In this document: positions 1 to 64,000 of the stretch, piece by piece
How the letters are laid out: every line of letters starts with the position of its first letter
How positions within the stretch are numbered: the first letter of the stretch is position 1
Assembly (NCBI GenBank): GCA_045599105.1
Contig: JAZRVL010000014.1
Location: 10,807-74,806, forward strand
DNA from: Kiritimatiellia bacterium
GTDB taxonomy: Bacteria > Verrucomicrobiota > Kiritimatiellia > RFP12 > UBA1067
DNA: 64,000 bases
Direction of reading: 5' to 3'
Translations under genes and position numbers: made by a program
Notes under the pieces: model-generated
What the model was told of the DNA's origin: nothing
The model's database searches: none
The model's input: the letters and a program-made list of their open reading frames with translations, nothing else

Positions 1-1
1 T

Positions 2-355
2 GAGCCGCTTAAAGATCGCATTGAAAAGCAAGTTAAAGAGGTCTATGGTGGAGATGGAGTTGACTTTGAGCCAATTGCATTAGAGAAGTTGGCAGCATTG
101 CAAGCGGATCCTAAGTCTGCCAAATTGCCAATTTGTATTGCCAAGACCCAGTATTCGCTTTCGCATGATCCCAAGCTCTTAGGGCGACCAAAACTCTGGC
201 GCATGCCAGTAAAAGATATTCTTATTTATCAAGGTGCAGGATTAGTAGTTCCAGTTGCAGGCGAAATCAAACTTATGCCAGGCACATCTGCTTCACCCGC
301 TTATCGTCGTATTGATGTCGATGTTGAAACGGGCAAGGTAAAGGGACTGTTCTAA
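2..355 (+). CDS. fhs: Formate--tetrahydrofolate ligase, C-terminal fragment (5' end lies outside the window)
   Basis: Frame is open from the window edge. C-terminus ...ICIAKTQYSLSHDPKLLGRP...IDVDVETGKVKGLF matches the conserved FTHFS C-terminal region. Confidence 0.75.
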   Translation, partial: EPLKDRIEKQVKEVYGGDGVDFEPIALEKLAALQADPKSAKLPICIAKTQYSLSHDPKLLGRPKLWRMPVKDILIYQGAGLVVPVAGEIKLMPGTSASPAYRRIDVDVETGKVKGLF

Positions 356-357
356 CC

Positions 358-1629
358 TTGTCTTTATTGACGATTTTTCAGATTCTGATATTGGTAGTGC
401 TATTTGCATTATCCTTCTTTTTCTCAGGATCGGAAACCATTCTTTTTTCGCTTACTGCCGCTCAAAGACAGCGTATTGGCGAGCGCAATCCATCAGTCGG
501 CGCCCAGTTGACTGAGTGTTTGCGCGACTCTGCACTTCTTTTGTCCACCTTGTTAGTTGGTAATACTTTGGTTAACTTTGCAATCGCTACAATCGGCTAT
601 CAACTATTGGCGTCGACTTCGTCAAGTGGAGGATTGCTGGCAATCCCGATAATGACAATCGCATTACTTGTGTTTGGTGAGATTACGCCAAAGCAAATTG
701 CTTTACGCTATGCTGAAGAGTTGGCTCCGTTTTGCGCACGCTTGCTCCTGTTTTGGCGAGCGGTTTTGACACCATTTAACATTGTCCTCAAGTCGTTTTC
801 ACAGGTTTTCAGTAGTGGGCTCAAGCGTGAGCGTAGGGCGCTTTCAGATGCTGAACTTATGTCGGTATTGACCACTTACGTAGAGCATGGGGATTTTGCT
901 TCTGAAGATGCATCAATGATTGAGGGCATTTTGCGACTTTCGGAGCTTTGTGCTAATGACGAAATGACTCCGCGGGTAGATATGCAAGTTTATGACATCG
1001 ACTATCCGCTAAGTGTTAGGGAGACTTTACTTAAGAATTGTCGTCATCGCTATTTGCCAGTGATCAATCGAACAGCTGATGTGATAGTGGGAGTCTATGA
1101 CCAAAGAACAGGTCAGAGGGAAGATGCGCTTTTTGTACCAGAAACGGCAACCCTTGATGATTTATTAGTCACCTTTCATCGCAGTGGCAAGTCAATTGCG
1201 ATTGTGCTTGATGAATATGGAGGTACAGCAGGGCTTATTTCGGTTGATGATATTTTGGAACTTATTTTTGGGCCGCAAGTATTCACTCGTCCAGATGCAG
1301 AGCCGCTTATTGTCAAGAAAGGCGAGTTTGTTTGGGAAGTTGATGCTCGCGCCAATCTTGATGAAGTAAACCGCACGCTCGGGCTTAAACTCGAGGCGGG
1401 AGATGCAGATCGACTTTCAGGATGGGTCGCATTTCATGCCGAGCGAATTCCTCACGTCGGGCAAGAGCTTGAAGCAGATGGATGCCGCGTTACGATTTTA
1501 AGGCGTCGTAGGCGTCGAGTAACTTTGGTGCGCCTTGAGGTAGTTAAACGGCCAAAGGCAGAAACCGATTACGAAATCCTTGCAGAGACAGACGAGGCAG
1601 TTGAAAAAGTGGAAGCGGAAGCGAAATGA
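358..1629 (+). CDS. CNNM/CorC-HlyC family transporter-associated protein (DUF21 TM domain + CBS pair + CorC_HlyC C-terminal domain)
   Basis: 423 aa; hydrophobic N-terminal DUF21-like segment, central CBS-type region, C-terminal transporter-associated domain. Confidence 0.75.
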   Translation: MSLLTIFQILILVVLFALSFFFSGSETILFSLTAAQRQRIGERNPSVGAQLTECLRDSALLLSTLLVGNTLVNFAIATIGYQLLASTSSSGGLLAIPIMTIALLVFGEITPKQIALRYAEELAPFCARLLLFWRAVLTPFNIVLKSFSQVFSSGLKRERRALSDAELMSVLTTYVEHGDFASEDASMIEGILRLSELCANDEMTPRVDMQVYDIDYPLSVRETLLKNCRHRYLPVINRTADVIVGVYDQRTGQREDALFVPETATLDDLLVTFHRSGKSIAIVLDEYGGTAGLISVDDILELIFGPQVFTRPDAEPLIVKKGEFVWEVDARANLDEVNRTLGLKLEAGDADRLSGWVAFHAERIPHVGQELEADGCRVTILRRRRRRVTLVRLEVVKRPKAETDYEILAETDEAVEKVEAEAK

Positions 1630-2264
1630 CGATATTTCTTTTTATAGTTGCGTTTTTAGCATTGGCGAGTTCGGCATTTTGCTCTGGAGTGGAGATGGGA
1701 TTTTTGTCGGTACGTCGAGGACGAGTTTTGCATGTAGCTCGTGAGGGCGGAGTGCGAGCAAAGATCATTCTTAAGGCGATTTCGGATTTGGGGCGCACTA
1801 CAACGGCAATTCTTGTAGGGAATAATCTTGCGAATGTCACTTATTCTTCAAGTATGTCGGCGTTAGGGGCGTTGCTTTTTGCAGAATCGTCCATAATGAC
1901 TTGCATCTTTTCATTGGGCGCAGCAATTCTCTTATTATGTATGGGCGAGTTTTTGCCGAAGCTTTTGTTTTCAGCACGTCCGCTTAGACGGCTTTTGCGA
2001 TTGGCACCAATTTGGTCAATCTTTGCGAGAATATTTACCCCAGTTGGCTCAGTGGTTCAGCTACTTATCGAACGGATGACTCCGAGAAAACCTGAGCGGG
2101 CAAAAATGACGCCCGAAAAGGTGTTGAAAGTTTTGGAGGATAGAAAAGAGGGCGTCCACCTTTCGAAATTTGAACGTATTCTTGTTGAAAGATTGATGAT
2201 CCTTAGAATGAAGGGTGAGTTCATCACTCCTGAGTCATTAGTTTCGGCTCTCGACGAGCTATAA
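1626..2264 (+). CDS. DUF21 (CNNM-type transmembrane) domain-only membrane protein
   Basis: 212 aa hydrophobic protein paralogous to the N-terminal domain of the upstream gene; start overlaps the upstream stop (ATGA). Confidence 0.55.
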   Translation: MTIFLFIVAFLALASSAFCSGVEMGFLSVRRGRVLHVAREGGVRAKIILKAISDLGRTTTAILVGNNLANVTYSSSMSALGALLFAESSIMTCIFSLGAAILLLCMGEFLPKLLFSARPLRRLLRLAPIWSIFARIFTPVGSVVQLLIERMTPRKPERAKMTPEKVLKVLEDRKEGVHLSKFERILVERLMILRMKGEFITPESLVSALDEL

Positions 2265-2289
2265 ACTATGACTTCAAATTAGGGATTTA

Positions 2290-2298
2290 TGGTATAAT
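2290..2298 (+). promoter_or_regulatory. Extended -10 promoter element TGGTATAAT directly upstream of the hisS ATG (leaderless-type)
   Basis: TGGTATAAT at 2290-2298; first ATG of hisS at 2307, so the TSS is predicted at or next to the start codon. Confidence 0.5.
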
Positions 2299-2300
2299 AT

Positions 2301-3539
2301 GTGCGTATGGCGGAGAAGTTGAATTTTGAGCCCCCAAGGGGCATGCGGGATTTCTATCCCGAGGATATGCTTTGGCGCAACAAGGTATTTGACGCCTTTC
2401 GTGCAGCAGGTAGTGCCGCAGGCTTTGTGCCGTATGATGCGTCAGTAGTTGAAAGTTATGAGCTTTTGTCGCGCAAGGCAGGCGAAGAAGTTGGTGAGCA
2501 AATATACCACTTCTTGGATAAGTCTGATCGTCACTTGGCGCTTCGTGCGGAGATGACTCCCACTTTGGCGAGGATGGTCGCTGCTCGGCAAAAGGAGTTG
2601 CAATTCCCATTGAAGTGGACGACGATTGCACAATGTTTTCGTTATGAGCGCATGACCAAGGGTCGTAAGCGTGAGCATTATCAATGGAACTTGGATATCA
2701 TTGGTGAAGAGTCGACATTGGCCGAGATCGAGGTCATTGGTGCTGCAGTAGACGCGCTCAAACGAATGGGTCTTAAGACGAGCGACTTTAAAGTGCATGT
2801 TTCTTCACGCAAGTTTTTGGGTGAGCTTTTGGAGCAAAGCGGTATTGACAAGGAGAAGCATGCACAAGTCTTTCTTGCGCTTGATAAGCGGGGCAAGATG
2901 CCGGATGAAGAGATTGCATCTATGCTAAGAGATGGAGGGCTTACGGAGGCGGAAGTAAAAGCTACTTTTGCTATTATGGATACCAAGGATTACACGGCCT
3001 CACCTGAGCTTAAAGAACTCTTTCATCTTGCCGAGATTGCAGGCTTTGCCGATGCTATTGTGTTTGACATTGCAGTTATTCGTGGCTTAAGCTATTATAC
3101 GGGCATCGTTTTTGAATGCTTTGATACGGCAGGCGAGTTTCGAGCGATATTTGGTGGGGGTAGGTACGATAACTTGCTTACGACTATCGGGGGCGAGCCC
3201 ACGAGCGCGGTAGGACTTGGCTTTGGTGATGTGGTAGTCACTGAGCTGTTGAAATCGCGCTTAGGCGCAGATGCTGCTCAAGCTCGCAATGGGGTGGCGA
3301 TTGGATTTATGACTGAGGCGGAGCGTGAGAGCGCTTTGCGTCTTGCTTTTTCTTTGCGCGCCAAGGGCGAAAGCGTTAATCTCGCTTTGCGTCCACAAAA
3401 GCCGAAGAAGTTTTTTGCGCATGCTGATCAAAATCATCTTCTCAAGGCGGTCTTTTTGGGCCCTGATGATATTGAAAAGGGCGTTGCTCGGCTTAAAAAC
3501 ATGGAAATGCGCGAGGAGAGCGAGTTATGTCTGGAGTAA
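2301..3539 (+). CDS. hisS: Histidine--tRNA ligase (class II aaRS with C-terminal anticodon-binding domain)
   Basis: MAEKLNFEPPRGMRDFYPEDM..RAEMTP...QWNLDIIGE motifs typical of HisRS; 412 aa; the true start is probably ATG 2307 (the ORF tool began at GTG 2301). Confidence 0.85.
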   Translation: MRMAEKLNFEPPRGMRDFYPEDMLWRNKVFDAFRAAGSAAGFVPYDASVVESYELLSRKAGEEVGEQIYHFLDKSDRHLALRAEMTPTLARMVAARQKELQFPLKWTTIAQCFRYERMTKGRKREHYQWNLDIIGEESTLAEIEVIGAAVDALKRMGLKTSDFKVHVSSRKFLGELLEQSGIDKEKHAQVFLALDKRGKMPDEEIASMLRDGGLTEAEVKATFAIMDTKDYTASPELKELFHLAEIAGFADAIVFDIAVIRGLSYYTGIVFECFDTAGEFRAIFGGGRYDNLLTTIGGEPTSAVGLGFGDVVVTELLKSRLGADAAQARNGVAIGFMTEAERESALRLAFSLRAKGESVNLALRPQKPKKFFAHADQNHLLKAVFLGPDDIEKGVARLKNMEMREESELCLE

Positions 3540-3985
3540 AGCCAATTCTAACAAGTTTGGAAGTGGGATTTCCCAACGGTGAGCTTCCGGCTCGATTTGT
3601 AGGATATCGTGGCAAGGCGACTCGGCAGATTCTTTTTATGGACGAGTTTCCATTTGAGGATGCACAGTTTGATGTGGTGATGATGGAGGGATCAATAGTT
3701 TCGCGTGCTTCGGTGCGTGAGGCGCATCGAGTTTTAAAACCCAATGGACGACTCTTTTTCATCGTGCCCGAGAAAACCGCCAAACAAGATGGTTGGACAG
3801 CTTCGGATGTTTATGCAATTGTGCGCGATGGGTTTAATATTCTTCAAGTGGATCGAGTTTCTTGGTGGAGTTTTGGTCGCAAACCACGTACGCTTACGAT
3901 TTGTGCGGGCAAGAAGAATTGGAGAGAATACAAATCCTTCATTCGCAATCAGAAGGTAGTTTTTCCGCCTTTTGAGAAGCGCTAA
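3527..3985 (+). CDS. Small class-I SAM-methyltransferase-like protein (only the C-terminal half of the fold; possibly a remnant)
   Basis: 152 aa; ..FDVVMMEGSIVSRASVREAHRVLKPNGRLFFIVPE.. resembles post-motif-I methyltransferase motifs; no GxGxG motif. Confidence 0.3.
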   Translation: MSGVKPILTSLEVGFPNGELPARFVGYRGKATRQILFMDEFPFEDAQFDVVMMEGSIVSRASVREAHRVLKPNGRLFFIVPEKTAKQDGWTASDVYAIVRDGFNILQVDRVSWWSFGRKPRTLTICAGKKNWREYKSFIRNQKVVFPPFEKR

Positions 3986-4710
3986 TGATAGCTACGATAT
4001 TAGCTGTAATATTAAGTGCGATGACTTCGTCGGAGGCGATTGCAATTATTCTTAATTCGCCTTCGGCTACGAGTCCAAAGCGTTATCAAGAAGCGAAAGC
4101 ATTAGTTGCTAAAGACGCGGAAGCGGGCAAACCCTTGCAACAGTTCATTGCGGGACTTTCCTTTGCCGAAGGCAAGAAGCGTGAAGAATATCTCAAGCTT
4201 GCACGGCCCAAGATTGAGGAGCTTGCCGCTAAAACTGATAATGCGATGGCGTGGTATTTGCTGTCAACCGATCGCAATGATGTGAAGCTTTTAATTAAAG
4301 CTGCCAATGGAGGCAATGTGCAAGCGCTCAATGCGTACGGAACGATGACTATGAATAAGGCATTGGATGATTTTGCCAAGGGCAAGACTAATGATTTTGA
4401 GCGCACAATTGGAATTTGTCGTAAATGCTTTAAGCGGGCGGTAGAGCTTCGCGATCCCAATGGCTTTATTAATCTTGGAACTTGTTATTTGCGTGGACTC
4501 GGGGGAGAGATTGATTTAAATTTGGCATTTGATTCGTTTCTTGCCGCAGCTGAGCTTGGACATCCTGATGCTATGGACGCGCTTTCTGCGTGTTATGAAT
4601 TAGGGCACGGAACTAAACCAGATTCAAGGCGTTCGCTTTATTGGCGGATGAGGGCCAAAGCCATGCGAGGAGATGAGGCGGCGGTTGAGTGGCTGAAGGA
4701 GGAACGGTAA
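3985..4710 (+). CDS. Sel1-like/TPR-like repeat protein, probably secreted
   Basis: N-terminal signal-like segment; repeated ...LG.CY..G.G... Sel1-type motifs. Confidence 0.45.
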   Translation: MIATILAVILSAMTSSEAIAIILNSPSATSPKRYQEAKALVAKDAEAGKPLQQFIAGLSFAEGKKREEYLKLARPKIEELAAKTDNAMAWYLLSTDRNDVKLLIKAANGGNVQALNAYGTMTMNKALDDFAKGKTNDFERTIGICRKCFKRAVELRDPNGFINLGTCYLRGLGGEIDLNLAFDSFLAAAELGHPDAMDALSACYELGHGTKPDSRRSLYWRMRAKAMRGDEAAVEWLKEER

Positions 4711-5483
4711 TGAGACTCCTAATGATTGGTGATGTGGTTGGTGGGCCTGGCAGAAACATCCTAAAAAAAGAATTGCAGCGTATTCGTGCAGAAAAAGCGA
4801 TTGATGCAGTTGTAGTTAACGGGGAGAATGCGGCTGCGGGAAGTGGAATCACTTCTGCGCTTGCCAAGGAACTTTTTGATCTTGGGGTAGATGCAATTAC
4901 GCTTGGCGATCATACTTGGGGACAAAAAGAGTTTGCTTTGGAAATTACCAAGATAGATAATTTAGTGCGCCCAGCTAACTTTGCAAGTGAGTGTCCAGGT
5001 AAAGGGTGGACGATAGTAACATTGCCAACCTTTCGCTTTGCGATTGTCAATTTAATTGGGCGAGTATTTATTCAAGGTGCGAATTGTCCTTTTAAGACGG
5101 CGGATAAGGTACTTGCCGAAATACCGAAAGATGTTCCTGTATTTGTGGACTTTCATGCTGAGGCGACGAGCGAAAAAATTACATTAGCCCATTATTTGGA
5201 TGGACGAGTTACAGCGGTTGTTGGAACGCATACGCATGTACAAACTTCGGATGCGAGACTATTACCAAATGGAACTGCATACATTACCGATCTTGGGATG
5301 ACTGGGCCTTACATTTCTTCGATTGGCCGCGACTTAAGGCCCGTAACTAAAAAGTTTATTACGGGAATGCCTGCTCGCTTTGAGGTAGCAACTGGCCCTT
5401 CGGTGATAGAAGGTGCGATTGTCGACTTTGATCATAAGGATTTAAAAGCGTCTGCAATTGAAGCATTTCGCTTTCGAGAGTAG
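4710..5483 (+). CDS. ymdB: YmdB-like metallophosphoesterase (TIGR00282 family; 2',3'-cyclic-nucleotide phosphodiesterase-like)
   Basis: MRLLMIGDVVGGPGR...VVNGENAAAG.G...TLGDHTW...FHAEATSEK...GTHTHVQT motifs; start taken at the internal ATG 4710. Confidence 0.8.
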   Translation: MRLLMIGDVVGGPGRNILKKELQRIRAEKAIDAVVVNGENAAAGSGITSALAKELFDLGVDAITLGDHTWGQKEFALEITKIDNLVRPANFASECPGKGWTIVTLPTFRFAIVNLIGRVFIQGANCPFKTADKVLAEIPKDVPVFVDFHAEATSEKITLAHYLDGRVTAVVGTHTHVQTSDARLLPNGTAYITDLGMTGPYISSIGRDLRPVTKKFITGMPARFEVATGPSVIEGAIVDFDHKDLKASAIEAFRFRE

Positions 5484-5489
5484 CGAGTA

Positions 5490-7442
5490 ATGGTAAAAGA
5501 AGTCATAGAAGTCGCAAATCTCGTAAAAGAGGCGGGCGGACGCGCACTTTTGGTAGGCGGGTCGGTGCGCGATAGGCTTTTGGGGCTTGAGCCCAAAGAT
5601 TTTGATATTGAGTGCTTTGGCTTAAGTAGTGAAGGGTTGAAGCATGTTTTAGAAAAGCGTTTTACCCTTGATTTAGTTGGTGCGTCATTTGGGGTTATGA
5701 AACTGCATGGGGTAGATATCGATGTTGCCATCCCGCGCCGCGAAACTAAATTAGGCGAAGGTCATCGTGCCTTTGAAATAGCATACGATCCAACGATGAC
5801 CATCAAAGAAGCATCCGCAAGACGCGATTTTACTATTAATGCGATTTACTTTGACCCTTTAACGGAAGAGGTGATTGATCCTTGGGGTGGGAAAAAAGAT
5901 CTTGAGCTACGGATTTTGCGCCACGTTTCAGAGCGCTTTAAGGAAGATCCGCTAAGAGTCCTAAGAGGAATGCAGTTTGTTGCTCGCTTTGATCTTGAAG
6001 TGGCGCCTGAGACGATTGCAATTGCGCGAACGATGGCAATGGAAAATCTCGCAGTTGAGCGGGTAGTTGATGAATGGAATAAGCTTTTAATTAAAGGTGT
6101 AAAGATTTCTAAAGGACTTGAGTTTTTGCGCTCAACTGGTTGGATAGCATATTATCCAGAGTTGGAGAAGCTCATTGGCTGCGAGCAAGATCTTGAGTGG
6201 CATCCTGAAGGAGATGTTTGGGAGCATACGAAAGAGTGCTTGGATAAATTTGCATCCTCACGAGTAGGAGATAAAACCGAAGATTTCATCGTCGGACTTG
6301 CGGTTCTTTGCCATGATTTAGGGAAGCCTGCTTGCACGGCATTTGACCCTAAGAAAAAGCGTATTCGCTCGCTTGGACACGATGAAGCGGGCGTTGCACC
6401 TACTGAATCATTTTTGAGGCGACTTACCAACGAGTCGCAAATCTTAAAAGAGGTGCCGCCTTTGGTTAGATATCATATGCGACCATTTGCAATGTGGCGC
6501 GATAAATCTTCGGATGGGGCAATTAGGCGACTTTCCTCGCATGTGGGAAGAATTGATCGGTTAGTTAGAGTAGCTTTGGCTGATGGCAGCACGGAAGAGT
6601 CGTGTGCATGGCTGCTTAGTGCGGCAGAGCGCCTTAGAATTGCTGATGTGACGCCTAAGCCACTTGTGGGTGGGCGTGATTTGATTAAGCTTGGAATGAA
6701 GCCCTCGGTTAGGTTTGGCAAAATCCTTAAATTAGCGTACGAGGCGCAACTTGATGGGACGTTCTTGACGCGCGAAGAGGGAGTTAGATATTTAAATACA
6801 CTTCTTAAAAAACGTCCACGATATATTCTTTGGGATTGGAATGGAACGCTTTTGGACGATACCAAGGCAGCGCTTGATACTTTAAATGAGATGCTTAGAA
6901 AACGTGGCAATCCAGAAATCACTATGGAGTTTTATCGGGATCATTTTGCCTTTCCAGTAAAGCCATTTTATAGGTCAATTGGGGTTTGCTTGGAAAACGA
7001 AGACTGGGATAAGCTCGCAATTGAGTACCATAAAGTTTATGCGAAGCAGCAAAAAGCACTTAATCAAGACACTTTTGCGGCCTTGGAGAAAGTCCATGCG
7101 GCAGGAGTAAAGCAATCGATCATCTCTGCTCTCAGACAAGATCTTTTGGACGAAATCACCGAAGAGCTTGGAATAAAAAGGTATATGGAATGTGTTTATG
7201 GGGTTAATAATTTAAATGGGGAGAGCAAAATCGATCGTGCGCTTGAACTTTTGGATAAGATTGCGGACGCTGACCCAGTAATCATCGGCGACTCATTGCA
7301 CGATAAAGAGGTTGCAGATGCGATTGGTGTAAAGTGCGTTCTTTGCTCGCAGGGCAGTCACGCTCATCATCGGCTTGCGGTGGTCGCTCCAACTGGCAAA
7401 ACTCTCGTTGAGGCGGTAGAGATAGCCTTAGGAGAATTGTAA
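5490..7442 (+). CDS. cca: CCA-adding tRNA nucleotidyltransferase (PolyA_pol head + HD domain) fused to a C-terminal HAD-like hydrolase domain
   Basis: N-terminus LLVGGSVRDRLLGLEPKDFDIE; HD motif LCHDLGKP; C-terminal ~200 aa YILWDWNGTLLDD...IIGDSLHDKE resembles HAD-phosphatase motifs I-IV. Confidence 0.7.
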   Translation: MVKEVIEVANLVKEAGGRALLVGGSVRDRLLGLEPKDFDIECFGLSSEGLKHVLEKRFTLDLVGASFGVMKLHGVDIDVAIPRRETKLGEGHRAFEIAYDPTMTIKEASARRDFTINAIYFDPLTEEVIDPWGGKKDLELRILRHVSERFKEDPLRVLRGMQFVARFDLEVAPETIAIARTMAMENLAVERVVDEWNKLLIKGVKISKGLEFLRSTGWIAYYPELEKLIGCEQDLEWHPEGDVWEHTKECLDKFASSRVGDKTEDFIVGLAVLCHDLGKPACTAFDPKKKRIRSLGHDEAGVAPTESFLRRLTNESQILKEVPPLVRYHMRPFAMWRDKSSDGAIRRLSSHVGRIDRLVRVALADGSTEESCAWLLSAAERLRIADVTPKPLVGGRDLIKLGMKPSVRFGKILKLAYEAQLDGTFLTREEGVRYLNTLLKKRPRYILWDWNGTLLDDTKAALDTLNEMLRKRGNPEITMEFYRDHFAFPVKPFYRSIGVCLENEDWDKLAIEYHKVYAKQQKALNQDTFAALEKVHAAGVKQSIISALRQDLLDEITEELGIKRYMECVYGVNNLNGESKIDRALELLDKIADADPVIIGDSLHDKEVADAIGVKCVLCSQGSHAHHRLAVVAPTGKTLVEAVEIALGEL

Positions 7443-7461
7443 ACCAAGGTGGATAGATTTA

Positions 7462-7470
7462 TGCTATAAT
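7462..7470 (+). promoter_or_regulatory. Extended -10 (TGCTATAAT) promoter of the NifU-like/GGGtGRT operon
   Basis: TGnTATAAT 42 nt upstream of the 7512 start; AAGGA RBS-like at ~7497. Confidence 0.45.
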
Positions 7471-7511
7471 ATACGAACAATTTTGGTACACCAAATTAAG
7501 GAAACTAAGCA

Positions 7512-8204
7512 ATGGTATATTCTACTGAGGTTCAACATCAGTGCCCACTTATGAAGGGGTGCAATCATGGTCCTGCTCCAATTCCTGAAGAAGGGAAATG
7601 GGTTCAGGCACGCGAAATCAAGGACATTTCTGGTTATACGCACGGCGTGGGCTGGTGCGCGCCCCAGCAAGGTGCTTGCAAGCTATCATTGAATATCAAG
7701 AATGGTATCATTGAGGAAGCGCTCGTAGAGACGATTGGTTGCTCGGGAATGACGCACTCCGCAGCAATGGCTTCGGAAATCCTCGTGGGCAAGACGCTTT
7801 TGGAGGCGCTCAACACCGATTTGGTGTGCGATGCTATTAATACCGCAATGCGCGAACTCTTTTTGCAAATCGTTTATGGTCGCACGCAAAGTGCATTCTC
7901 GGATGGCGGATTGGTGATTGGCGCAGGATTGGAAGATTTGGGCAAAGGCCTTCGTTCAATGGTCGGTACGATGTATGCGACCAAGGCAAAAGGTCCACGC
8001 TATTTGGAAATGACCGAGGGCTATTGCACGCGTATGGCGCTGAATAAGCAGGGCGAAGTGATTGGTTATGAGTTCGTTTCGCTCGGTAAGATGACTGACT
8101 TCATCAAGAAGGGGCTCTCGCCTAATGAAGCATGGGAAAAGGCCAAAGGTCATTATGGTCAGTTTGAGGGTGCATCTAAGTATATTGATCCGCGCAAGGA
8201 ATAA
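7512..8204 (+). CDS. Cys-rich protein with an embedded IscU/NifU-like Fe-S scaffold domain
   Basis: Segment CKLSLNIKNGIIEEALVETIGCSGMTHSAAMASEILVGKTLLEAL aligns by eye with IscU [42 protein letters not shown]; extra CPLMKGC and GWCAP..GAC cysteine motifs. Confidence 0.55.
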   Translation: MVYSTEVQHQCPLMKGCNHGPAPIPEEGKWVQAREIKDISGYTHGVGWCAPQQGACKLSLNIKNGIIEEALVETIGCSGMTHSAAMASEILVGKTLLEALNTDLVCDAINTAMRELFLQIVYGRTQSAFSDGGLVIGAGLEDLGKGLRSMVGTMYATKAKGPRYLEMTEGYCTRMALNKQGEVIGYEFVSLGKMTDFIKKGLSPNEAWEKAKGHYGQFEGASKYIDPRKE

Positions 8205-8222
8205 GGAAAGGAGTTTATAATC

Positions 8223-9260
8223 ATGGCTACGAAGAAAAAAACTACTAAGAAGTCGGGCGAGAAGCTGTTTGAGGGTTATGAGCGTCGTGAGGCGAAGATC
8301 CTTGCAGCACTAAAGCCATACGGCATTAAGTCGATTGAAGAGTGTGCAACTATTTGCAAGAAGGCAGGCTTTGATCCTTACAAGATTGTTGAGGAAACTC
8401 AGCCAATTTGCTTTGAGAATGCAAAGTGGGCGTACACGGTGGGTGCAGCAATGGCAATCAAGAAGGGATGCAAAAAGGCAAAGGATGCCGCTGCTGAAAT
8501 CGGTGTTGGATTGCAGGCGTTTTGCATTCCAGGCTCGGTTGCAGAAAATCGTCAGGTCGGGCGTGGACATGGTAACCTCGGCGCGATGCTTTTGGACGAT
8601 GAGACGAAGTGCTTTGCGTTTCTCGCAGGTCACGAGTCGTTTGCGGCTGCTGAAGGTGCAATCAAAATTGCGCTTAATGCGAACAAGGTGCGCAAGACCA
8701 ATCTCAAGGTTATTTTGAATGGTTTGGGCAAGGATGCAGCGTACATTATAAGCCGCATCAATGGCTTTACTTATGTGAAGACCAACTTTAATAACAATAC
8801 CGAAAAGCTCAAAGTGGTTGCTCGTAAACCGTTCTCTAAAGGTCCTCGCGCGGCAGTTAACTGCTATGGTGCGGACAATGTTCCTGAGGGCGTAGCAATT
8901 ATGAAGTATGAGAACGTCGGCGTTTCCATTACAGGTAACTCGACGAATCCTACGCGTTTCCAGCATCCAGTCGCTGGCACTTACAAGAAGTGGTGCTGGG
9001 AAAACGGGCGGAAGTATTTCTCGGTCGCTTCGGGCGGTGGTACTGGTCGTACACTTCATCCTGACAATATGGCAGCAGGTCCTTCAAGCTACGGCATGAC
9101 GGACACGATGGGTAGAATGCATTCGGACGCGCAGTTCGCAGGAAGCTCTTCTGTGCCTGCACACGTCGAAATGATGGGACTCATCGGTATGGGCAACAAT
9201 CCTATGGTTGGTGCTACTGTTGCAGTTGCGGTTGCAGTCGAGGAAAGTTTTAAGAAGTAA
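8223..9260 (+). CDS. GGGtGRT-motif family protein (uncharacterised conserved family)
   Basis: 345 aa with the eponymous SGGGTGRTLHP motif; strong RBS GGAAAGGAG 8 nt upstream; 18 nt downstream of the NifU-like gene (co-operonic). Confidence 0.65.
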   Translation: MATKKKTTKKSGEKLFEGYERREAKILAALKPYGIKSIEECATICKKAGFDPYKIVEETQPICFENAKWAYTVGAAMAIKKGCKKAKDAAAEIGVGLQAFCIPGSVAENRQVGRGHGNLGAMLLDDETKCFAFLAGHESFAAAEGAIKIALNANKVRKTNLKVILNGLGKDAAYIISRINGFTYVKTNFNNNTEKLKVVARKPFSKGPRAAVNCYGADNVPEGVAIMKYENVGVSITGNSTNPTRFQHPVAGTYKKWCWENGRKYFSVASGGGTGRTLHPDNMAAGPSSYGMTDTMGRMHSDAQFAGSSSVPAHVEMMGLIGMGNNPMVGATVAVAVAVEESFKK

Positions 9261-9268
9261 TAATCAAA

Positions 9269-9345
9269 GGACCCTTAGCTCAGTCGGTCAGAGCGGGAGA
9301 CTCATAATCTCTTGGTCGTGGGTTCAAGTCCCGCAGGGTCCACCA
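9269..9345 (+). tRNA. tRNA-Met (anticodon CAT; elongator-type; could alternatively be the lysidine tRNA-Ile2), CCA encoded
   Basis: Cloverleaf: acceptor GGACCCT/AGGGTCC, D-arm GCTC..GAGC, anticodon stem GGAGA/TCTCT with loop CTCATAA, T-loop TTCAAGT, 3' CCA. Confidence 0.8.
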
Positions 9346-9357
9346 ACTTAAAGGGCG

Positions 9358-10797
9358 ATGGGCAATCTTAGATTGATTAGAGTACTGACGATGGCGGCGA
9401 TGGTCGCCATCGTTGGTTGCTCTACAATCATGAATGCGCGCGATGCGCAGGAGAGTGTCGCGGCTAAAAGCTTGGACGATGCGGTAATGCCTGAAGATGC
9501 AAAGGTGCGTCTTCACGGATATGCGCTTGAAGCTTTAGTAGCATATGCACTCACCAATCGCCCCTCGGTAGTTTCTGCAAAATTGGCAGTTGATGATGCA
9601 CGACTTGCGCTTAAAGAAGTTGCTGCTGATGCACCGATTTTAAGTGATACACCATGGACATCACCGAAGCTTTCGCTATCAGGATCGTACTCAGAGTCGA
9701 GTACGGGGTCGAAATTGCGAGATGCCGATTGGCGTTTAAGCGGTGATGTATCAGCAGGAGTTTCGTTAGATTTATTGGTATGGGACTTTGGCCGTAATGA
9801 TGCGAGGAAAAATGCAGCGGTGGAGCGAACGATTGCTACGGAATTGGAATTGGTGAATGAGGGGTATGCAGTTTTTTCAGATGTCGCAAATTCGTATTTT
9901 ACTTTATTGGAAAGAGGTGCGTTATTGGAAGTTGCGTGTACCAATGAATATGAGTATTTAATTCATTTGGATCGAGCAGAACGTAGAGCCGAAAATGGTG
10001 AAGCCAAGAAGTTGGATGTATTAAAAGCACGTTTAGATTACGCATCTTCGCGGGAAAAAACGATTAATGCTTCAAACGATGTAGTCACGGCAGGAGCGGA
10101 GTTTATGCGCGCTTTGGGGATTGATGCTTCTAATGGGACGCGGAAAGAGGTTATTGATTTTGAGGGCAATGCGCTTACTTTTGCGATGCAAGGGTTTCCA
10201 GAGTCAAGTTGTGATGTTAAAACGGCATTTGAGCTCGCACGAACCAATTCGCCTACAATGAAAATTGCTCGCGCAAAATTACGTATGGCAAGTGCTAATG
10301 TTGATTATGCAATTGCCGATTTAATGCCGTCGGTTTCAGTTTCAGGATCGTTTAGCTGGACGGATCCCTTGTGGTTTTTTAGGTGGGGAGCAGCGGCTAC
10401 GCAATCGCTATTCCAAGGTTTTCGGAAAACAACTGCGGTTGATCGCGCGGTAGTTGCTTTGGAGCAAGCATCAGCAGAGGTAGATCAAGTGGAGCAACGG
10501 CTTTCGGTAGATATTGAGCTTGCGATTGCTACGCGTGATAATGCACGTGAGGCGCGAAAAACGGCGAGTGATGCGCTTAGAGAGGCAAAGGAGAATTTGG
10601 AACTTGTAAAGCGACAATTTGATGTGGGAGAGGCGAGTCGTGTAGATTTTACAAGTGCGGTTTCTTCGTGTATTAAGGAGCTTGGTAATTCGATTAGTGC
10701 CTTTTATCAGGGACAACGCGCAGAAGCTGCAATATTTGCGCTTGTCGGGCGGTATCCAGTTTATGAGGAAAAAGTACTTACGGAGGATGATGAATGA
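9358..10797 (+). CDS. TolC-like outer membrane efflux protein (OMF family), lipoprotein-type signal
   Basis: 479 aa; lipobox-like IVGCS N-terminus; two-repeat helical OMF architecture; first gene of the MacAB-type operon. Confidence 0.7.
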   Translation: MGNLRLIRVLTMAAMVAIVGCSTIMNARDAQESVAAKSLDDAVMPEDAKVRLHGYALEALVAYALTNRPSVVSAKLAVDDARLALKEVAADAPILSDTPWTSPKLSLSGSYSESSTGSKLRDADWRLSGDVSAGVSLDLLVWDFGRNDARKNAAVERTIATELELVNEGYAVFSDVANSYFTLLERGALLEVACTNEYEYLIHLDRAERRAENGEAKKLDVLKARLDYASSREKTINASNDVVTAGAEFMRALGIDASNGTRKEVIDFEGNALTFAMQGFPESSCDVKTAFELARTNSPTMKIARAKLRMASANVDYAIADLMPSVSVSGSFSWTDPLWFFRWGAAATQSLFQGFRKTTAVDRAVVALEQASAEVDQVEQRLSVDIELAIATRDNAREARKTASDALREAKENLELVKRQFDVGEASRVDFTSAVSSCIKELGNSISAFYQGQRAEAAIFALVGRYPVYEEKVLTEDDE

Positions 10798-12023
10798 AGT
10801 TGGCATATTTGCTATTAGTTTTAGGATTGATAGTTGCGGGGTGCTCTAATAATGTGGTGAGTGAAGCAGAGATTGCTCGCAAGTTTCGCTTTGCTCCAAT
10901 TACTCGTAGTGATATTATTCGTACTGTAGAGGCGACAGGCACGGTTACTCCGCGTAATACTTCAAATGGAATTCCAGTAGGTGCGCAAGTAACTGGTAAA
11001 GTGGTTAAACTTTTTGTTGATTACAATTCCACAGTTACCAATGGGCAGATTGTTGCGCTTATTGATCCATTAGTGTATGAGGCCGCTTATAAAAGTGCGG
11101 TTGCGCAGCTTCATGTCAATCAGGCAAATTTGCGGCAATGTGAAGTGGCATTAACCTTAGCAAAAAAAACCTTGGCGCGTAAGCAACAACTTTTTGAACG
11201 GCAACTTTGCTCGGAAGCAGATTTAGATGCAGCAATTGAAAACCATGATATTGCCGAGGCTAAAGTGGCAAGCGCAAAAGCAGCGATTGAACAAAGTGAA
11301 GCGACCGCCAGCCGTGCAGAAGCAGATTTGAGTTATTGCACAATTCGCTCGCCAGTTAATGGAATCGTGATTGATCGTAAGGTTGAGGAGGGCGAGACCG
11401 TTGTCTCGTCCATGAACGCCACTCCAGTTTTAACGATTGCGGAGGATTTAAAGGTTATTTGGATTGAAGCCACAGTTCCAGAGGCGGATGTTGGCAACCT
11501 TAAAGTTGGACAAGAAGTTTCCTTTACAGCTGATGCGTATCGTAAGCGTTTTAAAGGAACGGTGAAACAAATTCGGTTGGCACATACTACTACCAATAAT
11601 GTAGTTACTTATCCGATTATTATTGAGGCGGAAAACCCAGGCGAGATGTTATTCCCAGGAATGACGGCAACTTTAATCATTGAAACTGCGCGTGCGGAGG
11701 ATGTGCTTTGTGTAGCGGCAGCAGCTTTTCGTTTTCGTCCTAAGGCAAGTGATTTAATGGAAAAAGTACCAAGCGGACGCAAACTTTGGATTGTAGGGGA
11801 TAATGGCAAGCCTACGCCAATTGTGGTGGAAGAGGGCATATCTAATGATTCCTTTACCGAGATCACGGGTGCGAATAGTTCGCTTTTGGAAGGCAAAGAG
11901 GCGATTATTGGATATCAAACGACTACCACCATTGATTCAGACGACGACACCTCCAATCCGTTTATGCCAAAAATGCCTGGCCAAAATAAGAATAAGGGTA
12001 CTGCGCCAGAGCCACGCAAATAA
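10794..12023 (+). CDS. macA: Efflux transporter periplasmic adaptor subunit (HlyD/MacA membrane-fusion family)
   Basis: N-terminal lipoprotein-like signal; biotinyl/lipoyl-like and beta-barrel MFP motifs; overlaps neighbours by 4 nt. Confidence 0.8.
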   Translation: MKLAYLLLVLGLIVAGCSNNVVSEAEIARKFRFAPITRSDIIRTVEATGTVTPRNTSNGIPVGAQVTGKVVKLFVDYNSTVTNGQIVALIDPLVYEAAYKSAVAQLHVNQANLRQCEVALTLAKKTLARKQQLFERQLCSEADLDAAIENHDIAEAKVASAKAAIEQSEATASRAEADLSYCTIRSPVNGIVIDRKVEEGETVVSSMNATPVLTIAEDLKVIWIEATVPEADVGNLKVGQEVSFTADAYRKRFKGTVKQIRLAHTTTNNVVTYPIIIEAENPGEMLFPGMTATLIIETARAEDVLCVAAAAFRFRPKASDLMEKVPSGRKLWIVGDNGKPTPIVVEEGISNDSFTEITGANSSLLEGKEAIIGYQTTTTIDSDDDTSNPFMPKMPGQNKNKGTAPEPRK

Positions 12024-12709
12024 TGGATCACCTTATTGAGGTTACTGATCTTCGCAAGATTTATCATATTGGTGATGAATCAGTGCACGCGTTAGATGGT
12101 GTTTCTTTAACCATTGATAATGGTGAGTTTGTGGCAATCATGGGGTCGTCTGGTTCGGGCAAGTCAACTATGCTTAACATTCTTGGTTGCTTAGATACGC
12201 CAACGTCAGGATCATATAAGCTGGATGGTTTAGAGGTTGCCAAGCGTTCAATGACGGAGCTTGCCTATCTCCGCAATCGTAAATTGGGGTTTGTCTTTCA
12301 AAATTTCAATTTGCTTCCACGTACTCGTGCGGTAGAGCAAGTTGAGCTTCCAGATTTATATATGGGACGGTTGACTTGGATAAAACGTCGTCGACGGGCA
12401 TTGGAGCTTTTAAAGCGTGTGGGCTTAGGCGGCCGTACAGGGCATACCCCAGCGCAGCTTTCAGGTGGTCAGCAACAGCGCGTTGCGATTGCGCGGGCAT
12501 TGATGAATGAGCCTCCAGTATTATTTGCGGATGAGCCGACTGGAAATTTGGATACGAAAAGCTCAATTGAGATTATGAACCTTTTTACTGAACTCTCCAA
12601 AGAGGGAATTACCATCGTAATGGTTACGCATGAAGATGATATAGCCGCCTACGCCAAACGTCGGATAGTGATGCGCGATGGAAAGATGGTTAAGGACGAG
12701 CGCCAATGA
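12023..12709 (+). CDS. macB: ABC transporter ATP-binding protein, MacB/LolD type
   Basis: Walker A GSSGSGKST, signature LSGGQQQRVAIARAL, Walker B LFADEPTGNLD. Confidence 0.85.
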   Translation: MDHLIEVTDLRKIYHIGDESVHALDGVSLTIDNGEFVAIMGSSGSGKSTMLNILGCLDTPTSGSYKLDGLEVAKRSMTELAYLRNRKLGFVFQNFNLLPRTRAVEQVELPDLYMGRLTWIKRRRRALELLKRVGLGGRTGHTPAQLSGGQQQRVAIARALMNEPPVLFADEPTGNLDTKSSIEIMNLFTELSKEGITIVMVTHEDDIAAYAKRRIVMRDGKMVKDERQ

Positions 12710-13932
12710 ACTTTTGGATGATTTTTAAGGTTGCTGTTCTTGCTATCCTTCGCAATAAAACACGAAGCCTGCTTACATGCCTTGGAATAATCGTGGGTAT
12801 CGCGGCAGTTATTGCAGTGATGGCGATTGGCAAGGGCGCTCAGACGTTGATGGTCAAAGAAATCTCTTCTATGGGCAATAATTTGGTGATGGTATTTCCT
12901 GAGCGCAATAATCGCGGAGCAGTTTCGGTTGGTATGGGACAAGGGCAGACAATGACGGCGGCTGACGCGGAGGCGATTAAGCGTGAATTGCCCCATTTGG
13001 TGCAAGGTGTAAGTCCGCAAGTGCGTGCGCAATGTCAAATGATGTATGGTGCAAAGAACTGGTCAGGCAGTGTTCAAGGAGTTTCCACCGATATCACTAT
13101 GATTGCGAATTGGACAGTGACGGATGGAAGATTCTTCACCGAGGACGAGCAAGAGCGTTGTGCGCGAGTTTGTGTAATTGGTACAACGGTTAAGGCAAAT
13201 CTTTTTACCGATGACGATCCAGTTGGAAAGACTATTCGCTTAGGAGCGATGACCTACAAAGTAATTGGAGTTTTGGGCTCAAAAGGCGCAAATAATTTTG
13301 GCCAAGATCAAGACGATGTTATTATGGCTCCTTATACTTCCGTGCAACGCTATCTGCAGCGTTCGAAATTTCGCAATATCAATATGATGAATATTTCGCT
13401 GATTACGATGGCTGATTTGGAAGAAGCCAAGCGAGAAATTAGTGCGCTTTTAAGACAACGTCATCATCTTGCGGACTACCAAGACAACGACTTTGAAACT
13501 CGAGACACTACGGAAATTATGAATACTATTGGCTCGGTGACTGGATTAATGACGATTCTATTGACCGCGGTGGCTGCAATTTCGCTATTAGTTGGGGGTA
13601 TTGGGATTATGAATATCATGCTTGTTTCAGTGACGGAGCGTATTAAAGAGATTGGTCTTAGAATGGCAATTGGTGCTACACCTTCAAATATTTTAGTTCA
13701 ATTTCTTTTGGAAGCGATAGTGCTATCAACAGTTGGTGGAGCAATTGGCATTGTTGTAGGAATTGTTGGAGCAGAGGCGATTGGCTCGGTAAAGGGTTGG
13801 CCAATTGAGATTGAGACGGCAAGTGCGATTTGTTCATTTCTTTTTTCGGCTTTTGTAGGCATGTTCTTTGGGTTTTATCCTGCATATCGGGCTTCAAAAC
13901 TTAATCCAATTGACTGTCTTCGCTACGAATAA
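12706..13932 (+). CDS. ABC transporter permease, MacB/FtsX family
   Basis: 408 aa; N-terminal TM, large periplasmic domain, C-terminal FtsX-like 3-TM bundle; translationally coupled to the ATPase. Confidence 0.85.
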   Translation: MNFWMIFKVAVLAILRNKTRSLLTCLGIIVGIAAVIAVMAIGKGAQTLMVKEISSMGNNLVMVFPERNNRGAVSVGMGQGQTMTAADAEAIKRELPHLVQGVSPQVRAQCQMMYGAKNWSGSVQGVSTDITMIANWTVTDGRFFTEDEQERCARVCVIGTTVKANLFTDDDPVGKTIRLGAMTYKVIGVLGSKGANNFGQDQDDVIMAPYTSVQRYLQRSKFRNINMMNISLITMADLEEAKREISALLRQRHHLADYQDNDFETRDTTEIMNTIGSVTGLMTILLTAVAAISLLVGGIGIMNIMLVSVTERIKEIGLRMAIGATPSNILVQFLLEAIVLSTVGGAIGIVVGIVGAEAIGSVKGWPIEIETASAICSFLFSAFVGMFFGFYPAYRASKLNPIDCLRYE

Positions 13933-13933
13933 A

Positions 13934-13942
13934 TGGTATAAT
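13934..13942 (+). promoter_or_regulatory. Extended -10 TGGTATAAT promoter with downstream AAGGAG RBS
   Basis: TGGTATAAT at 13934-13942; AAGGAG at 13955-13960; ATG at 13967. Confidence 0.45.
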
Positions 13943-13966
13943 ACACATAAAATAAAGGAGTTTTTT

Positions 13967-14647
13967 ATGTCGCTTAATATTGTCACGGAAATTGATAATC
14001 GCATTGCAATTAAGAATGTGCTTATGTCGGTGTCGGATAAGACAGGATTGGAGAGTTTTGTCCCTGCACTGGTAAAAGCTTGCCCAGGGGTAAAGATTTA
14101 CTCAACGGGAGGAACCTATGTGAAAGTGAAGGAGATTTTGGGCGTAGATGCCGACAAGACCTTGGTTGCGGTTTCGGATTATACTGGGCAGCCCGAAATG
14201 CAAGGTGGATTAGTTAAGACATTGGATTTTAAGATTTACTTGGGACTTTTGTCGGAAAAGTATAATGATGCGCACCAAGCAGATCTCAAGCGGTTGGCGG
14301 CAAACCCAATTGATATGGTGGTAGTCAATCTCTATCCTTTTCGGGAGACAGTTGCAAAAGCGAACGTGACGCCTGAGATGGCGCGTACCAATATTGACAT
14401 TGGTGGACCTTGCATGGTTCGCGCCTCAGCGAAGAACTATTTGCGGGTTGCGTCAGTAACGGATCCCTTGGATTATGCGAATATTGCAACCGAGCTTGCT
14501 GCGCATGATGGAACGTTAGGATTGGATACGCGTTTTAAACTTATGAAGAAGGCATTTTCGCATACTGCGGAATATGACACAGCGATTTCGAAGTTTTTCA
14601 CAACTCGCACTTGGGAAGAAGTTAACAAGACGTATAACCAACATTAA
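13967..14647 (+). CDS. purH: IMP cyclohydrolase domain protein (MGS-like N-terminal domain of PurH), standalone; no AICAR-transformylase domain
   Basis: VLMSVSDKTGL...YSTGGT...DMVVVNLYPF motifs of PurH IMPCH; only 227 aa from ATG 13967 (the ORF tool began at 13868). Confidence 0.65.
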   Translation: MSLNIVTEIDNRIAIKNVLMSVSDKTGLESFVPALVKACPGVKIYSTGGTYVKVKEILGVDADKTLVAVSDYTGQPEMQGGLVKTLDFKIYLGLLSEKYNDAHQADLKRLAANPIDMVVVNLYPFRETVAKANVTPEMARTNIDIGGPCMVRASAKNYLRVASVTDPLDYANIATELAAHDGTLGLDTRFKLMKKAFSHTAEYDTAISKFFTTRTWEEVNKTYNQH

Positions 14648-15651
14648 TGAAGGTAGTCCACCTTGTCCCAGCGATGGAGCAGGGCGGCGTTGAGCGCGTC
14701 GTCTGCGATTTATGTCGTGCGCTTGCTCAGCATGGAGTGGAAAGTGTAGTTGTCTCCAAGGGCGGAAGGTTAGTTGCAGAATTAACAAAGGTTGGCGCAC
14801 GGCACATTGTGGTGGACGTTAAGTCCAAGAATCCATTTACGTATTTTTGGCGTGTGCGGAAATTGCGGCAGTTATTAATGAGGGAAAAGCCCGATCTGGT
14901 TTGCGCCCATTCACGAGTACCAGCTTGGCTATTTTTTAGCGCTAATCGGACTTTGCGTTTTAAGTGGATAACTTATGCGCATGGAGCGAATTCGGTGTCC
15001 AAGTATTCTGCGATAATGACCAAAGGAGACCTCACTATAACTCCTTCCAGATTTCTTGCGCAATTTCTTAAGGACAATTACGCAATTACGGATGAACGGC
15101 TTAGAGTGATTCATCCTGCAGTAGATACGGATAAATTTAATCCAGAAAAGGTAGATAAGGATTTTATTGCTAAGCGTCGTCAAGCTTGGGGAATTAATGA
15201 GGGTGACTATGTGGTTATGGCGGTTGGGCGTATTACCCCGCTTAAAGGATATGAGGCGTTAATTCGGGATTTTCCGCTTGAGGGCAAAAAATTGGTCATC
15301 GTTGGCGAACCGGATAAGCGGCATTTTGCTTATTTTGAGCGACTCAAGGCAATTGCTAAAGATAATGTTGTTTTTGCGGGATATGAGAGTAAGATTCCCG
15401 AATGTTTGGCAATCGCAGACGAGGTGGTTTCCGCTAATTCAAGCAAGCCAGAATCGTTTGGGCTTTCGGTTGCTGAGGCCTATGCGATGAATAGGCGAGT
15501 TTCTGCGAAATGTTTCGGTGGTGTGGGGGAAATAATGCAAGAGGTTAAAGCAGCCAATAAATCATCATCGCGTGAGGCAATAAAAGAACTTTATTCTTAT
15601 GATAAAATGAGCCGCGAAACTATAGCGGTTTATACTTCATTGGTTCAATAA
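14647..15651 (+). CDS. Glycosyltransferase family 4 (GT1 fold)
   Basis: MKVVHLVPAMEQGGVERVV N-terminus; C-terminal E-x7-E-like FGLSVAEAYA motif. Confidence 0.7.
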   Translation: MKVVHLVPAMEQGGVERVVCDLCRALAQHGVESVVVSKGGRLVAELTKVGARHIVVDVKSKNPFTYFWRVRKLRQLLMREKPDLVCAHSRVPAWLFFSANRTLRFKWITYAHGANSVSKYSAIMTKGDLTITPSRFLAQFLKDNYAITDERLRVIHPAVDTDKFNPEKVDKDFIAKRRQAWGINEGDYVVMAVGRITPLKGYEALIRDFPLEGKKLVIVGEPDKRHFAYFERLKAIAKDNVVFAGYESKIPECLAIADEVVSANSSKPESFGLSVAEAYAMNRRVSAKCFGGVGEIMQEVKAANKSSSREAIKELYSYDKMSRETIAVYTSLVQ

Positions 15652-15654
15652 ATA

Positions 15655-15663
15655 TGGTATAAT
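15655..15663 (+). promoter_or_regulatory. Extended -10 TGGTATAAT 9 nt upstream of ATG 15673 (leaderless-type)
   Basis: TGGTATAAT 15655-15663; no RBS possible before the ATG. Confidence 0.45.
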
Positions 15664-15672
15664 AAACTCGTT

Positions 15673-16407
15673 ATGGATATTATTTCTTCAAAGCATTCAT
15701 GGTTGTTGGCGCCAATAGTATTTGTACTTGGGCTATTAAGTTTGCTTGTGATTTGGGCAGTAATGGAGCCGAGTGAGCTAATCCTCATGTTTGACAATGA
15801 TGGACACTCGCCCATAGAGTTAATGACTTTGCCACTTTTTGCGCTGATTGTTCCGTTGGTTTGGCTTTGCCCGCCTAATGCTGGAACAGCCAAGCGTCAA
15901 GTGTTTTGGTCGTCAATTTGGTCGATTTTGGGAGTCATTGCAATTATTCGGGAAACAGATTTGCATAAGTGTTTGTTTGCCAAGATTTGGCCAGAGGTTG
16001 CGAACACTTTTCCAGGAACGGTCTATAAGATGAACTTTCTTAAGGCGAGCGAAGTTCCGCTCATGCCCAAGCTCTTTGTGCTTTGCTTTTTCATCTGCTT
16101 TTTCGTCGCAGTATTGTTGCCGTTAATTCGCTACTTGCTTGCGCTAATTAAGGGTTTTTTTGCTTTGCGCCCAGTGGCATGGTCGGCAGCGACATTTGGC
16201 TGTGCTTCAGTGATGGTGATGATCGTCGATCGGCTCCCTGCAAATTTGCGGCAATGGGGAGTGCAAGGACTTGATGATTCAAGTGCATGTCTGTCGCTAA
16301 TGAAAGCATTTGAAGAGGGCGGGGAGATGCTGATGGCACTTTTGGCGCTTTTGACTTTCTTGCAATCGCATCTTATTTTTGTTCGCAACCAAGGAAGTGT
16401 AAAATGA
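15673..16407 (+). CDS. Hypothetical polytopic membrane protein
   Basis: 244 aa with several hydrophobic segments; lies inside the glycan-biosynthesis gene block. Confidence 0.4.
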   Translation: MDIISSKHSWLLAPIVFVLGLLSLLVIWAVMEPSELILMFDNDGHSPIELMTLPLFALIVPLVWLCPPNAGTAKRQVFWSSIWSILGVIAIIRETDLHKCLFAKIWPEVANTFPGTVYKMNFLKASEVPLMPKLFVLCFFICFFVAVLLPLIRYLLALIKGFFALRPVAWSAATFGCASVMVMIVDRLPANLRQWGVQGLDDSSACLSLMKAFEEGGEMLMALLALLTFLQSHLIFVRNQGSVK

Positions 16408-17537
16408 TTCACTTTAATCGGCCCTATATGACTGGCAATGAGACGGAGTACATCCGTCAAGCAGTCATAAACGGCAAGATTTCGGGAAATGGCGAGTTTA
16501 CCAAAAAATGCCAAGCGTTTTTCGAATCACGCTATGGTTTTAAACGCTGTTTGCTTACGACTTCTTGCACGGATGCTTTGGAGATGGCGGCGATTCTTAC
16601 GGGAGTAGGTCCAGGCGATGAAGTCATTGTGCCATCCTACACCTTTGTTTCAACGGCACTTGCGTTTGTGCGTACGGGGGCGAAGATAGTTTTTGCCGAT
16701 AGTCGCCAAGACGAGCCCAACATTGATGCGAGTAAATTGGAGTCGCTCATAACTCCAGCTACCAAGGTGATCGTGCCTGTGCATTATGCGGGCTGTGCGT
16801 GTGATATGGATGCAATCATGGCAATCGCCAAACGTCATTCGCTTATGGTGGTTGAGGATGCCGCACAAGCAATTGATTCTTTTTATATTGGTAAAGATGG
16901 AGTTAAGCGCGCATTGGGATCAATTGGTGATTTGGGATGCTTTTCGTTTCATGAAACCAAAAATATCATTTCAGGCGAAGGCGGAATGCTTGCAATTAAT
17001 GATGAGCGGCTTATTCGGAGAGCGGAGATTATTTGGGAGAAAGGGACGAATCGCGCAGAGTTTTTTCGCGGGGAAGTCAATAAATATGGTTGGGTGGATA
17101 CGGGATCTTCGTTTTTGCCAACGGAGATTGTCTCAGCATTTCTTTGGGCGCAGTTAGAACATATTGATGAAATTCAGGTGGAGCGTAAACGGCTTTGGAA
17201 TGTCTATTTTGAGACAATGAAAAAGTTTTCCGATCGTGTGAGTTTGCCCAAGATTCCTGAATATGCGACCAATAATGCGCACATGTTCTATCTTTTATTC
17301 CAGGATCTCGTGCAGCGAACAGATTTTATTGCGAAAATGAAGGCAAAGGATATTTTGACGGTGTTTCATTATTTGCCGCTACATTCTTCGGAGTTTTATC
17401 GTTCGCGTCATGATGGAAGAGCGTTGCCCAATTGTGATCGCTATGCCGATACCTTGGTGAGACTGCCGCTTTATTGCGGGCTTAAGCCCGATCAAGATAA
17501 AGTGATTTCGGCAATTGAGGAGTCGCTCTCATCGTGA
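16404..17537 (+). CDS. DegT/DnrJ/EryC1/StrS-family PLP-dependent sugar aminotransferase (WecE/ArnB-like)
   Basis: MIHFNRPYMTGNETEYIRQAV..., PLP-lysine region SFHETKNI, 377 aa. Confidence 0.8.
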   Translation: MIHFNRPYMTGNETEYIRQAVINGKISGNGEFTKKCQAFFESRYGFKRCLLTTSCTDALEMAAILTGVGPGDEVIVPSYTFVSTALAFVRTGAKIVFADSRQDEPNIDASKLESLITPATKVIVPVHYAGCACDMDAIMAIAKRHSLMVVEDAAQAIDSFYIGKDGVKRALGSIGDLGCFSFHETKNIISGEGGMLAINDERLIRRAEIIWEKGTNRAEFFRGEVNKYGWVDTGSSFLPTEIVSAFLWAQLEHIDEIQVERKRLWNVYFETMKKFSDRVSLPKIPEYATNNAHMFYLLFQDLVQRTDFIAKMKAKDILTVFHYLPLHSSEFYRSRHDGRALPNCDRYADTLVRLPLYCGLKPDQDKVISAIEESLSS

Positions 17538-19474
17538 ATGATGTTGCATTTAGTTGCGACGATAATGGCGCGAAATTTCTTCGCGTAGCGGTATATTCAC
17601 TTTTGGCGCATTATCAAGGCAAGGATAGATTGCGCATTAATGTCTTTGAGGGATATGGTGGGCATTCTGAAGATAATAAGCGCTTGTTGGCAGAAGTTGT
17701 AGGGCGCTTTCCGTTTGCAGAAGTTAGGTATCATGACGTTGAAGCTACGCTTAAGCCCTATATTGATTTAATTGCGCAGCGGGATGGATCAAGGTGGAAT
17801 ATTTTTACTTGGACGCCAGTTTTCACGCCTACGATTATTGAGGATGCGACAAAAAATGTCATTCACTTTGACATTGATATGCTATTTAACGCGGACATCT
17901 CGCCACTTTTTGAGTTGGATTTGGGTGATAAACTGATTGCGACGAGCTATGAATATCATAAGTGCACTGGCAAGGTGGAGAGCGCAATTTGGGACAAGGG
18001 GATTTTGCCGGGTTCGATTGAGCGTTATTTCAATACTGGAGTGTTAGTTTTTAATTATGCCAAGTGCCGAGAGGAGCGCACGTGGGAAAAGATTGTTGAA
18101 TGGTATCGTCAGCATTATCAGATTGCAGATCGAATTGAGCAGGATGCATGGAATGCGCTTTATTTCGATCGCAATTTTGCTTTGCCAATCGAGTGGAATT
18201 TTCATGACCGAAACATTAAGGGCTATGCGAAGTGGTCTTTGTCCAATAAGTATTGGCTCGGTAACTCGCCCAAGGATTGTTTGATGGCGTCGCTCAATCC
18301 GAAGATACTTCACTTTTGGGGGCCGAAAAAGCCGTGGAAACCTTCTCATCGCCCATATCGCAAGCTCTATCATGCAGCAATGCGTGCGGTAGGACTTAAG
18401 CCGCCACATGAGCAGTTACTTGCGCCTTGGTACAATTTGGTAAATGCCTTTAACTTGCGTCGCATCCGCCATCGGCTAAAAGTGCGTCGTTCGATTGCAT
18501 GGTCATATAAGTTCAAACGTATCAAGCGTACGCTTCGTGCGCCCTTGGAGTGGCTTGGAATTGCCTTGGGCGTTGCAATCTTTAGTTCGCTTTCTCATCG
18601 TGTGCTATTTAAAGTTTGTGATTTTCTTTCCTATTTGATGTACAAGTGCGATCGTCGTGGAAGGAGAAGGGCTTTAGAGACCTTGAGAATTGTCTTTAAT
18701 CGTTGCAGAGGGCTTGAGGGTAATCAAGTTGAGTTTGATCCAGATGTGGAGCCGTATAATCCAACTCGGGCGGAGGATATAATCATTCGTCGGTCTTATC
18801 GCAACATGGCACGGACGATAGGGCATATCTTTTGGACTTGTCGAAAGGCAAAAGAGCGTGCGCAAGAAGTTGGAGAGATGAGCGAAATGTGTAAAGAGTT
18901 TCTCAAAGCCAATAAGCCCGCAGTCACAGTTTCGGGCCATCTGGGATGTTGGGAGATTCTTTCTCAATTGGCATTTCTTGAAGGTCATACGATGATGTCG
19001 GTGGCCAAGAAAATTGGCAATAGAGGAATGACTAAGTTTTTGATGAAAGCGCGGATGTCAATCGGACAAGAAATTATTCCTGTTGAAGGCGCAATGAAGA
19101 CACTACTTAAAGGCATTGAAAACGGGAAATCCTTGGGGCTACTGGTCGACCAAAGCGTGGAGCCGATACACGGTGGGATTTGGGTGCGCTTTTTTGGTAA
19201 GCCAATTTCCGTCTCAGCGGCGCCTGCGTTTTTTGCTGCCAAGGCGAAAGTTCCTATTGCGGTTGCGTGGTCGCGTCCGCTAAAAAATGGACATTATCGT
19301 TGTGAGTTGGTGGATGTGATCACTCCAAGTGAAGCGCGCGATATTAGGGGTACGACCCAGCGCTGTGCGCATGATTTTGAGCGGATTATTCGGCGACATC
19401 CATCGTGCTGGGTGATGAATTACAATTTTTACAGCAACATACCGACAGAAAAGGATTTAGCCACATTGCCATGA
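17534..19474 (+). CDS. Fusion protein: N-terminal GT8-family glycosyltransferase + C-terminal LpxL/HtrB-like lipid A acyltransferase domain
   Basis: N-terminal GT8-like region with DxD-type FDIDMLF; C-terminal VSGHLGCWE...GLLVDQS...GGIWVRFFGKP resembles LpxL/LpxM motifs. Confidence 0.55.
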   Translation: MNDVAFSCDDNGAKFLRVAVYSLLAHYQGKDRLRINVFEGYGGHSEDNKRLLAEVVGRFPFAEVRYHDVEATLKPYIDLIAQRDGSRWNIFTWTPVFTPTIIEDATKNVIHFDIDMLFNADISPLFELDLGDKLIATSYEYHKCTGKVESAIWDKGILPGSIERYFNTGVLVFNYAKCREERTWEKIVEWYRQHYQIADRIEQDAWNALYFDRNFALPIEWNFHDRNIKGYAKWSLSNKYWLGNSPKDCLMASLNPKILHFWGPKKPWKPSHRPYRKLYHAAMRAVGLKPPHEQLLAPWYNLVNAFNLRRIRHRLKVRRSIAWSYKFKRIKRTLRAPLEWLGIALGVAIFSSLSHRVLFKVCDFLSYLMYKCDRRGRRRALETLRIVFNRCRGLEGNQVEFDPDVEPYNPTRAEDIIIRRSYRNMARTIGHIFWTCRKAKERAQEVGEMSEMCKEFLKANKPAVTVSGHLGCWEILSQLAFLEGHTMMSVAKKIGNRGMTKFLMKARMSIGQEIIPVEGAMKTLLKGIENGKSLGLLVDQSVEPIHGGIWVRFFGKPISVSAAPAFFAAKAKVPIAVAWSRPLKNGHYRCELVDVITPSEARDIRGTTQRCAHDFERIIRRHPSCWVMNYNFYSNIPTEKDLATLP

Positions 19475-21078
19475 AAAAGTTTGTTTCACTGCTTATTGCG
19501 TTTTCGTTTGGTCTGTTTCTCGGCATAATTTTGCCACTTCAAGTCTATCTGGGCAACAGTTCGCTTTACCCGTTTTCTTTGGTGCGCTTATTGGGTGAAA
19601 GTGCAATTCTTGCGCTGGTATTGATGGGCGCGGCTTTTATTGTCTTGTGGGCGGGATCATGGGCGCGTGGATATGTGCATAGTTTTTTTGTGGGCGTATT
19701 GGTATGCGTTTATTTGGAAGTGGCTTTTCTTTCAGCGGGATTGCCTGAGATTAACGGGGGCTTTATCAAGGAACTTGCCTCGACCAGTCGTGGGGTAATT
19801 GACCTTGGAATATGGGCAAGTGTGATCATTCTTTTTGTTGGCTTGACGCGATTTATAAGGCCCTATCTGCATTTCATTGCGCTTGCGATTTTGCTCATGG
19901 GCTTTGCCTCACTTGCCGATGTTCATCAAGACGAGGATGTATCGACGGATGTTGCTATGAGCAATTCTTCCAGTTTGAGCTCTGGCTTTGAGTGGCAAAA
20001 TGATGTCATTCGCAATGTGCGTTTCTCCTCCAAGCGCAATGTGCTTATGTTTATTCTTGATTCGTTGCCTGCCAATATGGCTGAAAGCGCATTAGACGAG
20101 GATCTCGCTTTGAAGGCAAAGTTCACCGGATTTACTGCTTATTCCAATAATGTTTGTATGCATGATTGTACTAAACGGGGTTTGCCTGGAATTATGACTG
20201 GCAAATACTTTGAGCCAGGCGAGACTTCCTCGGCTGAATATCCAATGTCAATGTATGGGGAGGATTCAATCTTAGTGCCGTATGTGAAGCATGGTGCAGC
20301 GGTGAGCTTTTCACCAGACTTGATGCCGTACGGCTATACCAATTCCAAGGTAACGGAGCGTCAAGTAGTAGCAGGAGAGCAAAAACGTGGTTGGACGGCG
20401 CTCTTAAAGCGCTCCTTGGAAGTGCCGTATTTAAGTGTATTGGATGTGGTTGTCTTTAAGTTTGTGCCATTCATCGCCAAGGCGCCGTTTTTGTATTCCA
20501 AAATCCGTCATGATCCCATGTTTGAGATGGCGGAATCGGTCTTTTGGCATGAGCATGTTATGTATCCCATTCTTGCGTCTTCGCCAGTCGATGATGCCGC
20601 GCCGCTTTCGTTAGGGGTGTTTCATGGTTGGGGAGCGCATCCACCGCTTAAGTTTGACTTGGAGGGCAATCGTATTGATGGCGATGCGATGGGAGTGGTG
20701 CCGTCAATCAAGCTTGAAATTCGCAATGCACTAATTCATTTATCACGATTGATTGATGCGCTTAAAGCGCGTGGACTTTATGATCAATCAATGATTATCG
20801 TAACTGCGGATCATGGGCTTGATTTCGCCCCATGTGCGGACAATGCACCACCGTCCAAGTCGGCAGTGTTGTGGGTGAAGCCAGAAAAAGCTGTTGGCGC
20901 ATTTAGCCCCAATCCACTCAAGACTTCGCATGTAAAGATAGCTCCGCTGGTTAGGGCGGCCATCAATCACCCGCTTACAATAGACGAGATTAATAAAATC
21001 CTCTATACCGAGCATCGCCTTTACCGCAATCAGGATAAGTCTACAGGCACTGGTTATCGCGATTGGTGGATTGACTAA
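19471..21078 (+). CDS. Membrane-anchored sulfatase/alkaline-phosphatase-superfamily protein (phosphoethanolamine-transferase/LtaS-like)
   Basis: N-terminal 4-5 TM helices, then LMFILDSLPA...IIVTADHGLDF sulfatase-type motifs; start overlaps the upstream stop (ATGA). Confidence 0.55.
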   Translation: MKKFVSLLIAFSFGLFLGIILPLQVYLGNSSLYPFSLVRLLGESAILALVLMGAAFIVLWAGSWARGYVHSFFVGVLVCVYLEVAFLSAGLPEINGGFIKELASTSRGVIDLGIWASVIILFVGLTRFIRPYLHFIALAILLMGFASLADVHQDEDVSTDVAMSNSSSLSSGFEWQNDVIRNVRFSSKRNVLMFILDSLPANMAESALDEDLALKAKFTGFTAYSNNVCMHDCTKRGLPGIMTGKYFEPGETSSAEYPMSMYGEDSILVPYVKHGAAVSFSPDLMPYGYTNSKVTERQVVAGEQKRGWTALLKRSLEVPYLSVLDVVVFKFVPFIAKAPFLYSKIRHDPMFEMAESVFWHEHVMYPILASSPVDDAAPLSLGVFHGWGAHPPLKFDLEGNRIDGDAMGVVPSIKLEIRNALIHLSRLIDALKARGLYDQSMIIVTADHGLDFAPCADNAPPSKSAVLWVKPEKAVGAFSPNPLKTSHVKIAPLVRAAINHPLTIDEINKILYTEHRLYRNQDKSTGTGYRDWWID

Positions 21079-21137
21079 GCCAAAAGGAAGGTCAAGTCCC
21101 CGCTTGCGAAGAAGTGTGCCAAGGGTGTAGAGTAAAC

Positions 21138-21290
21138 GTTATATAACGGTTGTGTGCGCGTTATATAACAGATGGTTGAGTATTATATAACGGTTGGTTT
21201 TGCGTTATATTACGGTTTGTCGGACGGTATATGACGCATTGACAAATGCTATATAATGCAATAGAATCTTTCATATAACAGTTTAGCCGA
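21138..21290. repeat. Tandem array of 7 degenerate ~22-bp direct repeats, each starting with a 10-bp palindrome (consensus GTTATATAAC)
   Basis: Copies start at 21138, 21160, 21183, 21204, 21226, 21248 and 21269; spacing 21-23 bp; unit consensus GTTATATAACGGTTGGTTnnGC, decaying toward the 3' end. Confidence 0.75.
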
Positions 21291-21681
21291 TACCAGGAGG
21301 GGTAATGATCTACGCAAGCACGATTGGATATTCCACGACGCTGCGAAATCGCGACAAATGGCAAGTTTGTGAGGGTTCATCCCGAGGCGCCCGACTGTTT
21401 TGGCGGGGACACACTCCAAAAAGTCAATAAAATCAGGCCTTTGGCGAAAATAGTAGATGGAAGGGGAATTTTGAGACAAGGAGAGGTAGGACAAGGGATG
21501 TTCGGGGACACGCCCGCGAGAGGTGTGATTTTATTGGAGAGGACGAGAGATGGATGCTGAAAAGGGTGGTGCAGATCGGGGAAGGGAAGATATTTGGAGG
21601 GTACGGGCGTGAGAGGTGTTGCCTTTTAGTGGTTAGGTGTGGTAGAATTGAAGCAATTGAAGTCAATATTAAGGAAGCACA

Positions 21682-22584
21682 ATGTTGAAGTTATTCTTCT
21701 TTAGTATGCCATATTTGTTACTTGCGAGTTTGATTGGTCTTACTTGGCGAGCATGGCGAACGCGGCGCAAGGGATGGGTTATTTTTGCGGTAATAGGATG
21801 GAGTGTGACGATATTCGGCGTTTACAATTGCCTTAAGCCGCCAACGGTGAACGAAATCGAAATCAGTTACGCGAAGTTGCCAAGCGAATTGGACGGATAT
21901 AGAATCGTGCAGTTGTCGGATATTCACGTCAATAATCTGGCACGGAAATGGCGAACCGAAGCGATTGTCGAGAAGGTGTGCGCCCTCAAGCCCGATTTGA
22001 TTTGCGTAACTGGAGATATAGTGGATGGTAAGGCGGATGAACGAAAAGCTTCTGTCGAGCCATTGCGTAATTTGCGGGCTAAGGATGGAGTTTATTATGT
22101 GACGGGGAATCACGAGTTTTATGGCGAGAGAGCGAAGTGGCAAAAATTATATAAAGAATGGGGAATGAGATTTTTGGCGAATGAATGTGTATTTCCGCGT
22201 CCATCATTGGCATTGGGCGGGGTAAATGACGCCGTGGCATGTAGGTGCAAAGAGCAAATGCCTCGCCTCGACGATACATTTTCGAAGGCAACAAACAATG
22301 AATTCCGCATATTGCTTGAACATCGCCCAACTTGCGCACGTACAAACATCAAAATGCATCACGTAGATCTTCAATTGTCTGGACATACGCATGGCGGAAT
22401 GTTGCCGGTTTTTGAGTTGTTGGTTGCGAAGATGAATAATGGATTTGTGAAGGGTCTTTATCAAATAGAAGACGGGTACTTGTATGTTTCTCATGGGTGT
22501 GGACAGTGGAGTGGATTTCCGATTAGGTTGTTTAATTCAAGCGAGATTACGGTTGTTAAGCTGTGTGTGGAAAAATGTCGATAA
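21682..22584 (+). CDS. Membrane-anchored calcineurin-like metallophosphoesterase (YkuE-like)
   Basis: 2 N-terminal TM helices; SDIHV, GDIVDG, GNHE, GHTHGG phosphoesterase motifs. Confidence 0.75.
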   Translation: MLKLFFFSMPYLLLASLIGLTWRAWRTRRKGWVIFAVIGWSVTIFGVYNCLKPPTVNEIEISYAKLPSELDGYRIVQLSDIHVNNLARKWRTEAIVEKVCALKPDLICVTGDIVDGKADERKASVEPLRNLRAKDGVYYVTGNHEFYGERAKWQKLYKEWGMRFLANECVFPRPSLALGGVNDAVACRCKEQMPRLDDTFSKATNNEFRILLEHRPTCARTNIKMHHVDLQLSGHTHGGMLPVFELLVAKMNNGFVKGLYQIEDGYLYVSHGCGQWSGFPIRLFNSSEITVVKLCVEKCR

Positions 22585-22764
22585 CTTGGTAGTGCGAGAC
22601 AAGTTTTGGTGTAATACACGCCGTTAAAGGCATCAAGAAGTTTGCGCGGAAGAGGACGGCAGCGCCCTTACCTTCACCATCGCCCCGATAGAAGGTGAAC
22701 AAGCGTTTATAATGGTTCGGCTATAAGGCGCGTATTCGAGCGTCGCTTTCGAGTTGGAAGGAGG

Positions 22765-22802
22765 TTGACGCATTGCGACAAAAAATGATATATTGTCGCA
22801 AT
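22765..22802 (+). promoter_or_regulatory. Promoter (-35 TTGACG, extended -10 TGaTATATT) embedded in a perfect 9-bp inverted repeat ATTGCGACA-N13-TGTCGCAAT
   Basis: Inverted-repeat arms at 22772-22780 and 22794-22802; the second arm ends at the ATG (22803) of the FadL-like gene. Confidence 0.5.
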
Positions 22803-24032
22803 ATGAAAAACCTAATTATTTTAGCTTTAAGTGTAGTTGCATTAAGAGTGGGTGCAAGTGGCTTTGGCCTTTATGAAGCTTCTGCGCCCAGTTACGCCCT
22901 GGGCGGCGCAGTAGTTGGTCGGGCGATTGATGCTTCGGCGAACTTCTTTAACCCTGCGACATTAACTGATTTACATTCGCCCACTTTGACATTGGGCTTT
23001 ATGACCGAGCATCCGCGAGGCCGAATGAAGAGTGACTTTCCAGGCGGACACACATCCACGATGGATCCTGGGGTATTTGTTTTGCCACACTTCCATTTTG
23101 CCACTCCGCTTTTTGAGAACTTTGCTTTTGGCTTTGGGGTGATGCCGGAATATGGACTGGGGTCAAAGTATGACAACAATTGGGATTTATCTTTTAACTC
23201 AATTGAAACTACGGTTACTTCAATCACGCTCAACCCTAACTTAGCGTGGAAGATTGGCGATTTTTCAGTCGGTGCGGGTTTAAGGTTTCTCTTTTTTGAT
23301 TTTGAGCAATACTCACATCCCATTGTCCATCCAGCTGGGTATCGCTTTCATAATCGGCTTAAGGGCGATAACAGCATGAAGGATTTTGGTTATCAAGTTG
23401 GATTTAAGTATGATGTATTGGATAATTTCGCTTTTGGTATAGTTTACAAATCAAGGACGCGGGTTCAGGTCGAAGGGAAAACGTGTAATGATACGGAAGT
23501 GAGCGCTTTACAATCAGCCGCGCTTGCCAGCAGTGGTCATGGAGCGCATACGACGATTGATTTACCGCAATCAATTACAGCGGGTTTTAATTGGGATATT
23601 ACGGATAAGTGGCATTTGGGTGGATCGATTGCTTGGACTGAATGGTCATCGATTGGAGAGCTTACATTCCATTTGCCTGGCAATACGCGCAAGCCCATTC
23701 GTTTGGAATGGGAGGATACTTGGCGATTTAGCATTGCGCCATCGTGGGATTTTGCGGAGGATTGGACGGTGTTGGGGTCGTATGTTTTTGAAACCGATTG
23801 TTGTGGAGAGCAAGATTCAACTATGCTTCCACCTTCAGAAAGACACATGTTTTCGCTGGGACTTTTGTGGAAGGTAAGCGAAAACTTAGACTTATCTCTT
23901 ACTTATGGGATGATTCTGATGGATGGGAAGGAGAGTGCGTGCACCGAAACTGCCAGCAAAACCACTTATCATTATTCAGCGCATCGTGCGCTATCGCATG
24001 CAGCTGGCTTTACGATGACCTACCGCTTTTAG
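22803..24032 (+). CDS. FadL/TodX/OmpP1-family outer-membrane hydrophobic-compound transporter
   Basis: Signal peptide MKNLIILALSVVALRVGASG; N-terminal hatch motif GFGLYEASAPSYALGGAVVGRA..NPA; C-terminal YRF; start taken at ATG 22803 (the ORF tool began at TTG 22773). Confidence 0.7.
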   Translation: MKNLIILALSVVALRVGASGFGLYEASAPSYALGGAVVGRAIDASANFFNPATLTDLHSPTLTLGFMTEHPRGRMKSDFPGGHTSTMDPGVFVLPHFHFATPLFENFAFGFGVMPEYGLGSKYDNNWDLSFNSIETTVTSITLNPNLAWKIGDFSVGAGLRFLFFDFEQYSHPIVHPAGYRFHNRLKGDNSMKDFGYQVGFKYDVLDNFAFGIVYKSRTRVQVEGKTCNDTEVSALQSAALASSGHGAHTTIDLPQSITAGFNWDITDKWHLGGSIAWTEWSSIGELTFHLPGNTRKPIRLEWEDTWRFSIAPSWDFAEDWTVLGSYVFETDCCGEQDSTMLPPSERHMFSLGLLWKVSENLDLSLTYGMILMDGKESACTETASKTTYHYSAHRALSHAAGFTMTYRF

Positions 24033-24057
24033 TCCAAATATGATATAATTCAAGGCA

Positions 24058-25269
24058 ATGAATTGGAAAAAGTCATTGCCTTTGTTAGGGGTTGGGCTCC
24101 TTGGTTTCACATCGTTTGGCTCTGGATTTGCTCTTTATGAGCCGTCTGCAGCTGCTCATGCTTTGGGTGGCGCTACTGTTGGTAAGGCGGTAGATGCGTC
24201 TGCAAACTTTATTAACCCTGCGACCTTGGACGATCTTACCAATATTACGATAACTGTTGGCTTTGTTACCGAGCATCCGCGGTGCAAGGTGCAAGTGGAC
24301 GGTGGCAAGGATGAGCGAGTTGATGCGGGGCTATTTTGGCTTCCGCACTTTATGATTTCCGTGCCGCTCCCTTATGGCTTTACCTTTGGATTGGGTGGAG
24401 ATGCGGAATATGGACTTGGAACCAAGTACGATCATGGTTGGAGCATGGAGTGGAGTACGCACGATACAACCGTCCAAGGATATGTGCTTACGCCCAACCT
24501 TTCGTATGCGATTACCGATGACTGGTCGGTGGGCGTGGGCCTTCGGTGGCTTTACTTTGATTTTGAGCAGTATTCATCACCAATGCAGGGTTTGCCGATG
24601 CCATCGACCGAGAATAGGTTAAAAGGCGATAATGGCTTTAAGGATTTTGGTTGGCAGATTGGTACACGTTATAAAATATTGGATAACCTTTCGGTCGGTT
24701 TGGTGTATAAGTCGCAAATTGATACAAAAATCAATGGGAAATGCACTTTTGATCCAGATTATATTGGCGGAAGTGGTGATGCGCACGCCAAGCTGAAATT
24801 GCCCCAATCAATTACGGGCGGTGTAAACTGGGATATTACGGATAAGTGGCATTTGGGCGCGGCGGTTTCATGGACGGAATGGTCCACCATTGACACATTG
24901 ACGTTTAATTTACCTACTGGGCAAAAGCCAGTGGGGTTGCATTGGCACGATACTTGGCGATTTGCGCTTGGCGGAGCGTGGGACTTTGTCGATGATTGGA
25001 CGTTCATGCTCTCCTATATCTACGATATGGACTGTACCGACGAGCATCAGACCTCGGCAATGCTTCCTCCGGCCGATCGTCATATCTTGGGCGGTGGCTT
25101 TAGGTGGCGCGCGACGGATAATTTGGAGTTTACCTTGAGCTATACTTGTATCTTTATGGCGGGTGGCGATATGTATACGGTGCGGAAAGAAACTGGAGCG
25201 CTTTATCACCTCCACTCGCATGATGGTTTTTGCCATGCCGGCGGATTTTCAGTAACCTATAAATTCTAA
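24058..25269 (+). CDS. FadL/TodX-family outer-membrane transporter, tandem paralog
   Basis: Same architecture and hatch motif (GFALYEPSAAAHALGGATVGKA) as the upstream gene; ends YKF. Confidence 0.7.
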   Translation: MNWKKSLPLLGVGLLGFTSFGSGFALYEPSAAAHALGGATVGKAVDASANFINPATLDDLTNITITVGFVTEHPRCKVQVDGGKDERVDAGLFWLPHFMISVPLPYGFTFGLGGDAEYGLGTKYDHGWSMEWSTHDTTVQGYVLTPNLSYAITDDWSVGVGLRWLYFDFEQYSSPMQGLPMPSTENRLKGDNGFKDFGWQIGTRYKILDNLSVGLVYKSQIDTKINGKCTFDPDYIGGSGDAHAKLKLPQSITGGVNWDITDKWHLGAAVSWTEWSTIDTLTFNLPTGQKPVGLHWHDTWRFALGGAWDFVDDWTFMLSYIYDMDCTDEHQTSAMLPPADRHILGGGFRWRATDNLEFTLSYTCIFMAGGDMYTVRKETGALYHLHSHDGFCHAGGFSVTYKF

Positions 25270-25275
25270 ACAAAA

Positions 25276-26175
25276 ATGAAATACGATAAGAATCACGCAC
25301 TCCTTGAGTGCTCAATTCCTGGACTTGCGCAGAAAAGCGGTAAAGTCCGTGATGTTTTTGACCTTGGAGACAAACTCCTTATGGTTGTTACCGATCGCAT
25401 TAGTGCGTTTGATGTAATTCTTCCTTGTGGAGTGCCAGACAAGGGCAAGGTATTGAACCAACTCTCGCTTTTTTGGTTGGAGTTTTTTGGTGTTAAGAAC
25501 CATCTCATCACTGCCAATGTGGACGAGTACCCGGCCGAGCTTCAACCTTATAAAGAGGATTTGCGCGGTCGCTCAATGTTAGTTAAGAAAGTGAAGATGG
25601 TGGAGGTCGAGTGCATCGCCCGTGGTTATCTTACGGGTAGCGGGTGGAAGGAGTATCAGAAGTCTCAGACGGTGAATGGCGAAAAGCTACGCGCTGGCTA
25701 TGAGAATGCATCTAAGCTTGACGAAGTTCTTTTTACGCCTACTACCAAGGCGGCAATCGGCGATCACGACGAGGCAATTAATTATGAAGCGACGGTAAAG
25801 CTTGTCGGAGAAAAGACGGCCAAGTTATTGCGGGATGCGACTATCACGCTTTATTCTAAGGCGGCGGATTATGCCGCTAAGCATGGAATCATTATTGCGG
25901 ATACCAAGTTTGAATTTGGTTTAGATGTAGATGGGTCGCTTATTTTGGCGGATGAAGTATTGACGCCCGATTCCAGCCGCTTCTGGCCCGAGGCGAGTTA
26001 TAAGGTGGGCGCCAATCCTCCTTCATTGGACAAACAGTATGTTCGTGACTGGCTTGACTCGATTAATTTCAATCACCAGCCGCCGGGGCCGGTATTGCCA
26101 GATGAGGTCATCGCTAAGACGCGTGAAATTTATCTTGAAGCGTACGAGAATCTCTCGGGAAAGAAGTTGGGGTAA
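25276..26175 (+). CDS. purC: Phosphoribosylaminoimidazole-succinocarboxamide (SAICAR) synthase
   Basis: GKVRDVFD...LLMVVTDRISAFDV... SAICAR synthetase motifs; 299 aa. Confidence 0.85.
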   Translation: MKYDKNHALLECSIPGLAQKSGKVRDVFDLGDKLLMVVTDRISAFDVILPCGVPDKGKVLNQLSLFWLEFFGVKNHLITANVDEYPAELQPYKEDLRGRSMLVKKVKMVEVECIARGYLTGSGWKEYQKSQTVNGEKLRAGYENASKLDEVLFTPTTKAAIGDHDEAINYEATVKLVGEKTAKLLRDATITLYSKAADYAAKHGIIIADTKFEFGLDVDGSLILADEVLTPDSSRFWPEASYKVGANPPSLDKQYVRDWLDSINFNHQPPGPVLPDEVIAKTREIYLEAYENLSGKKLG

Positions 26176-26178
26176 GTT

Positions 26179-26493
26179 ATGGGAATCATGGATCAACTCA
26201 AAGACGCAATGGCGATGCGGGGCGAAGCGAAACGCATTGAAGCTGAGGTCAAGAAAATCACGGTTGAATACGCCAATGGCGGGATTAGTGTAGTTGCCAA
26301 AGGTGATATGACAATTGAAAAGATTGCGGTTGCGCCAGAGGCGTACGATGAAGTGAAAGCTGGCAAGCCCTCTCGTTTTGAAACGATGCTCTTGAATGTT
26401 GTTAATGGCGCGTTAAAGAAAGCGCGTACTGCCACTCAAGAGATGATGATGCAAAAGATGCAGGGCGGTGCGGGAAGTCTCTTCGGCAAGTGA
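26179..26493 (+). CDS. ybaB: YbaB/EbfC-family nucleoid-associated protein
   Basis: 104 aa; size, charge pattern and position immediately upstream of recR (the conserved ybaB-recR pair). Confidence 0.65.
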   Translation: MGIMDQLKDAMAMRGEAKRIEAEVKKITVEYANGGISVVAKGDMTIEKIAVAPEAYDEVKAGKPSRFETMLLNVVNGALKKARTATQEMMMQKMQGGAGSLFGK

Positions 26494-27086
26494 TTCAAGC
26501 GATTGACGAATTAGAAAAGGCGTTAGCGAGGTTGCCGGGGTTAGGACGTCGCTCGGCTGCGCGCGCAGCTTTAGCGCTTGTACGCGAGAAGACTCGGCTT
26601 TTAGAGCCGCTCATTGCTTCGCTAAATAGTGCAAAAGCGAATGTGTGTTGTTGTTCAAAGTGCGGTGCATTTACGCCAGTCAATAAAGATCCTTGTCCAA
26701 TTTGCACAGATCCCATGCGCACAAGCTCAATGATTTGTGTAGTTGAAGAGGCAGCGGATATTTTAGCTATTGAGTCAACAGGTGCGTTTCGTGGACATTA
26801 TCATGCTTTAGGAGGCAAACTTTCGCTTGCGCACAAATCGGGGCCAGAGAAATTGCATCTTAACGAGCTTAGGGGGCGGGTAATTAACGAGCGTGTAAGC
26901 GAGGTTTTGCTTGCGCTTTCTACGGATATGGATGGTGATGCTACGGCTGGATATATTGTGGAACTATTAAAGGGGACAGATGCTAAAGTCACGCGTCTTG
27001 CTTTTGGGCTACCTGCGGACTCTGGCGTTAGCTACTCCGATCCACTTACTTTGCGTCGTGCTATCAATGGTCGCTTAGACGCTTAA
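26490..27086 (+). CDS. recR: Recombination protein RecR
   Basis: HhH N-terminus LPGLGRRSAARAALAL; C4 zinc finger CSKCG...CPIC; Toprim domain. Confidence 0.85.
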   Translation: MIQAIDELEKALARLPGLGRRSAARAALALVREKTRLLEPLIASLNSAKANVCCCSKCGAFTPVNKDPCPICTDPMRTSSMICVVEEAADILAIESTGAFRGHYHALGGKLSLAHKSGPEKLHLNELRGRVINERVSEVLLALSTDMDGDATAGYIVELLKGTDAKVTRLAFGLPADSGVSYSDPLTLRRAINGRLDA

Positions 27087-27101
27087 AACACAAGGAGAAT
27101 T

Positions 27102-28706
27102 ATGGCAGGCGAGTATCAGTTTAGTTTAATTGATGTTACTAAGCAACAAGGCACCAAGACTATTCTTAAGGATGTTAATCTTTCGTTTTTCTATGGTGCG
27201 CATATTGGAGTAATTGGCGCGAATGGTGCGGGCAAGTCGTCGCTTTTAAAGATTTTGGCTGGGCTTGACAGCGAGCTTATGGGGACAGTGCAAGTTGCGA
27301 AGGGGACGAAGGTAGGTTATTTACCACAAGAGCCAATATTAGATGACGAAAAGACCGTCTTGGAGACAGTGATGGAGGGCGTCAAAGAGGCGCAGGCGAT
27401 GGTGGAGCGCTATGAAGATCTTTGCTGTAATCTTGACGATCCCAAAGCGGCAGCGGAAATGGGAAAGCTTCAGGCGATTATTGATAAAAATGATTATTGG
27501 AATCTTGAGAATTTAGTTGAACGCAGGATGGCAGATTTAGGATGCCCAGATGGCTCAAAAAAGGTGGGTGTGCTTTCGGGCGGTGAACGTCGTCGTGTTG
27601 CCATTGCTCGACTACTACTTTCCAATCCAGATGTGTTACTATTGGACGAGCCCACCAACCATCTTGACGCAGAGACCACTTTTCGCTTAGAGGCGTATTT
27701 GAAGGAGTTTAAGGGTACGCTCATCGTGGTTACGCATGATCGCTACTTCCTCAGTGATGTTACGGATTGGATTTTGGAGCTTGATCACGGCATTTGTTAT
27801 CCTTACAAGGGCAACTATGAAGAGTGGCTGAAACAAAAAGAAGCCATGCTCCAGCGCGAAGCCAAAGTGGAGAAGTCGCGCCAGAAAATGCTCGAGAACG
27901 AACTTAAGTGGATTCAGACCAATCCTTCAGGTCGTCATGCCAAGGCGAAAGCGCGTGTGGAGCGTTATGAAGAGTTGCAAAAGCAAGAAGTTAATACGCG
28001 CGAGGATGATTTGGTTATTCGCATTCCGCCAGGTCCACGGCTTGGCAATCTCGTGGTGAAGGCCGAGCACGTGAAGATGGGCTTTGATGGACAAGTTCTT
28101 TATGATGATCTTAACTTTGACTTGCCACGGGGTGGAATTGTAGGAGTTATTGGTGCGAATGGTGCAGGCAAAACAACGCTCTTTAAGCTTATCACAGGTC
28201 AATTAAAGCCGCTTTCGGGGACTTTTACTGTGGGTGAGACGGTAAAGCTTTCTTATGTTGATCAAACGCGAAGTGAGCTCAAAGGTGAAGAGACGGTCTA
28301 TGAGGCGATTACTGGTGGTGGTGAATTTGTTAAACTTGCGGGAACGACGATGATGAATGGACGCGCTTATTGCTCGCGCTTTAACTTCCGTGGACCTGAG
28401 CAGCAAAAGAAAGTTGGCGTTCTTTCGGGTGGAGAGCGCAATCGCGTTCACCTCGCAAAGCTACTAACCTCAGGTGGCAATCTGCTACTTTTAGACGAAC
28501 CAACCAATGATCTCGATGTTGCGACTTTGCGTTCACTCGAGGAAGGTTTGCAGGAGTTCGGCGGATGTGTGATGGTGGTTTCGCACGATCGATGGTTCTT
28601 GGATCGTATTGCAACTCATATTCTTGCGTTTGAAGGTAAGGGCAAAACAACTTGGTTTGAGGGATCTTACTCAGAATACCACGAAATGCTTGATCGGCGT
28701 AAGTGA
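27102..28706 (+). CDS. ettA: ABC-F family ATPase, EttA-like (energy-dependent translational throttle)
   Basis: Two tandem ABC cassettes with LSGGERRRV and LSGGERNRV signatures; 534 aa; no TM domains. Confidence 0.8.
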   Translation: MAGEYQFSLIDVTKQQGTKTILKDVNLSFFYGAHIGVIGANGAGKSSLLKILAGLDSELMGTVQVAKGTKVGYLPQEPILDDEKTVLETVMEGVKEAQAMVERYEDLCCNLDDPKAAAEMGKLQAIIDKNDYWNLENLVERRMADLGCPDGSKKVGVLSGGERRRVAIARLLLSNPDVLLLDEPTNHLDAETTFRLEAYLKEFKGTLIVVTHDRYFLSDVTDWILELDHGICYPYKGNYEEWLKQKEAMLQREAKVEKSRQKMLENELKWIQTNPSGRHAKAKARVERYEELQKQEVNTREDDLVIRIPPGPRLGNLVVKAEHVKMGFDGQVLYDDLNFDLPRGGIVGVIGANGAGKTTLFKLITGQLKPLSGTFTVGETVKLSYVDQTRSELKGEETVYEAITGGGEFVKLAGTTMMNGRAYCSRFNFRGPEQQKKVGVLSGGERNRVHLAKLLTSGGNLLLLDEPTNDLDVATLRSLEEGLQEFGGCVMVVSHDRWFLDRIATHILAFEGKGKTTWFEGSYSEYHEMLDRRK

Positions 28707-29683
28707 ATGTAAGTATTATAATTGGTGATGACGATTATCTCGTTGAAACTACGGCACGCAAATTGATCGCGAGCGATGCTGAGATAGAGACAATTGATTC
28801 GCTTAATTCTTCTAATGCCGAGTTGCAATTGGCGGATATTGCCAATGTTGACTCGAGCATTCTTACGCCTTCAATGTTTTCGCCTGCCAAAGTGACTTGG
28901 TGGAAAAATGTCCACTTTTTGCCTGGGGGTAAATCGTCCGAGGAGGTAAAAGTCGCCTTGGAGAAGTTTGCGCAGCGCCTTGTCGCATCACCGCTTCCTG
29001 AAAATCAACGTTTTATTCTTTCAGCACCGCATTTACTTAAAACTTCAATTTTTGCAAAAACCTTATCTTCTGTTGCCGATGTTGTTACGCTTTCTGCTGG
29101 TAAACCTTGGGAGGCGGCGCGTAGTGCCGTAGTGCGAGCAATTGATGAGGCGAACGAAGTTGGCTTTAAGTTTGCAAGTGGGGTTGCAGAGAAGTTTATT
29201 TCTATTGTAGGTACGGATGCACGCTCTATTAAGCAGGAGATTGAAAAGTTAAATGCTTATTTGGGTGAGGAGAGCCGAGTTGCAAGCGCTAATGATGTGT
29301 CCGTGCTTACGAGTGTGGGTGCTAAAGTCGAGCCAGAGGTGTGGGATGTTACCGATGCGATTGGCAAACGCGATATTGCGGCGGCTTATCTTGCTTTAAA
29401 GAAGTTTGAACTTGAAAATGGCTTTGCGGTATTTATGAGTGGAGTTATCGAAAAGTTCTTTCGTCATCTTTTGGCGGTAAAGCGCGGTGAAGTGGAGGGG
29501 ATGAATCAGTATGCGCTTAAAAAGAATCAAGAGCATGCTAAGAATTGGACAATTAACGAGCTCCGTCGTGCACGAGCGCGTTTTCTTGCTTTGCGGGAAA
29601 GAGTGGTTTCGGGAACGACTGCAGGCGATATCTTGGTAACTACGGAGCTTACGCGGATTATGCGAAGGGTATCTCCGAGATAA
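28703..29683 (+). CDS. holA: Probable DNA polymerase III delta subunit
   Basis: 326 aa; MNVSIIIGDDDYLVE N-terminus like HolA (GeddyL..); clamp-loader-like layout; weak. Confidence 0.45.
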   Translation: MNVSIIIGDDDYLVETTARKLIASDAEIETIDSLNSSNAELQLADIANVDSSILTPSMFSPAKVTWWKNVHFLPGGKSSEEVKVALEKFAQRLVASPLPENQRFILSAPHLLKTSIFAKTLSSVADVVTLSAGKPWEAARSAVVRAIDEANEVGFKFASGVAEKFISIVGTDARSIKQEIEKLNAYLGEESRVASANDVSVLTSVGAKVEPEVWDVTDAIGKRDIAAAYLALKKFELENGFAVFMSGVIEKFFRHLLAVKRGEVEGMNQYALKKNQEHAKNWTINELRRARARFLALRERVVSGTTAGDILVTTELTRIMRRVSPR

Positions 29684-30278
29684 GATCGGCCTTTTCAAGC
29701 TCGTCCGCCTTACCATAGCCCCATTTGATTGCAATTGACCGCACATTATTGGCTCTTGCAGCTTCAAAATCGCTAATGGTATCGCCAATCATCGTGCAAT
29801 CATCGGGTGAAAGGTTTAGCTCGCGTAAAATGTATGCAATAAGTTCAGATTTAGGGAGCTTTTTATCTGGAAACATATCACCAGCATAAAGTCCATCAAA
29901 AAGTGCCTCCCAGCCAAATTTCTTCGCCATCGCCTTGGCTCCGATAAAGCGCTTGTTGGTAACGATATAAACTTTGTTGCCATTTGCCTTAAGGCGCTTT
30001 ACTTCGTCAATTATTCCAGGATATTCGTGTGTATTGGGAAAGCCGTCGCTATCATAGTGCTGTGCAAACCCCGCGCGAATTTGGTCAGCAAGCTCAGGGG
30101 TGAATTTATCTGGGAAAAGGCGTTTAGTCATCTCGTCAATTGGAGGGCCTGCGACAAACTTCTCGTCAAAGTCTGGGCAAGTAAGATTTAAGTCTCTAAG
30201 CGCCGCTTTCCAGGCCTCGCGAATATCTCGGTCAGTGTCGGCCAAAGTACCGTCTAAATCAAAGAAATAGTGTTTCAT
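29658..30278 (-). CDS. HAD-family hydrolase (phosphoglycolate-phosphatase-like)
   Basis: Motif I FFDLDGTLADT, motif III K, motif IV GDTISD. Confidence 0.75.
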   Translation of the reverse strand: MKHYFFDLDGTLADTDRDIREAWKAALRDLNLTCPDFDEKFVAGPPIDEMTKRLFPDKFTPELADQIRAGFAQHYDSDGFPNTHEYPGIIDEVKRLKANGNKVYIVTNKRFIGAKAMAKKFGWEALFDGLYAGDMFPDKKLPKSELIAYILRELNLSPDDCTMIGDTISDFEAARANNVRSIAIKWGYGKADELEKADLISEIPFA

Positions 30279-30939
30279 GAGTTTCGATTATTTTAAGTAC
30301 CGCTTCAGCGTCAGCGGCTTCATCTAATTGCTCGGCTAAATCACTTGCGTGAATCATCATTGCCAAGCGTGCGAGTATGTTAAGGTGGGTTTCGTGGTTG
30401 GTGGACGCAATTAGAAAGAAGTGACGAGTTGCCTCACCATTAGTGGCACCAAAAAACACTGGATGAGTGGCTCGCCCATAAGCAATAAAAGATTCCTCAA
30501 ACATATAAGGGTCGTGGAAGCGAGGATGCAAGAGGGCAAAGCCATTGCCAATGGCAGTTGAGGCGGCTTCTTCGCGCTGAACTAACTCTTGATAAAGGCC
30601 TTCATTATCGTAGACTAATCCCGATTTGACTGCGAGATCCGCCATATCCCGCAAAATTCCCGCCTTGGCTTTCGCGCCGACTTCAAGGTCAATCGCATTT
30701 AGGTTGAAAAGCTTGGTAATGGGGCAAGATACTTTTTCGTACCGACGTTTGAGATCGCGTTCACCAATATCCAAGAGATTGCGCTGAGCCCATTCGTCCA
30801 AGTCGCGATGGCAAAATAAGTAGCTATCGCCATGCTTGACGGCGGCAATTTCCCCACGCTGCGCACAATGCTTGAGCTCGTTCACTTCAATATGAATGTG
30901 CTCCGCAGCTTGGATTAAATTTAACATTTCATGAGCCAT
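30259..30939 (-). CDS. PTS EIIA(Ntr/Fru)-type domain protein with an N-terminal helix-turn-helix-like domain
   Basis: C-terminal IIA-2 motif GNGFALLHPR; N-terminal 60 aa resembles a MerR/excisionase-type HTH; TGGTATAAT on the minus strand ends 9 nt before the ATG. Confidence 0.55.
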   Translation of the reverse strand: MAHEMLNLIQAAEHIHIEVNELKHCAQRGEIAAVKHGDSYLFCHRDLDEWAQRNLLDIGERDLKRRYEKVSCPITKLFNLNAIDLEVGAKAKAGILRDMADLAVKSGLVYDNEGLYQELVQREEAASTAIGNGFALLHPRFHDPYMFEESFIAYGRATHPVFFGATNGEATRHFFLIASTNHETHLNILARLAMMIHASDLAEQLDEAADAEAVLKIIETHETLFL

Positions 30940-31109
30940 CTAAGGTTTATTATACCAAATATACTAAAAAAATGTTGATTTAACTTAAGTCTTGCATAGT
31001 GAAATGGAAAATGATAGACTCTCCCACAATGTTGAAGCTACATTTAGATAAACTCTCGTAGCGGATGCAGAAACATAAACGATAAACTCTAAAGAAAGGA
31101 GAGACAAAA

Positions 31110-32201
31110 ATGTCTCGTGCATATAACTTCTCGGCGGGTCCAGCTACATTGCCGCTCGAGGTTCTTCAACAAGTCCAAAACGATTTGGTGGACTATAAGG
31201 GCACAGGTATGTCAGTGATGGAGATGTCCCATCGTGGCAAGGACTATGATGCCATTCATAATGAAGCAATTGCGAATTTCAAGGAACTTTGCGGCCTAAA
31301 TGATGATTATGAAGTTCTTTTCATTCAAGGAGGTGGAAGCCAGCAGTTTGCGATGATTCCAATGAACTTTTTGGAAGCAGGCGCTTTGGCGGATTATGCC
31401 AATCAGGGTGCTTGGTCTGGCAAGGCGCTCAAGGAGGCGCGGATTATTGCTTCGGCTCGTGGAGCAACGGTGAATGTGATTGCCGATTGTGCCAAGGATA
31501 TTCCAACTCGGATGCCTAAGGCGAACGAGTGGACGCTTTCGGATAACCCTGCTTACACCCATATTTGCACGAACGAGACGATTTCAGGCGCGCAATTGAA
31601 GGAAATACCTGCGGTTAGAGGTCCACTTTTTGCGGATATGTCATCGGATATTCTCGGTATTGACCGCGATTTCACCAAGTTTGACCTCTTTTATGCGGGT
31701 GCGCAAAAGAATTTAGGTCCTGCGGGTATGGCAGTAGTGGCAATTAAGAAGTCACTTGCAGAAAAGGGTAGCAAGGTTATACCAACGCTTTTCCAATATC
31801 GCACGCACTTAGACAATAATTCACTTTACAATACTCCGCCTACGTTTTCGATTTATGTTTTTGGCGAAGTTATGAAGTGGGTAAAGAAGATGGGCAAGGA
31901 TAAGCTCTTTGCGCAAAACGATTTAAAAGCGAAGATGATTTACGATATTCTTGATAAATCAAGCTTCTACAAGGGAACGGCACTTCCCGAGTTTAGATCC
32001 AATATGAATGTCACATTCCGTTTGCCAACTGAAGAGTTGGAGGCGAAGTTCATTGCGGAGGCAAAGACGTTGGGAATGAGCTCGCTCAAGGGTCATCGCT
32101 CGGTCGGTGGTGTTCGCGCGACGATTTACAATGCTTTCCCAGTTGCGGGTGTTGAAGCGCTCGTCAGCTTTATGAAGGACTTTGAAAAGGCCAACGGCTA
32201 A
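31110..32201 (+). CDS. serC: Phosphoserine aminotransferase
   Basis: MSRAYNFSAGPATLP... canonical SerC N-terminus; 363 aa; RBS AAAGGAG. Confidence 0.9.
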   Translation: MSRAYNFSAGPATLPLEVLQQVQNDLVDYKGTGMSVMEMSHRGKDYDAIHNEAIANFKELCGLNDDYEVLFIQGGGSQQFAMIPMNFLEAGALADYANQGAWSGKALKEARIIASARGATVNVIADCAKDIPTRMPKANEWTLSDNPAYTHICTNETISGAQLKEIPAVRGPLFADMSSDILGIDRDFTKFDLFYAGAQKNLGPAGMAVVAIKKSLAEKGSKVIPTLFQYRTHLDNNSLYNTPPTFSIYVFGEVMKWVKKMGKDKLFAQNDLKAKMIYDILDKSSFYKGTALPEFRSNMNVTFRLPTEELEAKFIAEAKTLGMSSLKGHRSVGGVRATIYNAFPVAGVEALVSFMKDFEKANG

Positions 32202-32215
32202 GGAGATAAATTAAA

Positions 32216-33382
32216 ATGAGTTTTAAGTATCATTGCCTTAATCCAATTGCGGAATGTGGGCTTAAAAATCTTGACGATAAGTATATTCGTACAGAAAATT
32301 TTGCGGATGCGGACGCTATCTTTGTGCGGAGTGCGCAAATGGCAGAGCTTAAGGTTGGAGAAAACCTTTACGCAATTGCTCGCGCAGGTGCGGGCGTCAA
32401 CAATATTCCACACGCCGATTATGCCAAAAAAGGTATCGTCGTATTTAATACGCCAGGCGCTAATGCCAATGGTGTTAAAGAGCTTGTCATTTTGTCAATG
32501 CTTTTGGCAAGTCGGGATATTGTAGGTGGAATTGATTGGGTTAAGGCCAATCAAACAGATGCAGCGATTGCCAAGAGCGCCGAAAAAGCCAAGAAGGCAT
32601 TCGCAGGCACGGAAATTGCGGGCAAGAAGTTAGGTGTCATAGGACTTGGTGCGATTGGACAAAAAGTCGCTAATGCTGCAATTGAGCTGGGGATGGAAGT
32701 TTTGGGCTATGATCCTTATCTCTCGGTGGAAGCGGCTTTGCACCTATCTTCACGGATTTCCGTTCGCAAGAATGTCGAAGCGCTCTATAGGGAGTGCGAC
32801 ATTTTGACTATTCACGTGCCTGCCTTGGATTCAACTAAGGGAATGATTAATGCGGAGGCGATTGCGCTTATGAAAAAAGGCGTTATTATCGTCAATGCGG
32901 CGCGAGATCTCCTCGTAAATGAGATGGATGTCTTGTCCGCAATTGAAGCGGGCAAAGTGAAACGTTATGTTTCGGACTTTCCTAATCCTACGACTGCGGG
33001 CAAGAATGGGTGCATCGTCATTCCTCATTTGGGTGCCTCGACTGAAGAGTCGGAGGATAATTGCGCAGTGATGGCAGTTAAGGAAATGAAGGACTTTTTG
33101 GAAAATGGCAATATCGTCAACTCGGTCAACTATCCTGCATGTTCGTTGGGAGAGGCGAATAAAGCGGGGAGAATTGCGATTTGCCACTTAAATGCGCCCA
33201 ATATTCTCGCTACGCTTACTGCGATTCTTGGTAAAGCAAAAGTGAATATTGACGCTATTGCCAATAAAGGACGTGGCGATTTTGCTTATACGCTCATTGA
33301 TACTGATAGCCAAGTTACCGCTGAGCTCGTAAGTGCGCTTAAAGCGTGCGAGTCGGTTCTTCGCGTAAGAATAGTGAAATAG
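32216..33382 (+). CDS. serA: D-3-phosphoglycerate dehydrogenase (with C-terminal ACT domain)
   Basis: 2-hydroxyacid dehydrogenase NAD motif GVIGLGAIG; catalytic region; ACT-like tail; lies between serC and asd. Confidence 0.85.
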   Translation: MSFKYHCLNPIAECGLKNLDDKYIRTENFADADAIFVRSAQMAELKVGENLYAIARAGAGVNNIPHADYAKKGIVVFNTPGANANGVKELVILSMLLASRDIVGGIDWVKANQTDAAIAKSAEKAKKAFAGTEIAGKKLGVIGLGAIGQKVANAAIELGMEVLGYDPYLSVEAALHLSSRISVRKNVEALYRECDILTIHVPALDSTKGMINAEAIALMKKGVIIVNAARDLLVNEMDVLSAIEAGKVKRYVSDFPNPTTAGKNGCIVIPHLGASTEESEDNCAVMAVKEMKDFLENGNIVNSVNYPACSLGEANKAGRIAICHLNAPNILATLTAILGKAKVNIDAIANKGRGDFAYTLIDTDSQVTAELVSALKACESVLRVRIVK

Positions 33383-33412
33383 TTATCGGATTTATGATAT
33401 AATTCCCACTTT

Positions 33413-34423
33413 ATGAAGACGTATAATGTAGGTTTAGTGGGCGTAGGCGCTGTCGGCACCGAAATGATTCGGGTGCTAAAAGAGCGCGCCTTTCCGTGCG
33501 GCAAGGTTCAAGTATTCGCTTCGCATGAACGCGATGAGGAGATTTTGGGCGAAAAGTATCATGTCCTTAAGGCAGATGAAAATAGCTTTAAGGGCTTGGA
33601 TATAGTTTTATTTGCGGGCAAGACTGATGTTGCGCTCGCACTTAAGGACGCAGTCGTCAAGGCGGGAGCCAAGATGATTGATAATTCGCGTGCGTTTCGC
33701 CAAGACCCCAAGGTGCCGCTCGTCGTCCCGCAAGTGAATGCTGAGGACCTTGACTGGAATGAAGGCGTCATTGCCAACCCTAATTGCACAACGGCAATTA
33801 TGCTGGAGGCGGTGGCGCCTTTACATAAGGCGAAGGGGCTTAAGCGGCTTATTGCCTCGACCTATCAAGCAGCTTCAGGCGCAGGTGCGCCAGGGCTCAT
33901 GGAGCTTGAGGAGCAAATCCACGATTATGCGTCCAATAAACCTTTGACGGTCAAAGCGTTTCAGCATCAGCTGATGTATAACCTCATTCCGCACATCGAT
34001 AAGTTCGATGAGACGAATTGGTATACTCTGGAGGAGCTTAAGATGCGCAATGAAGCGCGCAAGATGCTTCACTTGCCAGAGTTGATGCTTTCTTGTACTT
34101 GCGTGCGAGTGCCGATTGCCCGTGCCCATTCTGAATCGCTCAATATGGAGTTTGAGCGCGACATTACGCCCGAAGAGGCGCGTGAAATATTGAAAGGCGC
34201 GGTTGGAGTCAAAGTGGTTGACGATCCACTCAATGGTGGATATCCAATGCCACTTGATGCGACGGCCAAGTATGATGTTCTGGCAGGCCGTATTCGTCAG
34301 GATATTTCGCGCAATGACAAGAAGGGACTTGAGATGTTTATCTCGGGAGACCAGCTTTTGCGAGGGGCTGCGCTTAATGCAGTCGAAATTGCCGAAGAGC
34401 TTATTAAGCGGAAACTCGTCTAA
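33413..34423 (+). CDS. asd: Aspartate-semialdehyde dehydrogenase
   Basis: NAD motif VGLVGVGAVG; active-site NPNCTT; 336 aa; TGATATAAT 10 nt upstream of the ATG. Confidence 0.9.
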   Translation: MKTYNVGLVGVGAVGTEMIRVLKERAFPCGKVQVFASHERDEEILGEKYHVLKADENSFKGLDIVLFAGKTDVALALKDAVVKAGAKMIDNSRAFRQDPKVPLVVPQVNAEDLDWNEGVIANPNCTTAIMLEAVAPLHKAKGLKRLIASTYQAASGAGAPGLMELEEQIHDYASNKPLTVKAFQHQLMYNLIPHIDKFDETNWYTLEELKMRNEARKMLHLPELMLSCTCVRVPIARAHSESLNMEFERDITPEEAREILKGAVGVKVVDDPLNGGYPMPLDATAKYDVLAGRIRQDISRNDKKGLEMFISGDQLLRGAALNAVEIAEELIKRKLV

Positions 34424-36927
34424 TGTATTTACGCGAGCTCAATATTTCCGGCTTCAAGAGCTTTGCAGATAAAACGCGTCTCACGTTTGATCCTGGGCTT
34501 ATTGCAATCGTAGGACCTAATGGTTGCGGCAAATCCAATGTTTCGGATGCGATTCGTTGGGTATTGGGTGAGCAGCGTCCAACGGCGCTTCGTTGCTCGA
34601 AGCTTGCGGATGTCGTTTTTAACGGGACAGATACGCGGAAACCTTTGGGGCTTGCAGAAGTTTCAATCACCTTTGATGATTGTGAGAAAGAGCTGGGGAC
34701 GGATTATCACGAAGTTACGATAACGCGTCGTGTTTATCGGGATGGTTCGGGCGAGTATTTCATCAACAAGCAAGCATGCCGACTCAAAGATGTTCAGCGC
34801 CTGTTTATGAATACGGGAATTGGTACTTCCTCCTATTCAGTTATGGCGCAGGGACAAATTGATGCGATTCTTTCGTCCAAGCCAGAGGATCGTCGAGGCA
34901 TTTTCGAGGAAGCGGCGGGCATCATGAAGTTCAAGGCCGACCGCAAGGAGGCATTACGCAAGATCGAGCAGACCGAGCAAAACCTTTTGCGCGAAGCGGA
35001 TGTCTTACGGGAAATGAAGCGTCAAATTGGCTCTTTGCAGCGTCAAGTCGGCAAGGCCAAGAAGTACAAGGAGCTTCGCGATCAATTGCGAGGGCTTGAT
35101 ATTTATGTCTCTAAGCAAAAGATTCACAATTTTGACAAAGAGCTGGAGCAAAATGCGATAAATCACCGAGAGGTCGAAAAGGCGATTCAAGAAGCGCAAG
35201 AAGTTGTCTTAGCTGCGGAGCAAGAAGCGCAGGAGAAGCATGCGGCAATTCACGAGCTCGAGGAACGCTTGCAGACGTTGGCTTCGGAGCAGGCGGCAGC
35301 CGAAGGCGCTTACGCGCGTGCCCGCGAGGTTATTGGCGTTAATGCGACGCGAGTTGAAGAGTACCGTTCGTTTGTCCAGCGCGATTCGACGGAGATGGCG
35401 GCTTCACGGCGCACGCTTGAGGAAGTGCGTATGCAAGCGGAGTCGCTCGCGCAAAAGACGAAGCTTTTAACCGACTCGCTTGTAGCTGCCAAAGAGGCGC
35501 TAAGCAGAAGCGAGAGCGTATTTGCCGAATCTCAAGCGAAGATTGACGCTAAACGCGAAGAAGTTGCGGTAAAGCGCAATGAAGTCGCCAATACCACGCT
35601 TACAGGACGACTCGTCAAAGATAGTGAAGTTGAGCGCGATGGCAAGATTGAGATTTGGAAAGCACTCACGCAAGTTACTACTGCGGATCGGCGCGAGATT
35701 TTGATGGCGGAGATTAGCTCGGTTGAAGGAGAATTGCACGAGCTTGAAGCATCTTCAGTTACCCTTTCGCAAGAGCTCACCGAGCGGAGAATTGCCACGA
35801 GCCAAATGGAGCAAGAGCTTTCCTTCGTCGGTCAGCAAAATGCCATTGCGAGTGAGCGACGCGAGGAGTTGGAGCGTGCGATTGAGGGACGCGAGGCGAT
35901 GATTAAGGACTACGAGGAGTCGATTGCCAAGTTGACCGAGGAGTCGGGCGAGCTAATGACGCAACTTGATGAGCTAAGGGCAAAGGCGTCAAGTTACATA
36001 GATCTCATCAACGATGAGCGGGGTAAGCGCGCATTGATGTTGGAGCGGATTACTGCAGTTGATCGGCAAGTGGCGCAGAAGCGTGCGGCATTGGATCAAG
36101 CGAGAGATTTTCGTGGTAAGCTCGAAGTGCAGGCGACGGAAGTGACTATGCGTCGGCAGAATATTTACGAGCACTTGCAAGATGAGTATGGGCTTTTTGC
36201 GGATGCGGTGATGCGCGAAGCAGATCCAGAGTGGAAAAACGGCGTAGTTCCACCAATGGAGGAGCTTGAGGGAACGGTCGGGAGATTGCAAGCGGAGATT
36301 GCGGAGTTGGGGCCAGTTAATATGGTTGCGATTGAAGAGTGCCAAGAGCTCGAGGAGCGTTACGCCAAGGAGAAGGCGCAGGAGGAGGATTTGCTCGCTG
36401 CCAAGGCGCAACTTTTGGAGCTGATTAACAATCTCAACTCTACGTCGGGCGATATGTTCAAAACGACGTTTGAGCAGGCGAATAAGAACTTTCAGACGAT
36501 GTTCACTCAGCTCTTTGGTGGAGGTGAGGCGCGACTTATTCTCTTGGAGAATGAAGAGGATCCTTTGGAGTGCGGTATTGATATTATTGCTCGTCCTCCA
36601 GGCAAGCGTCCACAGTCGGTGACATTGCTGTCGGGTGGTGAACGTACGATGACAGCAGTAGCGTTGCTCTTTTCAATTTTCATGATTAAGCCAGCTCCAT
36701 TCTGCATGCTGGATGAGCTTGATGCGGCGTTGGATGATGCGAATATTGGACGTTTTGTAGAGCGGCTTAAGGAGTTTCTCGCCCAATCACAATTCTTGAT
36801 TATTACTCACAATCAGCATACGATTGCGGGTAGTGATCTCGTCTACGGGGTATCACAGCAAGAAAAGGGCGTATCGAGGGTAATCTCGATGAAGCTTTCC
36901 GATATCGGAGTTAAGGCGAAGAAGTGA
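34423..36927 (+). CDS. smc: SMC-family chromosome-segregation ATPase, unusually short (834 aa)
   Basis: N-terminus MYLRELNISGFKSFADKTRLTFDPGLIAIVGPNGCGKSN and C-terminus LSGGERTMTAVALLFSIF...CMLDELDAALD are canonical SMC head motifs; long coiled-coil middle; no obvious G-rich hinge. Confidence 0.7.
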   Translation: MYLRELNISGFKSFADKTRLTFDPGLIAIVGPNGCGKSNVSDAIRWVLGEQRPTALRCSKLADVVFNGTDTRKPLGLAEVSITFDDCEKELGTDYHEVTITRRVYRDGSGEYFINKQACRLKDVQRLFMNTGIGTSSYSVMAQGQIDAILSSKPEDRRGIFEEAAGIMKFKADRKEALRKIEQTEQNLLREADVLREMKRQIGSLQRQVGKAKKYKELRDQLRGLDIYVSKQKIHNFDKELEQNAINHREVEKAIQEAQEVVLAAEQEAQEKHAAIHELEERLQTLASEQAAAEGAYARAREVIGVNATRVEEYRSFVQRDSTEMAASRRTLEEVRMQAESLAQKTKLLTDSLVAAKEALSRSESVFAESQAKIDAKREEVAVKRNEVANTTLTGRLVKDSEVERDGKIEIWKALTQVTTADRREILMAEISSVEGELHELEASSVTLSQELTERRIATSQMEQELSFVGQQNAIASERREELERAIEGREAMIKDYEESIAKLTEESGELMTQLDELRAKASSYIDLINDERGKRALMLERITAVDRQVAQKRAALDQARDFRGKLEVQATEVTMRRQNIYEHLQDEYGLFADAVMREADPEWKNGVVPPMEELEGTVGRLQAEIAELGPVNMVAIEECQELEERYAKEKAQEEDLLAAKAQLLELINNLNSTSGDMFKTTFEQANKNFQTMFTQLFGGGEARLILLENEEDPLECGIDIIARPPGKRPQSVTLLSGGERTMTAVALLFSIFMIKPAPFCMLDELDAALDDANIGRFVERLKEFLAQSQFLIITHNQHTIAGSDLVYGVSQQEKGVSRVISMKLSDIGVKAKK

Positions 36928-36931
36928 TTTT

Positions 36932-37008
36932 GGGATCGTAGCTCAACTGGACAGAGCGCGAGTTTCCTAAACTTGAGGTTGGGAGTTCGATTCTCCCCGG
37001 TCCCACCA
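36932..37008 (+). tRNA. tRNA-Arg (anticodon CCT), CCA encoded
   Basis: Acceptor GGGATCG/CGGTCCC; anticodon stem CGAGT/ACTTG with loop TTCCTAA; T-arm GGGAG-TTCGATT-CTCCC; 3' ACCA. Confidence 0.8.
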
Positions 37009-37249
37009 AATCTTTCAGCCCGAGGCCCCCTACTGACTTTTGCTTACTCCTTCCAGAACGCTGATGTAAGCCAACGGGAAGGGCCGAAACGATAGATAAC
37101 CTGGTGGAGCGAGACGACTAAGGTCACCGAGCTATCGGTTCAACTTGCCCAAGATGGCGACCAAAGGCGCGTTCTTTGATGGCAAAAGGTGACGCTCTGA
37201 ATACTTAAAGGCGGGTATTGGCATAAGTCAACCTGGGTTTTGTGTTCGC

Positions 37250-37410
37250 CATAGTTATGGCGATGGTGTCGGCATAGCTATGGCGATGGTATCGACATAG
37301 CTATGGCAACTAAACGACACAGCTATGTCGAATGATGTGGTATAGCTATGAGTGGACTGTCGGTATAGCTATGGCGATTGAGTCGACATAGCTATGTCGG
37401 CTACATTTGT
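37250..37410. repeat. Tandem array of 7 x 23-bp direct repeats, each starting with the 10-bp palindrome CATAGCTATG (one copy CATAGTTATG, others variants)
   Basis: Copies start at 37250, 37273, 37296, 37318, 37341, 37364 and 37387; unit consensus CATAGCTATGGCGATGGTrTCGr. Confidence 0.8.
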
Positions 37411-37687
37411 CAGGTTAGATAATAGAATGTGTCACATTAACGAACAGGATAATGCGCTTTTATATACGTTGACGCCCCACTTGGGGCGGATGTCAAAGTC
37501 GGTTGGGATTGGGCGATACTCGGCTTAGATGAAGAGTACGGGCAGCTTTGGTATCGTATATATAGAACGCACGCGGGGAGACACCCTCCTTTTCGCCAAC
37601 ATCCTTATAAACCAAAAGTCAGCAGGGGGTAAGCCGAAAGTCCGTAGGGGTGTCGGGCTGTCCCCGAATAGCGCGAATAGCGGTGCA

Positions 37688-39580
37688 TTACTTTTTACTG
37701 CTCGTTTTTACCTGAAACTGCAATAATACCATTCCGAACGGCTGAAACTCCACCGCTAATTCGTCATTATTGGCTACGAACTTTGCATCATGCGAATATA
37801 TCGTCTTGGCGCTTTTTCCCTTTATCGTCCACTTCTCTGGCAATTCAAAGATCTCACTATGGGTCAAGCGAATGCTTTGTGCTTTTTCCGACGGATTACG
37901 CAACGCTACAATCGCACTTTTCTTGCTTAATGACGCATAACCATAAATTGCATTTCCACTATCACTTACTGGATCTCCTCCTACCCAATGCACATCACGC
38001 AACGTTCCCGCATTCGCCTTAAGCCACTTTATCGCTTCCGCCAAGATGTCCCACCACTTCTCGTCCATCAAATCAGGCGAAATGTAATACTCTTGCAAAT
38101 CTGTACCACACGCCATTGACATCCAAACTTCATCCGCAAAATCCTGCGTCGAGGTCTCACTCTTGGAAACATCCTCGCAACTTGGCGGACCATGGCGCGT
38201 TACAATGATACCATGATTCATCAGTGAATTAAGCGGAAATAATGGCGCTTTGGCTACAAAGCGGTCGTATATCTGGTTGTCACGATATGTTACCCACTGC
38301 TGACGCGCTCTGCCTGGACCTTTACGACCAAAATCTTGATCTCCACGCCAAATTGAATCGGCAAACATCACCCAAAAAGGCGACGCCCAAGTCCCAACCG
38401 TGCAATTAACAAATACATCTTGCTTAGCCGCACGCATTTCCCCAATGAGCCGCACTATCGCCTCCATGTCTGGCGCATAACTTGCCGGTGCACCATCACA
38501 ATCATGACCAACACCCATACGATCAAACTTAAACAAGTTCATATCGTACTCGTTAATCATCATAACTACTTGATCACGAAACGCCTTATAATAAGCAGGC
38601 GAACTCATTCTAAGTAAGCCATCATTCTGTCCAATAATGCCTTTGGACTTTGCGTACCTCACTCGCGCCGCATTGCTCCCGCCATATCCTCCGCAAGGAC
38701 TCAACCACGCACCAATTGACGCGCCTTTGTTCTTGTGGGCTTCATCGGCAAGCTTGCGAAAGCCATTGGGAAATCCTGGATGAAAATCCCATAGTGAGTC
38801 CCAATTATCCCATCCATCGTCCCACAAATACGAGTCAATAAAGACTCCACGCTTTTCCGAAAGCTCTTTACGGAAATGTTGCATCACCCCCAACGCCTCG
38901 GCCTCGTTCATACGCTTTTGCCATGGTGCATCATTGCGCCCAATATTGATGTCGTACCACGAATTGTAGTGCGGAAGTACGCGATAAGGATGGGCACGCT
39001 CTCGATTAAGATAGGTTTGGAAATTGCGCCGCAACTGACCAGGAATATATTTCCCTACAACATACGAAACTATCCACGTTTCATTGGGCTGAATCTCAAA
39101 CTCACGAGGCAATGTCGCAGTCACCTTCCCTCCATTCACTTGAACTTGCGCCATTGGATGCTCCACGCCCACGAAATAATCGGGAAACACCGCAACACTA
39201 CCATCCGTATTACCACTTATCTTTCCATTCGCCTTGCCGTCAGGCGACCAATCTTTGAGAAATTCAAAGCGATTAATCATTATGGGAGAGTTCGAAACAT
39301 TTTTCACCTCAAACTCACTGCGCACATATCCACCTACACCATTTATGACTCGCCGAACGATTTCCAGACCGTTTTGACTGATTGGCGCACATTCAAAGCC
39401 ACTACGATTCGATCTCTCCGAATACTTGGCCGCAGAAGGATCGCCCTTTAGCGCTAAAGGTTTTGCGCGAACATAAGGAACGGATATTTCCTTACCATTG
39501 CCAAGCACCACTTTTGCGTCTGGCAATTGTGGAGCAGTAAGCGAAACTACCGCAAGAACAATACAAGTATTAATTATCAT
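37688..39580 (-). CDS. Secreted glycoside-hydrolase-like protein (family unassigned)
   Basis: 630 aa with N-terminal signal peptide; Trp/Asp-rich segments (LWDDGWDNWDSLWDF) typical of carbohydrate-active TIM-barrel enzymes; family not recognised by eye. Confidence 0.35.
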   Translation of the reverse strand: MIINTCIVLAVVSLTAPQLPDAKVVLGNGKEISVPYVRAKPLALKGDPSAAKYSERSNRSGFECAPISQNGLEIVRRVINGVGGYVRSEFEVKNVSNSPIMINRFEFLKDWSPDGKANGKISGNTDGSVAVFPDYFVGVEHPMAQVQVNGGKVTATLPREFEIQPNETWIVSYVVGKYIPGQLRRNFQTYLNRERAHPYRVLPHYNSWYDINIGRNDAPWQKRMNEAEALGVMQHFRKELSEKRGVFIDSYLWDDGWDNWDSLWDFHPGFPNGFRKLADEAHKNKGASIGAWLSPCGGYGGSNAARVRYAKSKGIIGQNDGLLRMSSPAYYKAFRDQVVMMINEYDMNLFKFDRMGVGHDCDGAPASYAPDMEAIVRLIGEMRAAKQDVFVNCTVGTWASPFWVMFADSIWRGDQDFGRKGPGRARQQWVTYRDNQIYDRFVAKAPLFPLNSLMNHGIIVTRHGPPSCEDVSKSETSTQDFADEVWMSMACGTDLQEYYISPDLMDEKWWDILAEAIKWLKANAGTLRDVHWVGGDPVSDSGNAIYGYASLSKKSAIVALRNPSEKAQSIRLTHSEIFELPEKWTIKGKSAKTIYSHDAKFVANNDELAVEFQPFGMVLLQFQVKTSSKK

Positions 39581-39616
39581 TATGCCAATTATTATAGCAA
39601 AATATTCGCCTTAGCA

Positions 39617-40513
39617 CTATTGTTTTGCACGAAAAATAGCTAATGCCATAGTAATAATAATCGTAAAGCCAACGATACTATAAATATCTGGTACTTGCGC
39701 AAAAACGAAAAGACCAAAAAGCGATGTGAAGATTATCCCTGAATAGTCATATACTGCTATTTGACGTGGTTCGGCAAATCGATAGGCAAGCGTAATTCCA
39801 AATTGCCCAATCGCTGCGCCTGCGCCCGCGCCAAAAAGAACTAACAATTGTTTGACGTTCATCGGGTGAAAATCAAAAACCATAAACGGCACTGACACTA
39901 AACACGAAAAGCACGAAAATACAAAAATAATAAATGCGCCATTTACTTTATTCTTCCCAAGTCGATGCAAAATCGCATACGCCGCTCCCGCACAAAAACC
40001 ACTAAATAACCCAATAAACGCATCCACTGATAGCCCGCCCGAGAATCCTGGCTTAATAACGAGCAAAGCACCTCCAAACGCACCCAAAGTACACAAAAGT
40101 TGCTTTTTCGTCATTCGCTCATTGAGCATAACATAGCTTAGCACCAAAGTAAAGAATGGTGCGGTCTTGTTGAGTGCCATCGCATCTCCAATTGGAATCT
40201 TTGATAAGGCATAAAAATTAGTGAATATTCCCAATGTCCCCAAGATTGACCTTAGTGCAATATCACGCCACGCAGCAAGCCCAACCATCCTAAGACGAAC
40301 TTCACCTTGTCTCAATGCTTTAAGGAAAAGCGGTAATGCAATCGCAATTGCCACTAAATTGCGAAAAAATGCTTTTTCAATTGCAGGCAAAGCCTCGCCA
40401 ACTACATCCGCCAATCGCACGCATGTCGCCATTAGCGAAAATCCAAGCGCGCTTAGACAAATATTAACGAGTGCCGCCGTTCGCCTTGGCGAGCTTTTTG
40501 AGCTTGGTAGCAT
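39617..40513 (-). CDS. EamA/DMT-family transporter (10 TM)
   Basis: Two EamA-like hydrophobic repeats; 5' end overlaps def by 50 nt, so the start may be the internal Met at ~40432. Confidence 0.65.
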   Translation of the reverse strand: MLPSSKSSPRRTAALVNICLSALGFSLMATCVRLADVVGEALPAIEKAFFRNLVAIAIALPLFLKALRQGEVRLRMVGLAAWRDIALRSILGTLGIFTNFYALSKIPIGDAMALNKTAPFFTLVLSYVMLNERMTKKQLLCTLGAFGGALLVIKPGFSGGLSVDAFIGLFSGFCAGAAYAILHRLGKNKVNGAFIIFVFSCFSCLVSVPFMVFDFHPMNVKQLLVLFGAGAGAAIGQFGITLAYRFAEPRQIAVYDYSGIIFTSLFGLFVFAQVPDIYSIVGFTIIITMALAIFRAKQ

Positions 40514-41009
40514 AAGTAAGGCGCTCCACCGCGCTCATGCGGTCAATATACAAAATCCCATCCAAGTGATCTACTTCATGCTGAATCGCTCGCGCAAGAT
40601 ATCCACGAGCAGTGATCATCTGCGGACGATTATCCTCGTCTAAATATTGACAAACGACTTCTTTAGCCCGTGTAAGTGACCCTCCGATATTGGGAAAACT
40701 AAGACATCCTTCCTTATCGCATTGAGTGCCTTCTTGCGCTACAATTACAGGATTAAACAGCTTAAGCGGCATAGCGATTGGCGCATTGAAAAGCGCATCC
40801 GCCTCGTCCTCACACCCCTCAGGAATGTCAATTACGCACATGCGCTCCAAATGTCCTATCTGCTGCGCGGCAAGCCCTACCCCACCCGCTTTGTGCATGA
40901 CATCCAACATCTCACATGCAAGAATACGCAATTTATCGTCTACCGCACCGATTGTGTGAGCTTTTTCGCGGAGCACTTTTTCTCCGTACTTGTAAACCCT
41001 AAGCGCCAT
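40464..41009 (-). CDS. def: Peptide deformylase
   Basis: Motifs GVGLAAQQIG, EGCLSFP, QHEVDHLDG. Confidence 0.9.
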   Translation of the reverse strand: MALRVYKYGEKVLREKAHTIGAVDDKLRILACEMLDVMHKAGGVGLAAQQIGHLERMCVIDIPEGCEDEADALFNAPIAMPLKLFNPVIVAQEGTQCDKEGCLSFPNIGGSLTRAKEVVCQYLDEDNRPQMITARGYLARAIQHEVDHLDGILYIDRMSAVERLTYATKLKKLAKANGGTR

Positions 41010-41012
41010 TAT

Positions 41013-41444
41013 TTAAACGCCCGTTGACCCAAATCCACCTGCACCACGATCGGTCTCGTCAATAACCTCCGTCTCCTCGACCATAGGTTGAGTGACTGGC
41101 GCAATTACCAATTGGGCAATCTTGTCGCCTTTGGCAACCTTGAAATCAACTTGAGAGAAGTTAGCTAAAATAACCCCAACCTCGCCTCGATACCCCGAGT
41201 CTATGGTCCCAGGCGTATTAAGAACCGTAATTCCGCTTTTAAGCGCCAAACCCGAGCGCGGACGCACTTGCGCTTCGTACATAGGCGGAAGCATCATCAC
41301 CAGCCCCGTATGCACTAACGCCCTACCGCCCGCTGGAATTGTAAGCTCATCCACCGAGCGCAAATCCATCCCCGCATCACTTTTGTGAGCATACGCAGGC
41401 AAAACCGCGTCGGGATGAATCCTTTTGAACTTAAGCGTCATCAC
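41013..41444 (-). CDS. dut: dUTP diphosphatase
   Basis: SDAGMDLR, GLALKSGI, DSGYRGEVGVIL motifs; 143 aa. Confidence 0.9.
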   Translation of the reverse strand: MMTLKFKRIHPDAVLPAYAHKSDAGMDLRSVDELTIPAGGRALVHTGLVMMLPPMYEAQVRPRSGLALKSGITVLNTPGTIDSGYRGEVGVILANFSQVDFKVAKGDKIAQLVIAPVTQPMVEETEVIDETDRGAGGFGSTGV

Positions 41445-43090
41445 TCTTCAGTTTCAATTGGCTCAACTGATGAAATTTCGCCTGGCTCAAAGCCCATGCG
41501 CTCCAAGTTCCACTTAAGCCACGATTCCGGAAGCTCTTGCGCCGCAAGCGAAGCAACATCACGCTGAACTTGCGACTTAAGAATCATCGCCTTGGCCGCA
41601 TCGCCCTCTTTACGATCCTCGCAAACGACAACCAGCGCCTTGCCAGTACCAGTAAGCGTAAAATCCGACACCTCGCCCGCCTTAAGCGACGAAGCAGCAC
41701 GTGCAATTGCCATCTGATCGGGGAAATTGTTTTCCTTCAAATTGGAAACCGAAAAGACGAGATTGGTTGAAACTTCACCTTCGGCAAGCACCGCGTCCTT
41801 GCCCTTGGCAATAATCGCTTCAACCGAACGCTTAAATGCGTCCGCCTTGGCCGCACGAAGCGCACGAGGACGAATGGGTTCTTTGGCCTCCGTAAAGTCA
41901 GGCGTATGCGCTGGATTGGTTGAGAGCTTCTCAATGAGCCATACCGCACGATCAGAGCTCGCGATTCCATAACGCAAATCTTCACTTTCACTATCCAGCT
42001 CCGCAATTACACCATTTAAATCTCGCGCGCCTGGACAAATCTGGAATGAATACTTCATAAAGCCCTCTTGATAAGCGCTATTGTCAATCGTAAACCAATC
42101 GCTCGTCTCAACTTTAAGACCATCCTCTTTCGCGATCTCATCAAGCCGAGATACACCATTGGCGGATTTAACCGCATAAGCTCGATAGCTCAAATTGGTC
42201 TCAAAGAAATTTACCGCCGCAATCTGACGAAGATCCTTTTCAATCTCGCCCTTAACCTCTTCAAATGCCTTCACTGTCTCAACCCCATTAGTGTCGGTAG
42301 AGGTGTACTTGTCAATCGTCGCATCATAACGATCGTGCATCTCATCTTCACTCACTGTCATCTTAGCCAAGACATCGTCTTTGGTCGCATCAAACTTGAT
42401 ATAGCGAATCCTAACCCGCTCTGGAAGCGCAAGCGACTTGACATTGTCGTCATACCACTTTTTGAGTTCATCATCATCGACCGAAACATCATCCGCATCA
42501 TCCTTGGACTGGGCAAAACGCGCTACTTTGACCGTAAAAGTATCGGTCATATCCGCAATCGCCTGCTCAAGCTCCATTGGCGAAGTCCAAGTAGCGCTCC
42601 CAAGCACGTTCTCAGCAATCCGTGTAAGCGTGAGCCGCCGTTTAACCATCGCCTCGTAACGTTCTGGCGTCAGCGAGTTCTCACGCAGAATTCGCTCATA
42701 AAGCGGGAAATTAAACACTCCTGAAACCTTAAACGACGGATCATTGCGAATAAAGCGACGAATTTCGGCATCGGTAGCAACAATGCCATCCTTATCCGCG
42801 ACAACCAATGCGGCATAATTACGCCATGCGCGCTCGTTAATCTCGTTCTGTGGAGTTTTCCAGTCACTTTGACGACCAACACCGCGAAGCTCCTCGGCAA
42901 TAGCCGTAAAGTTCGCCGCATCAATCTCTTCGCCTGCGAGTTTGCCCGCACCAGAACTCACTTTCGCTTCCGTGGGCGCATTCAAATCATCCAAAAGAAA
43001 ATCAAACGCAAAAAACGCCGAAATCGCAATTGCAAACGCACCCCACACCCACTTGTTACGAATAAGTTTATTGAATTGTAGAATTACCAT
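41441..43090 (-). CDS. Membrane-anchored periplasmic chaperone, PpiD/SurA-N-like
   Basis: Single N-terminal TM (WVWGAFAIAISAFFAF) followed by a long SurA_N-like domain; start chosen at Met 43090 (the longer ORF to 43129 overlaps the upstream gene). Confidence 0.5.
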   Translation of the reverse strand: MVILQFNKLIRNKWVWGAFAIAISAFFAFDFLLDDLNAPTEAKVSSGAGKLAGEEIDAANFTAIAEELRGVGRQSDWKTPQNEINERAWRNYAALVVADKDGIVATDAEIRRFIRNDPSFKVSGVFNFPLYERILRENSLTPERYEAMVKRRLTLTRIAENVLGSATWTSPMELEQAIADMTDTFTVKVARFAQSKDDADDVSVDDDELKKWYDDNVKSLALPERVRIRYIKFDATKDDVLAKMTVSEDEMHDRYDATIDKYTSTDTNGVETVKAFEEVKGEIEKDLRQIAAVNFFETNLSYRAYAVKSANGVSRLDEIAKEDGLKVETSDWFTIDNSAYQEGFMKYSFQICPGARDLNGVIAELDSESEDLRYGIASSDRAVWLIEKLSTNPAHTPDFTEAKEPIRPRALRAAKADAFKRSVEAIIAKGKDAVLAEGEVSTNLVFSVSNLKENNFPDQMAIARAASSLKAGEVSDFTLTGTGKALVVVCEDRKEGDAAKAMILKSQVQRDVASLAAQELPESWLKWNLERMGFEPGEISSVEPIETEE

Positions 43091-43094
43091 ACGT

Positions 43095-44144
43095 TCACTC
43101 TTCTTCCTCTGTTTCTTCACTTGTTTCATCTAACGACGTTTCATTTGCCGAAGGTTCATCATCATCAACATCAACCGCAGTTGTCGTTTCCTCTGCAGCT
43201 GCCGCAGCCTGTTTTGCTAAAGCTTCACGATCCTCTTTGCTCGCAACGATAAGCTCACCACTATTTACTTCCGCACGCCCCTCAGCGAAGGAGAAGTGAT
43301 TCTTGATTGTCCCCGCAGCATCAAAAGTCATTACTACCACGCCCATGCGCTCCCCAATCGACAAGACTGCGCGATTGATTTGAACGCGCGACTTGGCAGA
43401 CAAGCGCCAATCCAATTTGGCAGGCTCGGAAGTAAAGACGGGTTTACCAACATCATCCATATCTTCACGCGTCACAATCCCGCGATCAATCGTCATCGGA
43501 TAATCACCGCTTACGCCATAGAGAATTGTTTCCAAATTGTCAGCGCTTGCACGAAGCTTGAACTCGTCGGCAACCCGCATAGGACCAATCGCAAAGTGAC
43601 GTCCTTCAATCGCCATAGTTCCAGTAACACAACGTACCTTAGCTTCAAAACCATCACCCACGTCAGTGTATTCATAAAACGACTCACCAGCCAAATCCTT
43701 GGCAGTAAAACCAGTGGAAGCCACAAAGAACATCCCATTTTGCAGATTATCAGGAAGTTTAAGCTTAAGCCCCCCTCCAAGCAAAACAATGGTGCGTGAC
43801 TTAACTCCAAGCGGCTGCGCCCTTGTACCAAAAGTAGCGCCGTTCTCAATCGTAGCTGTAGAGTTGCGACCAAAGTCAATTATGAGAGATGAATTTACCC
43901 CAGCACGATATTGACTGCCAAGAGGATAGAACTTACCCTCTTCAATCGCTTCCCAAGTTGCAGCATTTGGCTTCATAACCAAACCATCGCCAACGAGCTT
44001 GCGACAGAAAGGCAAGGTCGAAAAGAGTTCTTCTTTGGCCTCCATAGGCGCTGCATCCTTGATGTCAGCTGGAAGATCTTCCTCCGCAATAAGTGTGCCG
44101 ATAGATAATGCCGCTAAAAGCAGCGCAGTTATTTTAGTAGTCAT
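43095..44144 (-). CDS. Hypothetical secreted protein with an acidic C-terminal tail
   Basis: Signal peptide MTTKITALLLAALSIGTLIA; C-terminal DETSEETEEEE; no recognisable domain. Confidence 0.4.
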   Translation of the reverse strand: MTTKITALLLAALSIGTLIAEEDLPADIKDAAPMEAKEELFSTLPFCRKLVGDGLVMKPNAATWEAIEEGKFYPLGSQYRAGVNSSLIIDFGRNSTATIENGATFGTRAQPLGVKSRTIVLLGGGLKLKLPDNLQNGMFFVASTGFTAKDLAGESFYEYTDVGDGFEAKVRCVTGTMAIEGRHFAIGPMRVADEFKLRASADNLETILYGVSGDYPMTIDRGIVTREDMDDVGKPVFTSEPAKLDWRLSAKSRVQINRAVLSIGERMGVVVMTFDAAGTIKNHFSFAEGRAEVNSGELIVASKEDREALAKQAAAAAEETTTAVDVDDDEPSANETSLDETSEETEEEE

Positions 44145-45313
44145 ACGAGATGTGCTCCCTCTGAAGGCTTAATTAAACTACAAGTCGGCTCGTCACCAAA
44201 CTTGGCTTTGTATTCACGAGTAATAATATTGGAAATCTTATCCGCCGCAGATGGATCTACGAGCAAGCAACAGCTACCGCCAAATCCACCACCCGAAAGC
44301 CGTGCACCATAAACCTCTGGAATTGCCTTGGCAATATCCACAATCGCATCTAACTCCTCGCAAGAATTTTCAAACCAATTGCGACTTGATTCGTGCGAAT
44401 CATACATCAATGCGCCAAACGCCTTAAGGTCGCCCTTGGAGAGCAACTCCGCACCTTGAAGTACGCGCTCGTCCTCGCCGATTGGATGAACCGCACGCTT
44501 CGCCGTCGTCTCCGATAGGCCTCCACGATACAGCACCCACTCCGCCATGGTCACATCGCGAAGATGCGTAACTTGTTTGCGTAGCACACCTGCAAAATAC
44601 TTGGCCGCATCCTCGCAAGCCTGACGACGCGATGCATAAGCTCCATCGACCAATGCATGCTTGGCATTGGACTTAACCATCATAAATGCGACCGTCGGCC
44701 CCATTGAAACCGTCTCGAACTTGTTAGTTCTAAAATCGCTCTTTACAAGTGCGCCCGCCTCACCATACATTGATGAGGCCTGATCCAAAAGTCCACAAGG
44801 ACAGCCCGCAAATGTGTGTTCGGCCTTTTGCCCAATCTTGGCCATCGTAGTCTTGTCAATCGTCTTGTTGTAAAGTTTAGCCAGCGCCAAACCCGTGCAC
44901 ATTTCCAATGCCGCCGACGAGGATAGACCAGCCCCAAGAGGAATATTGCCCAAAAACATCCCCTTCCAACCATGAGGAGCTGCACTCGGCTTGCCGTCAA
45001 AGAGCCAATTAAAAGTGCCAGTCACATAGTTTTGCCAAGTCATTTCCTTGGCAGGCTCAACATTCTTGGTCGTGAACTTTGCCGTCTCCATAAAGTCACC
45101 AGCTGTGAGCTCACAAGTATCGTCAGCTGTTGGTGCCACTGCAAAGAATGTTCCCTTGTCAATTGCCGCCGAAAAGACATAGCCCTCGTTATAGTCGGTA
45201 TGATTGCCAAGCACCTCGATACGTCCTGGCGCATAGGAAACAATCGTCGGCTTTACGCCATAGACCTTTTCAAATTTGCCAATGAGCTCGTCGTAAACTT
45301 CTTTGTTTTGCAT
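44141..45313 (-). CDS. galK: Galactokinase (GHMP kinase)
   Basis: GalK signature PGRIEVLGNHTDYNEGYV; GHMP motif PLGAGLSSSAA; start at ATG 45313 (MQNK) with an AGGAG RBS; the longer ORF extension was rejected. Confidence 0.85.
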   Translation of the reverse strand: MQNKEVYDELIGKFEKVYGVKPTIVSYAPGRIEVLGNHTDYNEGYVFSAAIDKGTFFAVAPTADDTCELTAGDFMETAKFTTKNVEPAKEMTWQNYVTGTFNWLFDGKPSAAPHGWKGMFLGNIPLGAGLSSSAALEMCTGLALAKLYNKTIDKTTMAKIGQKAEHTFAGCPCGLLDQASSMYGEAGALVKSDFRTNKFETVSMGPTVAFMMVKSNAKHALVDGAYASRRQACEDAAKYFAGVLRKQVTHLRDVTMAEWVLYRGGLSETTAKRAVHPIGEDERVLQGAELLSKGDLKAFGALMYDSHESSRNWFENSCEELDAIVDIAKAIPEVYGARLSGGGFGGSCCLLVDPSAADKISNIITREYKAKFGDEPTCSLIKPSEGAHLV

Positions 45314-45341
45314 AGTATTTCTCCTTGATTTTAAACGACAA

Positions 45342-46634
45342 TTAGTCAATCTTGATATCGGTGTTAACATTCTTAGTAAAGAATGCCGCATACGCAAAAA
45401 GGTACGCCAAGCAAAGCGCAGGCACCACAAACGAAACTGTGAAGTTAACCTTGTCGCAAATGTAGCTTTGAACAAGCGGAATAATACCGCCGCCCACAAC
45501 CATCGTCATAAAAAATCCCGATGCCTGCTCAGCATATTTGCCCACTCCTTCGGTCGACAAATTAAAAATAACGCTCCACATAACCGAAGTGCAAAAACCG
45601 ATAGCGACAAAGCAAAATGCGCCAACTGGAACTGCAACCGACTCTCCTGCAATTGTAAGGGGAACGGTAATACCCGACGCAATTAATGCAACTCCTGCAA
45701 CCACAAGGACAAAGCCAAGTCCTGCGGTACCCAAAAGCATCGCCCTGGGAGAAATCTTGCCACCAAAAATTGCGCCAAGAAGTCGACCGCAAAGCATCGT
45801 GATAAATACCGCTCCTGCAAGAGTGCCGGCAAGTTTAGCCGCAATATCACCCGAGCAAGTAAGCATCCCCTTTACTTGGAGAAGCGCCGCCGGAATCCCC
45901 GCTTCAACGCCCATATAAAGGAAAATACCAATAACACCTAAAAGACAGTGCCGAAACGCCAAAGCGCTACGCTCATAAACGACATCCTTCGAACGAGTAA
46001 CTGGATTCTTAAGCGGAATAAACGCAATAATTACTGTTGCCACAATAAAGGTAATCGCAGCTGCGGAAAGCACACCCGTAACTTCGCTGAATTTTGTATT
46101 GGCCGTCACTTCTCCTACAATTGAGCCAAGCACAATCGGAGCTGCGCCTTGGAAGATACCCTGAAAAGCCCCGCCCGCAAGATTAAGCTGGTTGCCTTTA
46201 TTGCCGCCACCCACGATTTGATTGAGCATTGGACAAATAACACCATTTAAAAGGCAGTTCGAAGCGCCCGAGATAAACGCACCTGCGAGATAGATAATCC
46301 ACGCGCCCGGCACTCCTCCAACTGTCCCTAAATCAACATATCCCGAAACAAGCTGGACGATGATGCCCAACGCTCCAGAGCCAGTTGCCAATAAAGCCGT
46401 TGTCTTGTAGCCGAACTTTTGGAGAATCATCCCCAAGGGATATCCCATAAAAAGATAAGCCGCAAAATTCATCATGTTACCCATCATGCCGAGGGTACCG
46501 GTGATGCCCGGCGCACTTTCCCATATTTTGCCCGCAGGCGCAGCCAAGTAAGTAACAAAACCTACGAGAGCATAAAGTGCGAACATCGTCGCGATTGCAA
46601 TGACATTTCCACCACGAGAATCTTTGTTTTCCAT
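45342..46634 (-). CDS. MFS sugar:H+ symporter (FucP/GluP glucose-galactose family)
   Basis: 12 TM MFS; lies adjacent to galK. Confidence 0.7.
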   Translation of the reverse strand: MENKDSRGGNVIAIATMFALYALVGFVTYLAAPAGKIWESAPGITGTLGMMGNMMNFAAYLFMGYPLGMILQKFGYKTTALLATGSGALGIIVQLVSGYVDLGTVGGVPGAWIIYLAGAFISGASNCLLNGVICPMLNQIVGGGNKGNQLNLAGGAFQGIFQGAAPIVLGSIVGEVTANTKFSEVTGVLSAAAITFIVATVIIAFIPLKNPVTRSKDVVYERSALAFRHCLLGVIGIFLYMGVEAGIPAALLQVKGMLTCSGDIAAKLAGTLAGAVFITMLCGRLLGAIFGGKISPRAMLLGTAGLGFVLVVAGVALIASGITVPLTIAGESVAVPVGAFCFVAIGFCTSVMWSVIFNLSTEGVGKYAEQASGFFMTMVVGGGIIPLVQSYICDKVNFTVSFVVPALCLAYLFAYAAFFTKNVNTDIKID

Positions 46635-46721
46635 ATTTTAGGGATTCCTATTTAAGTAGTTTATGTGTATAAGTATACCGCAAAATCGCCTATAAGTCAA
46701 ACGAGGATAATCCCCATTTTC

Positions 46722-47906
46722 TTAGAATATTTCACAGTGTGGCAACTCGCCCACGAGCGGCTTTGCATAAGACAAAAACTTTGCGGTTACGTCATTACCA
46801 CTCTTGGCAATGTATTCTTTAGGCATTGATCGCGTATATTTAGCCGCATTTTGAATGGGAAGCGCCTCAAAACGGGCTTGGTATTGCTTTTTTGGCGCTC
46901 TTAATATCGCAATTGTACCTTTCGTAAGTTTACCCGCAAGAGCGGACTTTACCGCCGCTTGACCAGCTGCGAATGCTTCCGCCTGATCCACCTTGCTGGC
47001 AACTCCTGGGAATGAGCGTTGCAAATAACCGAAAGTGTCCGCTCGAACACGCTTCACTTTGCCCGTCGATTTCAGTATCCGCGCAAGATGATCCCCTAAT
47101 GCGCCCGTACCCGACATTTGCACATTGCCATGTGAATCCTTCTCTCCGCCTGCGAACTTTGCGCCAATTGCAACCCCGTCTTTGCCACGGATTCCTTCTG
47201 AGACCGCAACCACGCAGCGGCCAATCCTTTTAAGAACCTTAAGAACATCCGTCTCAAACTTTTTCACCGAAAACGACACTTCCGGTAAATAAATGAGATG
47301 TGGACCATCATCGGGAGCAGTACGTGCAAGCGCAGCAGCAGCAGTCAAAAACCCCGCATCACGCCCCATAATAATATCAATCTTAACTCCTCCAAGCGCA
47401 CGGTTATCAAGATCGTCGCCTTTGATTGCCGAAGCCACAAACCGCGCCGCCGAAGCAAACCCTGGCGTATGATCGCAAGACCTAAGGTCATTATCAATCG
47501 TCTTGGGAATATGATAAACTACAAGCGGGTAATTGGCCTTTTCTGCTTCTTCAGCCACAATTCGAGCCGCATCCGCAGAATCATTACCACCAATGTAGAA
47601 AAAGTACCCCACATTTTTTCTCTGAAATGCCTCAAAAATCTTTCGACAGTCCTCAGCATCTGGCTTACGCCGACAACTTCCAAGCGCTGAAGATGGAGTT
47701 TCGGCAATCGCTGCAAGCTTCTTTGCTGGCACCTTACGCAGATTTAAATAGTCATCACCCAAAATGCCTAAAATCCCGTGACGTGCGCCAAGGATTTGAC
47801 CAATTCGCGGACTTTTACGTGCTTCCATAACCGCACCAACTAATGACTCGTTAATTACCATTGAAGGTCCGCCCGATTGAGCGATTACCATGTTAAGTTT
47901 TTTCAT
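46722..47906 (-). CDS. pfk: 6-phosphofructokinase (PfkA family; possibly PPi-dependent type)
   Basis: MVIAQSGGPS..., IGGNDS, PKTIDNDL motifs; 394 aa. Confidence 0.8.
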   Translation of the reverse strand: MKKLNMVIAQSGGPSMVINESLVGAVMEARKSPRIGQILGARHGILGILGDDYLNLRKVPAKKLAAIAETPSSALGSCRRKPDAEDCRKIFEAFQRKNVGYFFYIGGNDSADAARIVAEEAEKANYPLVVYHIPKTIDNDLRSCDHTPGFASAARFVASAIKGDDLDNRALGGVKIDIIMGRDAGFLTAAAALARTAPDDGPHLIYLPEVSFSVKKFETDVLKVLKRIGRCVVAVSEGIRGKDGVAIGAKFAGGEKDSHGNVQMSGTGALGDHLARILKSTGKVKRVRADTFGYLQRSFPGVASKVDQAEAFAAGQAAVKSALAGKLTKGTIAILRAPKKQYQARFEALPIQNAAKYTRSMPKEYIAKSGNDVTAKFLSYAKPLVGELPHCEIF

Positions 47907-48754
47907 CTTTTCAGTAATTGATTGAGGGTTTCACAGATAAGTCGCCCCGATTTTAAGAGCGACAATTTAGAAAGTTTGTCCATCGTATCTTCCGATGTGT
48001 GCCAATAGCAATTATTTTTGCCATACTCAAAATCAATTAAGTCAATCACTTCCATACCCATATTCATAAAAGGCACATGATCGTCCTTGACAATTTCAGT
48101 TGAAAGTTTAACCAATCCTGGCTCGTCTATTGCTTTGGATGCCGCAATCACTAATCGAGCAAGCGCTTTAGACGAATTAGCGGGAATGGAAACTTGTAGG
48201 AATTTATCTCCCAACATATCAAGACAAATTACTCTACCAATTTTTCGCCCAGATTCAGCTAACTTTTTAGCTGCATAAGTTGACCCATGAAGTCCATCGT
48301 TGTCCGCATAATAATTAACACACTCCTCTCCGTCCGTCCAAATTATCATCACATTGCCACGCTCAGGATTTATGACTGATAACTTATTTGCTAAAACCAC
48401 CAATAAAGCAGTGGTTGACGCACCATCGTTTGCGCCTGGGCAATTTGTACCAATTTTGGTGTCATAATGCGAAACAAGCACCGTCCACTCATCTTCTGGA
48501 TGATAATTGAACTCTGCGCAAACGTTCTTAAATACTTTAATCCCTGACGGTGTTGGCGCTTTAAAACTTTGTACTCTAACTGACGCACCATTAGCTTTTG
48601 CTGCTCTCAAAATAAAGTCCGCTGCTTGCGCAGTTCGAATAGTTCCCGAATCGCGAGGGGTATATTTTTCTACTAACTCTTCTGCAAAACGCCAAGATGC
48701 CTCAGCGTCCTCATTGGAGAACAATAATGTCGCAGCAATAAGCAGCGGCAACAT
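47903..48754 (-). CDS. M28-family zinc peptidase (aminopeptidase/glutaminyl-cyclase-like)
   Basis: Signal peptide; HYDT...GANDGASTTA...DGEE metal-ligand motifs. Confidence 0.6.
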   Translation of the reverse strand: MLPLLIAATLLFSNEDAEASWRFAEELVEKYTPRDSGTIRTAQAADFILRAAKANGASVRVQSFKAPTPSGIKVFKNVCAEFNYHPEDEWTVLVSHYDTKIGTNCPGANDGASTTALLVVLANKLSVINPERGNVMIIWTDGEECVNYYADNDGLHGSTYAAKKLAESGRKIGRVICLDMLGDKFLQVSIPANSSKALARLVIAASKAIDEPGLVKLSTEIVKDDHVPFMNMGMEVIDLIDFEYGKNNCYWHTSEDTMDKLSKLSLLKSGRLICETLNQLLKR

Positions 48755-48761
48755 ATACTCT

Positions 48762-49730
48762 TTAGTCGAGTTTGACGCCCATCATCGCAATAATGCGATC
48801 AAGGTCATCGTTGTCAAGAAAATCAATCTCAACCATCCCCTTGGTATGCTTGCCATTGGCATGAGTAACGCCACTCGTCACCCTCACCGCACAACCAAGT
48901 TGCTTTTTCATTTTATCAGCAAGATTCTTGATATAACCATCTGGCAAGTCGGGAGTGCCACGACGCACCTCTGCAACTGGCTCATGTAATTTTGCAACCT
49001 TGCGCTCCAATGCACGAACCGTAAGCTGATCATTCACACAATCACGCGCCAACAAAATCCGATCTTTTTCTCCGTCAATCGTAAGCAAAACCTTGGCGTG
49101 ACCAACCGAAAGTAGCGACTGCGACACCAACGCCTTAACTTCATCTGGGAGTTCCAACAAACGCGTAGAGTTGGCAACTGTTGCCCGACCCTTACCCACA
49201 CGCTCAGCTACTTGCTGCTGCGTAAGGTTAAAAGTATCTTGCAATGTCTTATAAGAAATCGCCTCTTCAATTGGATTTAAATCTTCGCGTTGAATATTCT
49301 CCGTCGTCGTCATTGCCGCCGCCGTCAAATCATCCGCCTCTACCAAGGTAACCTTAATCTTCTTCCATCCAGCAAGCTGCGCCGCTCGCAAACGACGCTC
49401 GCCTGAAATAAGCTCATACTTGCCATTAGAATTTTTGCGCACCGTAGGTGGCTGAACCAATCCAGTGTTTTTAAGTGACTCAGCAAGCTCCGTGAGCTCA
49501 GACTCTTTAAAATCTCTACGTGGCTGATAAGGTGAGCGTTCAATATCCATTATTGGAAGCTCTACCGCTTGCGATCCTGTAACTGCAACTACAGGAGACA
49601 CCCCCAAAAGTCCGCCAACTCCACCACCGAAGTTTACACTTCGCCCAAGCCCATGCTTTTTCTTGTCAGCAGCAACGGGAGTTTTTCCTACTCCAGTTGC
49701 CTTTTTAAGAAATGGATTACCTTTTACCAT
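48762..49730 (-). CDS. parB: ParB/Spo0J-family chromosome partitioning protein (no adjacent parA)
   Basis: N-terminal GLGRSVNFGGG; ParB box GERRLRAA; HTH region. Confidence 0.7.
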   Translation of the reverse strand: MVKGNPFLKKATGVGKTPVAADKKKHGLGRSVNFGGGVGGLLGVSPVVAVTGSQAVELPIMDIERSPYQPRRDFKESELTELAESLKNTGLVQPPTVRKNSNGKYELISGERRLRAAQLAGWKKIKVTLVEADDLTAAAMTTTENIQREDLNPIEEAISYKTLQDTFNLTQQQVAERVGKGRATVANSTRLLELPDEVKALVSQSLLSVGHAKVLLTIDGEKDRILLARDCVNDQLTVRALERKVAKLHEPVAEVRRGTPDLPDGYIKNLADKMKKQLGCAVRVTSGVTHANGKHTKGMVEIDFLDNDDLDRIIAMMGVKLD

Positions 49731-50449
49731 TAGAAATATCCGTTGACAATCGGAAGCACCTTAATTTGATTGTCAAGAATGATATTGATTAAGCCTATCT
49801 GAAAACCCCATGGGCATTCACGCGCAAAGTTAATAAGCCCAATTTGGCAGCCATTAAGTTTGTCGGTCATATTAAGCGCAAGCGCGACCTGTGCACCATA
49901 AACGCTCTGCGCAAGGTTTGATCCTCCGACCGTAATACCATAGCACTCGTTTTCAGTAACGTTACCAATTAACGAAGCTGCTGCACCATAAAGATTTTGC
50001 TGAACCGTAGCAACAAAAGCTAACTCTGCGCCATAAATAGCACGATTATAACCAAAACCTCCGAAATCCACGCCATACACCGTACCATTACTAATATTAC
50101 CGCCAAAAGTCCCACGAAAACCATAAACATCTTTATAAGTGTAGTTAAATACGAACGATCCGCTAGCGCCACGCAACTCTTCACGAACTGTATTGGCCAT
50201 TCCTAACTGAAGACCATACATCTTTGGCGCATCATTGTAAAACAAACCTAAATCAACACCAAAGACATCCCACTTCGCTACGCCCCACGGAATCTGAACC
50301 GGGCTAGCAAGCGAAACTGCAGCAATCGTCCAACCAATCGCGCCTTCGGTCGGTTCTTCTTCCTCATCGGTTCCATCGGCAAAAGCTGGAACAAAAAACG
50401 AAACCATTACCGCCATTAATCCCATACGGATGATTTTAGTCATATTCAT
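49730..50449 (-). CDS. Hypothetical secreted protein with repetitive xYG motifs
   Basis: Signal peptide; acidic linker DGTDEEEEPTEG; at least 8 repeats of (V/I/L)YG separated by ~10-14 aa. Confidence 0.4.
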   Translation of the reverse strand: MNMTKIIRMGLMAVMVSFFVPAFADGTDEEEEPTEGAIGWTIAAVSLASPVQIPWGVAKWDVFGVDLGLFYNDAPKMYGLQLGMANTVREELRGASGSFVFNYTYKDVYGFRGTFGGNISNGTVYGVDFGGFGYNRAIYGAELAFVATVQQNLYGAAASLIGNVTENECYGITVGGSNLAQSVYGAQVALALNMTDKLNGCQIGLINFARECPWGFQIGLINIILDNQIKVLPIVNGYF

Positions 50450-50490
50450 AGTCTCTCCAATCTTAGGTAGTTAAATTATTTATTATTATT

Positions 50491-51330
50491 TTACTCTTTC
50501 GTAAGCGACCCGTCAAGAGTGCGCTTACGCGCTTTTAGAAACAGTAGCACAAACAAAGGAATTGACACCATATACCCCAATCCTATCACTCCAAGTGTAA
50601 GCCAAAAGTTTGATACCATAAATGCAATTACTAGTAATAGCATTGCTACGGTAAGAGGCATCCACCGCTTAGAAATACGCAATGCCTTTAATGATAATGT
50701 TGGTACTCGCGAAGCCATCAACGAACCTACAAAAAGAAGCATGAATATTCCAAGATAAGGCGAAGGACTCCATTTAAGGTCAAGCGCCAATGCAACCATT
50801 GCCGGAGTAAGTACCATCCAGCACCCACCAGGCGCTGGCACTCCAGTAAAGAAATGCTTCCAATAGGGAGCAGTTTCCTGTTCAAGCATTGTATTAAACC
50901 TCGCAAGCCGAAAACAATCACACATCGCATAGTAAAGTGCACATCCAAGCACCACGCGAATAAGAATTGGATTTACCCTTTCACCATCAATCATATGCGT
51001 AGGACCGCCCGTAAACCAAAAATACATAAACATCGCAGGAGCGACGCCAAAGTTTACAAAATCCGCAAGCGAATCCAATTCCGCACCCAACTTTGAGCTT
51101 GCTTTAAGCAATCTTGCAATTCTTCCGTCCATTCCATCACAAATTACTGCGACTAATAGCGCCCATAATGCCGGCATAAATCGTCCTTCGCTGGAAAGCG
51201 AAATAGAAGTAATGCCTGCACAAGCAGCCATTGCAGTTACCAAGTTGGGGAATATTGCCCTAACCGGAATGCGATCAGCACGAAATTCGCGCTCTCTGCG
51301 ACGTTTTCCTCTAAATCTAAATCTACTCAT
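50491..51330 (-). CDS. pssA: CDP-diacylglycerol--serine O-phosphatidyltransferase (CDP-alcohol phosphatidyltransferase family)
   Basis: DGxDGxxAR...G...D...D motif (DGMDGRIARLL...GAELDSLADFV); adjacent to psd. Confidence 0.8.
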   Translation of the reverse strand: MSRFRFRGKRRREREFRADRIPVRAIFPNLVTAMAACAGITSISLSSEGRFMPALWALLVAVICDGMDGRIARLLKASSKLGAELDSLADFVNFGVAPAMFMYFWFTGGPTHMIDGERVNPILIRVVLGCALYYAMCDCFRLARFNTMLEQETAPYWKHFFTGVPAPGGCWMVLTPAMVALALDLKWSPSPYLGIFMLLFVGSLMASRVPTLSLKALRISKRWMPLTVAMLLLVIAFMVSNFWLTLGVIGLGYMVSIPLFVLLFLKARKRTLDGSLTKE

Positions 51331-52041
51331 TTAAACTCGTCCAATTATCGTTTCACCCGCGACCATTGTCTGACCAATACGAACACATGGCTTTACGCCT
51401 TCTGGAAGATACACATCCAAGCGACTTCCAAAACGAATAAGCCCAAAGCGCTCTGCTTTCTCCAAGTGCTGTGCCTCAGTTACCTGTGGAACAATCCTCC
51501 TCGCTACCAAGCCAGCAATTTGCGTCACCCCATAAACCCCGCCATTATCCATCTTGATGAGATAATTGCACCTCTCGTTTTCCTTAGACGCTTTATCCAA
51601 CGAAGCATTAAAAAACTTGCCAGCAGCAATATACTCACGCTTCAATACCGTGCCCGCTGTAGGCATGCGATTAACATGAATGTTAAACACACTCATAAAT
51701 ACACTCACCCGCCAAAACTTTCTTCCCACCGTCTCATCGCAATCAGCAAGCGAGTCAGGCATTGAACATTCCTCAATTAAGCACACTCTACCATCTGCGG
51801 GCGAAAGAATCGCGCCCGCATCACTTGGAGGATAACGTTCAGGATCGCGGAAAAAGAGAAAAACTCCATACGCAAGTAGGAACATAGGCAAAACTATCCA
51901 TCCTAACCACCAAACTCGGCTAGCAATCATCGCAACTATAATTGCTAATGCTAAAGCAATCGCACCAAACTTTAGTCCTTCACGATTAATGTTCGGCAAC
52001 AGATACGCAGAAACTGAAAAATCAGGAGTTTTCTCGTTCAT
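51331..52041 (-). CDS. psd: Phosphatidylserine decarboxylase-related (short, archaeal-type PSD family)
   Basis: 236 aa; N-terminal TMs; lies directly downstream of pssA; the LIRFGSRLD region resembles the PSD GS(T/R) cleavage region. Confidence 0.7.
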   Translation of the reverse strand: MNEKTPDFSVSAYLLPNINREGLKFGAIALALAIIVAMIASRVWWLGWIVLPMFLLAYGVFLFFRDPERYPPSDAGAILSPADGRVCLIEECSMPDSLADCDETVGRKFWRVSVFMSVFNIHVNRMPTAGTVLKREYIAAGKFFNASLDKASKENERCNYLIKMDNGGVYGVTQIAGLVARRIVPQVTEAQHLEKAERFGLIRFGSRLDVYLPEGVKPCVRIGQTMVAGETIIGRV

Positions 52042-52046
52042 AACTT

Positions 52047-52553
52047 TTAATTAATTTTAATGTGAATAGCACCAGGATTTTCCATAGCAGGTGCAGATGA
52101 TGTCTTGGGAGCATTCTTGCGCGGCGGTCCAATTAGCGCTCCTAAAATACGACCCAATGTCTTGGGCGCTTGCTCCACAAAGCACTGATCCTTTAACTCT
52201 TCCAGCGCGCGATTAATAACATCCTCGCCCAATTCGCGATGCGCATTTTCGCGACCCCGATACTGTAGGGTAAGCTTAACCTTGCACCCTTCTTCCAAGA
52301 AACCACGAATTTGTTTAAGCTTATAATTAAAATCGTTAGTGTCCGTGCCAGGATGAAACTTTATTTCTTTCACCTTCTGAACCTTCTGCGATTTACGGGC
52401 TTGCTTTTCGCGAAGCGATTCCTCGTATTTAAACTTCCCATAGTCCATAATTTTACAGACTGGGGGATTGGCTGTTGGGGTTATCTCCACGAGATCTAAC
52501 CCACGATTTTCCGCCATTCGTTGCGCATCACGAGTATCCATGACGCCAATCAT
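52047..52553 (-). CDS. infC: Translation initiation factor IF-3
   Basis: ...LDLVEITPTANPPVCKIMDYGKFKYE... signature; the true N-terminus may extend upstream from a non-ATG (AUU-type) start. Confidence 0.85.
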   Translation of the reverse strand: MIGVMDTRDAQRMAENRGLDLVEITPTANPPVCKIMDYGKFKYEESLREKQARKSQKVQKVKEIKFHPGTDTNDFNYKLKQIRGFLEEGCKVKLTLQYRGRENAHRELGEDVINRALEELKDQCFVEQAPKTLGRILGALIGPPRKNAPKTSSAPAMENPGAIHIKIN

Positions 52554-52653
52554 TTGTCCTTGGGAATCAAGAACGCGAACCTGCGGAACGCGAATCTTGT
52601 AATTTACACGAGTGAACTGTCCGATAACCCACCTCTCTTTATTGAAGGATGAT

Positions 52654-53802
52654 TCATTTTACCACATACCGTGGGTCGTTTGCAACCTCACGGAAAATTC
52701 TAATTGTCTGGCGAATGTCATTGAGGGTGTATGAAGGATGCACCCAAAACCCAACCGTATTAGCAATCAATGACTTTGCTACCTTTTTATTTGCCATAAG
52801 CGGCCACATAATTTTATAAACGTTAGCGCCATGGCATTGCAATGTCTCAATAAATTTACTAACTGGGACACGCAAGCATTTTTCGTTGAGTAAAAACGGC
52901 ATCAACCAAAAGCTTGCCTTGCGCTTTACGGTATCGACCGGAAAAGCCTTTATGAGACTACCCTCAAATGGTAAAAGACCTTTTTTTATTACTTCCGCAA
53001 ACTTGCGCCGACGCAACAAATTCCATTTCTCAAATCGTTCCAATTCGCATAGACCAATCGCACTTTGAATCTCCGTCATCCGCTCGTTATATCCTACGAT
53101 ATCAAACTCCTTAGGATCACTTCCCACAATCCATCCATGGTCACGCAATGACTGTACACGCCTTAATGCCAACTGATTTTTCATTACCACCATCCCTCCT
53201 TCGCCTCCAGTGGTAATATGCTTTGATTGGCAAAACGAAAAACATCCCGCATCCCCTAATGATCCAACCTTGCGCCCATGATATTCTGCGCCTAACGATT
53301 GAGCACAATCCTCAATAACAAAAAATTTCCGCTTTTTCGCAAGTCGCAAAATAGGATCCAAATCTACAACCTGACCATAAAGATGTACAACAATCACCGC
53401 TTTAGTTCGCCGAGTAATCACCTTTTCAATGGTCTTAGCATTTAATAGATGATCTTCGCCAACATCCGCAAACACCATTTTTGCGCCGACATTCGCAGCT
53501 GCTGTTGCACTTGCTCTAAACGAATATGCAGTTACAATTACTTCGTCACCTCTGCCTACTCCCAAAGCTTCTAACGCCAAACGCAATGCGGCAGTTCCAT
53601 TGGTGGTGGATACTGCCGATTTAACTCCAAGGTATTTTGCAAAAGCTACCTCAAACTTTTTTCCTTCGCTACCTGTCCAATAATTTACCCGCCCCGAGCA
53701 GAGGATTTTAACTACCTCTCGCTCGGTTTTGCGGGTAAAACTCGGCCAAACCAGTGGCTCAGTCTTCTGACAAATCATCACCGTCTGCCGACGTATCTCC
53801 AT
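52654..53802 (-). CDS. DegT/DnrJ/EryC1/StrS-family sugar aminotransferase (second paralog)
   Basis: [15 protein letters not shown]-lysine region [14 protein letters not shown]; 5' end overlaps the rpoC stop. Confidence 0.75.
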
Positions 53803-56800
53803 TATCCGCGATCAACTGAGGATCACCGAGATCCGACTCGTCGTCCTCTGTATCCTCGCCCGGAATACCCGACGATGGAATACCATAGAGCTCTTCATGA
53901 CGCTTACGCTGATCCTCACGAAGCTTGTCCATCTCGTCGTCCGAAATGGTCTCGCAAAGCGGAACGAGCTTGATGTAGCGATGCATTGGAAATCCTGTAC
54001 CACCAGGAATGAGGTGGCCGAGAATGACATTCTCCTTAAAGCCTCTGAGTTCATCCACCCGACCCATTGTTGCCGCCTCAGTAAGAACTCGAGTAGTATC
54101 TTGGAAGGATGCCGCCGAAATAAAGGAATCCGTTTCCAACGCTGCCTTAGTGATACCGAGGAGCGCGGGCTGTGCTTCCGCTGGACGACGACCTTCATTC
54201 ATCATCTCTTCGTTGACTCGAAGGAACGTCTGACGCGTAACTTGTTCACCCCAAAGGAAGTCTGTATCACCAGGATTGGTGATACGAACCTTGCGGAGCA
54301 TCTGACGAACGATAATTTCAATGTGCTTATCATTAATCTCAACGCCCTGAAGACGATAGACTTGCTGAACCTCATTTACGAGATACTTTTCAAGTTCCTG
54401 CGGACCCGAAACCTCAAGGATTTCCTGCGGAATAACTGGTCCTTCTGTAAGCTGTTGACCCTTCTTTACGCGATCGCCCTTGAATACGACAATCTGCTTA
54501 CCCATAGGAATAAGATGTTCCTCTACAAGTCCCGTAACATCATCAACCACCTTAATGCAGCGCTTACCACGAACATTCTCGCCAAAGTCAATGACACCCT
54601 CAATCTTTGCGATTTCTGCAGCATCCTTGGGCTGACGAGCTTCGAAAAGCTCTGCCACACGTGGCAAACCACCAGTAATATCACGAGTCTTTGCAGCTTC
54701 ACGAGGAGTTTTTGCGAGCAACATACCCGCAGTCGCCTTCATACCGTCACGCACCATCACGATAGCGCCTGTCGGGACGTCGTGCGAGTCAAGCATCTTG
54801 CCCGATTCATCACGAATCTCAATACGTGGATGAAGGTTGGATTCAGAAGTTGGGAGTACCACCAACGTCTTGGCGCCAGTCTGACGATCAGTTTCGGTCT
54901 TTACCGAGACATCTTCTTCGAAGTCAGCAAACACAATCTTACCCTTCGACTCCGAAAGAACTGGCACTGAGTGCGGATCCCAAACTGCGACCTTCTGCCC
55001 TTTACGAACATCGGCCCCATCCTCCACAAGCAAGGTTGTACCCATTTGCAATTGGTAAGTGTCCAGCTTGTTTCCACTCTTGGTCCAAATTTCCAATGTA
55101 CCATTCTTATTAAGTACGACTTCCTTGCCTTCATCGTTACGCACTTTTCTCACGTCAACAAACTTAGCTACGCCATCGTTCTTAAGCACAATCTCTGGCA
55201 CCTTGGCAGTCGCCGACGCCGTACCACCGATGTGGAACGTACGCATCGTAAGCTGAGTACCCGGCTCACCAATGGACTGCGCCGCGATAATACCCACCGC
55301 CGTGCCGATTTCAACTTGTTTGCCAGTTGAAAGATCACGACCATAGCACTTCGCGCACATACCATGCTCGGCATCGCAAGTAAGACCCGAGCGAATCCAA
55401 ACTTTTTCAATACCACAAGCATTGATTCTCGCAGCTGATTCCTCGTCAATGATCTCATTGGCAGGAACAATTGTCTCTCCACTCTTGGGATCTTGAATTG
55501 GATAAAGCGCAGTACGACCAAGTACACGATCACCCAAAGTAATCTTGACTTCGTCGCCTTCAATGATTGCCTCTACTTCAATGCCGTTGACCGTATTGCA
55601 ATCTTCTTGCGTAATAATCACATCTTGCGAGACATCAACAAGCTTACGAGTAAGGTATCCTGCGTCTGCCGTCTTAAGCGCCGTATCCGCAAGACCCTTG
55701 CGCGCACCGTGCGAAGAAATGAAGTATTCCAACACCGAAAGCCCCTCACGGAACGAAGCGGTAATTGGGCGTTCAATAATATCGCCAGAGGGATTCGCCA
55801 TAAGTCCACGCATACCTGCGAGCTGACGAATCTGAAGTTTAGATCCACGCGCCTTCGAATCGACGAACATATAGACTGGGTTAAGCTCCGTCGGGTTCTT
55901 GCACTCTGGCGAAATGTTGCGGTCAATAGTCTTATAAAGCTCATCGCCGACCTTTTCCGTCGTCGTTGACCAAATATCGACAATCTTGTTGTGACGCTCG
56001 CCATCGGTAATGATACCTTGCTGGAACTGCGCTTGAACCTTATCGGCTTCCGCACGCGCCTTCTTGATTTCCACATCCTTGTCCGCTGGACGAATCATAT
56101 CCTTAAGACCCATCGACGCGCCCGAAACTGTAGCAAAGCGATAGCCAAGTGATTTAAGCTCGTCAACCGCCTTCACTGTAACATCGTGTCCTGCGACCTT
56201 GTGGCAATCAAGAATCAAATTGCCAATCGTGGACTTCGAGCATTTATCATTCCAAAATCCCATCTCCTTCGGCCAAACACTATTAAAAATTACGCGACCC
56301 GCAGTAGTTTCAAGCGTATGCTTGGTGGTATTACCATGCGGACGGCCCGTTGTTCCGAAATCTGGATTGCGCAAACGAATGCGCGTATGATAATCAATTG
56401 CGCCTTCTGCGAGACCAAACTCAACTTCCGACACATCATTAAAGAGCGGCAAGTGCTCATCTGACATGTCGGTTTTTCCTGCAATTTTACCCGCAAGCTT
56501 ATCTTGTTGCGAAGGAACCGTAAGGAAGTAAAGTCCCAAGCAAACATCCTGAGTAGGAGTTACAATTGACTTACCCGAAGCAGGGCTGAAAATCGAGGTT
56601 GTTGCAAGCATCATGAGCTTAGACTCAAGCTGTGCTTCCATCGAAAGTGGGACATGCACTGCCATCTGGTCGCCATCGAAGTCAGCGTTAAATGGAGTAC
56701 AAACCATTGGATGAAGACGAATTGCCTTGCCCTCAACGAGTACTGGTTCAAACGCCTGAATTGAAAGCCGGTGCAGGGTTGGTGCACGGTTAAGAAATAC

Positions 56801-58069
56801 CGTCTTATCCTTGATGACCTCATCAAGAATACCCCAAATCTGCTCATCGTGACGTTCAATCATCTTGCGCGCCGTCCGAACTGTATGGCAAATACCACGA
56901 TCTTTGAGAACGCGAATAATGAACGGCTCAAAGAGACGTAGCGCCATTTCTTTTGGAAGCCCGCACTGTGGGAATTTAAGTTCAGGTCCTACGACAATTA
57001 CCGAACGACCCGAATAGTCAACACGCTTACCGAGGAGGTTTTGGCGGAAGCGACCTGTCTTTCCTTTCAAAATCTCAGAAAGCGACTTAAGCGGACGATT
57101 GCCCTGACCGGTGACTGCACGACCATGGCGACCATTATCAAAGACCGCATCCACTGCCTCTTGAAGCATGCGCTTCTCGTTGCGAATAATGACATCTGGA
57201 GTCTTAAGCGCCAAGAGATTGCGCAAACGATTGTTGCGATTAATGACTCGACGATAAAGATCGTTTAAATCACTCGTCGCAAAGCGTCCACCTTCAAGCG
57301 GAACAAGCGGACGAAGTTCTGGCGGGATGACTGGAAGCACATCCAAGACCATCCACTCAGGTTTGGAATTCGAAACGCGGAATCCTTCCACGACCTTCAT
57401 GCGCTTAGCGATTTTCTTACGCGTCTGTTTGGAACGAGTGTTTTCCATCTCGTCCTCGAGCTCCTTCATAAGCGCTTTAAGATCAATCTTGCGCAAAAGC
57501 TTTCTCACCGCTTCAGCACCCATCTCCGCCTTGAAGCCGTCTTGATACTTCTCTTGAGCATCAATATACTCTTGCTCGTTAAGGATTTGACCTTCTTTAA
57601 GTGGCGTATCGCCTGGTTCAACTACAAGCCAGTTCTGATAATAAAGCACGCCCTCAAGCTCTGCAGTCGTTTTATCCAACAACAGTCCCATCCGTGAAGG
57701 CGAGCACTTAAAGAACCAAATGTGGCTCACTGGGACTGCAAGCTCGATATGCCCCATTCGCTGACGACGAACGCTTGAAAGCGTAACTTCAACGCCGCAA
57801 CGATCGCAAATCATACCCTTGTTCTTAATGCGCTTATACTTACCGCAAGCACATTCCCAATCCTTGGTCGGGCCAAAGATCTTTTCACAAAACAGACCAT
57901 CCTTCTCTGGACGATAGGTACGATAGTTGATCGTTTCAGGATTTTTAACTTCACCATGCGACCAACCACGAATCGTTTCTGGGGAAGCGAGCTGGACCTT
58001 AACTGCGTCGTAATGCGCCGAAGCGTTGAACGAACCGCCAAAGATATCAGAAGTATTGTAAGGATTCAT
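53759..58069 (-). CDS. rpoC: DNA-directed RNA polymerase subunit beta'
   Basis: 1436 aa; zinc finger CACGKYK...CDRCGVEV; catalytic [14 protein letters not shown]; acidic C-terminal tail. Confidence 0.95.
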
Positions 58070-58089
58070 TGTTTAATTTCCTTTTAAAA

Positions 58090-62013
<3,924 letters not shown>

Positions 62014-62126
62014 TATGCTTACCTCTTTTGTGGTTTAGAAATTTACTTAAAGCTACGCCATAAAGATGCCTGAAGTGTGGTAAGCAGCCACTTTGTTAAC
62101 TGTACACCTTTTAAGCGATTTCAGAT

Positions 62127-62135
62127 AATTATATC
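62127..62135 (-). promoter_or_regulatory. Extended -10 TGATATAAT (minus strand) ~105 nt upstream of rpoB
   Basis: Reverse complement of ATTATATCA at 62127-62135. Confidence 0.4.
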
Positions 62136-62385
62136 ATAATTGCCCTTCGTCCTGCAAGAGGATATTTATCGAACCAAGATAGTTATCTGCTTGGAGGTTA
62201 GGCACACTTTTAAGTATGTATATTACCATATTCTACGTCTTCATTGTGATAAAAATTGTTCGCTTATTTTGCTCGCGTATTTTTTACTTCTTAATTTTTA
62301 AGAGTTTTGCTACAATCCTTGGGGTCTTGAGCCGAAATCCTGGGGACACCTACGGGAAATGCTGGGGGTCTCGGGATGGAAGATT

Positions 62386-62462
62386 TGGTGGAGACTGAGG
62401 GACTCGAACCCCCGACCCGCTGCGTGTAAAGCAGCTGCTCTAACCAACTGAGCTAAGTCTCC
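62386..62462 (-). tRNA. tRNA-Val (anticodon TAC), CCA encoded
   Basis: Reverse complement gives GGAGACT-TA-GCTC..GAGC-A-GCTGC-TTTACAC-GCAGC-GGGTC-GGGGG-TTCGAGT-CCCTC-AGTCTCC-ACCA. Confidence 0.8.
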
Positions 62463-63736
62463 TAATCTAATTTCCTTTTGATGACGCGTTTTGCCTTGCC
62501 TTCTGTGCGCGGTAGCGCTCCAACAGGAAAAACATCACCTTTGGGAAGAAATCCTAATCTTTCGCGAAGGTGTTTAGCGACCGTATGTCCAGTTACGCTC
62601 GCATCCGCCTCCACATTCACCGTCACTTCGGTGATTCCGTCTTTCTCTTCCAGGATAATCTGATACTCGTCCTTGACTCCTGGAATCTCCTTTAACGCCT
62701 CTTCAACTTGACGCGGATAGAAATTAACGCCCTTGACAATGAGCATATCGTCCGTCCGTCCAGTTATTCGATCAATCCTAAGTGATGTACGCGTGCACGC
62801 ACATTTCTCGCGCGAAAGAATCCGCGTAATATCATGTGTACGATACCTAATAATTGGCATCGCCTCCCGCGTAAGCGAGGTAAATACAACTTCACCAAAC
62901 TCTCCATCTGGCACTACCTCGCCCGTCTTAGGATCAATAATTTCCGTGATATACTGATCCTCCCACACGTGAATCCCAGCATGCGCCTTGCAATCCTGAC
63001 CTGTAGTGCCAATTCCGCCAGTCTCGGTCATTCCGTAAATATCAAAGCATTCAATCCCAAGGCGCTTTTCAATCCGCTTACGCGTTTCGTCCGAAAAAGT
63101 TTCCGACCCAAAAATACCTACTTTTAAGTCAGGTAAATCCTTTTCCTCACCCTTATCCAACACCTCAATCAGTCGAGGCACATACGAAACCACCGAAACG
63201 AAGCCCTTCGCCTTAAAGTCGCGCAAAAGCCGAATCTGGCGCTCGGTATTGCCACTTGAAGCAGGAATGGTAAATAGCTGCGCTTTTCTCGCACCATGAT
63301 AGCAGCCAAAGCCACCATTAAAAAGCCCAAATGTCGGCATAATCTGCACGGCGTCGCCCTTCTCCAAACCCGCCATCGCGTAGCATCTTGCCATGCACTC
63401 CGCCCACTGTAAAAGATCATTTTTCGTATACGCCATCACTACGGGCGTACCCGTCGAACCCGATGACATGTGAAACTCCATCAAGTCCTTGCGATCAACG
63501 CAGTTCATCTTGAGCGGATACGCTTGACGGAAATCTTCTTTCGTGAAAAATGGTAGCTTCGCCAAATCATCCAACGACTTAACATCCTCTGGCGAGCTCA
63601 CGCCACCCTTTTTAAGCCGTTCACGATAAAAATCATTGGTCCAAGCTCGAGCAAGCGACTTTTTCAAGCCCGCAAGCTGAATATTTGCATATTCATCACG
63701 CGAAAGCGTCTCAGCTGCTCGATTCCACATCGCCAT
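62462..63736 (-). CDS. paaK: Phenylacetate--CoA ligase family adenylate-forming enzyme (PaaK-like)
   Basis: 424 aa; ...HMSSGSTGTPVV... AMP-binding motif; PaaK-type N-terminus. Confidence 0.8.
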   Translation of the reverse strand: MAMWNRAAETLSRDEYANIQLAGLKKSLARAWTNDFYRERLKKGGVSSPEDVKSLDDLAKLPFFTKEDFRQAYPLKMNCVDRKDLMEFHMSSGSTGTPVVMAYTKNDLLQWAECMARCYAMAGLEKGDAVQIMPTFGLFNGGFGCYHGARKAQLFTIPASSGNTERQIRLLRDFKAKGFVSVVSYVPRLIEVLDKGEEKDLPDLKVGIFGSETFSDETRKRIEKRLGIECFDIYGMTETGGIGTTGQDCKAHAGIHVWEDQYITEIIDPKTGEVVPDGEFGEVVFTSLTREAMPIIRYRTHDITRILSREKCACTRTSLRIDRITGRTDDMLIVKGVNFYPRQVEEALKEIPGVKDEYQIILEEKDGITEVTVNVEADASVTGHTVAKHLRERLGFLPKGDVFPVGALPRTEGKAKRVIKRKLD

Positions 63737-63738
63737 CG

Positions 63739-64000
63739 TTACTTCGCCGCCTCTCTTCCCGCTATGAACGCCTTGCGATTAATCTCCAAAAGCTTGGCCT
63801 TGGGTCCCGAGAGAATCTCCGCCATTGCCGAAAACCAATCCTGTTCTTTAAACGGCATCAGCGTCGAAAGCGCACCTGCAATAACCATATTCATAGTGCG
63901 CGCATTGCCGACATCCTGCTCAGCAATCTTCATCGCATCCACTAATACCAAACGCTTAAAAGAACTTTTTACCCGACCATCCAAATCTGGGACCATTGCC
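63739..64000 (-). CDS. iorB: Indolepyruvate/2-oxoacid:ferredoxin oxidoreductase beta/gamma-type subunit, C-terminal part (gene continues beyond the window)
   Basis: C-terminus ...NMVIAGALSTLMPF... typical of the POR gamma/IorB family; the paaK-adjacent arrangement is common in anaerobes. Confidence 0.5.
   Translation of the reverse strand, partial: AMVPDLDGRVKSSFKRLVLVDAMKIAEQDVGNARTMNMVIAGALSTLMPFKEQDWFSAMAEILSGPKAKLLEINRKAFIAGREAAK

What the first reader, a model, noticed from the sequence alone, without database searches (positions are those of the whole stretch)
7443..9260. Uncharacterised two-gene module: Cys-rich IscU/NifU-like protein + GGGtGRT-motif protein
Gene 1 (7512-8204) carries a segment that aligns convincingly by eye with the IscU Fe-S scaffold core (..CKLSLNIKNGIIEEALVETIGCSGMTHSAAMASEILVGKTLLEAL..). 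It has extra cysteine clusters (HQCPLMKGCNHG, GWCAPQQGAC) and a ~100 aa C-terminal extension not found in IscU. Gene 2 (8223-9260) carries the SGGGTGRT motif that names the functionally unassigned GGGtGRT protein family. The two genes are 18 nt apart. The second has a strong RBS, and they share an upstream TGCTATAAT promoter, so they form a dedicated operon. To my knowledge, no biochemical function has been assigned to the GGGtGRT family. A scaffold-like partner points to metal- or cluster-dependent chemistry, for example cofactor maturation or a radical/redox step. Placement next to a tRNA and an efflux operon rather than isc/suf genes argues against ordinary Fe-S housekeeping.
Basis: partly seen in the sequence, partly recalled or inferred. 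Interest (0 to 1): 0.75.

Follow-up and report, generated by a model that had tools for sequence, protein, structure and literature searches.

The report
Conserved NifU-like/GGGtGRT gene pair, function unknown
This is one copy of a two-gene unit (an IscU-fold four-cysteine protein plus a "GGGtGRT" protein) that strict anaerobes from rumen bacteria to methanogens keep side by side and almost unchanged, express strongly when iron is plentiful, and whose function nobody has yet assigned.

Summary
Gene 1 (7512-8204) and gene 2 (8223-9260) exist as described, 18 nt apart. They have good ribosome-binding sites and a TGnTATAAT -10 element that is conserved in relatives.

- **Gene 2** is a full-length PF14057 GGGtGRT protein.
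- **Gene 1** falls just below the Pfam NifU_N threshold, but its model matches the IscU fold. It carries four invariant cysteines and a C-terminal extension of about 105 aa.
- **Pairing** is absolute. All 157 sampled loci with enough upstream sequence hold gene 1 directly upstream of gene 2. So do an archaeal locus, two further main-clade loci and five divergent-clade loci.
- **Conservation** is extreme. Synonymous sites are saturated while proteins stay 73-96% identical.
- **Function** is unassigned in the searchable literature through 2026. The Bacteroides orthologues (BT0173-74) fall 11-13-fold on iron depletion, and insertions in them give a mild glycolysis-linked phenotype.
- **New lead:** a divergent clade always sits in an operon with phosphoglycerate-mutase-type genes.

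Best reading is an obligate two-subunit iron-dependent enzyme, not a housekeeping Fe-S scaffold, possibly acting near phosphoglycerate. The instance is an ordinary member of a known but uncharacterised family. The family is the interesting part.

The parts
7462..7470 (+). Extended -10 promoter element TGCTATAAT, about 42 nt upstream of the gene 1 ATG
   Evidence: Read. A TGnTATAAT/TATAAT box sits at the same distance from the ATG in L001, L005, L008, L014 and L031, while the rest of the spacer varies. The consensus scan found no -35 hexamer. Function is inferred, not shown.
7498..7503 (+). Ribosome-binding site AAGGAA of gene 1, 8 nt before the ATG
   Evidence: Read. A GGAG-type motif is at the same place in relatives.
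7512..8204 (+). Gene 1: 230-aa IscU-fold protein with four invariant cysteines
   Evidence: ORF. At least 8000 homologues, the best 120 at 69-95% identity, named 'iron-sulfur cluster assembly scaffold protein' by NCBI.
7629..7877 (+). IscU/NifU-like core domain of gene 1 (about residues 40-122). Invariant C49 (7656-7658), C56 (7677-7679), C77 (7740-7742), C106 (7827-7829) and H44.
7878..8201 (+). C-terminal extension of gene 1 (about residues 123-230), absent from IscU. It holds an invariant-rich segment YGRTQSAFS...GLEDLGKGLRS and a beta-rich domain.
   Evidence: Alignments, conservation. In the AF2 model residues 122-170 have pLDDT below 50 and residues 170-230 have 68-83. No family was assigned.
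8208..8213 (+). Ribosome-binding site AAGGAG of gene 2, 9 nt before the ATG, inside the 18-nt spacer
   Evidence: Read.
8223..9260 (+). Gene 2: 345-aa GGGtGRT protein (PF14057), with a lineage-specific Lys-rich N-terminal tail (residues 1-14)
   Evidence: PF14057 E 1.8e-189, profile positions 1-326 of 327. At least 8000 homologues. AF2 model pLDDT 70, pTM 0.74, an N-terminal helical part followed by a Rossmann-like alpha/beta domain.
8928..9212 (+). Near-invariant C-terminal block of gene 2 (residues 236-330). Motifs: TGNST, ASGGGTGRT-HPD (GGGTGRT at 9033-9053), SYGMTD-GR-H, QFAGSSSVP-H, G-GNNP-VG.
   Evidence: Invariant even across the 45-55% identity clade. AF2 places residues 269-322 with pLDDT below 50.

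Best explanation
The two genes encode the two subunits of one cytoplasmic, iron-dependent enzyme of strict anaerobes. They are made from a single bicistronic transcript with its own promoter.

The small subunit has the IscU fold. I infer that it holds a permanently bound metal centre, most likely an Fe-S cluster, on four invariant cysteines (C49, C56, C77, C106). This centre would serve as an electron-transfer or catalytic cofactor, not as a transient assembly site.

The large GGGtGRT subunit is a Rossmann-like alpha/beta protein. Its invariant Gly/Ser/Thr/His/Asp-rich loops (AGHES, GLGK, TGNST, SGGGTGRT-HPD, GSSSVP-H) sit after beta-strands, where such folds bind phosphate-bearing ligands. 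I infer that it binds a small phosphorylated substrate or cofactor.

The segments that are most conserved and that the structure predictor cannot place in either monomer probably form the interface and active site.

The only genomic clue to the substrate points to the phosphoglycerate node of lower glycolysis. Candidate reactions are a redox or dehydration step that makes or uses 3- or 2-phosphoglycerate.

Shown: the pairing, the conservation, the IscU fold, the invariant residues, the iron regulation of the orthologues, and the linkage of the divergent clade to phosphoglycerate mutases.

Inferred: the complex itself, the Fe-S cluster, phosphate binding, and the substrate.

Confidence is about 0.4 for 'obligate two-subunit iron-dependent enzyme' and about 0.15 for the phosphoglycerate-node substrate.
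For: Pairing:
- 80 of 80 genome loci (Kiritimatiellae, Lentisphaerae, Clostridia, Bacteroidales) have gene 1 directly upstream on the same strand.
- 77 of 77 metagenome loci with enough upstream sequence do too.
- The same holds in a Methanobacteriaceae locus, in L089 and L090 and in five divergent-clade loci.
- No third gene is conserved next to the main-clade pair. No other family recurs in more than 6 of the 80 metagenome loci. The recurring neighbours among the genome loci come from closely related Clostridia.

Co-evolution: partner identities track each other, roughly 95/94%, 85/85%, 73/73% and 50/50%.

Constraint:
- Synonymous sites are saturated (third-position identity 0.30-0.49) while amino-acid identity is 73-96%.
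- At 50% identity the whole family reduces to two full-length representatives among the 150 listed (P0243, P0273). The other 148 are shorter or longer than a normal member or match only part of the query. The ten of these I read were assembly duplications, chimeras or frameshifted sequences.

Cofactor:
- C49, C56, C77, C106 and H44 are invariant in 135 of 135 sequences.
- The core is IscU-like.
- There is a fourth cysteine, no Asp at the IscU D39 position, and no LPPVK motif.

Iron and abundance:
- BT0173-74 fall 11- to 12.8-fold on iron depletion (PMC10434189).
- The C. pasteurianum protein is listed among spots that change with iron availability (PMC5395762).
- This is the opposite of the induction under iron limitation that established knowledge expects of SUF-type Fe-S assembly genes.

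Substrate lead:
- All 5 distinct divergent-clade loci carry an ApgM that passes the NCBIfam equivalog cutoff (517 against 489 bits) and a His_Phos_1 protein.
- One rearranged locus adds a GpmI-type phosphoglycerate mutase.
- Start and stop codons overlap in these operons.
- Transposon insertions in BT0173-4 came out of the same screen as pfkA insertions.

Fold: the conserved loops follow predicted beta-strands of an alpha/beta domain.
Against: - No experiment shows that the two proteins interact or bind metal.
- The AF2 models are mediocre (pLDDT 70 and 57) because the alignments lack diversity.
- The phosphoglycerate-mutase link is seen only in the rare divergent clade. It occurs in 0 of 160 main-clade loci.
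- The B. thetaiotaomicron insertion mutants grow normally on glucose, and the Roc effect is only 2-fold.
- Four cysteines could equally bind zinc, as in SufU.
Confidence: 0.4

Rival explanations
1. A dedicated Fe-S cluster assembly or delivery system. Gene 1 is a true IscU-type scaffold that builds clusters, perhaps directly from sulfide in anaerobes. GGGtGRT is its accessory partner, acting as sulfur or iron donor, as chaperone, or as the specific client.
For: IscU fold and the homologous GC(S)G cysteine. NCBI names the protein a scaffold. Cysteines lie near all three IscU ligand positions.
Against: - It fails every curated IscU/NifU/SufU threshold.
- It has a fourth invariant cysteine and no Asp39 equivalent, features expected to stabilise rather than release a cluster (inference from IscU D39A behaviour, established knowledge).
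- No cysteine desulfurase or chaperone gene is conserved nearby.
- Expression falls about 12-fold on iron depletion.
- Abundance is very high.
- It is dispensable in glucose medium.
Confidence: 0.2
2. A non-catalytic iron or Fe-S buffer or stress-protection protein pair. It stores or shields iron or clusters when iron is plentiful, or helps detoxify oxygen or NO.
For: Induced by iron and abundant. Restricted to anaerobes. A rubredoxin gene lies next to the pair in a methanogen. A Fur gene lies next to the divergent operon.
Against: - GGGtGRT has only two near-invariant cysteines (C45, C225) and no ferritin-like features.
- Its invariant loop pattern after beta-strands looks like an active site.
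- The 1:1 gene pairing and extreme residue-level constraint are unusual for a storage protein.
Confidence: 0.12
3. A sulfur-transfer (thiolation) enzyme. Gene 1 acts like SufU as a persulfide or cluster carrier. GGGtGRT is a nucleotide-binding alpha/beta protein that activates a substrate for sulfur insertion.
For: Weak SufU similarity. The S-GGG-T-G loop recalls the PP-loop SGGxDS (recalled from memory, not tested). Universal stress protein folds are among the weak structural hits. In the rumen metaproteome it falls in the same abundance group (HIGH0) as cysteine synthase and O-acetylhomoserine thiol-lyase.
Against: - The motif lies at the C-terminal end of the alpha/beta domain, not after the first strand as in PP-loop enzymes.
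- Structural scores are at generic level.
- The abundance is far above that typical of modification enzymes.
Confidence: 0.1
4. A regulatory or sensor complex that couples iron or redox status to central carbon signalling, rather than an enzyme.
For: BT0173-4 insertions derepress the Cur-controlled Roc protein in glucose. A Fur gene lies beside one divergent operon.
Against: - The effect is modest (2-fold).
- Very high abundance and the absence of DNA-binding or signalling domains argue against a regulator.
Confidence: 0.08

Closest known systems
BT0173 (GGGtGRT protein) and BT0174 ('NifU') of Bacteroides thetaiotaomicron
   Same: The same two annotated families are adjacent there, and a Bacteroides uniformis pair (L035) is 80-85% identical to the window proteins. 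The B. thetaiotaomicron pair is iron-responsive and has a mild phenotype related to glucose signalling.
   Different: The host phylum differs: the window comes from a rumen or gut Kiritimatiellae-type bacterium (L001-L005 at 93-96% identity). Gene 2 here has a Lys-rich N-terminal tail. No function is known for the Bacteroides pair either.
IscU / NifU N-terminal domain Fe-S scaffold (PF01592, TIGR01999)
   Different: - Below all curated thresholds.
- The first ligand cysteine is replaced by two flanking cysteines (C49, C56).
- No Asp39 and no LPPVK motif.
- An extra conserved region of about 105 aa.
- No desulfurase neighbour.
- Always paired with GGGtGRT.
SufU (zinc-dependent sulfurtransferase, TIGR01994)
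   Same: An IscU-fold protein with a stably bound metal on cysteines. It works as a partner subunit rather than a scaffold.
   Different: Only 18.2 bits against a cutoff of 92.5. No sufS or sufBCD context.
Generic Rossmann-like alpha/beta enzymes (aldehyde dehydrogenases including GAPN 1ky8, SIS domains, universal stress proteins, methylglyoxal synthase)
   Different: No sequence relationship. The scores are typical of any doubly wound fold. The invariant C-terminal block has no counterpart.

Membership tests
PF14057 GGGtGRT (gene 2) | Pfam HMM score above the gathering threshold, over the full profile length | tested here: met
   629.1 bits against 27, profile positions 1-326 of 327
PF14057 GGGtGRT (gene 2) | The GGGTGRT sequence motif | tested here: met
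   Residues 271-277, nt 9033-9053. Invariant in 36 diverse members.
NifU-like/GGGtGRT gene pair (as in BT0173-74) | IscU-fold gene immediately upstream of the GGGtGRT gene on the same strand | tested here: met
   18-nt spacer in the window. 80 of 80 and 77 of 77 loci elsewhere.
IscU/NifU_N scaffold (gene 1) | Curated profile thresholds (Pfam PF01592; NCBIfam IscU, NifU_clost, NifU_proper) | tested here: not met
   21.1 against 22 bits; 20.5 against 192.4; 27.3 against 187.9; 14.8 against 273.3
IscU/NifU_N scaffold (gene 1) | IscU alpha+beta fold | tested here: met
IscU/NifU_N scaffold (gene 1) | Three cluster-ligand cysteines at the canonical positions (E. coli C37, C63, C106) | tested here: inconclusive
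   C77 aligns with C63. C37 aligns with Q53, with C49 and C56 on either side. C106 of gene 1 lies outside the confident alignment.
IscU/NifU_N scaffold (gene 1) | Asp next to the first cysteine (D39) and the LPPVK chaperone-binding motif | tested here: not met
   No Asp in GWCAPQQGACK and no LPPVK-like sequence. The alignment in this stretch is uncertain.
IscU/NifU_N scaffold (gene 1) | Genomic association with a cysteine desulfurase or other isc/suf/nif genes | tested here: not met
   The neighbours within about 7 kb upstream and 4.7 kb downstream in the window are transporters, HisRS, YmdB, a CCA-enzyme/HAD fusion and an efflux pump. No third gene family is conserved across 160 loci.
SufU (gene 1) | NCBIfam TIGR01994 threshold | tested here: not met
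   18.2 against 92.5 bits
Dak1/DhaK (GGGSGHEP loop), considered for gene 2 | Profile similarity beyond the short glycine loop | tested here: not met
   hhalign of A4 against E. coli DhaK aligns the two loops, but with probability 1.6%
Known anti-phage defence systems (PADLOC) | Match to any PADLOC model | tested here: not met
   No hits for either window protein or for six proteins of the divergent operon

The most novel reading that the evidence does not exclude
The NifU-like/GGGtGRT pair is an unrecognised, abundant Fe-S enzyme of central carbon metabolism shared by gut and rumen anaerobes and methanogens. It would catalyse an iron-dependent step at the phosphoglycerate node, for example a ferredoxin-linked oxidation or dehydration that makes or consumes 3- or 2-phosphoglycerate. 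Cells would switch it off when iron is scarce.
Probability: 0.15. Interest if true: 0.85.

Novelty: new member of a known kind. Interest (0 to 1): 0.55.

Why it matters
GGGtGRT is a conserved protein of unknown function. It is found in Bacteroidales, Clostridia, Kiritimatiellae, Lentisphaerae and Methanobacteriaceae. Metaproteome papers also report it in Negativicutes and Succinatimonas. It is highly expressed in animal guts and evolves very slowly, yet it has no solved homologue and no assigned function.

Three results turn it from a name into a testable problem:
- It never occurs without its IscU-fold partner.
- That partner has a fixed four-cysteine site.
- A divergent clade is wired to phosphoglycerate mutases.

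If it proves to be an iron-dependent step of anaerobe core metabolism, it would change metabolic models of gut and rumen microbes. It would also explain part of their response to iron limitation in the host.

Tried and rejected
- **Gene fusions.** Long database entries that looked like fusions or Rosetta-stone proteins (P0001, P0121-P0123, P0130, P0241, P0253, P0266, P0326) are assembly duplications or chimeras.
- **DhaK relationship.** Tested through the SGGG[ST]G loop. hhalign probability is 1.6%, so rejected.
- **Weak Pfam relationships.** Scanning 36 diverse members at E up to 10 found none recurring.
- **Defence-island reading of the divergent operon.** No PADLOC hit.
- **Riboswitch or leader RNA.** Rfam finds only the tRNA.
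- **tRNA-Met as part of the unit.** Not conserved in relatives.
- **Recent horizontal transfer as the cause of the high identity.** Rejected, because synonymous sites are saturated.
- **Metagenome scan for more divergent-clade operons.** It returned only main-clade loci, because the search pattern used was AGHESFAA, which both clades share. I reused those loci as a second synteny sample.
- **afdb50 fold library.** Not available.
- **Heterocomplex model.** Could not be run.
Full report
**1. What is in the sequence**

They are separated by 18 nt that contain AAGGAG 9 nt before the second ATG. Gene 1 has AAGGAA 8 nt before its ATG. A TGCTATAAT extended -10 box lies at 7462-7470.

The consensus scan found no -35 hexamer and no terminator between or after the genes. 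In Kiritimatiellae relatives, however, a TGnTATAAT/TATAAT box sits at the same distance from the ATG while the rest of the spacer differs. This phylogenetic footprint supports a promoter of the pair's own.

A tRNA-Met(CAT) starts 8 nt after the gene 2 stop. A tRNA directly downstream of gene 2 was seen in only one of 14 related loci checked (a tRNA-Val in L014). Rfam finds no leader RNA.

The neighbours are CNNM/CorC transporters, HisRS, a Sel1-repeat protein, YmdB, a PolyA_pol-head/HAD fusion and a TolC-HlyD-MacB efflux set. None is related to Fe-S assembly. The closest relatives are rumen and gut Kiritimatiellae MAGs (93-96% protein identity), so the window most likely comes from such an organism.

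**2. Family assignment**

Gene 2 is a full-length PF14057 GGGtGRT protein (E 1.8e-189). NCBIfam has no model for it.

Gene 1 scores 21.1 bits on NifU_N against a threshold of 22. It scores far below the NCBIfam IscU, NifU and SufU cutoffs. Its core is nevertheless homologous to IscU:
- hhalign gives 86% probability for residues 56-104 against E. coli IscU 41-93, and places C77 on IscU C63.

Gene 1 differs from IscU in several ways:
- The first ligand cysteine is not in register. Two invariant cysteines, C49 and C56, flank that position.
- There is no Asp39 equivalent and no LPPVK motif.
- About 105 extra, strongly conserved residues follow the core.

Over 135 unique sequences, C49, C56, C77, C106 and H44 are 100% conserved and H82 is 98% conserved. 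C11 is 92% conserved and C17 only 27%.

**3. The pair is obligate and extremely constrained**

Both proteins have at least 8000 database relatives. The best 120 for each are 69-95% identical and come from Clostridia, Kiritimatiellia, Sphaerochaetaceae and others.

Synteny was complete in every sample:
- With gene 2 as anchor, all 80 genome loci have the gene 1 homologue directly upstream on the same strand.
- In a second, independent and more diverse sample, all 77 metagenome loci with room upstream do too.
- So do a Methanobacteriaceae locus and two further main-clade loci.
- No other gene family recurs next to the main-clade pair. None is found in more than 6 of the 80 metagenome loci. The recurring neighbours among the genome loci come from closely related Clostridia.

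A search of 1.84 billion cluster representatives at 50% identity returned 1903 hits. Among the 150 listed, only two are full-length genuine members (P0243 at 75% and P0273 at 50%). The other 148 are shorter or longer than a normal member or match only part of the query. The ten of these I read were assembly duplications, chimeras or frameshifted sequences.

The conservation is not recent transfer. Against Kiritimatiellae, Clostridia, Bacteroides and Methanobacteriaceae copies, third-codon-position identity is only 0.30-0.49 and dS is saturated. Amino-acid identity is 73-96% and dN is 0.04-0.25.

Partner identities track each other in these comparisons, at roughly 95/94, 85/85, 73/73 and 50/50%. 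The correlation across the metagenome sample is r = 0.60.

**4. Structure**

The GGGtGRT model (pLDDT 70, pTM 0.74) has an N-terminal helical part and a Rossmann-like alpha/beta domain. The family-wide invariant motifs follow the predicted strands. They are GHG, AGHESFAAAEGA, GLGK, EGV, TGNST, ASGGGTGRT-HPD, SYGMTD-GR-H, QFAGSSSVP-H and G-GNNP-VG. Only two cysteines (C45, C225) are near-invariant, so this subunit has no four-cysteine site of its own.

The most invariant stretch of gene 2 (residues 269-322) and an invariant-rich stretch of gene 1 (residues 122-170) are the parts AF2 cannot place. This is what one would expect of an interface or cofactor site that only forms in the complex. That is an inference.

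**5. What is known**

The searchable literature never assigns a function.
- Transposon insertions in BT0173-4 raise Roc 2-fold in glucose. They came from the same screen that recovered pfkA, and growth on glucose was normal (bioRxiv 10.64898/2026.04.10.717545).
- The C. pasteurianum protein is listed among proteins whose abundance changes with iron availability (PMC5395762).
- It is 'poorly characterised' but highly expressed in vivo in Bacteroides, Blautia, Megamonas, Megasphaera and Succinatimonas, alongside NifU (PMC11204068).
- It appears with NifU in rumen metaproteomes (PMC7035244).
- A 2025 paper states that its function 'remain[s] unclear' (PMC12078515).

**6. A new lead: the divergent clade**

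A small clade, 45-55% identical to the window protein, was sampled at five distinct loci: L081, L085, L087, L091 and L092. Their GGGtGRT proteins are 51-72% identical to one another, and GC content ranges from 36 to 50%. Every locus has the same partners:
- an archaeal-type cofactor-independent phosphoglycerate mutase (ApgM; NCBIfam PRK04024, 517 bits against a cutoff of 489; 72-88% conserved among loci)
- the NifU-like gene, with the four cysteines retained
- GGGtGRT
- a protein of 315-332 aa with hydrophobic, probably membrane-spanning N-terminal segments and no Pfam match
- a His_Phos_1 protein of the dPGM/phosphatase superfamily (E 4.5e-42)

Starts and stops overlap. In L091 the order is rearranged and a GpmI-type phosphoglycerate mutase (PF06415) is added. 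The association therefore survived rearrangement. In L087 a Fur gene lies convergent downstream. None of these partners occurs within 6-8 kb of the pair in 160 main-clade loci. No PADLOC model matches.

**7. Interpretation**

The best-supported reading is an obligate two-subunit, iron-dependent enzyme. An IscU-fold subunit would carry a fixed four-cysteine metal or Fe-S centre. A Rossmann-like subunit would bind a phosphorylated ligand through its invariant glycine-rich and His/Asp loops.

Arguments against a housekeeping scaffold:
- failure of the curated thresholds
- the fourth cysteine and the missing Asp
- the extra domain
- no desulfurase neighbour
- repression, not induction, on iron depletion
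- very high abundance
- dispensability on glucose

The phosphoglycerate-mutase operons and the company of pfkA in the Bacteroides screen point, weakly, to the phosphoglycerate node. I put the general explanation at about 0.4 and the specific substrate at about 0.15.

The rivals are a specialised scaffold or delivery system (0.2), an iron or cluster buffer or stress protein (0.12), a SufU-like sulfur-transfer enzyme (0.1) and a regulatory complex (0.08).

**8. Novelty and score**

The window copy is an ordinary member of a known pair of families. NCBI already names both proteins, and the adjacency is in print for B. thetaiotaomicron. The family itself is a prominent unknown. The results added here make it experimentally approachable:
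- absolute pairing across two domains of life
- saturation-level purifying selection
- the invariant four-cysteine site with non-IscU geometry
- the operon link to phosphoglycerate mutases

I rate interest at 0.55.

Noticed in passing
L081:3997-8606, L085:2572-8580, L087:4006-8548, L092:301-5405, L091:391-6859: A divergent GGGtGRT clade always sits in an operon made of ApgM, a NifU-like gene, GGGtGRT, a 315-332-aa protein with hydrophobic N-terminal segments and no Pfam match, and a His_Phos_1 protein. L091 has a rearranged order and carries an extra GpmI-type phosphoglycerate mutase, giving three different mutase-type genes in one locus. A Fur gene lies convergent downstream in L087.
   Followed up: partly
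window 5490-7442 (+): A 650-aa ORF fuses a PolyA_pol/CCA-adding-enzyme head domain (residues 20-144) to a C-terminal HAD-family hydrolase domain (residues 446-618). This is an unusual combination, directly upstream of the pair.
   Followed up: no
window 9269-9345 (+): tRNA-Met(CAT) starts 8 nt after the gene 2 stop codon, with no terminator-like site between them. It may be co-transcribed with the pair. The arrangement is not conserved in relatives.
   Followed up: partly
window 8223-8264 (gene 2 residues 1-14): A Lys-rich N-terminal tail (MATKKKTTKKSGEK) precedes the Pfam domain. Close relatives share it over the full length (L001-L005). A Kiritimatiellia homologue (P0137) has a longer Ala/Lys/Pro-rich tail. 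Clostridial and archaeal members lack it.
   Followed up: no
window 8310-9059 (-), and antisense ORFs in L002 and L094-L173: Long antisense and alternative-frame 'shadow' ORFs overlap both genes and form conserved clusters across loci. They are by-products of the extreme conservation of the sense genes, not genes themselves.
   Followed up: yes
database proteins P0001, P0121-P0123, P0130, P0241, P0253, P0266, P0326, P0374: Many public entries for both families are assembly artefacts: internal tandem duplications, chimeras with unrelated N-termini, or frameshifts. They inflate the apparent number of 50%-identity clusters and mimic fusions.
   Followed up: yes
L007 (bin labelled Alistipes onderdonkii): A contig in a bin labelled as a Bacteroidales species carries the pair at 95-96% identity to the Kiritimatiellae-type window. 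The Bacteroides uniformis copy (L035) is 80-85% identical. This suggests mis-binning of that contig.
   Followed up: no
window 358-1629 and 1626-2264 (+): Two consecutive, overlapping CNNM-domain ORFs. The second (212 aa) has only the transmembrane domain, without the CBS/CorC_HlyC parts. It could be a split or truncated duplicate.
   Followed up: no

What the first reader, a model, noticed from the sequence alone, without database searches (positions are those of the whole stretch)
21138..21290. Iteron-like array: seven ~22-bp tandem repeats, each built on the perfect palindrome GTTATATAAC
Copies begin at 21138, 21160, 21183, 21204, 21226, 21248 and 21269. The spacing is 21-23 bp, about two helical turns, so every palindrome lies on the same DNA face. 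This geometry suits cooperative binding of a dimeric DNA-binding protein (regulator, initiator or partition-type protein) or a nucleoprotein filament. The units degrade gradually toward the 3' end (GTTATATAAC, then ATTATATAAC, GTTATATTAC, GGTATATGAC, GCTATATAAT, TCATATAAC). That pattern suggests an old duplication array kept under selection only for the core. The array lies in a 600-bp intergenic region upstream of a membrane metallophosphoesterase gene. No known consensus matches: DnaA boxes are TTATCCACA, and IHF, Fur and CRP consensuses also differ. A second array with the same architecture but a different palindrome lies 16 kb away at 37250-37410. Two arrays with identical design suggest a family of paralogous binding proteins.
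Basis: seen in the sequence. Interest (0 to 1): 0.7.

Follow-up and report, generated by a model that had tools for sequence, protein, structure and literature searches.

The report
Seven-site palindrome arrays around promoters
Two rows of seven evenly spaced short palindromes in the chromosome of an uncultured gut Kiritimatiellia bacterium are real and look like multi-site docking platforms for two different DNA-binding proteins; one row wraps the strongest promoter in the region, but the binding proteins and the function are still unknown.

Summary
Array 1 has seven copies of GTTATATRAC in strict 22-bp register (21138-21279). Array 2 has seven copies of CATAGCTATG at 23 bp (37250-37396). Shuffled sequence never gives more than two in a row, and the cores are far better conserved than the spacers.

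Four things are new. (1) Array 1 runs through the best sigma-70-type promoter in the 64 kb: five sites upstream, one in the spacer, one at the start site. (2) Array 1, the promoter and about 165 nt downstream form a 331-bp module (21108-21438). One other metagenome contig carries it at 90% identity between unalignable flanks, with seven sites, the same register and no indels. The small ORF inside it is not coding. (3) Array 2 is absent from the same tRNA-Arg junction in all relatives examined. It lies in the intergenic region that holds the GC-skew switch (a terminus-like convergence point). (4) A nearby orphan ParB is predicted to read canonical parS, not these arrays.

Best reading: in-phase operator arrays that a dimeric regulator coats cooperatively. 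Array 1 would work as a repressor-type super-operator. This is a new variant of a known design (parC/ParR, phage operators, iterons). The binders, the transcripts and any role at the terminus are untested.

The parts
21108..21438 (+). Conserved module 1: a short leader, array 1, the promoter and about 165 nt of non-coding sequence
   Evidence: Local alignment with metagenome contig L181 (positions 365-696): 90.4% identity over 332 columns. Both flanks align no better than shuffled sequence.
21134..21287 (+). Array 1: seven 22-bp units with cores GTTATATRAC starting at 21138, 21160, 21182, 21204, 21226, 21248 and 21270
   Evidence: L181 has the same seven sites in the same register, with 18 substitutions and no indel in 154 bp.
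21239..21267 (+). Sigma-70-type promoter TTGACA-17-TAGAAT embedded in array 1. Site 6 lies in the spacer and site 7 at the predicted start (about 21274).
   Evidence: 11 of 12 matches. It is the best match on either strand of the whole window. In L181 the -10 and the spacing are kept, and the -35 is TTGGCA.
21274..21438 (+). Conserved, probably non-coding, transcribed segment of module 1. Its core 21305-21413 is 96% identical in L181. It contains a small hairpin, GGGGACACACTCC, at 21405-21417.
   Evidence: The 41-codon ORF (21305-21430) has 4 of 4 non-synonymous changes, a frameshift and a lost Shine-Dalgarno sequence in L181. It does not fold better than shuffles (z = +0.69).
37245..37404 (+). 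Array 2: seven 23-bp units (one 22-bp step) with cores CATAGCTATG at 37250-37396. The best units are the 16-bp palindrome CGACATAGCTATGTCG.
37421..37441 (+). AATAGAAT followed by GTGTCACATTAAC: a -10-like element and start region resembling that of module 1. The -35 is poor (GCTACA). The centre of the last palindrome lies 31.5 bp upstream of TAGAAT, the same distance as for site 5 of array 1.
   Evidence: Read directly; local similarity; the promoter scan did not call it.
37573..37596 (+). Small hairpin GGGGAGACACCCTCC followed by TTTT, about 150 nt after the -10-like element. It may mark the 3' end of a short transcript. A related hairpin lies 141 nt after the -10 in module 1.
   Evidence: Inferred; the terminator scan did not call it.
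36932..37008 (+). tRNA-Arg(CCT), immediately left of the array-2 region. In relatives this tRNA is a rearrangement breakpoint.
37009..37687 (.). The 679-bp intergenic region holding array 2. The cumulative G-C maximum (37580) and the switch from + strand genes to - strand genes both fall here.

Best explanation
Each array is a row of seven binding sites for a sequence-specific, dimeric DNA-binding protein. The two arrays would have different binders: GTTATATRAC for array 1 and (C/T)ATAGCTATG for array 2. The sites are spaced about two helical turns apart, so bound dimers can contact each other and coat or wrap about 155-160 bp cooperatively.

In array 1 the row runs straight through a near-consensus promoter. 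Full occupancy would therefore block RNA polymerase, making a repressor-type 'super-operator'. The promoter drives a short conserved RNA of about 165 nt that is probably untranslated. That RNA could be a stand-alone small RNA or a leader of the downstream metallophosphoesterase/FadL genes.

Array 2 has the same layout but stops about 20 bp upstream of a weaker promoter-like element. There the protein might act as an activator or simply as a bound platform.

Shown:
- The arrays, their register, and core-over-spacer conservation.
- The promoter match.
- The conserved module with seven sites in an unchanged register.
- That the small ORF is non-coding.

Inferred:
- Protein binding and cooperativity.
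- Repression.
- That the promoters fire and what they transcribe.
For: - Non-randomness and palindromy.
- Cores are conserved and spacers are not. This argues for selection on a 10-bp dyad, the signature of a dimeric binder.
- Mutated copies do not keep hairpin complementarity in the outer positions. This argues for protein reading over RNA or DNA hairpins.
- Array 1 overlaps the best promoter in the window, with sites in the spacer and at +1. These are classic repressor positions.
- In the only orthologue (L181), all seven sites, the 22-bp register, the -10 element and the spacing are kept, with no indel in the array. Sites 6 and 7 are closer to consensus there.
- The module has sharp borders against unalignable flanks.
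- The same palindrome at the same spacing acts as an evident operator in phage contigs. There it overlaps TTGACA...TATAAT between a 48-aa ribbon-helix-helix gene and a TnpB-like gene.
- Known systems use the same design. R1 parC has ten iterons flanking the par promoter and is bound cooperatively by ParR dimers (PMC2241845). Phage 186 CI operators are two turns apart on a wheel of seven dimers (PMC3675496).
Against: - No candidate binding protein was found. The window has no small RHH or HTH gene next to either array.
- No isolated copy of either palindrome sits in another promoter region of the window, as an autoregulated regulator gene would predict.
- Between the window and L181, cores and spacers have diverged about equally (8/70 against 10/84). 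The between-genome comparison therefore does not by itself show selection on the cores.
- Array 2 has no convincing -35 and the promoter scan did not call it.
- Array 2 is absent from all relatives examined at the same junction.
- No transcription data are available.
- The conserved downstream segment shows no RNA structure signal, so what the promoter is for remains open.
Confidence: 0.5

Rival explanations
1. The arrays are relics or satellites of a mobile replicon: iteron-type origin, centromere (parC/sopC-like) or packaging-site arrays. They were left in, or moved into, the chromosome and are recognised by a Rep, partition or terminase protein encoded elsewhere.
For: - Seven units of about 22 bp is the classic iteron layout (own knowledge: the R6K gamma origin has seven 22-bp iterons).
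- Module 1 is a discrete 331-bp unit between unalignable flanks in two genomes. In L181 it is more AT-rich than the left flank (GC 0.46 against 0.57).
- Array 2 lies beside a tRNA, a common integration site, and is bracketed by inverted copies of a short motif.
- In metagenomes the CATAGCTATG pair occurs in a plasmid-like element with an RHH protein and a Mob_Pre relaxase.
- In phages the GTTATATAAC array occurs just upstream of terminase-like genes.
Against: - No rep, par, integrase, relaxase or phage gene lies anywhere in the 64 kb. The context is core housekeeping chromosome.
- No DnaA boxes lie near either array.
- Neither the module's core motif nor the array-2 motif pair occurs in viral contigs.
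- Iterons are normally asymmetric direct repeats, not perfect palindromes.
- The AT-rich stretch next to array 1 is a near-perfect promoter rather than a generic unwinding element.
Confidence: 0.17
2. Array 2 (and possibly array 1) belongs to the replication-terminus region. It would be a bound nucleoprotein block that acts as a fork barrier, a terminus-organising site or an accessory to chromosome-dimer resolution.
For: - The cumulative G-C maximum (37580) and the convergence of gene orientation fall inside the 679-bp region holding array 2.
- Polar oligomers flip strand there.
- In relative L005 a 3 x 23-bp array also coincides with the cumulative-skew maximum of the fetched locus.
- SMC lies immediately upstream and a ParB lies 11 kb away.
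Against: - Array 1 has the same design but lies 16 kb inside the left arm with no skew change.
- The two arrays need two different proteins.
- No dif-like site and no Tus- or RTP-like gene was found.
- Perfect palindromes give no polarity, which fork traps need.
- The switch point must be intergenic, and this is simply the longest intergenic region, so the coincidence is weak.
- In L005 only 1.6 kb lies beyond the array.
- Arrays in other relatives show no link to skew.
Confidence: 0.1
3. The arrays are functionless minisatellites produced by replication slippage in long, tolerant intergenic regions, and the palindromic unit is accidental.
For: - Tandem arrays of 21-23 bp or 42 bp with unrelated units occur sporadically in intergenic DNA of related genomes (L058, L050, L005, L064).
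- They are also very common in metagenomes.
- Array 2 is missing in relatives.
- The spacers of neighbouring units in array 2 are still similar, which suggests fairly recent duplication.
Against: - Two independent arrays both built on perfect 10-bp palindromes is roughly a one-in-a-million coincidence (about 4^-5 for each, an estimate).
- Cores are conserved and spacers are not.
- Seven copies, the exact register and zero indels are kept across 10% sequence divergence in L181. Slippage-prone repeats would vary.
- The phase is kept through a functional-looking promoter.
Confidence: 0.13
4. The arrays act as RNA or single-stranded-DNA hairpin arrays (REP/BIME-like 3'-end stabilisers or terminators of the upstream genes), or as part of a structured non-coding RNA.
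For: - Both arrays lie downstream of + strand genes (a sulfatase-like gene and tRNA-Arg).
- Each unit can form a short hairpin.
- The array-2 region is bracketed by long-range inverted repeats.
Against: - Neither palindrome is dispersed elsewhere in the window, unlike REPs.
- Variant copies break pairing and do not compensate.
- No Rfam family matches, even at permissive thresholds.
- Folding energies do not differ from shuffles.
Confidence: 0.05

Closest known systems
Plasmid R1 parC / ParR (type II partition centromere-operator)
   Same: A DNA segment of about 159 bp made of tandem short repeats that flank the promoter. It is bound cooperatively by dimers and serves as an operator (PMC2241845). 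Array 1 likewise surrounds a promoter and spans about 154 bp.
   Different: - parC repeats are 11-bp direct repeats in two blocks of five, and the promoter core is left free. Here there are seven 22-bp units with palindromic cores that also cover the promoter.
- parC drives parM-parR. Here no protein gene follows.
- parC is on a plasmid. Here the context is core chromosome.
Coliphage 186 CI repressor wheel and its pR operators
   Same: Palindromic operators spaced two DNA turns apart over a promoter. The binding species is a wheel of seven dimers that wraps about 145 bp (PMC3675496; bioRxiv 10.1101/2021.10.29.466366). Seven sites of 22-23 bp give 154-161 bp, enough to fill such a wheel.
   Different: - Phage 186 has only three strong sites at pR, plus distal FL and FR sites.
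- Its repressor gene is adjacent and the context is a prophage.
- No CI-like gene and no prophage is present here. The wheel idea is only an analogy.
Iteron arrays of theta-replicating plasmids (R6K gamma origin, RK2 oriV, P1, F)
   Same: Tandem repeats of about 17-22 bp at a period of about 22 bp, five to seven copies, next to an AT-rich segment (own knowledge; iteron origins are discussed in general in PMC4081077).
   Different: - Iterons are asymmetric and bind Rep monomers.
- A rep gene and DnaA boxes accompany them. None is present here.
- The AT-rich segment here is a near-consensus promoter.
F-plasmid sopC / SopB and other ParB-parS centromeres
   Same: 16-bp palindromes, arranged in sopC as a tandem array, bound by a ParB-family HTH protein (own knowledge; sopC in PMC3597684, listed). 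The best unit of array 2 is a perfect 16-bp palindrome, and a ParB gene lies 11 kb away.
   Different: - The window's ParB has the R173/G201 pattern that Jalal et al. found to be specific for canonical parS.
- The sopC period is 43 bp.
- There is no ParA gene.
Phage RHH-repressor operators with the same palindrome (IMG/VR contigs L089, L091, L092, L097)
   Same: GTTATATAAC sites 22-23 bp apart overlapping a TTGACA...TATAAT promoter.
   Different: - Only two or three sites are present.
- The sites lie between a 48-aa RHH gene and a TnpB-like gene.
- There is no sequence homology beyond the 10-mer, and no such RHH gene in the window.

Membership tests
Iteron-type plasmid replication origin | Tandem repeats of about 17-22 bp at a period of about 22 bp | tested here: met
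   Periods of 22 and 23 bp, seven copies each.
Iteron-type plasmid replication origin | Adjacent gene for the iteron-binding initiator (Rep) | tested here: not met
   Pfam and NCBIfam annotation of essentially all ORFs in the 64 kb found no Rep protein.
Iteron-type plasmid replication origin | DnaA boxes and an AT-rich unwinding element beside the iterons | tested here: not met
   No DnaA box (up to 1 mismatch) lies within 1 kb of either array, and boxes are not enriched in the window. The AT-rich stretch at 21239-21290 is a near-consensus promoter.
Iteron-type plasmid replication origin | Location on a plasmid, phage or integrated element | tested here: not met
   The context is core chromosome (purC, recR, holA, serA, serC, asd, SMC, def, dut, rpoBC-sized genes) with no mobile-element genes.
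Partition centromere-operator (parC/ParR, parH/ParG, omega sites) | Tandem repeats flanking or overlapping the promoter | tested here: met
   Array 1 has five sites upstream, one in the spacer and one at +1 of TTGACA-17-TAGAAT.
Partition centromere-operator (parC/ParR, parH/ParG, omega sites) | The promoter drives an operon encoding the centromere-binding protein and an NTPase | tested here: not met
   Downstream there is only a 41-codon ORF, which is non-coding by its substitution pattern, frameshift and lost Shine-Dalgarno sequence. The next gene is a metallophosphoesterase with its own promoter.
ParB-parS / sopC-type centromere | 14-16-bp palindromes | tested here: met
   Array 2 contains CGACATAGCTATGTCG. 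The extended array-1 unit is CGTTATATAACG.
ParB-parS / sopC-type centromere | A cognate ParB whose specificity residues fit the site | tested here: not met
   The ParB at 48762-49730 aligns to Caulobacter ParB with R173, S179, E184 and G201. This is the RxxG class, specific for canonical parS (PMC7383237). The arrays do not resemble parS.
ParB-parS / sopC-type centromere | A partner ParA ATPase | tested here: not met
   The neighbours of parB are a lipoprotein-like gene and an M28 peptidase.
Phage repressor operator array (186 CI-type wheel) | Dyad-symmetric operators two helical turns apart over a promoter | tested here: met
   The comparator is described.
Phage repressor operator array (186 CI-type wheel) | Adjacent repressor gene in a prophage context | tested here: not met
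   No HTH or RHH repressor gene lies next to either array and there are no phage genes.
Phage repressor operator array (186 CI-type wheel) | The binder forms a heptamer of dimers | not testable with these tools
   The binder is unknown.
REP/BIME or MITE-type dispersed repeats | Many dispersed copies of the same unit in the genome | tested here: not met
   With up to 1 mismatch, neither palindrome occurs outside its array in the 64 kb. With 2 mismatches there are only scattered hits, almost all inside coding sequence. The rest of the genome could not be searched.
Known structured RNA families (Rfam 15) | Match to a covariance model | tested here: not met
   Only the three tRNAs reach gathering score. 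Permissive searches of both regions give only chance-level hits.
Replication terminator sites (Tus-Ter, RTP-Ter) | Location at or around the GC-skew switch | tested here: inconclusive
   Array 2 lies in the intergenic region that holds the switch (cumulative maximum at 37580). Array 1 is 16 kb away with no skew change.
Replication terminator sites (Tus-Ter, RTP-Ter) | Asymmetric site and a terminator-protein gene | tested here: not met
   The sites are palindromic, and no Tus- or RTP-like protein is encoded in the window.
CRISPR array | Repeats of 24-48 bp separated by unique spacers of similar length, usually near cas genes | tested here: not met
   The period is only 22-23 bp, the 'spacers' are 12-13 bp and related to one another, and there are no cas genes.

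The most novel reading that the evidence does not exclude
The two arrays are chromosomal docking sites for a so far unknown pair of paralogous ring- or filament-forming DNA-binding proteins. Each ring would hold seven dimers, a 186-CI-like wheel or a small bacterial 'nucleosome'. The complexes would wrap about 155 bp and switch off very strong promoters of short non-coding RNAs. The whole cassette (array, promoter and RNA) would be a portable regulatory module, with one copy recruited to the replication-terminus junction.
Probability: 0.1. Interest if true: 0.7.

Novelty: new variant of a known kind. Interest (0 to 1): 0.45.

Why it matters
If the reading is right, these are unusually large operators: seven in-phase sites covering a whole promoter. 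They sit in a phylum (Kiritimatiellota, PVC group) where nothing is known about transcriptional control, and no regulator gene lies next to them. They would give a clean, short DNA bait of about 155 bp to fish out new DNA-binding proteins from an uncultured gut or rumen lineage. They would also be an example of a small, portable cassette of operator array, promoter and non-coding RNA. The position of array 2 at the GC-skew switch beside a rearrangement-prone tRNA is also a lead for how chromosome termini are marked in this group. If the arrays turn out to be relics or minisatellites, the finding is ordinary.

Tried and rejected
- **Structured sRNA or CsrB-like sponge downstream of array 1.** The GGA-rich stretch at 21439-21610 lies outside the conserved module and is absent from L181. 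Folds are no better than shuffles and Rfam is empty.
- **Small protein gene under the array-1 promoter.** Rejected: 4 of 4 changes are non-synonymous, there is a frameshift, and the Shine-Dalgarno sequence is lost in L181. The large-library search gave only P0242 plus spurious repeat proteins.
- **Orthologous arrays in relatives.** The 80 genome loci around the ABC-F gene lose synteny too fast to cover either site. The SMC-tRNA-Arg junctions of L082-L088 and L182 lack array 2.
- **Homology of either locus to any fetched DNA (1.85 Mb).** Only L181 matched.
- **Shared system behind the 81 metagenome hits for the array-2 motif pair.** The set is heterogeneous: near-perfect tandem repeats, a plasmid-like group, and a coding-sequence motif in an HTH_36 protein. 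The pattern would catch any 22-24-bp tandem repeat that contains the 10-mer.
- **ParB as the binder.** Its specificity residues are of the parS type.
- **dif site near the skew switch.** None found with the known consensus sequences.
- **DnaA boxes.** None near the arrays.
- **unk630 next to array 2 as a DNA-binding protein.** It looks like a secreted glycoside hydrolase (own reading of the sequence).
- **Same-species contigs by exact protein look-up** (MPE, dut, ybaB). None on record.
- **Phage RHH homologue in the window.** None.
- **Terminal inverted repeats or target-site duplications at the module borders.** Nothing convincing, by inspection.
Full report
**The observation.** Tandem Repeats Finder reports a 22-bp array at 21137-21217 and a 23-bp array at 37246-37307. 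Read in a fixed register, array 1 has seven 10-mers at 21138, 21160, 21182, 21204, 21226, 21248 and 21270. They are GTTATATAAC twice, then ATTATATAAC, GTTATATTAC, GGTATATGAC, GCTATATAAT and TTCATATAAC. Array 2 has seven copies of CATAGCTATG, each with at most one mismatch, at 37250-37396 (none of 100 shuffles reaches seven). I also scanned the whole window for any 10-bp near-palindrome repeated every 20-24 bp, without fixing the motif. Only these two arrays came out, and 100 shuffles never gave a chain longer than two. In both arrays the palindromic core is much better conserved among the copies than the spacer (8/70 against 38/84 mismatches, p = 3.6e-6; 4/70 against 33/84, p = 4.9e-7).

Two details need correcting. 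First, the sites share a DNA face only if the helical repeat is about 11 bp per turn. At 10.5 bp per turn they spiral by 34 or 69 degrees per step. Second, the 'degraded' 3' copies of array 1 are not decay products (see the promoter section below).

**Organism and context.** The window is core chromosome of an uncultured gut or rumen Kiritimatiellia (PVC group). A scan of species-representative genomes with the ABC-F protein at 27102-28706 returned 80 loci, nearly all labelled Kiritimatiellia, Lentisphaerae or Verrucomicrobia MAGs from ruminants, horses and humans. The genes are housekeeping: hisS, purC, ybaB, recR, holA, serC, serA, asd, SMC, def, dut, pfk, infC and LPS genes. There are no integrase, transposase, Rep, relaxase or phage genes. 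The two array-bearing regions are the two longest intergenic regions in the window, at 603 and 679 bp.

**Array 1 wraps a promoter.** The consensus scan finds TTGACA-17-TAGAAT at 21239-21267 (11 of 12). A scan of both strands of the whole window shows this is the single best sigma-70-type match in 64 kb. Related genomes show the same kind of promoter in front of tyrS, rpmE and dxr (read directly), so this promoter type is in use in the clade. Sites 1-5 of the array lie upstream. Site 6 fills the spacer and site 7 covers the predicted start, all in unbroken 22-bp phase. These are the positions where repressors act.

**Array 1 belongs to a conserved module.** A search with the 41-codon ORF that follows the promoter found one relative, P0242, on a 777-bp ENA contig (L181). 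The DNA alignment matches window 21108-21438 at 90.4% identity (32 differences in 332 columns). Neither flank aligns better than shuffled sequence, and L181's left flank is the end of an ORF that matches nothing in the window, with GC 0.57 against 0.46 for the module.

Inside the module all seven sites are present in the same register. There are 18 substitutions and no indel in the 154-bp array. The -10 element and the 17-bp spacing are kept. Sites 6 and 7 read GTTATATAAG and CTTATATAAC, closer to the consensus than in the window, so they are true members of the array.

The small ORF is not a gene. All four substitutions in it are non-synonymous, a one-base insertion shifts its end, and its Shine-Dalgarno sequence AGGAGG becomes GGGGGC.

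The stretch 21305-21413 is 96% identical, more than the array itself, yet it folds no better than shuffles on either strand (z = +0.69 and +0.04). Two sequences give no usable covariation.

No further copy was found:
- in 1.85 Mb of fetched DNA;
- in viral contigs;
- in the 1.84-billion-protein library, where the other three hits are unrelated repeat proteins.

One caution applies. Between the two genomes, cores and spacers have diverged about equally (8/70 against 10/84). The evidence for selection on the cores therefore comes from the within-array comparison and from the preserved number and register.

**Array 2.** Its units are built on (C/T)ATAGCTATG. The best ones are the perfect 16-bp palindrome CGACATAGCTATGTCG. 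The array ends about 20 bp before AATAGAAT-GTGTCACATTAAC, which resembles the -10 and start region of module 1 (AATAGAAT-CTTTCATATAAC). The centre of the last palindrome is 31.5 bp from TAGAAT, the same distance as for site 5 of array 1. However, the -35 is poor (GCTACA) and the scan does not call a promoter.

About 150 nt downstream lies a small hairpin, GGGGAGACACCCTCC, followed by TTTT. A similar hairpin lies 141 nt after the -10 in module 1. Otherwise the transcribed parts of the two loci cannot be aligned. The two loci are therefore alike in design but not demonstrably homologous.

SMC-tRNA-Arg is conserved in every relative examined, including the two nearest (SMC 92% identical; L082, L182). 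In those relatives the tRNA is followed directly by dxr, rpmE or a GH31 gene on the same strand, with no long spacer and no array. Array 2 is thus lineage-specific, and the tRNA is a rearrangement breakpoint.

**The skew switch.** GC skew is about +0.2 from position 1 to about 37.5 kb and about -0.2 beyond. The cumulative G-C maximum is at 37580, inside the array-2 intergenic region. Nearly all genes on the left are on the + strand and nearly all on the right on the - strand. Polar oligomers flip at the same point (GAAGAAG 9:1 against 1:8). This is the signature of a replication terminus, or at least of two converging replichore-like arms.

I treat the coincidence with array 2 as a lead, not as evidence, for four reasons:
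- The switch point must be intergenic, and this is the longest intergenic region.
- Array 1 has the same design but lies 16 kb inside the left arm.
- No dif-like site was found.
- Of the arrays in relatives, only L005's coincides with a skew maximum, and only 1.6 kb lies beyond it.

**Candidate binders.** None could be identified.
- The window encodes an orphan ParB at 48762-49730, with ParB_N, HTH_ParB and ParB_C domains and the GERRxRA motif, but no ParA. Aligned to Caulobacter ParB, its specificity positions read R173, S179, E184 and G201. This is the RxxG class that Jalal et al. found to be specific for canonical parS (PMC7383237). It is therefore not expected to read either array. No canonical parS occurs in the window.
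- YbaB and an HTH_17-EIIA protein are present but are not linked to the arrays.
- Neither palindrome occurs singly in any other intergenic region of the window.

**Analogues elsewhere.** The pair GTTATATAAC-N11-13-GTTATATAAC occurs in 11 viral contigs. In four of them the sites overlap a TTGACA...TATAAT promoter between a 48-aa ribbon-helix-helix gene and a TnpB-like gene, a textbook operator. In six others, four sites at 22-23 bp lie beside a (TA)n tract just upstream of terminase-like genes.

The array-2 pair is absent from viral contigs but gave 81 metagenome loci. These are heterogeneous:
- many near-perfect tandem repeats with up to 26 copies;
- a plasmid-like element with a CopG/NikA-type protein and a Mob_Pre relaxase;
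- eight cases inside the coding sequence of an HTH_36 protein.

My pattern would catch any 22-24-bp tandem repeat whose unit contains the 10-mer, so the hit count is not evidence for one shared system. None of these loci is homologous to the window. Related Kiritimatiellia genomes also carry sporadic intergenic arrays with other units, such as L058 (6 x 22 bp) and L050 (6 x 42 bp around GTCAAAATTTTGAC).

**Interpretation.** The best-supported reading is that each array is a row of in-phase sites for a dimeric, sequence-specific DNA-binding protein that coats or wraps about 155 bp cooperatively. Array 1 would act as a repressor-type super-operator on a very strong promoter that drives a short, conserved and probably untranslated RNA. 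That RNA could be a stand-alone small RNA or a leader of the downstream metallophosphoesterase/FadL genes.

The closest known designs are:
- R1 parC/ParR: ten repeats flanking the par promoter, 159 bp (PMC2241845);
- phage 186 CI: operators two turns apart on a wheel of seven dimers that wraps about 145 bp (PMC3675496);
- plasmid iterons.

Membership in each of these families fails on a defining feature. There is no par operon, no adjacent repressor or prophage, and no rep gene or DnaA boxes. So this works like those systems but cannot be filed under any of them.

The rivals are a relic or satellite of a mobile replicon, a terminus-linked element, a neutral minisatellite, and hairpin arrays. 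None is excluded. Each is weakened by specific results listed under the rival explanations.

**Verdict.** This is a real and statistically solid pair of arrays. It is a new variant of a known design in an unstudied phylum, with a conserved 331-bp cassette and a suggestive position at the skew switch. It has no identified binder, no expression data and only one orthologue. Interest is moderate.

Noticed in passing
window 1-64000; switch at about 37580: There is a strong GC-skew switch (+0.2 to -0.2) with convergent gene orientation and a flip of polar oligomers. This is a replication-terminus-like junction inside the window. No dif-like site was found with the known consensus sequences.
   Followed up: partly
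window 48762-49730 (-): An orphan, full-length ParB (CTP motif present, parS-type specificity residues R173/G201) has no ParA next to it, and there is no canonical parS within 64 kb. It lies only about 11 kb from the terminus-like switch, whereas chromosomal parB is normally near the origin.
   Followed up: partly
window 37009-37045, 37610-37660 (inverted), 62364-62389 (-), 21376-21402: A short dispersed motif (CCAAATCTTYCAKCCCGAGRCCCC...ACTGACTTTTG) directly follows tRNA-Arg and tRNA-Val and recurs inside module 1. Inverted copies of it bracket the whole array-2 region. Its function is unknown; it could be a tRNA trailer or terminator element, or the end of a small mobile element.
   Followed up: partly
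window 21439-21610: A purine-rich, GGA-rich stretch of about 170 nt with an internal 26-nt direct repeat (21501-21526 and 21594-21619) and a terminator-like hairpin (21509-21527). It lies between module 1 and the metallophosphoesterase promoter, has no counterpart in L181, and was not explained.
   Followed up: partly
window 34423-36927 (+) and relatives P0121-P0240: The SMC protein of this clade is only 834 aa, against a model length of about 1180. It matches the SMC equivalog model in two separate stretches, so the coiled coil appears strongly shortened. The length is conserved in more than 100 relatives.
   Followed up: no
window 36932-37008; L082-L088, L182: SMC-tRNA-Arg(CCT) is conserved across the clade, but the gene after the tRNA differs in each lineage (dxr, rpmE, GH31, or the array-2 region). 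The tRNA is a hotspot for rearrangement.
   Followed up: yes
L058 8106-8240; L050 114-376; L005 19953-20013; L064 3634-3713: Related Kiritimatiellia genomes carry their own intergenic tandem arrays (6 x 22 bp, 6 x 42 bp around GTCAAAATTTTGAC, 3 x 23 bp, 4 x 21 bp) with unrelated units. The L050 array is flanked by inverted AATTAGG-type low-complexity repeats.
   Followed up: partly
L089, L091, L092, L097 (for example L091 5825-5868): In these phage contigs, GTTATATAAC operators overlap a divergent promoter between a 48-aa ribbon-helix-helix gene and a TnpB-like (OrfB_IS605-type) gene. This is a possible RHH-controlled TnpB locus.
   Followed up: partly
L090, L094-L096, L098, L099 (for example L090 2845-2922): Four GTTATATAAC-type sites at 22-23 bp lie next to a long (TA)n tract, immediately upstream of small and large terminase-like genes. 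This may be a packaging (pac/cos) site or an origin.
   Followed up: no
L114, L121, L132, L145 (two copies), L149, L154, L157, L161, L166, L177: A recurrent plasmid-like element from metagenomes has AACCATAG-CTATGGTT repeats at fixed spacings (35, 23, 48, 23 bp) upstream of small ORFs. It also carries a CopG/NikA-like protein and a Mob_Pre relaxase.
   Followed up: partly
L103, L107, L127, L155, L160, L167, L170, L176: In eight metagenome contigs the CATAGCTATG pair (24-bp spacing) lies inside the coding sequence of a conserved protein of about 270-340 aa. The one member scanned (L107) has an HTH_36 domain. This is a coding-sequence motif, not an array.
   Followed up: no
window 17534-19474 (+): A single ORF fuses a family-8 glycosyltransferase domain with a lipid-A acyltransferase (LpxL-like) domain.
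   Followed up: no

What the first reader, a model, noticed from the sequence alone, without database searches (positions are those of the whole stretch)
37250..37410. Second iteron-like array: seven x 23-bp tandem repeats with the palindrome CATAGCTATG, downstream of tRNA-Arg
Copies begin at 37250, 37273, 37296, 37318, 37341, 37364 and 37387, an almost exact 23-bp period. The unit consensus is CATAGCTATGGCGATGGTrTCGr. The design (7 copies, ~2-turn phasing, 10-bp perfect palindrome at the unit start) is identical to the array at 21138-21290, but the palindrome sequence differs. It sits in a 680-bp non-coding gap between the convergent 3' ends of tRNA-Arg(CCU) and a secreted glycosidase gene. 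Ordinary promoter-operator regulation is unlikely at convergent 3' ends. Possible roles include a binding platform for a nucleoid, partition or replication factor, a site-specific recombination or anchoring site, or a satellite-type element. An orphan parB (48762-49730) and a compact SMC (34423-36927) are both nearby, so a centromere-like or condensin-loading role deserves testing.
Basis: seen in the sequence. Interest (0 to 1): 0.7.

Follow-up and report, generated by a model that had tools for sequence, protein, structure and literature searches.

The report
Operator array of a dead HU-like gene
The seven phased palindromes are real, but they are the leftover control region of a destroyed gene for an HU-family DNA-binding protein; intact copies of this array-plus-gene unit in related gut bacteria show a design not previously described for this protein family.

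Summary
Seven dyad-symmetric sites lie at 37247-37399, spaced 23,23,22,23,23,23 bp. The true unit is a 16-bp palindrome, CGnCATAGCTATGnCG.

The array is not tied to the tRNA, ParB, SMC, replication or the terminus. A 472-bp block (37081-37552) is 89% identical to a segment in another Kiritimatiellia MAG with unrelated flanks. There the array lies directly upstream of a 238-aa gene I call HU1. HU1 has an HU-type DNA-binding domain plus an Ig-like DUF4469 domain, and its best structural match is 4FMR, the HU-HIG clade.

All 10 HU1 loci I could fetch share one design:
- six or seven 16-bp palindromes at a 23-bp period;
- the last palindrome abuts a near-consensus -35 box;
- an exact 17-bp spacer, then a -10 box;
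- exactly 7 nt, then ATG, which suggests a leaderless mRNA.

The palindrome sequence differs between alleles. Two otherwise near-identical alleles differ only in the array cores and in HU1 residues 21-26.

In the window the unit is dead. The -35 box is lost, ATG has become ATT, codon 31 is a stop, and the gene is truncated after codon 39.

Best reading: a fossil autoregulatory operator array. That HU1 itself binds the array is inferred, not shown.

The parts
37081..37246 (+). Conserved leader of the cassette. It contains two AAAGGCGnGT motifs (37163-37172 and 37207-37216). It also contains a terminator-like hairpin, ATTGGCATAAGTCAAC (37217-37232), followed by a T-run.
   Evidence: 85.5% identical to L102. 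Also alignable in L120 and L121, and partly in L126. The hairpin was called as terminator-like in L120 at 2091-2106. The repeated motif is family D3.
37247..37399 (+). Array of seven 16-bp palindromic sites (consensus CGnCATAGCTATGnCG) with steps of 23,23,22,23,23,23 bp. Site coordinates: 37247-37262, 37270-37285, 37293-37308, 37315-37330, 37338-37353, 37361-37376, 37384-37399.
   Evidence: The array is 94.1% identical to the L102 array and is the best-conserved part of the block. The 22-bp step with spacer ACTAAA is shared with L102, L121 and L126.
37400..37435 (+). Decayed promoter. The -35 equivalent is GCTACA at 37400-37405 (TTGACA in L102 and L120). A 17-bp spacer follows. The -10 box TAGAAT at 37423-37428 is intact, followed by the 7-nt GTGTCAC.
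   Evidence: One search gives the register. The promoter scan finds no promoter here. It finds TTGACA-17-TAGAAT, 11 of 12 matches, at the homologous place in L120.
37436..37552 (+). 5' stub (codons 1-39) of an HU-HIG-type gene (HU1). The start codon ATG has become ATT (37436-37438). Codon 31 has changed from CAG to TAG (37526-37528). Homology ends at 37552.
   Evidence: tblastn of HU1 residues 1-39 gives 77% identity, E 5.6e-15, and no other HU1 or HU2 match in the window. See also the translations and alignments.
37016..37045 (+). Left copy of a ~28-nt motif, CAGCCCGAnnCCCCTACnGACTTTYG. The motif brackets the gap in inverted orientation. Its relation to the cassette is unknown.
   Evidence: Inverted repeats I5, I9 and I11. 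Absent from all other fetched loci.
37610..37660 (-). Right copies of the same motif: two tandem copies on the minus strand.
   Evidence: (TRF 37608-37650).

Best explanation
The array is the cis-acting operator region of a small cassette that encodes an HU-family protein, HU1. HU1 has an HU-type domain plus an Ig-like DUF4469 domain and belongs to the HU-HIG clade.

Shown, for intact cassettes:
- Seven (once six) 16-bp palindromes at a 23-bp period end exactly at the -35 hexamer of a near-consensus sigma-70 promoter.
- The ATG of HU1 lies exactly 7 nt after the -10 box.
- HU1 is often followed directly by a paralogue, HU2.

Inferred:
- The mRNA is leaderless.
- HU1 dimers bind the palindromes. 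A loop in the N-terminal beta-hairpin (residues about 19-26) would read the central base pairs.
- Neighbouring dimers 2.2 helical turns apart bind cooperatively into a filament of about 150 bp. Its last dimer is centred near -43.5 and touches RNA polymerase, so the protein controls its own synthesis. The sign of that control is unknown.

Shown, for the window: the cassette is a fossil. The -35 box is destroyed, the start codon is ATT, codon 31 is a stop, and everything after codon 39 is gone. The array can no longer regulate a gene in cis. At most it could titrate a cognate protein encoded elsewhere in the genome.
For: (1) Homology without synteny. Window 37081-37552 is 89% identical to L102, with unrelated flanks and no tRNA there.

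(2) The downstream gene in L102 and L120 matches DUF4469 above the Pfam cut-off and PF14848 weakly. HU2 matches PF14848 at 52-53 bits. The AF2 model's best PDB match is 4FMR, the Bacteroides HU-Ig protein (E 6e-6), followed by HU/IHF structures.

(3) The design is invariant in 10 of 10 loci, across 50-98% protein identity. All have 6-7 units at steps of 23 bp (occasionally 22), a -35 box T[TC]GAC[ATG], a spacer of exactly 17 bp, a -10 box TAnnnT, then exactly 7 nt and ATG.

(4) The information profile is dyad-symmetric. It is high across the 16-mer and low at positions 3 and 14 and in the spacers. When the core changes between alleles, it changes symmetrically, from ATAGCTAT to AYGGCCRT.

(5) A natural swap exists. 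L102 and L120 differ by 1-4 mismatches per 100 bp over 6 kb, but by 28-31 per 100 bp in the array. All five HU1 amino-acid differences fall in residues 21-26, and HU2 is identical.

(6) Across alleles, a GVG patch goes with a G-type (GGCC) core: 2 loci read directly, 5 inferred from extended ORFs. AVK and related patches mostly go with the AGCT core.

(7) Decay in the window.
Against: - No binding experiment exists. The binder is inferred only from linkage and co-variation.
- The co-variation is imperfect. KSVTVK alleles appear G-type, and the window's KSVGIG stub sits beside an AGCT array. The alleles are also phylogenetically related, so they are not independent counts.
- Family-wide, the patch is not the most variable part of HU1. 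Residues 2-9 and 49-54 vary more.
- HU1's own PF14848 match is below the Pfam cut-off, and the AF2 model is mediocre (pLDDT 67).
- Classical HU proteins bind without sequence specificity. The paper that defined HU-HIG judged these proteins unlikely to be sequence-specific transcription factors (PMC5499826).
- The array is the best-conserved part of the dead copy: 94% identity against 85-87% for the rest. That could mean it still has a role I have not identified.
Confidence: 0.6

Rival explanations
1. The same cassette relic, but the palindromes are bound by another factor: HU2, a host regulator, or a protein encoded elsewhere. HU1 would then be only the regulated gene.
For: The design shows only that the array belongs to the HU1 promoter. 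The patch-to-core co-variation has exceptions. Classical HU proteins lack sequence specificity (own knowledge; PMC5499826).
Against: HU2 is 100% identical between L102 and L120 although their array cores differ. HU2 is absent or displaced in several loci. No other gene is shared by all loci. The only protein differences between the two swapped alleles lie in HU1 residues 21-26.
Confidence: 0.2
2. A chromosome-organisation site at the replication terminus. The array would be a fork barrier, a terminus-domain organiser or a condensin/ParB platform placed where the two replichores meet.
For: GC skew flips from about +0.24 to -0.24, and every ORF of 150 aa or more switches from the plus to the minus strand, exactly at this gap. 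SMC lies immediately upstream and ParB 11 kb away.
Against: Homologous arrays lie at unrelated places with mixed gene orientation and are always attached to HU1. Symmetric palindromes cannot give polar fork arrest (own knowledge of Tus-Ter and RTP). I found no parS within 3 mismatches and no dif-like site above background. At fine scale the skew simply follows the coding strand.
Confidence: 0.05
3. The iterons of a plasmid- or ICE-type replication origin, left behind by an element that integrated next to tRNA-Arg.
For: Seven repeats of about 22-23 bp next to an autoregulated gene recall R6K gamma-ori and pir (own knowledge). The array lies 240 bp from a tRNA 3' end. The gap is bracketed by inverted repeats.
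Against: The linked gene is HU-family, not a Rep protein. No replication, mobilisation or integrase gene occurs in any locus. The gap has no DnaA box and no A+T-rich stretch. The units are palindromes. HU1 has no homologue in the plasmid, phage or IMG/VR collections.
Confidence: 0.04
4. A neutral minisatellite, or a member of the dispersed 22-23-bp ATAGCTAT repeat families seen in other phyla, with no function.
For: A pattern scan found more than 119 such arrays in Prevotella, Bacteroidales, Chloroflexota and other groups, beside unrelated genes.
Against: Those arrays share neither flanks nor neighbouring genes with this one. In the HU1 family, unit number, phase and distance to the promoter are fixed while the sequence changes. 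Spacers diverge while palindromes are kept. These are signs of selection, not slippage.
Confidence: 0.04
5. An RNA-level element: the array is transcribed and folds into seven hairpins.
For: Each unit can form a 6-bp stem with a 4-nt loop. Changes such as CAT/ATG to CAC/GTG keep the pairing.
Against: The array lies upstream of the promoter and just after a terminator-like hairpin. The would-be loop (AGCT or GGCC) stays dyad-symmetric, which an RNA loop has no need for. No Rfam family matches.
Confidence: 0.04

Closest known systems
HU-HIG clade of the HU/IHF superfamily (Burroughs, Kaur, Zhang, Aravind 2017, PMC5499826; structure 4FMR, BVU_2165)
   Same: HU1 and HU2 have an HU-type domain followed by an Ig-like domain. 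The best structural match is 4FMR. The genes occur as adjacent paralogue pairs, diverge fast, and lie among restriction-modification and candidate defence genes. This matches the paper's description.
   Different: The paper reports no cis element and judged these proteins unlikely to be sequence-specific. Here each allele carries a 7-site palindromic array fixed to its promoter. The host is Kiritimatiellia, not Bacteroidetes.
Phage lambda OR operators with the PRM promoter and cI (own knowledge)
   Same: Both have dyad-symmetric operators of 16-17 bp with 6-7-bp spacers, so centres are 23-24 bp apart. In both, the promoter-proximal site abuts or overlaps the -35 region, centred near -42 to -43.5. 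In both, the mRNA for the binding protein appears leaderless and the protein autoregulates.
   Different: Seven sites rather than three. There is no divergent second promoter. The protein is HU-fold, not helix-turn-helix. Binding and cooperativity are untested here.
Plasmid centromere arrays upstream of their own operon (R1 parC/ParR, pSK41 parC, F sopC/SopB, pSM19035 omega sites; own knowledge)
   Same: Tandem phased binding sites lie directly upstream of the promoter of the gene for the binding protein. The sites are allele-specific and differ between related systems.
   Different: No ParA, ParM or TubZ NTPase gene occurs in any locus. The loci are chromosomal and sit in variable islands. 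There are no plasmid homologues.
Iteron origins (R6K gamma-ori: seven 22-bp iterons next to pir; own knowledge)
   Same: The same number of repeats and nearly the same period, adjacent to an autoregulated gene.
   Different: The units are palindromic. There is no Rep protein, DnaA box or A+T-rich unwinding element.

Membership tests
HU1 array-promoter cassette (class defined here from 10 loci) | Six or seven 16-bp dyad-symmetric units at a 23-bp period | tested here: met
   Seven units with steps 23,23,22,23,23,23. The array is 94% identical to the L102 array.
HU1 array-promoter cassette (class defined here from 10 loci) | The last unit abuts a -35 box T[TC]GACN, followed by a 17-bp spacer, a -10 box TAnnnT, 7 nt and ATG | tested here: not met
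   The register and the -10 box TAGAAT are kept. The -35 box is GCTACA and the start codon is ATT. The module is homologous but decayed.
HU1 array-promoter cassette (class defined here from 10 loci) | Followed by a complete HU1 ORF of about 238 aa | tested here: not met
   Only codons 1-39 remain, with a stop at codon 31.
HU-HIG clade (for the linked protein HU1, from L102 and L120) | HU/IHF-fold domain | tested here: inconclusive
   PF14848 scores 21-27 bits for HU1, below the 30-bit cut-off; HU2 scores 52-53 bits. Foldseek gives 4FMR then HU/IHF, with probability 1.0 but TM 0.35 for the whole chain. A PDB sequence search finds nothing.
HU-HIG clade (for the linked protein HU1, from L102 and L120) | C-terminal Ig-like domain | tested here: met
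   DUF4469 scores 26 bits against a cut-off of 22.6. The AF2 model has a beta-sandwich at residues 174-237.
Chromosomal parS/ParB centromere | A 16-bp palindrome related to TGTTTCACGTGAAACA | tested here: not met
   No match within 3 mismatches in the window. The array palindrome is unrelated in sequence.
Plasmid-type partition centromere (parC, sopC) | An adjacent partition NTPase gene (ParA, ParM or TubZ) | tested here: not met
   None was found in the window gap or in any of the 10 homologous loci.
Iteron-type replication origin | An adjacent Rep initiator gene | tested here: not met
   The linked gene is HU-family.
Iteron-type replication origin | DnaA box(es) and an A+T-rich unwinding element beside the repeats | tested here: not met
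   No DnaA box with up to 1 mismatch lies between 22584 and 44334. GC content is 0.44-0.54 across the gap.
Terminus elements (dif/XerCD; Ter fork traps) | A 28-bp dif-like site, or asymmetric Ter sites | tested here: not met
   The best dif-consensus scores in the window are at background level and none lies in the gap. The array units are symmetric.
Protein binding to the array | Direct, sequence-specific binding of HU1 to the 16-bp palindrome | not testable with these tools
   Only linkage and co-variation evidence is available.

The most novel reading that the evidence does not exclude
HU-HIG proteins of this type are sequence-specific. Each allele would carry its own seven-site array and build a phased nucleoprotein filament on it. 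Specificity, set by the N-terminal hairpin loop against the central base pairs of the palindrome, would diversify between strains as in an arms race or an incompatibility system within defence islands. Orphan arrays such as the one in the window would remain as trans-acting anchor or decoy sites for a cognate protein encoded elsewhere.
Probability: 0.3. Interest if true: 0.75.

Novelty: new variant of a known kind. Interest (0 to 1): 0.55.

Why it matters
HU-HIG proteins are a large, fast-evolving branch of the HU superfamily with no known function or target. The only analysis I found in the held library argued that they are not sequence-specific (PMC5499826).

The conserved array-promoter-gene unit, together with a natural allele pair that differs only in the array cores and six adjacent residues, gives a concrete and cheap experiment. 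The test is gel shifts with two proteins and two arrays. It could show an HU-fold protein reading a palindrome, and it would give a first handle on what these proteins do in defence islands.

For this genome the practical message is more modest. The striking repeat is a pseudogene remnant, not a centromere, an origin or a terminus site.

Tried and rejected
(1) I scanned 185,579 genomes for three ATAGCTAT cores at 22-24-bp spacing. It returned more than 119 arrays, mostly in Prevotella, Bacteroidales, Parabacteroides, Imperialibacter and Chloroflexota. I suspected a universal array linked to HU-HIG genes. The 124 flanking ORFs are diverse housekeeping genes, and only L102 itself plus one other match PF14848. 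These arrays are unrelated dispersed repeats. The scan's one useful hit was L102.

(2) Terminus idea. The GC-skew and strand switch is real, but there is no dif-like site, and homologous arrays are not at convergence points.

(3) No parS, no DnaA boxes and no Rfam family.

(4) I asked whether the core is the target of the neighbouring methylase, since AGCT and GGCC are classic C5-methylase sites and L102 has a C5 methylase next door. L120, which has the GGCC array, has no methylase beside it. The L122 system is Eco29kI-type. I dropped the idea as unsupported.

(5) HU1 searches in JGI metagenomes, IMG/VR, plasmids and phages all found nothing. The one JGI DNA hit is unrelated.

(6) PDB sequence search, PADLOC and NCBIfam gave no match for HU1 or HU2.

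(7) I tested whether residues 21-26 are the hypervariable spot of the whole family. They are not the most variable segment.

(8) Exact look-ups of the window's own 630-aa protein failed. I therefore could not fetch the source contig or orthologous tRNA-Arg gaps.

Full report
**The observation**

The sequence at 37247-37399 holds seven copies of a dyad-symmetric site. The copy at 37384-37399 is perfect, and the steps are 23,23,22,23,23,23 bp.

- All five exact ATAGCTAT octamers in the 64-kb window lie in the array. The expectation is 0.77, and 0 of 100 shuffles reach five.
- All six matches to the 16-mer with up to 3 mismatches also lie in the array (expected 0.19).
- TRF reports only 2.7 copies because the 6-7-bp spacers have diverged.

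The array sits in the 679-bp gap between tRNA-Arg(CCT), at 36932-37008, and the end of a minus-strand 630-aa ORF.

**Context**

The window is chromosomal DNA of a Kiritimatiellia MAG. It carries housekeeping genes including SMC, Asd, SerA-like, Def and ParB. The best homologues of the 630-aa protein come from Kiritimatiellia MAGs.

All ORFs of 150 aa or more are on the plus strand left of the gap and on the minus strand right of it. GC skew flips from about +0.24 to -0.24 at the same place. This looks like a replication terminus. However, I found no dif-like site, and at fine scale the skew follows the coding strand.

**The key lead**

A scan of species-representative genomes for three ATAGCTAT cores at 22-24-bp spacing returned over a hundred arrays in other phyla. 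It also returned one Kiritimatiellia contig, L102.

L102 shares a 472-bp block with window 37081-37552 at 89% identity. Nothing on either side is shared, and L102 has no tRNA. The block is therefore a unit that occurs in different genomic places.

In L102 the array is followed directly by an ORF that matches DUF4469 (an Ig-like fold) and, weakly, the HU-type domain PF14848. A second gene right behind it matches PF14848 and HU-HIG clearly. I call these genes HU1 and HU2.

An AlphaFold model of HU1 has mean pLDDT 67, with the HU core at 79-96. Its best PDB match is 4FMR, the Bacteroides vulgatus HU-plus-Ig protein that typifies the HU-HIG clade, followed by classical HU and IHF structures.

**The conserved design**

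HU1 has 47 homologue clusters, nearly all from gut-type metagenome assemblies and mostly on short contigs. I could fetch DNA for ten loci: L102 and L120-L128. Their proteins are 50-98% identical to the L102 protein.

Every locus has the same layout:

- seven 16-bp dyad-symmetric units (six in L120), at steps of 23 bp with an occasional 22;
- the last unit ends exactly where a -35 hexamer begins (TTGACA, TTGACT, TTGACG or TCGACA);
- a 17-bp spacer;
- a -10 hexamer (TAGAAT, TACAAT, TATACT, TAGGAT, TATCAT or TACACT);
- exactly 7 nt, then the ATG of HU1.

The promoter scan calls TTGACA-17-TAGAAT, 11 of 12 matches, in L120. The fixed 7-nt distance and the absence of room for a ribosome-binding site suggest a leaderless mRNA. 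That is an inference.

Over 36 units from the AGCT-type arrays, information is high and symmetric across the 16-mer. It is low at positions 3 and 14 and in the spacers. This is the pattern expected for a dimeric protein on double-stranded DNA.

**Alleles**

The palindrome differs between loci:

| Palindrome core | Loci |
|---|---|
| CATAGCTATG or CACAGCTATG | window, L102, L121, L123, L125, L126, L127 |
| AYGGCCRT | L120, L122 |
| CTACAGTTGTAG | L124 |
| CAAYRTTG | L128 |

L102 and L120 are near-isogenic, with 1-4 mismatches per 100 bp over 6 kb. Their arrays differ at 28-31 positions per 100 bp. The core change, AGCT to GGCC, is symmetric in every unit.

Their HU1 proteins differ at five residues, all within positions 21-26: KSVEFK against NLVGVG. 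HU2 is identical.

In the model this patch lies in the loop of an N-terminal beta-hairpin that precedes the HU helices.

Across alleles, a GVG patch goes with a G-type core. Two cases were read directly. Five were inferred from ORFs that extend into the last unit as MAVSLT, MAMSLT or TAVSLT. AVK-type patches go with AGCT.

There are exceptions: the KSVTVK alleles and the window itself. The alleles are also related to one another. I therefore treat the co-variation as suggestive evidence that HU1 reads the array, not as proof. The patch is not the most variable segment of the family.

**State of the window copy**

In register with the intact loci:

- the -35 hexamer is GCTACA;
- the -10 hexamer TAGAAT is kept;
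- the start codon is ATT;
- codon 31 is TAG;
- similarity to HU1 stops after codon 39.

The promoter scan finds nothing here. No other HU1 or HU2 sequence occurs in the 64 kb. The array is thus the control region of a dead, truncated gene.

Compared with L102, the array is the best-kept part: 94% identity, against 85.5% for the leader and 87% for the gene stub. This may reflect recent decay or some residual constraint.

**What it most likely does**

In intact cassettes I propose that HU1 dimers occupy the seven sites cooperatively. Site centres are 23 bp apart, which is 2.2 helical turns. The last dimer is centred near -43.5, next to the -35 box, where it can touch RNA polymerase. HU1 would thereby control its own leaderless transcript. 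The sign of that control cannot be read from sequence.

The geometry resembles lambda OR/PRM, with 17-bp operators 23-24 bp apart and a leaderless cI message (my own knowledge). It also resembles plasmid centromere arrays placed upstream of their own operons. No partition NTPase or Rep gene is present in any locus.

The cassettes lie beside:

- C5 methylases (L102, L127);
- an Eco29kI-type restriction-modification pair inserted between HU1 and HU2 (L122);
- a Schlafen/AlbA_2 protein (L120);
- PADLOC candidate defence families PDC-S01 and PDC-S05 (L127, L126).

This fits the proposal that HU-HIG proteins act in genetic conflicts (PMC5499826). That paper mentions no upstream repeats and judged the proteins unlikely to be sequence-specific. 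I found no other relevant paper in the held library.

**Rivals**

- A ParB or SMC platform, a terminus element, an iteron origin, a neutral minisatellite and an RNA hairpin array each fail on specific tests. All of them also fail to explain why the array is always welded to the HU1 promoter.
- The most serious alternative is that a factor other than HU1 binds the sites.

**Limits**

- There are no binding data.
- Only ten loci were fetched.
- I could not fetch the rest of the source genome or orthologous tRNA-Arg gaps (and the look-up caps).
- The HU assignment of HU1 rests on a weak Pfam match plus a fold match. For HU2 the assignment is solid.

Noticed in passing
window 36900-37700, seen across the whole window: GC skew flips from about +0.24 to -0.24, and every ORF of 150 aa or more switches from the plus to the minus strand, exactly at this gap. 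This is a candidate replication terminus. No dif-like site scored above background.
   Followed up: partly
window 37016-37045 and 37610-37660: A ~28-nt motif, CAGCCCGAnnCCCCTACnGACTTTYG, follows both convergent genes in inverted orientation, with two tandem copies on the right. It brackets the whole gap like terminal inverted repeats. It is absent from every other locus fetched.
   Followed up: partly
window 21138-21290: The first array (palindrome CGTTATATAACG, 22-bp period) runs after its fifth unit straight into a consensus promoter, TTGACA-17-TAGAAT, at 21239-21267. Seven nt later comes ATA rather than ATG, then a stop. The design matches the HU1 cassettes, so this may be a second relic. 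I did not look for an intact homologue.
   Followed up: partly
L122 about 2040-2170: A second array with a 22-bp period, about six units of the palindrome CCACACTGTGG, lies just upstream of the HU1 array in this locus.
   Followed up: no
L001-L119 (for example L002 3289-3406, L007 1661-1844, L001 6180-6417): Dispersed intergenic arrays with a 22- or 23-bp period and an ATAGCTAT core occur at many loci per genome. Hosts include Prevotella RUG137 and SUG860, a Bacteroidales chromosome (OY781105), Parabacteroides sp. 52, Imperialibacter, Chloroflexota and Treponema. In Chloroflexota they recur upstream of GDSL-lipase-like and arginase genes in different genomes. They are not next to HU genes.
   Followed up: partly
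L122 3160-4946; L127 1721-3734; L102 6266-7453: Restriction-modification or orphan C5-methylase genes lie inside or beside the HU1-HU2 unit. In L122 an Eco29kI-type endonuclease and methylase split HU1 from HU2. This suggests an insertion hotspot or a defence island.
   Followed up: partly
window 37163-37172 and 37207-37232; L120 2091-2106: The cassette leader holds repeated AAGGCGGG-type motifs and a terminator-like hairpin with a T-run just before the array. These are conserved in several loci.
   Followed up: no
window 48762-49730: The ParB gene has no ParA-type neighbour. The adjacent 239-aa ORF has no Pfam match. No parS-like site occurs in the window.
   Followed up: partly
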